DNA of 63,634 nucleotides, filler included, from Octopus bimaculoides (Eukaryota), in NCBI RefSeq assembly GCF_001194135.2. It is 4 parts of 3 records of this genome, joined end to end, with 100 filler letters (N's around TTAATTAATTAA, not from the genome) between each part and the next. Parts side by side here need not be neighbours in the genome. Positions count along the whole stretch, not along the records: positions 5,737 to 22,754 come from NC_069007.1; 3 more parts are not named here. One strand, 5' to 3'. The stretch's first letter is position 1. Each line of letters begins with the position of its first letter. The position numbers and the translations under genes were made by a program. The notes below the pieces were generated by a model. That model ran no database searches and was not told the origin of the DNA. It worked only from the letters and a program-made list of their open reading frames with translations. Below, in pieces: positions 1-63,634 of the stretch.

Positions 1-13010: not shown

Positions 13011-14599
13011 ACGATGGCTTCAGACCCGTGTTCGAGTATTGCTGTCGCCTGATCGAAAGTCCCACACATGCCAAGGCTACGACCAGCCATTTTTTGTGAT
13101 ATGTCTTACTTTTTTCAATGATGCCTATGCATGATGATATTTTCACTAATCTAAAACTAATCTAAAACTAATCTCTGAACCTGAACAACATAAACTCGAA
13201 AAGAAGAACTAATCTACGTCATCGAATATTGTTGGTGTTGCAGGTTTTCTCTCAGAGTTTCCCTTTCCTAGAGAGATGTTGTGACAACAGCAAAGGGACC
13301 CCTCCACTCCCAGTGACTTTTACCTGAGAATGTACCTTAAGAAAGCAAAAATATAAAATAAAGAATTTGGATGAGTGAATAAAACAAAGCATTTGGATGA
13401 GTGAATAATAGTTTAGATAGGGTAACAATATCTCGTATGCTCTTTTTGTTTATAACAGTAAGGTGTAATTTGAGGTAGTTTTATTTGCTATTTCTAACAG
13501 GTCAGGAGACTTCTCTCTTTGGCACATAAATTCTTTTGTCTTTTATTTCTGTAGGTAACCAAAGCCCAACTGACAATCGTCAAAGATGCTTGCAAGGGTA
13601 CACTGAGAACAAACTGTAGTAAAGTCCAAACAGAGTTTAATGTTGCTGTATCGACTGTAACAATGTCCGACCTACAGAAACCCCTATATTCCGGATTGGT
13701 AATGAGCTTGTTTATCTTGAACTTACAAACGCCAATCCCAGTCAATAAACAACAGCAAGCAGTTTACTGGGTCCAACATATCAACTCANNNNNNNNNNNN
13801 NNNNNNNNNNNNNNNNNNNNNNNNNNNNNNNNNNNNNNNNNNNNNNNNNNNNNNNNNNNNNNNNNNNNNNNNNNNNNNNNNNNNNNNNNNNNNNNNNNNN
13901 NNNNNNNNNNNNNNNNNNNNNNNNNNNNNNNNNNNNNNNNNNNNNNNNNNNNNNNNNNNNNNNNNNNNNNNNNNNNNNNNNNNNNNNNNNNNNNNNNNNN
14001 NNNNNNNNNNNNNNNNNNNNNNNNNNNNNNNNNNNNNNNNNNNNNNNNNNNNNNNNNNNNNNNNNNNNNNNNNNNNNNNNNNNNNNNNNNNNNNNNNNNN
14101 NNNNNNNNNNNNNNNNNNNNNNNNNNNNNNNNNNNNNNNNNNNNNNNNNNNNNNNNNNNNNNNNNNNNNNNNNNNNNNNNNNNNNNNNNNNNNNNNNNNN
14201 NNNNNNNNNNNNNNNNNNNNNNNNNNNNNNNNNNNNNNNNNNNNNNNNNNNNNNNNNNNNNNNNNATATATATATATATCATGGCACTCCCACATTCTTC
14301 TTCTTCTTATTCCCTACCAAGAATTCACAACGATCTCGAACCCACGAGAGTAAACAAGAGAGACAGAGAAAGGCAGAAGCAAGGAAAATGTCCCCTTGTA
14401 TTTGAATACTATGCAAGTATTCTTTTAAAAAAAACTTTTCTTTTAATTTTTCCAAAATTCAATTGTTCTCCATACTTACAGTTGAAAAAGTCTCAATGAC
14501 TGAAACCGGTACTGAAATGGTTTTTATAAAATTATTTTAGCATTTTTTACCTTGACTTTTTCTTCCATATATATACATATATATATATATATATATCCA

Positions 14600-15190
14600 A
14601 ACACATCATATGTCCAAACCAACACAGTCCCCTATTTTCCACAATTCATGTCTCTTCTCCTTCCACGTGTTCCATCCATTTTAAGCGACAGGCACTTCTT
14701 TATGCAACTGTCTTCGTCCAAGCACATCACATGTCCAAACCAACACAGTCCCCTCTTTTCCACACTTCTTTTTATATCTAATTTTTTCTCAATACACAAG
14801 TACTTTATCATACATGCACTCTGATGTGTTCCATCCATTTTAAGCGACAGGCACTTCTTTATGCAACTGTCTTCCTCTATACACATCGCATGTCCAAACC
14901 AACACAGTCCCCTCTTTTCCACACTTCTTCTTATGTCTAATTTTTTCTCAGTACACAAGTACTTTATCATCCATGCACACTGATGTTGAACATCCAACAG
15001 AGCACACTAACCCTAACCCTAACTTCATTCCTCTCTAGTCTTCGGATGTCCTTTTCATTCATGGCCCATTTTTCACTACCATGTAGCATCGCTGTTCATA
15101 CATAATAATCTTACAGTCTGCATTTTTTTTGCAGAGAGATCTTTTGTTGCCAGAAAGTGTAATGGCTCTCTGAACTTTCTCCATCCTATT
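14600..15190 (-). mobile_element. RTE-clade LINE 3' fragment with an internal 159-bp tandem duplication
   Basis: RGLCWFGHVM...KKCLSL..DGTRGR present twice; an upstream TAMLHGSE.WA-like motif. Units start at 14667 and 14826. Confidence 0.75.
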
Positions 15191-15295
15191 TTTATTCTAG
15201 CAGTTATACTTCAATGACAATCAAATACTTAAATTTAACAAGAATTTAATATTTACAGATTCATAAACATAAGTTTGTTTTAAATATTTTTCCAG

Positions 15296-15853
15296 ATTGC
15301 GCCAGTGCCCAAATCGACCTTGTTTTCGTTATTGATTCATCCGGAAGTGTTAAAAAACCTAACTTCGAGAAAACAAAAACTTTCTTGCAAAATATTGTAA
15401 CTAATCTAGACATTGGTCCAGATACGACACGTGTTTCTGTTATTAGATTCTCAGATGAACCCGATATACCATTTGGGTTAGGAACCTACAACACGAAAAC
15501 TGCAATAATGAAAGCTATTAGCGATATAGAGTACATTGATGGGAACACTTTCACACACTTGGCGCTTGATAAAGCACGTAACAACGTTTTTACGAGTACA
15601 AGAAAATCTGTTGCTTCCAAAGTTTTAGTGTTGGTAACTGACGGAAAGTCAGAGAGTGAAAATAAAACAGTAGCGGCAGCTGAAGAACTGAAAGATAATG
15701 GCGTCACTATATTTACAATTGGAGTTGTCAATCCACTTGTATCTGAGTTAATTGCATCAGCAAGTGAACCCAGTTGTACACATTTCATCAACTTGAAAGA
15801 TTATAATGAAATTAGTTTTATTGTGAAGGAAATTCAATCTGATTCCTGTAAAG
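15296..15853 (+). CDS. Internal coding exon: complete von Willebrand factor A (VWA) domain, phase 1-1
   Basis: Acceptor ttttccAG (15294-95), donor GTAAGT (15854). The 558 nt read (D)CASAQIDLVFVIDSSGSVKK...RVSVIRFS...GNTFTHLAL...KVLVLVTDGKS...GVTIFTIGV...SEPSCTHF...DSCK. MIDAS DSSGS is at 15334-15348, with conserved T and TDG. Matrilin/collagen-type VWA. Confidence 0.95.
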
Positions 15854-16061
15854 GTAAGTCTGATATCAAATAACTTTCATTATCAGTGGTGGTGGGGTGG
15901 TGGTATCCCTGTCCTTTGTCATTTCCTCTGTGAGGTACGTATATCATATTACATTACATTATATTATATTATATTATAGTTTCGTATATTTATATTATAT
16001 TATATTTTGTTTTATTTGATTGCTATGCTGTGCCTTCCTAAACGTCACCTTCTATTTCCAG

Positions 16062-16186
16062 CTCCGACCGTTGTTCAAAAAGAAACTCCGTTACTTAATA
16101 TTACCATTCCAAAAACTAACGAGACAAAACAACAAGTCCTGCAGGTCACCAACACGACTAAGTCCACCTTGGGTACAACAGTTCTG
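16062..16186 (+). CDS. Exon A1 of repeat module 1 (phase 1-0)
   Basis: tctatttccAG acceptor, GTAAGA donor. Reads APTVVQKETPLLNITIPKTNETKQQVLQVTNTTKSTLGTTVL. In frame with flanking exons and paralogous to exon 18854-18975. Confidence 0.88.
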
Positions 16187-16445
16187 GTAAGACGAATATT
16201 CTAAGAATAATATATACTGAATTGTGTTTTACTGTTTTTATGGATGATTGACAAAGAAGGGAGAGTGCCCATAAACCTCTCGGTCCTTCCAGGCCTAGAT
16301 GGTCACATTCTTATTAGTGACGTTTTATTGGGACATTTATGGTTGCAAGATAAATGTGGACAAAGGAGGGAATGAGTTCACATTGGGTGATTGAAGAAAG
16401 GATTCGGCATACTGGTTAGTACAGGAAAAATAGGGTCTAGTCATG

Positions 16446-16622
16446 GATTGTGCAATGAGGTGGATAGAGGTGTGTGTGTGTGGCATTTACTTTGGAGGGG
16501 ATGATATGCAAATGGCTAGTTCCGAAAAGACGATGTTGTGGTTGTGGTAATGGTAGAAGAGGCAATAGGAGGAGAAAGTGGGTTTATGGGACAAAGTTTG
16601 GAATCCTTTTCTAAATAAAACA
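16446..16622 (-). repeat. Left arm of intronic inverted repeat
   Basis: Reverse complement matches 19915-20089 with 7 substitutions and one 2-nt indel (manual alignment). Confidence 0.92.
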
Positions 16623-16735
16623 GCCAAATGAAGTCAGGGGTACCGTATATGTCGTGCCCATTTTGTTTTCCACTGAGTGTCTGTCCAGTTTCGTATGGTC
16701 ATTGTGTATGTTATATCTGCTGTTGTTTTCTGCAG

Positions 16736-16970
16736 GCGAGTGTCCAGTGTGGTGTGGTCAATGTATATGCTTCATTTAGCAGCAATTATCCTAATGAAGC
16801 CGACTACGACTACAAGACTTTGGCAACTGATGATCAGCCAGGGAAATTATTTCTTGTACAAAAATCAGAACTTGAGAAGCTTGCACTTAATGTCCTTTCC
16901 CAAAAACGATTCGATCTCAATTCCTCAGCCTGTGACAATCCTTCCTACAACATCAGCATCAACCCAACAG
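16736..16970 (+). CDS. Exon B1 of repeat module 1 (phase 0-1)
   Basis: ttttctgcAG acceptor, GTAAGC donor. Reads ASVQCGVVNVYASFSSNYPNEADYDYKT...SACDNPSYNISINPT. 37/79 aa identical to exon B2. Confidence 0.92.
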
Positions 16971-17057
16971 GTAAGCTACTTTATTTTCTTTTAAACATTG
17001 TTCCATAATCTTTATATCTTTCACGTAAGGACAGTAAATTACGGAATAATCAGTGGA

Positions 17058-17265
17058 CCCTTTAGCATTTAAACTGGCCATATCCGGCCAAAATATTCTA
17101 CCTGTTTATGTTCAAACTTTCAAGTTGTGGCCACTTACTCCTACCCTACAATGTCATTCTAAAAATATACAATTACATCATCGAAATTTCAAAGCTATGA
17201 GATATTACAGGATTAATTTGAAGCAATATGAATAAATAAATGTTAAATTCAAGAGGATAATCTGT
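17058..17265. mobile_element. Degenerate piggyBac-like MITE in intron
   Basis: Begins CCCTTTAGCATT, a piggyBac-type terminus. The right end is eroded and no intact TTAA TSD was seen. Confidence 0.45.
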
Positions 17266-17816
17266 AAGTTCATCTAGAAAATAAAATGAATCAGGCCTAC
17301 AAGAACAGACCACTAAGTAAATTCTAATCTGCTACAGTGCAACTGCATTGGTGACCAGGTCACCCTTGGACAACAGATATATTAACATCTCCAAAAATTA
17401 ATGGAAATTGAAATAAACTATTTTGTAACTATTTTAAATTACTAAAATATTTCGCGATGGTGTAATTATTGTTGTTACATCTAGTGGAGCCCTTCCCTCT
17501 GGATTTATTCACCAATCTAATTTTCAAGGTTTGGTTGGGAAGTTCACCAACCAAAGCCAACACTATTCTAAACTACAACCTCAACACCACTCCCCCAACA
17601 CTAGTAAGTACTACTACCGCCACCAACACTCACATCACCACGACTAACACCAACACTACTAACATACCACAACGGCAAACACTACTACTACCGCTACCAC
17701 TCAACAGAACACACACACACATAATATATATCTAACTATAACTATGTTTAGATGTGCTCACTACCAATGGAAGCTCTGTCTATTCCTGCTCTAACATTTG
17801 TCTTTCTCTATCACAG

Positions 17817-17900
17817 CACCCAGAATTGAAGCGGCTTGCATCGTAAAACATGTCAATAGCTCATGTACTGCAAAGCAACTCGACTCTGCATGTTACAACA
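17817..17900 (+). CDS. Exon C1 of repeat module 1 (84 nt, phase 1-1, three Cys)
   Basis: tttctctatcacAG acceptor, GTAAGT donor. Reads APRIEAACIVKHVNSSCTAKQLDSACYN. Same length and Cys spacing as exon 21139-21222. Confidence 0.85.
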
Positions 17901-18340
17901 GTAAGTACTTACATGTTTTTAGCCCCTAAACATTACCTTCTCCTTCGGTATTATTACGGGTACACATAATCCAGAGGCTTACAAGTTCACAATCTATGTC
18001 TACAGACCTTTAGCCGTGCATTGAGGGCAGGGCCTCAGGCTAAGATCAAACTTTGTTGAAGAGACCATGGAAGAATTCATTTAAATAATAAGGGGTTCTT
18101 GGTTGTAAAGTAGTTATGAGGAACCGACATAATGCTTCAATGTTAGACCTCTTCAAATGCACAGTTTAAATCCCCACACCCTTGACCCCTGGGTACCATT
18201 AATGTAGACGCTAAGCATTTCTTTTGTCTGAGACCAACACCATATATTGATATGGTTTTCCTTCCTATAGCACCTTCCATTTCGTAATTGCACTGCTTGC
18301 TGGTAGGTGTGTTGTACAAGGGAACCACATAAACTGAACG

Positions 18341-18376
<36 letters not shown>

Positions 18377-18744
18377 NNNNNNNNNNNNNNNNNNNNNNNN
18401 NNNNNNNNNNNNNNNNNNNNNNNNNNNNNNNNNNNNNNNNNNNNNNNNNNNNNNNNNNNNNNNNNNNNNNNNNNNNNNNNNNNNNNNNNNNNNNNNNNNN
18501 NNNNNNNNNNNNNNNNNNNNNNNNNNNNNNNNNNNNNNNNNNNNNNNNNNNNNNNNNNNNNNNNNNNNNNNNNNNNNNNNNNNNNNNNNNNNNNNNNNNN
18601 NNNNNNNNNNNNNNNNNNNNNNNNNNNNNNNNNNNNNNNNNNNNNNNNNNNNNNNNNNNNNNNNNNNNNNNNNNNNNNNNNNNNNNNNNNNNNNNNNNNN
18701 NNNNNNNNNNNNNNNNNNNNNNNNNNNNNNNNNNNNNNNNNNNN

Positions 18745-18793
<49 letters not shown>

Positions 18794-18853
18794 TATGTAT
18801 GTATGTTTATGTCATTTTGCGTCTTTTTTGTAAATGACGTATTCTGTTTGCAG

Positions 18854-18975
18854 CGACACCTGTTGTTGGTGAAGTCAGTCAATTGTATAATAACAGTATT
18901 CTCAAGAATGGCCAAATACAAGAACAAGTTTTGGAAATCAGCAACAGTACAGATTCTTCAGGAAGTACGATTCTG
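18854..18975 (+). CDS. Exon A2 of repeat module 2 (phase 1-0)
   Basis: ttctgtttgcAG acceptor, GTAAGA donor. Reads TTPVVGEVSQLYNNSILKNGQIQEQVLEISNSTDSSGSTIL. Shares QVL...T.L and the CTG/GTAAGACGA junction with A1. Confidence 0.88.
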
Positions 18976-19667
18976 GTAAGACGATCTTTCTTCAAAATAC
19001 CGCTACGTTTCTCTTTTTATTTTATGGTCATGTAATTAGTCACATGTACTGGTAGGGGTGGGGTCAACTCCCACAAACCTCGTTGCCCCACCGAAATCTG
19101 TCAGATTCATCTGAATGATTTTCTGTTTGTGCCTGTTTTAGATAAAGGGTTCGAGTGTAAGACTTAATAGGGGAAACGTAAGGGTGAGATCCAGAAGGGG
19201 TGATGAGAAGGGGAGTGATTGGTGGGACTGTAAACTTCTGAGGAGACTAGATACAGGTGGGCCTTATTATGCAAGTCATATTGGTGATCCTTGAAGAGGG
19301 AGAAGGATTTAAGATGCTAGGAGAAGATGAATTGTTAATGATTGTCTCCACATCACGTCTGAATTGTTGGAATTGTAGGAAATAGGTCCTTAATTGGTGG
19401 GGCTAAAGAAATGGTATTCCCAGAAATGGAGAAGGATTTCTTTTGAATTGGAAAGTTCAGTAAAGTGACTGGGTGGCACAGGGGTATAAAGTTTGAGGGT
19501 AATGGAAGGGATATTGACAGGGCGAGACAGTATATTGGTAGGAAGATATCTTTGACCAGTGTCCGAAGTTCATCATGTATGTTATATCTTTGCTGTTCTG
19601 ACCAGGTGAGTACCCAGTGTGCCGNNNNNNNNNNTCATGTATGTTATATCTTTGCTGTTCTGACCAG

Positions 19668-19905
19668 GTGAGTACCCAGTGTGCCGAAGTCACTGTGTAT
19701 GGTGCCTTTAACAACAGTTATCCCATTGAAGCTGACCACGACTACAAAACGTCTGCAACGGATAAGAATCCTGGTAAAGTAATAATTGATGCGAGAGAAT
19801 CACAAACTGATAATTTTACACTGACTGTCTTCTCTAAGAGACAATATGGCCCGAACTCTCCAGCTTGTGACCATCCCTCCTATGCAGTCAGCATCAAACC
19901 AAACG
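19668..19905 (+). CDS. Exon B2 of repeat module 2 (phase 0-1)
   Basis: ctgttctgaccAG acceptor, GTAAGA donor. Reads VSTQCAEVTVYGAFNNSYPIEADHDYKT...SPACDHPSYAVSIKPN. Confidence 0.92.
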
Positions 19906-19914
19906 GTAAGAAAA

Positions 19915-20089
19915 TGTTTTATTTAGAAAAGGATTCCAAACTTTGTCCCATAAACCCACTTTCTCATCCTATTGCCTCTTCTACTATTACCACAACCACA
20001 ACATCGTCTTTTCGGAATTAGCTATTTGCATATCATCCCTTCCAAAGTAAATGCGACACATACACCTCTATCCACCTCATTGCACAATC
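19915..20089 (+). repeat. Right arm of intronic inverted repeat, starting 10 nt into the intron after exon B2
   Basis: tgttttatttagaaaaggattcc...tgcacaatc is the reverse complement of 16446-16622. Confidence 0.92.
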
Positions 20090-20380
20090 TTATTCTACGT
20101 TCTGTATGCTTAGAGGAGTGTATACATACATACATGTGTATATAGAATCTATATACACATATAGACAACAGCAACAACAGCTGTGGCGGCAATTACACCT
20201 GCAGCGACTCAAACGGCGGCAATAGAAATACCAATAGCTACAGTATCATCAGCAATGCATCGGGCAGGGGCAGCAACAGGGGCCTTGTTGACGGGCACTG
20301 TGACAGGAGCAACAGCATTCCCAGGAACGGGTTTAGCAGTGACAACAGCATCAGCAGAGAAAGCGACAGTTACAACAGCA

Positions 20381-20485
20381 GCTGTAACACCACCAGCTGT
20401 AACACCACCAGCTGTAACACCACCAGCTGTAACACCACCAGCTGTAACACCACCAGCTGTAACACCACCAGCTGTAACACCACCA
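20381..20485 (+). repeat. Perfect minisatellite, 7 x 15 bp (gctgtaacaccacca)
   Basis: Direct reading; encodes AVTPP x7 or SCNTT x7 depending on frame. Confidence 0.95.
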
Positions 20486-20487
20486 GT

Positions 20488-20830
20488 ATAAGCACACAGG
20501 CACGGAAATATAGCAGTTCTACAGGCGGCTCTTCAAACATCCTCTTACCAACAAAGGTCCTCTTTTGGGATATCATAGAGCTGCAACATCAGAGAGATCC
20601 CAGTAACGTATGACATTTAAATGAAGACGTTACGCTATACATACTTAAATGGAGGGTCCTAGAACAACCGGGTCTATGCCTCGACGGGAGCATACGATGT
20701 AAGCTTTGCTTTGTCCGAAGGACTAAGAATCCTGAAAAACTCTCATGACTCGGAGACCGTTTTAAACTCTAAAACAGAAATATTTACTCAGTACTCTCAT
20801 CAGAGGAAATTAGTGTTGGAAACTCCGAAT
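20488..20830 (+). mobile_element. Penelope-like GIY-YIG endonuclease remnant
   Basis: Broken frames give LKWRVLE...RCKLC..E.LRIL...VLNSKTEIF....H.RK.VL, matching the W.IL...C.LCL.EK..IL...LLN.R.E....C.H pattern. Confidence 0.55.
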
Positions 20831-21138
20831 TCCCTATTTCCTAACTATGGAAATGCTACCACCATCAGATGAATTCGACAGGGGTCATGAACGAATATAA
20901 CTGAATCCGAACTAAAAGGAATAACTCCGCTCTGCCCAATGTTTTGCCAGTTGAGTTTCTTCTTGAATGTTTTGTTCACAAAATTAACTGACCAATCAAG
21001 TTTATCTCCATCCAGTTGTTGAGAGGTTATGTGCCTCCGGCTATTTGAGTCTTACAAGTCTAACGTTTTAGAATGTGTCACTTTTCACACTTATGAACTA
21101 CTGACCAATATCTATCTATCTATCTATCTTTTGTACAG

Positions 21139-21222
21139 ATCCCACACTTGAAGTAGTTTGCCATCGAAAACAAGATGAAAGACATTGTACTCCTGTAGAA
21201 TCTGAGTCTAAATGTTCTAAAT
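21139..21222 (+). CDS. Exon C2 of repeat module 2 (84 nt, phase 1-1)
   Basis: cttttgtacAG acceptor, GTAAGT donor. Reads DPTLEVVCHRKQDERHCTPVESESKCSK, with three Cys aligned to C1. Confidence 0.85.
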
Positions 21223-21687
21223 GTAAGTAATACAAACTTTTAATCTCCAAATTTCACCTCTTTTTTGATTGCTTCCTCTTTGTTTGTTTGCCTATTTTTT
21301 GTGTGTGTTCTTGCTACACACAATGCATCAATGTTAGAACTCTTCAATTGCCCACATTAAACCCCACTACCTGGCTCTTGTGCGTTTTTACTGGAATCCT
21401 TTCTGTTTGTAACATTTAGTTGATGTCTCCAGTCTGCTAAATAACTTGATGTCTCCATACATTAATTCCTGTTGATTCTTCCATTGCATAGTTCCAGTGT
21501 TTATACAATGGTGCCAGAGACAGAAGTGGGTCGTTAGTGAAGACTCGCCTAACACTAGAATAAAAAATAAAAAATAGATCAACAAAATTTTCTTTTTAAT
21601 AAAACCATTTTTTTACTCTGTGACTAATTTCTTAGAGAAAATTACTTACATGCTGACATAACATAGAAATCTTTGTAATTCTTATAG

Positions 21688-21779
21688 ATGTTTACGGATT
21701 CTTTGCCATCAAATTTGATTGCAAAGATTTCAAATTTGGTGGCAAAGAATCCGAACTAGATCGAAAACATTTATATTAG
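21688..21779 (+). CDS. Candidate alternative terminal exon T1 (30 aa, hydrophilic)
   Basis: ttcttatAG acceptor. In phase with C2 it reads YVYGFFAIKFDCKDFKFGGKESELDRKHLY*. AATAAA at 21803-21808. Confidence 0.55.
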
Positions 21780-21802
21780 CAAATGAAACATGAGTGACGG
21801 AG

Positions 21803-21808
21803 AATAAA
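21803..21808 (+). promoter_or_regulatory. Candidate polyadenylation signal for T1
   Basis: AATAAA 24 nt downstream of the T1 stop. AT-rich context lowers specificity. Confidence 0.4.
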
Positions 21809-21983
21809 TGTAAACCCAAAATTTCCACTTTCCTGTTTTATATACACATACATATATACATACATACAAATTCGTAGGAGAGGTCCTCTCAAGGTGAATA
21901 CTGGCATATTCAGTATTCTAACTTAAAAATCCACATTGAGTTGGATATACCAATACTGCTTCTGTCACTTATATAATTTTATT

Positions 21984-22075
<92 letters not shown>

Positions 22076-22147
22076 TACACCCATCCATATGCATACACAC
22101 ATTCATACATATATAATAAATGTATTTATATCTTTTATATTTTTCAG

Positions 22148-22338
22148 TGACCACAATGCATACAATAACAGCAATTGATGTTGCAGTCACAGCGAAAGAT
22201 GTTGCAGTCAAAGCAACTGATGTTGCAGTCACACCGACTGGTGTTGCAGTCACACCGACTGGTGTTGCAGTTACTAAACAACTTTCCATAAATGCATGGA
22301 TTTATGCTGGACTCTTACTTGTTTGGCAAATGGCTTGA
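22148..22338 (+). CDS. Terminal exon T2: Thr/Val-rich repeat stalk plus hydrophobic GPI-signal-like C-terminus
   Basis: Strong acceptor cttttatatttttcAG. In phase with C2 it reads [17 protein letters not shown]...[25 protein letters not shown]. Confidence 0.75.
22177..22281 (+). repeat. Coding minisatellite, 5 x 21 bp ([D/G]VAVTxx)
   Basis: Unit gatgttgcagtcacaccgact and variants; the period of 21 preserves frame. Confidence 0.9.
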
Positions 22339-22854
22339 TCAGAAGCAACGACCAGCTATAACTGCTACCAATACCAATGAACTGTTATAGACTCATACAA
22401 ACACATCTATACATACATATATGTATATATATGCACAGATATACAGTCCACTTCCTCCCTTCACCATCCTCTCTGCTCTCGTGTGACCTGTGGTCAACTT
22501 TCTTTTCACTCCAGCCGCTGTGAAGGCAAGACGAACTACTAGCGTTCTACCTCAGATTTGCGTTTGGCCGTACGGCTTTTGAATGTTGTTTTCACTGTCC
22601 AATTTTTCCTGTCTTGGTTTGTGTTTGCCACCTTGGAAACCTCTGTGTAGTGGGTTGATCCATTACTCAGGAAGAGACTATTCTAGAGTACGTTCTGTCT
22701 TATCTTCGAAACGTCTAGATAGAATAGAGACAGCTGATGAAGGGATATTCCAAGNNNNNNNNNNNNNNNNNNNNNNNNNNNNNNNNNNNNNNNNNNNNTT
22801 AATTAATTAANNNNNNNNNNNNNNNNNNNNNNNNNNNNNNNNNNNNNNNNNNNN

Positions 22855-37484: not shown

Positions 37485-38602
37485 GAGATAGCGAAAGAAA
37501 AGAGAAAGCCAGAAAAAGAAACCAAAAGCAAAAAGTAAGGAAGGCAATAAAGACAATAACAATGGCAGAACGAGTGGAGAAGCTGCCAGAAATATCCTGA
37601 AAGAACGGCGGCTCCATTACAGAGATTCTTCAAAATTACATGGATTTTTCAATTTGTGAGGAAAATAATATGTTGCAGTTGGTCAGTATTTAATTGAAGC
37701 AAGAATTTCTCGAAAGAACTCGACTGTCCATTAACGAAACAAAATGAGATGCTATTTTGGTGAAGAAATCTGGAGAGGAAGGGGAAAGAGTCTTTTATGA
37801 TTGGTAGAATGTTATGTTTAGTGTGTGGAGGTGTAATCGGTAGCAGGTGTGGACTTGAAACCAATCCTTTTAAATATCTCCATGCATACATGCTAGTATA
37901 AGTATTACTGTGGATATATACTGGTATATTTGCGTGTGTGTGTGTGTGAATATGTATGTATACATGTATGTATGTAAGTAAATATGCATGAGTGTATGTA
38001 TGTGTCTGTGTGTGTCTGAATGTATGTGTAAATGTACGTGTGTGCATGTGTCTATGCAATTACTTCGCCAAACCAGTTGAATTTTAGTTCACAGCCTTAG
38101 ACAGCAGAAAATAAGGCATTCGATCAAAACAAAACAACACCTGCTTACGCATTCCCCTGGGGTGAAATTTTATCTACTTTTTTTTATTCTATTTGTATAG
38201 GAGATATATTTAAATATTTAAATAACAAAACACCATAAGTTTTGGCTTTCAATGTTTTATGTTGCTTCTGTTATTGTTGAATATCCAAAACCAGTTCTGT
38301 TGAGTCACGAACTTAGCAGACGATCAATGAAACATTTACAGATAACGGAAAAGTCCAGTGGCCATCTTAACTTTATTGTCGACTTACTGGTCGAACAGAT
38401 TTATCATTGGCTCTTGAACTTCATATCGTTATCATGGATTCTTTCATCCAAAATGTTCGTCTTAAAATCTGATTTTCCTTTAAGGAAGGCGCAAAACTTT
38501 TATTGAAATAGATTTAATTCTTACACTCACTTCTTATATATTTCAGGGCGCAAATCTTTTATTAAACACTTGGCTCAAAACCTCCATCTTTGAAGCGCAT
38601 CT

Positions 38603-38640
<38 letters not shown>

Positions 38641-39128
38641 TACTCACCCTCTTTCTCAGATTTTGTTCGGTTTTCAACTTTCACGTTTAATAAGAACTTA
38701 ATTACACTACGGCCATCGAGGGGATTTTGTTCATGCTTATTTATTTATGATTTTTGATTAAATTACAGGTAAGGAGCTGTGACCATAGCCTTTACAGCCC
38801 CACCCCCGGGGCAACTGAAATCGTTAGGTTCTGTTTTGAATAGTTGTAAATCGATAGTTGTCGAAGAATATATGTAGAGANNNNNNNNNNNNNNNNNNNN
38901 NNNNNNNNNNNNNNNNNNNNNNNNNNNNNNNNNNNNNNNNNNNNNNNNNNNNNNNNNNNNNNNNNNNNNNNNNNNNNNNNNNNNNNNNNNNNNNNNNNNN
39001 NNNNNNNNNNNNNNNNNNNNNNNNNNNGGGGGAGGAGGAAAAGGAGGAAGAGGAAAAAAGAGGAGGAGGGGATGATGATGAGGAGGAGGAGGAAAAGGAG
39101 GGAATGATGATGATGATGATGAGGAGGG

Positions 39129-39270
39129 GGTACTTAATTTATCGACTCCGAAAGGATGAAATGCAAAGTCGACCTCGGTGGAATTTGAACTCAGAACGCA
39201 AAGACAAACGAAATGCTGCTAAGCGTTCCGCCACCCGGCGTGCTAACGTCTCTGCCAGCTCGCTGCCTTA
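39129..39270 (-). mobile_element. SINE family 3
   Basis: Reverse complement of the 23030-23150 unit with the head ggcagcgagctggcag. Confidence 0.8.
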
Positions 39271-39399
39271 GAAAGAGAGGAGATTTTGAGCAAACGTAGG
39301 AGTGCGTTGGTGAGTGACTTCCTTCACTGTCTCTCAAGCAACGGTTCTTTCTTTGGATAAAGTTTAGCATGTCTATGCGTGCAGCAGCCCCACCGTCCC

Positions 39400-40090
39400 T
39401 GCTGTAGGCATAGGACACCGTTATTGCTCTCATTTGACCTTTGAACTTGGTTACTAGTTGTTGGAGACTTAAGTATTTTTAGGCTCTGAAGAAGAGTAAG
39501 GCCAATCTTTGTGATGACATGCATGTTCACCAGGGGAAGATCTTCAGGGAGTTTAGAGAGTCAACCACAGTGAGGGGTCGTTTTCTTCTCATTGTCTTTG
39601 TGCTGGTGAAGAAAACAAGATGAAATGACATCATTCGAGTTGTTTTCGTTTTTGTTTTTGTTTATTTTTTTTCTCTCAGGGACTTCGTATATGGAGTAAA
39701 ATGGAGCTGTCTGTAGGTGAGTGAGTGCAAGTGTTGTGGAAAATGAAGTGGGGTATCATCTGTGTGGAAATGTGTATTGTTAGAGTTGGGATTCAGTAGG
39801 TTGTTGATATGTAAGAGGAATAATAAGGTGGGGGTGGGGAACTGAACACTAGGACACATCAGAGTTGATAAGGTCTAGACCAGAGAGAGCTCTGTCATCA
39901 TGTGACAGGAAGTTATCAATCCAAGAGAAGAGAAATGAATGGAGGCAAGGGTTTGTCAAGAGATTTGAGCACCAAACAGAGTCAAGGGCTCCGGGCAAAT
40001 TTCGGGAGAGCATGAGCACTAGCGCGCAGCAGAGAAGAATAAATTTCCAGTGGAACTGGTAGGTATAAATGCCATCCAAGGGGTCAGTGT
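39400..40090 (-). mobile_element. CR1/Jockey-like LINE reverse transcriptase remnant
   Basis: ALDSVW.SNLL...SWIDNFLS...INSDV and PTLLFLLHINNLL...HTDD, the decayed QGSVL and YADD regions. Confidence 0.65.
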
Positions 40091-40489
40091 GGTCTTTTTA
40101 AGAAGAAAAACATACAAAGATAAGAAATCAAATTAATAAAAATCAGTTAATAAAAATTAATTAAAAAATCAATAAGAAAAATATGTAAAGCTCAAAATTA
40201 AAAACAGAAAAAAAAAAAATAAAAAGATAATAGTTATATAAATAATAGGGATAGTTGAAGGTATTCTTACCAAAGTAAAATTAAGGTGTAAGTACATATA
40301 TAGGGGTCAGTATTTTCGAAGTTTTGTGAAGAGAGGGAAAGATTATGGAAGGGCATCGGTTGGACCGTATTTCGGAAGCCATGTTATTCAGTTAATTCAT
40401 TTTATGCTCTATTCTCGTCTAACGCTTTATTAGGAAGCATACATCTACTGAGTTCTAGCAACAGCGAAATCATTATATACATATATTTA

Positions 40490-40537
<48 letters not shown>

Positions 40538-41164
40538 GAGAGAGAGTGCTCGAACTCTGGACTTTATTATTTGAGATACGAAATTCTTAACTCTACGCTC
40601 ATACTGCGTTTGCATTTAGTCTACATATATACATAAATACACATGCACACATACGCGCGCGCATACATACGCACGCATACATACATACATACATACATAC
40701 ATACATAGAATGACAGACAGACAAGGTCCATCAGTTATTTGAGGACAAAATTTTAATTTAAGGGAAACAAAAATATTTCTTAGAAGAATCAATATATTTT
40801 TGACGAATTTGGTTCACACATATTATCTTCTATGCACATAGCAAAAAGGTTATTCAGTAAACTGCCACCAACCTTGATTACTGCCCCCATACAGTGTTGA
40901 TCAGGTGATCTTTATTCCAGTTGGCCATAATGTACCTTATGGTAGACATTAATAAGGGACCTTGCTATTGTGGGCATGCTTGTTGGTCTCCCTCTCAACG
41001 GTGTCCCTGATGTAGAAGTCCATGGGGACTTAAATGAGGAGAGCTAAGAGGCCAAATGTTAGGGGTAATGAGATCAAGAAAGTTTTTGGCCATTCACTCC
41101 AGAATCTTGCAGGTTGTGTGAGAAAAAGAAGAAGAAGAAGAAGAAGAAGAAGAAGAAGAAGAAG

Positions 41165-41895
41165 AGTTTCGCTGGGCGTAAGTCCTTCCTCGAGCAACTC
41201 TCTCGGTTGAGGGCTTCACACCAATTGTTTTCATAGCTCTGAAACCTTGTGGGTAAATGTGAGGAGGTATGGCATGGCCCTCGTTGCTCATGATCCCCAA
41301 GACATTCCCAAACGATGATTACTTAGCGTGCAATCCAGCAGGGACTTCACTGGTGTTGTTCACTTTTTGATCTTGGACACCTGAGAAGAACCGGAGCATG
41401 TCAGGTTTCTCGGGGTACTTGAGTTCGATCAACAAATGCTTCGACCTGATCACACAATTCTCCTGGGTCTTACCGGACATGAACTGCCCTCTTCTCATAA
41501 AATAGGATTTGTACTCGAATTCTTTCCACACCACACGCCTAATTGTTAACTCTGTCACAGAGAGATGATTGGGAATCGCTTTCAGTGACTTGGTGGGATT
41601 CTTATTGATGATGACCTGGACTTCCTGGACAAACTCGGCTTTTCTGATAATGTCTGACCATCGAGAATGTTCTCTTTTGGCCACGGAATACATATTTCCG
41701 CCAAAGGTCAGAAGCACTTTTCTTAATCTTAAACATGAAGAGCTAGCAGTATTTAAGAAGGTTGTAATCTCAGAACCACTGGGGCTGGTTGCTAAGGCAA
41801 AAAGAAAAAGGGGAACCAAAAAAGGGGATAATTAGTTAAAATTTAGGCAACTTTTGTTTCAATAAGTTTTGTTCTCATATAATTGACGCACCCTG
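41165..41895 (-). mobile_element. Tc1/mariner element of maT (DD37D-like) type, 3'-truncated
   Basis: Terminus TA-CAGGGTGCGTC at 41897-41885. Reads EFVQEVQVII...YKSYFMRRGQFMS...FFS..QDQKVN...GIMSNEGHAIPPH. Ends at a (GAA)n tract. Confidence 0.75.
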
Positions 41896-42631
41896 TATAT
41901 ATACAGTTATACCCCCGGTTTACACGGCATTCTATATACACGGTTTCATTTCACACGGTTTTGGTTTTGAGTTAAAACGATTTACTTTCTTTCCCTCAAC
42001 AGAAACACCATCTCGTCGGTTCCGATGTGATTTTTCATTTCCCTTATATTTTCCTTCCATTCCACAATGACATGTACCACATTCTAAACTAAATTAATGT
42101 CATATTTAAATTTTATATTTTGTTAAATATTTTCCAGATTGAGTTTCAAAATGTCAACGAAGTCGATTCCTTCGGAAATGAAAATTATTTTATTTTATCA
42201 ACTCCAAAGGCTGGAAACATTTCAACAGAAGCTGTAAAACAGTTTAAATATAAAGGAAGAAACTGTAACATTTATGAGAAGCGAAAGAAACTTCAAAACT
42301 AGTGTAATCGCTGAATTATAATGAGTTCGATCTTCGATGCGTTTAAAACAAACATCATGTACTCCTCAGCTGCATAATGGAATTTCATTTCAGAAAGTCA
42401 TTTTGTAGATGTGTGCAAAAACAAGAGTAGGAGAAGAAAATACCATCTTGACTGGGCTGCCAATCAACAATCTAGACTGTTGATTGGCAGCCCAATGTGT
42501 TAAACTATAAGGCACAAAAAGAAAATAACTCTCCCCAGATACAACAGAATATGCTTCAACACACGGACTCACATAAAGAATCTTGCAAACCAAATCCAAA
42601 AACGAAATACACACACACACACACACACACA

Positions 42632-42685
<54 letters not shown>

Positions 42686-42690
<5 letters not shown>

Positions 42691-43492
42691 GATCACAAAA
42701 GTACAGCTCCCAAAATTACTGCAGAGCTTAATGACCACCTTGAGAACCCATTTTCCACGAAAACTGTTTGCTGGGAGCTGCACAAACCCAGATTTCACGG
42801 GAGAGCTGCAATCAGAAAACCACTACTTTCAAAAACAAACGCTGCAAAGCGTTTAGGGTGGAATAAAAACCTACAAAATTGGTCCCTAGAGCAGTGAAAG
42901 AATATCATTTTCTCGGACGAGTCTTCCTTTACCTTATTTCCGACTACAGGCCGAGTATACGTGTGGAGACAACCAAAAGAAGCATTTGACCCAGACTGCC
43001 TTCTTCCAACTGTTAAACATGGAGGAGGATCTGTGATGATCTGGGGGGGGGGGGCTATATCTTGGAAATATGCCGGCCTAATGGTTTCCCTTCATGGCAG
43101 AATTAATAGTCAAAGAGGGAAACGCAATCTTTCAGGATAATAATGCATCAATTCACACAGCTAATGCTGTTACTGAATAGCACGAGGAACATTCTAGTGA
43201 AGTTGAACATCTCATCTGGCCACCACAGTCCCCAGGTCTCAATATTATTGAACATTTATGATACACTTTAGAAAAACAAGTAAGGAGTCGATATCCTCCA
43301 CCATCATCACTACAAGAACTGGAGACTGTTTTAGCTGAAGAATGGACAAAAATTCCTTTGGAAACAATTCAAACTTTTTACAATTCCCATACCTTGTAGA
43401 ATTCAAGCTGTAATTACTGCCAAAGGCGGTCCTACCCACTATTAAGATAAATTTGTTTGAAATTTTAAGCTGTTTCCATTATTTTGTCCAAT

Positions 43493-43497
<5 letters not shown>
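42686..43497 (+). mobile_element. Tc1-family transposon, 5'-truncated and inactive
   Basis: RKPLLS, IFSDES, TVKHGGGSVMIWG, FQDNNASIH and WPPQSPGLNIIE motifs. In-frame stops present. The right terminus runs into (TA)n. Confidence 0.9.
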
Positions 43498-43532
<35 letters not shown>

Positions 43533-43877
43533 NNNNNNNNNNNNNNNNNNNNNNNNNNNNNNNNNNNNNNNNNNNNNNNNNNNNNNNNNNNNNNNNNNNN
43601 NNNNNNNNNNNNNNNNNNNNNNNNNNNNNNNNNNNNNNNNNNNNNNNNNNNNNNNNNNNNNNNNNNNNNNNNNNNNNNNNNNNNNNNNNNNNNNNNNNNN
43701 NNNNNNNNNNNNNNNNNNNNNNNNNNNNNNNNNNNNNNNNNNNNNNNNNNNNNNNNNNNNNNNNNNNNNNNNNNNNNNNNNNNNNNNNNNNNNNNNNNNN
43801 NNNNNNNNNNNNNNNNNNNNNNNNNNNNNNNNNNNNNNNNNNNNNNNNNNNNNNNNNNNNNNNNNNNNNNNNNNNNN

Positions 43878-43944
<67 letters not shown>

Positions 43945-44380
43945 AATATGTATGATAGACTCTCCCGTGAGAAGACGACGAATGTGCGTTCAGCTTTTGC
44001 CGAATGACCTGCACAAATAATTCGTTTATAGAGATCAAATGTTGGTGCCACACATTAGCTCACTCTCTCCAACATAGACACCCATAACACGCAGATACAC
44101 ACATATTTATATGCAACACTATTAGTGTAACTTCGAAGTCACTATCAACAATTTATAATAGATATCTACACATATATTGAGTTCTTCATTTTGTCAATTT
44201 TTATTCTTTTCATATGTCGCGCGCGTGTGTGTGTGTGTGCGTGCGTGCGCTCACGTAAACACACACACAATACATAAAGAAAAGTCAAAACACACACATG
44301 ACCAGAGACACACAAAGACTAATGTTTTGTCTCCCACTTTTAGTTCTTGTCTGTTTTCATTCTTTAATTCTCTCCTCACT

Positions 44381-44419
<39 letters not shown>

Positions 44420-45477
44420 CCTCTCTCTTTTCTTTCCTGCCTCATCATTATCATCATCATCTCTCACCCATCCCATCTACTGCCCCTGCATCATCATCTC
44501 AAACCCCTTTTCACCTCAGACGTTCTTATCAAATATCAAATATATTTAATTCACTCTTTNNNNNNNNNNNNNNNNNNNNNNNNNNNNNNNNNNNNNNNNN
44601 NNNNNNNNNNNNNNNNNNNNNNNNNNNNNNNNNNNNNNNNNNNNNNNNNNNNNNNNNNNNNNNNNNNNNNNNNNNNNNNNNNNNNNNNNNNNNNNNNNNN
44701 NNNNNNNNNNNNNNNNNNNNNNNNNNNNNNNNNNNNNNNNNNNNNNNNNNNNNNNNNNNNNNNNNNNNNNNNNNNNNNNNNNNNNNNNNNNNNNNNNNNN
44801 NNNNNNNNNNNNNNNNNNNNNNNNNNNNNNNNNNNNNNNNNNNNNNNNNNNNNNNNNNNNNNNNNNNNNNNNNNNNNNNNNNNNNNNNNNNNNNNNNNNN
44901 NNNNNNNNNNNNNNNNNNNNNNNNNNNNNNNNNNNNNNNNNNNNNNNNNNNNNNNNNNNNNNNNNNNNNNNNNNNNNNNNNNNNNNNNNNNNNNNNNNNN
45001 NNNNNNNNNNNNNNNNNNNNNNNNNNNNNNNNNNNNNNNNNNNNNNNNNNNNNNNNNNNNNNNNNNNNNNNNNNNNNNNNNNNNNNNNNNNNNNNNNNNN
45101 NNNNNNNNNNNNNNNNNNNNNNNNNNNNNNNNNNNNNNNNNNNNNNNNNNNNNNNNNNNNNNNNNNNNNNNNNNNNNNNNNNNNNNNNNNNNNNNNNNNN
45201 NNNNNNNNNNNNNNNNNNNNNNNNNNNNNNNNNNNNNNNNNNNNNNNNNNNNNNNNNNNNNNNNNNNNNNNNNNNNNNNNNNNNNNNNNNNNNNNNNNNN
45301 NNNNNNNNNNNNNNNNNTATCTATCTATCTACCTACCTACCTTTCTGTTTCTCTGTCTCTCTGTCTACCTATCTATTTAACTAACAATCTTTCTGAGAAT
45401 TTTTGTATCTTTATTCCTATCACTAATCTATCCATAGAGAAAGATATATATTTATATATATATATATATATATCTTA

Positions 45478-45509
<32 letters not shown>

Positions 45510-46042
45510 CTTATTGTTCTCTCCATTTCAATATCGTCTGCTACAATTCCCAAACACCTTCCTTTACAACTCATCTCTCCCTTTCCCTCTTTATTCTCCC
45601 CCCCCCCTCACCTATTCTCCATTCCATGTAAATGGCTGATCACAGCCTCCTCTCTCTTGCTTCTGTACACTTTCACCTGGCCCTTAGTTGCGTGTGCGTG
45701 TGTGTGAGTGTGTGTATACGAGTGCGTGCGTGTTCATGTGTGTACGCGAGCGCGCGTGTGTGTATGTGTGTTCATGCGCATGTTGGTGCATGTATATGTT
45801 TGCATGTGTGTGTCTCTGGTTTCCATGCGATGTCAGTGAGATTAAACAAACGAGGGGGCGTTATAGGGGTGGGGAGAGGGCGAAACATGGAAAGACTAGG
45901 AACTGTAGCACAAAGAACTGGAAATAGAGAGGCTGAAAGTGAGAGAGGGAGAAAGAAGAGGAGGAGACAGAGGAATAGAGATGGTGTGTGTGAGTTTGTA
46001 TATGCGATTCTGTTGTACGAGAATGTGTGTGTGTGTGTGTGT

Positions 46043-46094
<52 letters not shown>

Positions 46095-47845
46095 AGGAGC
46101 AGAGGATAAAGGCAGATGAAGATACAGTAAAATACAATTAAAATAAAGGAGTGGCGGGGAGAGGAAGTACAAAAGAGAGTGTGGAAAGAGAAGCAAGAAG
46201 CAGAGGAGAGGTCAGAGAGAAAGAGAGAGAGAGAGAGAGAAGAAACAGAGGGATGGAGTAGAAGGGGACGTACACGGTGTTGTTGTTTAACCACAGGTTG
46301 GCCGTTATCCACCAGACCAATGAGCAACACTATTCCAGCAGTGACCACCACAACCTCTATACCCAACCTCTAATACTACTTTTGTTTAATGTGATATTAG
46401 AAAATGCTTTTAATAAGGTAGGTGTGTACTTTAAAGGTAATTTGACTGCTATTTCTAGCATATGTTGAGAGCATCTAAAGGTTGTCTCGTTGTGCCAACT
46501 CCCCCCACCCCCACCGCCCACCCCATCTTCCAACGAGCTGTGGTTGACGGGGATAAGGGAAGCCACGTGTCGAGATGAACGTTTCACTGAAAATAAAACA
46601 TCAATATTGTGATGGAGTCGGAAATGAGAGAGAGAGAGAGAGAAGGGGGGGAGGAGATGATGATGATGATGATGATGGTGAGGAGGAGGATGAGGAGGTG
46701 GAGGAGGAGTGTGAACACGTGTCTCAAACACTTCTCTACACACGTTAAACATGGCTAATTAATGCAGGTAAACATAGCCCACACGTCACAGACACGTGTA
46801 CATGTGATGATGGCGGTTAAAGATGTATCTGGCAACTATGCGGTTATCCGGCATTAAATTCTGATAAAATCTTGTGAACAAGAAAAGTAAAGTTATTTTA
46901 CCTTTTTGGGAATAATAGATGCCACAATTTCTAGTCTTCGGTGGCCATTTTTTTGCCTTTTTTAAAAAAGAAAATGTTTCTTCAGTTATCTCATCGCGGT
47001 TCTGTTTTTGCCTTTAATTTTGTGCACTATGCCCCGGCCCGTCTTAGCAGTATCATAGACCCCCCCAGGTAAATCAATGCTTTGGGCCCTATAGTATATA
47101 TTTAGTGACAGCAAACCACAGCATATTAGATCATAACTGGGACCCTAGAATCGTGAGGCCCAATTGCCCAGTGTGTCAATACCTTAAAACACCCCTGATT
47201 ATGCTCGCACTTTTTGCTATCGTTGCAGCCTTTCGTAAACGGCTATTTTCTGTCCTTTCTTTTATCCTTTTCCGACGAGTCACGACGTATCTGAGCACTC
47301 TACACAATATGCTCATCACAATTTCTTTTTTCGTGTTATTTTGTAGATGGGAGGACTTCAATCACGCATGTTCTAACGCCGTCCTTTTGTCCTTGTATGG
47401 TAAACCATACAGCCGGCTCTGTTTAGCACCACCACGTAATCTTTGGGTGGTAGACATAGTGCTCCACTCTGTACAATACCCCCACCCACCCANNNNNNNN
47501 NNTTAGGTTCCTTTTCTGGTGTGTATTCTTGTGCAGTGCTCAGAGCATCCCTCTGCTGCTAACCTATGTCCAGACTGGGTGCCAGTTGTGTCATGAAGGG
47601 CCCATCAAAACATTACAGGTTGACATCGTGTCGCTGGGCTTGTAATGAAATAATTTATGAAGATTATTAAAATTTAGACATCAGCAGTGAATTGATAATT
47701 TATTCATATAATTTGTATTAAAAGTAGTAGATAGGTGTAATCCAGTTGAGATGAAAACGAATAGAATGAAGAAATATAATTTTAAAGTAAACAGAGATTA
47801 TAAATAAATAAAATATAAAGATCAATAAAGTTTGAAATAGAAGAC

Positions 47846-48428
47846 CGTGGTACTCCGTCGGTTGCGACAACGAGTGTTCCAATTGATTCGATCAACGGAT
47901 CAGCCTGCTCGTGAAATTAACGTGTAAGTGGTTGAGTACTCCACAGACACGTGTATCCTTAATGTATCAGGTCATCCCATAAGTTCTGTCCGAATTTTGA
48001 ATAAAGAAAACAAGTGATCAAATGTTATATTTAATTGAAATTTCATCGTCAATGTACTTTCCCTGATTGTCTATGACTTCCTTCCATCTATTTACAAGCT
48101 TTTTAATCCCATAAATGTAAAACTCTTTTGGTTTCAAAGCGAAGAACTCTGAAATGTCAGTTTCGACCTCCTCCAAGCTTGCGAAAGTTATGTGCCCCGA
48201 ATGATTCTGTAAACTACGAAACAAATGCTAGTCTGGAGGAGCAAGGTCGGGAGATTAAGGTGGATGAGGAATTTTTTCACAACCAAGCTCTTTGCCACCG
48301 CCCCCTGCCGGAGCCTCGTGGAGCTTTAGGTGTTTTCGCTCAATAAACACACACAACGCCCGGTCTTGGAATCGCGATCCTACAACCGCGAGTCCGCTAC
48401 CCTAACCACTGGGCCATTTCGCCTCCAC
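47846..48428 (-). mobile_element. SINE family 2 split by a mariner fragment
   Basis: Head at 48290-48428 and tail at 47846-47965, both matching the 11742 copy. Confidence 0.8.
47967..48235 (-). mobile_element. Mariner 3' end with TIR, nested in a SINE
   Basis: FRSLQN...FF..KPKEFY..GI.KL..RW.EVIDNQG.YI. TA at 47965-66 is followed by the TIR tcaggtcatcccataagttc. Confidence 0.8.
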
Positions 48429-48478
48429 GAAATAGAAGATATATCTAAATCGAATGTAGAAATACTTAGAAGGAATAA

Positions 48479-48625
48479 CAAACATAGGAATAATATAGAT
48501 AGGAATAATATAGATAGGAATAAGCAGAATATAATAGTAAACATAGGAATAATATAGATAGGAATAGTATAGATAGGAATAAGCAGAATATAATAATAAA
48601 CACAGGAATAAGCAGAATATAGGAA
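48479..48625. repeat. AT-rich higher-order minisatellite (59-bp period built from ~15-bp ataggaataatatag units)
   Basis: aacatagg recurs at 48481 and 48540; subunits are visible. Confidence 0.7.
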
Positions 48626-50531
48626 TGAATAGGTTTTTATAAATAAATATATTTTCTAAAGAAATAAATAGAATTTAGAGATAGATAAAATTTATAATCA
48701 TCTTTTACTTGTTTCGGTAACTGGAGTGCCGAGCAGTGGAACTGAGCAAGAAACCAACTCCTACGCCCGCTTGTCTATGCAGTTTATGAATAAATAAGAG
48801 TGAGTGTTTATAATTATAGAAGAGGCAATTTTTGAATAAAAAATAAGTTTGTAGGAATAAGAAGAATGTAGAAATAGAATGTGTGTGTGTGTCTGAACAG
48901 AATGCATGAATATGTTGAAATAAATTTAGAAATAAGTATAATGTGGTAAGAAAATTTATAAGTAAATAGAAAGTAGAAATAATTTAAAAAAATTTTTTTT
49001 TTTTTTTTTAAAGTTTCAGCTTAGAGCTGCGGCCATGCTGATGCACCACCGTGTTGCTACACTGTAATTACAGGGAGCCTCTTACAATATGTGGCACTTG
49101 GTGAAGAATGGAGTTTGATTTAGCAACCCTTATGGAAATTAAAAATGAATATAATGTTGAAATAAATACATTTGCGGATGAATATATTTTTCAAATAAAT
49201 GATATGTAGAAAAGAATAAAACGTAGAAGGAAATTATGCAATAAATTACATCGTAGAAATAAATGAAATGCATAAAGATATATAATGTAAAATTTAAATA
49301 CAATTTAACTCATTTTAGAAAGTAGAAATATGTAGAACGAAATATAATTTCGAAATTAATATTTGTACATAAATAGAGATGTAAGTTCAACATACATCTA
49401 GAGATGGGTACATCATCAGTGTAGTGTCCTTGAGTCACTGGCTGTTTCGGCTCTTACAACAGACACCTTCATACAGGTGACCAGACCTAGGTTAATCAAA
49501 CCTTGGCTCAGATCCAAGCGATATTCGACTGCGCTACCCGATCACCACTTTTCAATCAGAGTCATCTAGATACTTTCTCGGCAAACCTTAAGTTGTTCTT
49601 TGATCGCTCTTCTTCTGAAAGTTCCTGAAGAAATAGAATATACAAGTATAGAATGTGTCAAATATTGTAGAAAATATAAAATACGTTATAGAAATATAAG
49701 GCATTAGCTTAAAAGCTGCACTCGGTGCGGACTTTCAAGCTAGCTCCTGCGGAGAGCTAATTGGGCCTGCGGCCCAAAATTGGAGAGAGCTAAATAGCAT
49801 GGCTCTAATACGTCTATAATGACTATGTGTCTTGGTGATGTTTGACCAGAGGTTAAGGATGGATGAGAATTAATTCTCTAATGCAACCATTCTATTGTTC
49901 CAGTCCCATGTTGAATTCCAACTGTTGGCCAATTTGTCTCAAAGTTCTTATCTCGGTGTAAAATTAACGAAGCGAATGTGATTTATCTCCTCCTTGATCG
50001 CTGATGTCATCTGAGAAACGCCAACTAAGATGGCGTGAATCAGCCAAGCTTTACCTGCTAGAAATAACAACCCGAATGCTTGCAAATCAGATCCTAATAC
50101 TGGATCAAGAACCAAATGAAGAGCAGGTTTTCAATCCTGGGATCATCCTGATTCCAGAACGGTATAGTACGTCTATGTAGAGTAAATGTAGACTGAGATA
50201 CAGGGGTCCCAGGCAGACACAATTTGCTTTTATTATAATAGATGTAGAAAAAATGGAATACAACAATAAAACATATGTAGAAGTATACTGGGTGTACAAA
50301 TATTTAGAATTTAGAGATATATAATATTAATGCGAAGATAGAATATGTATATTGAATGTAGAAAAACAGGAAAGAAAAACTGAAATTATCATAAAATAAT
50401 TGAGAGCACAAAATCTTAGACTGAGACGGACATGATTCACAATTAACCAAACTCTATTCAGAGAATGGCACTGTTTGGCACAGACTCTTTCTACAGACCA
50501 ACCCATAAAGCCCAAAGTATGGAAAAATATA

Positions 50532-50834
50532 CAGGGTGTTCAAAACATCTCTCCGCAGTGAATTTTTTTCATCCTGTCTCTCCAAGAGTCAATCTCTCCA
50601 AGAGTCAAACTCTCCAAGAGTCAAACTCTCCAAGAGTCAAACTCTCCAAGATGTATTTCAAAACATGTGTAGAAGAGTCAACTTGTGTATTGAAAATGAA
50701 GGACGACACTTTCAACACCACTTATAAGGTTTTTTAAAGTCTTGTAAAGTCTAATATATTCTTTTGTAGTCTTATACCATCTTATTTATTTTGCAATAAA
50801 ATACTTACTGCGGAGAGACTTTTTGAACATCCTG
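50532..50834. mobile_element. Tc1/mariner-type MITE (303 bp, ~29-bp TIRs, TA TSD)
   Basis: Left TIR CAGGGTGTTCAAAACATCTCTCCGCAGTG; right TIR reverse complement CAGGATGTTCAAAAAGTCTCTCCGCAGTA. TA on both flanks. Confidence 0.9.
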
Positions 50835-51039
50835 TAATTGTACGTTGTTGTTGTTGCCAACCGTGTCGTTAGGTTTGTCTTGCTGTTTACTAATTTAGGA
50901 TGGAGATAGAAAAAACCTGCGTATTTCTGTTTCCATGACAGAATTAAGGGACAGGACTGGATGCTTTTTCTGTTTATCTTTTAGTCAGGAGCCAAGACAG
51001 TGCCCTCTGACTTTCTACAAGACCTGTTAGATTAGTGAA

Positions 51040-63634: not shown

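What the first reader, a model, noticed from the sequence alone, without database searches (positions are those of the whole stretch)
16446..20089. Intronic inverted repeat brackets four coding exons: candidate RNA duplex for circRNA, exon skipping or ADAR editing
Seen: 16446-16622 and 19915-20089 are reverse complements with 7 substitutions and one 2-nt indel (~95%), much better preserved than the surrounding decayed repeats. The right arm starts 10 nt into the intron after the exon B2 donor, and the left arm ends 113 nt before the exon B1 acceptor. Five of the 7 substitutions would be G-U wobbles in the sense pre-mRNA. Known: flanking complementary intronic sequences promote back-splicing, and coleoid cephalopods edit dsRNA heavily by ADAR. 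Inference: pairing loops out B1-C1-A2-B2. That predicts a 679-nt circRNA, or an A1-to-C2 skip that is out of frame (IPHLK*) and gives a VWA-only or NMD product.
Basis: partly seen in the sequence, partly recalled or inferred. Interest (0 to 1): 0.75.

Follow-up and report, generated by a model that had tools for sequence, protein, structure and literature searches.

The report
Young inverted intron copy bracketing four exons
An octopus gene carries a recent, reversed 175-base copy of one of its own introns 3.3 kb downstream, so its pre-mRNA could fold into a long double strand around four exons, but nothing shows that this ordinary kind of repeat is used or selected.

Summary
16446-16622 and 19915-20089 are reverse complements with 7 substitutions and one 2-nt indel (self-BLAST E 1.5e-60).

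The repeat is not two transposon insertions and it is not conserved. The left arm is ordinary ancestral intron. Homology to O. vulgaris and O. sinensis relatives runs straight through both of its borders. The right arm is a clean, lineage-specific inverted insertion at +10 of the B2-C2 intron. It has no target-site duplication and is absent from the O. sinensis orthologue. The 95% identity therefore reflects youth, not preservation.

Folded together, the arms give 173 base pairs (-313 kcal/mol). The prerequisites for ADAR editing, back-splicing or exon skipping are met, but no RNA data could be examined.

RefSeq isoforms X1 and X2, the two built on this locus, contain all four bracketed exons. 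Inverted-repeat pairs are abundant in neighbouring octopus loci. Published work on octopus reports low circRNA levels.

Verdict: a real feature of a known kind and probably neutral, most plausibly an ADAR substrate.

The parts
16446..16622 (+). Left arm: ancestral, in-place segment of the A1-B1 intron, the source-type sequence of the repeat
   Evidence: Alignment to the right arm. The whole intron stretch 16187-16639 aligns at about 78% to A-B introns of O. vulgaris, and its flanks align to the outgroups. The same segment is found in sense orientation in the A-B intron of every paralogue examined.
19915..20089 (-). Right arm: 175-nt inverted copy inserted at +10 of the B2-C2 intron, specific to the O. 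bimaculoides lineage
   Evidence: 95% identical to the left arm. Its flanks do not align to outgroup A-B introns. When it is removed, 'ggtaag..aaaa|ttattctac' aligns to the conserved start of all B-C introns. There is no equivalent in the O. sinensis B2-C2 intron.
15296..15853 (+). VWA-domain exon upstream of the repeat modules
16062..16186 (+). Exon A1, upstream of the left arm; its donor would be used in the predicted skip
   Evidence: residues match RefSeq XP_052833180
16736..16970 (+). Exon B1, the first bracketed exon; its acceptor would be used in a back-splice
17817..17900 (+). Exon C1, bracketed
18377..18744 (.). Assembly gap inside a (TG)n run in the C1-A2 intron; true length unknown
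   Evidence: Exon order across the gap is supported by the O. sinensis gene.
18854..18975 (+). Exon A2, bracketed
19573..19686 (.). 10-N gap (19625-19634) flanked by an exact 52-nt duplicate; probably an unmerged contig overlap at the B2 acceptor
   Evidence: D13. The collapsed form is collinear with O. sinensis L001 25640-25720.
19668..19905 (+). Exon B2, the last bracketed exon; its donor would be used in a back-splice
21139..21222 (+). Exon C2, downstream of the right arm; its acceptor would be used in the predicted skip

Best explanation
Shown: what it is. The repeat is a young inverted duplication specific to the O. bimaculoides lineage. It is neither a conserved element nor a pair of transposon insertions. 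About 175 nt of the intron between exons A and B was copied in reverse orientation into the intron after exon B2, 9 nt past the donor site. The source was this gene's own A1-B1 intron or that of a very close paralogue.

Inferred: how it arose. The insertion is clean, has no target-site duplication, shares 2-4 nt of possible microhomology at one junction, and has a small deletion beside it. This points to a replication template switch or templated break repair. The two copies have since diverged by about 4%, with changes on both arms.

Inferred: what it does. The pre-mRNA now carries two complementary segments about 3.3 kb apart that can form a 173-bp, nearly perfect duplex around exons B1-C1-A2-B2. 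When the gene is transcribed, the duplex most likely forms in some molecules and is hyper-edited by ADAR within the arms. It may yield small amounts of a 679-nt circular RNA or of an out-of-frame A1-C2 skip that would be degraded by NMD. I judge it a neutral by-product, not a selected regulator.
For: The repeat is real: E 1.5e-60, 7 substitutions plus one indel.

The left arm is ancestral:
- 16187-16639 aligns continuously at about 78% to the A-B introns of three O. vulgaris gene copies.
- Its flanks align to the outgroups, while the right arm's flanks do not.
- In 303 kb from six octopus loci the segment occurs only in sense orientation in A-B introns. The one antisense copy is the right arm.

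The right arm is a clean insertion:
- With it removed, the intron start aligns to the conserved B-C intron start of all relatives. There is no target-site duplication, TG/TGTT is shared at the 5' junction, and 14-18 nt are missing after 'gtaag'.
- It is absent from the O. sinensis orthologue.
- The sequence after it (20372-20503) is homologous, in the same orientation, to the B1-C1 intron, so only the arm was inserted.

Age: arm distance is 0.041, against 13-24% divergence of orthologous introns. Outgroups place about 4 changes on the right arm and 2-3 on the left.

Duplex: -313 kcal/mol, 173 pairs, weak self-structure of each arm.

No sign of selection:
- The arm region is less conserved than the adjacent intron.
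- Inverted pairs are common in these loci: 41 in 30 kb and 92 in 106 kb, including an unrelated 407-nt pair bracketing four exons in the O. sinensis orthologue.

Literature: octopus editing is concentrated in intron and 3'UTR hairpins, and circRNAs are low overall (PMC9699675).
Against: - No transcript data were available, so duplex formation, editing, back-splicing and skipping are all untested.
- Only one assembly of O. bimaculoides was accessible. The window is that same assembly with the same gaps. The right arm has no independent confirmation and the genome-wide copy number is unknown.
- All five transitions keep pairing as G-U in the sense RNA (p = 0.03). This could hint at selection for pairing.
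- The microhomology is short, and its assignment depends on the inferred ancestral sequence.
- The true donor of the copy could not be identified, because the paralogous O. bimaculoides loci could not be fetched.
Confidence: 0.75

Rival explanations
1. One reading: the repeat is a selected cis-regulator. Pairing of the arms loops out B1-C1-A2-B2 to make a 679-nt circRNA, or to switch the gene to an NMD or VWA-only product, and the pairing is maintained by selection.
For: The geometry and duplex energy are suitable. All 5 transitions are wobble-compatible in the sense strand. Reverse-complementary matches promote both back-splicing and exon skipping in other animals (PMC8330042, PMC4617980). 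The O. sinensis orthologue has annotated isoforms that skip A-B exon pairs.
Against: - The repeat is absent from the O. sinensis orthologue and from all paralogues sampled.
- It is young, and its arm region shows no elevated conservation.
- The skip is out of frame, and a reading across the back-splice stops after 14 codons.
- RefSeq isoforms X1 and X2 contain all four exons.
- circRNAs are low in octopus.
- The wobble bias is also what transcription-associated strand asymmetry would give (C-to-T and A-to-G excess on the sense strand). That point rests on my own knowledge and was not tested here.
Confidence: 0.1
2. The arms are two independent insertions of one mobile-element family (SINE or MITE) in opposite orientations.
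For: The arm length of about 175 nt is typical of SINEs or MITEs. Octopus introns are full of such elements; a tRNA-like SINE sits in the O. sinensis B2-C2 intron.
Against: - The left arm has no borders. Homology to orthologous and paralogous introns runs through both of its ends.
- There is no target-site duplication at either arm.
- No other copies occur in 303 kb of octopus DNA apart from the homologous intron position.
- The right arm resembles the left arm (95%) far more than any other copy (72-81%).
- There is no Rfam or tRNA-like signal in the arms.
Confidence: 0.03
3. The right arm is an assembly artefact, a chimeric contig in a gap-rich short-read assembly.
For: The locus has many gaps, and an unmerged 52-nt overlap lies 230 nt upstream of the right arm. 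The chromosome-level record carries the same contigs, so there is no independent support.
Against: - The right arm lies inside a gap-free contig, 19635-22754.
- It differs from the left arm at 7 sites plus an indel, with derived changes on both arms. A re-used sequence would not show this.
- Both of its borders fall at a single point of the ancestral intron.
Confidence: 0.07
4. A variant of the best explanation: the donor was not this gene's own left arm but the A-B intron of a close, possibly inverted, paralogue in the tandem cluster, copied by ectopic repair or gene conversion.
For: The family is tandemly arrayed, with one inverted member in O. vulgaris. The three O. vulgaris copies of the segment are nearly identical to each other. 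O. bimaculoides has paralogues nearby and 460 kb upstream.
Against: No O. bimaculoides paralogue sequence of this intron could be obtained. The left arm is the closest known match at 95%.
Confidence: 0.25

Closest known systems
Intronic reverse-complementary matches that flank circularised or skipped exons (IRAlu pairs in mammals, the laccase2 repeats in Drosophila, RCMs in C. elegans; PMC4617980, PMC8330042)
   Same: Two complementary segments in inverted orientation lie in the introns on either side of a block of internal exons with canonical splice sites. The duplex is far longer than the few tens of nucleotides reported to be sufficient (that figure is from my own knowledge).
   Different: No back-splice or skip junction has been observed here. 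The arms are not transposon copies. The right arm sits only 9 nt from the donor. The pair is absent from the sister species.
ADAR hyper-editing substrates formed by nearby inverted repeats in introns and UTRs (PMC9989829; PMC9699675 for octopus)
   Same: The repeat would give a long, near-perfect intramolecular dsRNA from evolutionarily young copies a few kb apart within one transcript. This is the substrate class said to carry most metazoan editing.
   Different: Editing was not measured here, and the arms are unique intron sequence, not an annotated repeat family.
Template-switch mutations and templated insertions that create reverse-complement copies of nearby sequence (PMC5453318, PMC7954356, PMC8794818)
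   Same: A one-step origin of a perfect inverted repeat from neighbouring sequence, with no target-site duplication, short junction homology and an accompanying small deletion.
   Different: The copy is 175 nt and about 3.3 kb from its source. This is longer and more distant than the short-range events those papers model. The mechanism is inferred from the junctions only.
Docking-site and selector-sequence RNA pairings that control choice among tandemly duplicated exons (Dscam1 type; from my own knowledge)
   Same: The repeat lies in a cluster of tandemly duplicated exon modules, and the orthologue has alternative module usage.
   Different: There is a single pair, not one docking site with many selectors. 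It is not conserved, and the looped-out block is out of frame.

Membership tests
circRNA-promoting flanking intronic complementary sequences | Reverse-complementary segments in the intron upstream of the first circularised exon and the intron downstream of the last | tested here: met
   The left arm is in the A1-B1 intron and the right arm in the B2-C2 intron, at 95% over 175-177 nt.
circRNA-promoting flanking intronic complementary sequences | An observed back-splice junction (B2 donor 19905 joined to B1 acceptor 16736), resistant to RNase R | not testable with these tools
   No RNA-seq access. No Logan-derived protein fragment of this gene turned up in the homology search.
circRNA-promoting flanking intronic complementary sequences | Pairing across the exons is not out-competed by pairing within one intron | tested here: met
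   No other non-low-complexity inverted match exists in the piece, and each arm has weak self-structure. Caveat: sequence hidden in the gaps is unknown.
ADAR hyper-editing substrate | Long, near-perfect intramolecular duplex within one transcript | tested here: met
   173 intermolecular pairs, -313 kcal/mol. Both arms lie within introns of the RefSeq model.
ADAR hyper-editing substrate | Clusters of A-to-G RNA-DNA differences in the arms | not testable with these tools
   No matched RNA and DNA reads were available.
Transposon-derived inverted repeat pair (SINE or MITE) | Both arms are bounded insertions of a dispersed multi-copy family with target-site duplications | tested here: not met
   Homology to relatives runs through both borders of the left arm. 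There is no target-site duplication. In 303 kb the segment occurs only at the homologous intron position. The whole genome was not searchable.
Template-switch or templated-insertion product | An inverted copy of nearby sequence inserted at a single point, absent from the sister lineage | tested here: met
Template-switch or templated-insertion product | Microhomology at the switch points | tested here: inconclusive
   TG or TGTT is shared at the 5' junction if the ancestral site was 'aaaTGTTATTC', as in O. sinensis. Nothing clear is shared at the 3' junction.
Conserved regulatory RNA pairing for exon choice (docking/selector type) | Both pairing partners conserved across species or paralogues | tested here: not met
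   The antisense partner is found only in O. bimaculoides. The arm region is no better conserved than its surroundings.

The most novel reading that the evidence does not exclude
The inverted copy is a recently fixed, selected cis-element. A non-transposon template switch would have created, in one step, a duplex that makes a lineage-specific circRNA or an unproductive-splicing switch in a fast-evolving, tandemly duplicated VWA gene. On this reading, the wobble-only pattern of later transitions reflects selection to keep the arms paired in an ADAR-rich coleoid.
Probability: 0.07. Interest if true: 0.5.

Novelty: new member of a known kind. Interest (0 to 1): 0.2.

Why it matters
As it stands, this is one more intronic inverted repeat in a repeat-rich genome. 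Its value is as a clean, datable example. Both the source and the copy are visible, the insertion point is resolved to the base, and a sister species lacks it. That makes it a convenient natural test of how quickly a newly born 175-bp intronic duplex acquires ADAR editing, back-splicing or exon skipping in a coleoid, should anyone examine RNA from this gene. It also shows that high identity between arms should not be read as conservation.

Tried and rejected
- Look-ups that failed. P0001 and P0015 returned no record. The range of isoform X3 is 490 kb, too long to fetch, so the upstream O. bimaculoides paralogue could not be read.
- The chromosome-level record turned out to be the same assembly with identical gaps, so it gives no independent check.
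- A metagenome scan with a 25-mer from the arm found nothing.
- An Rfam scan found nothing in the arms, only sub-threshold miRNA-like hits at AT-rich palindromes elsewhere.
- Idea rejected: the left arm is a specially conserved intronic element. The whole A-B intron aligns to distant paralogues at similar identity, and the arm is slightly less conserved than the stretch before it.
- Idea rejected: the sequence after the right arm (20100-20520) is a further inverted fragment, for example of the last exon. It is instead homologous, in the same orientation, to the B1-C1 intron and to arrays in O. vulgaris.
- Idea not supported: one-sided hypermutation of one arm, by editing or deamination. Derived changes are split between the arms.
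- Unexplained: I could not account for the single L/Q difference between RefSeq isoforms X1 and X2 at the A2/B2 junction.
Full report
**Observation**

A local alignment pairs 16446-16622 (177 nt) with the reverse complement of 19915-20089 (175 nt). There are 7 substitutions and one 2-nt indel in a GT run. The ungapped core is 151 nt at 95%. A sensitive self-BLAST gives E 1.5e-60, and this is the only long inverted match in the piece that is not simple sequence. All seven differences have G on the left arm. Five are G/A, so they would be G-U pairs in the sense transcript.

**Gene model**

I located the splice sites by motif:

| Exon | Coordinates |
|---|---|
| VWA | 15296-15853 |
| A1 | 16062-16186 |
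| B1 | 16736-16970 |
| C1 | 17817-17900 |
| A2 | 18854-18975 |
| B2 | 19668-19905 |
| C2 | 21139-21222 |
| last | 22148-22338 |

- Joined together, these exons read without a stop. The translation is identical to residues 248-791 of RefSeq XP_052833180, 'collagen alpha-1(XII) chain isoform X2' of Octopus bimaculoides.
- Only the VWA domains match Pfam. The A-B-C modules match nothing.
The four bracketed exons total 679 nt, and an A1-C2 join reads IPHLK*.
- A reading across a B2-B1 back-splice stops after 14 codons.

**Gaps**

- The 10-N gap at 19625-19634 is flanked by an exact 52-nt duplicate. Collapsing the duplicate gives a sequence collinear with the O. sinensis orthologue up to and into exon B2. 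This is most likely an unmerged contig overlap. Exon B2 is entire and in frame to its right.
- O. vulgaris paralogues carry large 59-nt arrays at the equivalent position upstream of exon B. An extra repeat unit at this gap therefore cannot be excluded.
- The 368-N gap lies in a (TG)n run in the C1-A2 intron. C1 and A2 are consecutive in the RefSeq protein and in O. sinensis. The arm spacing of 3,292 nt is therefore only approximate.

**What the arms are**

I fetched six related loci, 303 kb in all:

| Locus | Content |
|---|---|
| L001 | O. sinensis orthologue |
| L002 | O. vulgaris, 106 kb, three gene copies |
| L003 | the O. bimaculoides chromosome record |
| L004, L005, L006 | three further paralogue loci |

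- L003 proved to be the same assembly as the window, with window coordinate + 17680 = L003 coordinate.
- The left arm is ordinary ancestral intron. The stretch 16187-16639 aligns continuously at about 78% with the A-B introns of the O. vulgaris copies. In a multiple alignment the left arm's flanks align to the outgroups, while the right arm's flanks do not.
- In every paralogue the segment lies in sense orientation between exons A and B. No relative has an antisense copy, and there is no third copy in the 50-kb O. bimaculoides locus.
- Across species the arm region is less conserved (78-80%) than the intron before it (84-86%). In distant paralogues the whole intron aligns about as well as the arm does.

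**Origin of the right arm**

- With 19915-20089 removed, the B2-C2 intron starts 'ggtaag..aaaa|ttattctac'. This aligns with the conserved start of B-C introns in all relatives; the O. sinensis B2 intron reads 'ggtaagcagtttcccttccaaatgttattccat'.
- The arm is therefore a clean insertion at one point. It has no target-site duplication, possibly shares TG or TGTT at the 5' junction, and has 14-18 nt missing beside it.
- The O. sinensis B2-C2 intron lacks it.
- The sequence downstream of the arm is ancestral. It is homologous, in the same orientation, to the B1-C1 intron.
- The arms differ by a distance of 0.041. Orthologous introns differ by 13-24%. Outgroups place about four changes on the right arm and two or three on the left.
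- Together this indicates a real inverted copy made after the split from O. sinensis, and not by transposition. A replication template switch or templated break repair is the inferred mechanism (compare PMC5453318, PMC7954356, PMC8794818). The donor may have been a close paralogue's intron rather than this gene's own, which I could not test.

**Likely consequence**

- Cofolding the arms as sense RNA gives -313 kcal/mol with 173 intermolecular pairs. The antisense value is -292, and shuffled controls give -85 +/- 6. Each arm alone folds weakly. The structural prerequisites for a long pre-mRNA duplex are met.
- Flanking complementary sequences are known to promote both back-splicing and exon skipping (PMC8330042, PMC4617980). 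Nearby inverted repeats are the main ADAR substrates in animals (PMC9989829).
- In octopus, editing is concentrated in intron and 3'UTR hairpins and circRNAs are low overall. The authors relate this to ADAR repressing circRNA formation (PMC9699675).
- I therefore rank ADAR hyper-editing of the arms as the most likely molecular outcome. A minor 679-nt circle or an NMD-targeted skip is possible. None of this could be tested here.

**Is it selected?**

The evidence points against selection:

- The pair is young and lineage-specific.
- The looped-out block is out of frame.
- RefSeq isoforms X1 and X2, the two built on this locus, contain all four exons.
- Inverted pairs are commonplace in these loci: 41 hits in 30 kb of O. 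sinensis and 92 in 106 kb of O. vulgaris. They include an unrelated 407-nt, 87% pair that also brackets four exons in the orthologue.

The only hint in favour is that all five transitions keep G-U pairing (p = 0.03). That is a small, post-hoc sample. A sense-strand excess of C-to-T and A-to-G changes in transcribed DNA could also produce it; that alternative rests on my own knowledge and was not tested.

**Verdict**

This is a new instance of a well-known kind of feature and is probably neutral. Its main merit is that its origin can be reconstructed to the base.

Noticed in passing
L002 27839-30898 (also about 84680-93447, and 49640-53600 on the minus strand); window 16682-16718 / 16741-16777 and 19553-19589: O. 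vulgaris paralogues carry a 59-nt minisatellite just upstream of exon B, with 52 copies in one gene and about 150 in another. Each unit holds a polypyrimidine tract, a CAG acceptor and the first ~27 nt of exon B, so the array is tens of tandem pseudo-acceptors. The window has only 2-3 decayed units at both B exons.
   Followed up: partly
window 19573-19686: The 10-N gap is flanked by an exact 52-nt duplicate that includes the B2 acceptor and the first 19 nt of exon B2. It is probably an unmerged overlap. Given the 59-nt arrays in relatives, it could instead hide extra repeat units.
   Followed up: partly
RefSeq proteins P0001 and P0023, residue 621 (window about 18973-18975 / 19668): Isoforms X1 and X2 differ only by Q versus L at the A2/B2 junction. 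The window encodes L (CTG). I could not derive Q from any canonical splice choice.
   Followed up: partly
L003 9899-11639 versus window 13561-15890: The RefSeq 791-aa model fuses the N-terminal and VWA exons of a partial upstream copy to this gene. Those exons lie about 21 kb upstream, and the N exon is 99.6% identical. Isoform X3 joins a paralogue about 460 kb upstream to exon A2. The models in this gap-rich tandem cluster look chimeric.
   Followed up: partly
P0009 (older O. bimaculoides model of the upstream paralogue): The model joins an A2-type exon directly to a C2-type exon out of frame ('STIR TPHVKWFAIESKMK...'). It may reflect a B exon lost in an assembly gap.
   Followed up: no
L001 (O. 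sinensis LOC115230178), exons at 15343-16551 and 19955-21001: The orthologue has an extra A-B exon pair. Annotated isoforms X2 and X3 each omit one of the two pairs in frame (120 aa), so module-level alternative splicing is annotated in this family.
   Followed up: partly
L001 15747-16147 and 23732-24134: An unrelated 407-nt inverted pair (87%) in the O. sinensis orthologue brackets exons B, A', B' and C1. Its left copy interrupts the sequence homologous to the left arm.
   Followed up: no
window 20379-20486 and 17610-17664: A perfect 15-nt tandem repeat (CAGCTGTAACACCAC, 7.2 copies) lies in the B2-C2 intron. A degenerate counterpart lies in the B1-C1 intron, and related arrays occur at L002 105241-105816.
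   Followed up: partly
window 16707-16970 versus L005 23723-23984: Between distant paralogues, exon B is less similar at the nucleotide level (65%) than the intron upstream of it (71-73%). This hints at fast or diversifying evolution of the B module, or at intron homogenisation.
   Followed up: no
window 21676-21773 and 21969-22116: AT-rich palindromes give sub-threshold hits to miRNA precursor models (best 39 bits against a gathering score of 90). These are probably chance matches.
   Followed up: no
window 9224-9556 (minus strand) and surroundings: Open reading frames that look, by eye, like fragments of a reverse transcriptase lie upstream of the gene. This suggests a decayed retroelement, but no domain search was run on them.
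   Followed up: no
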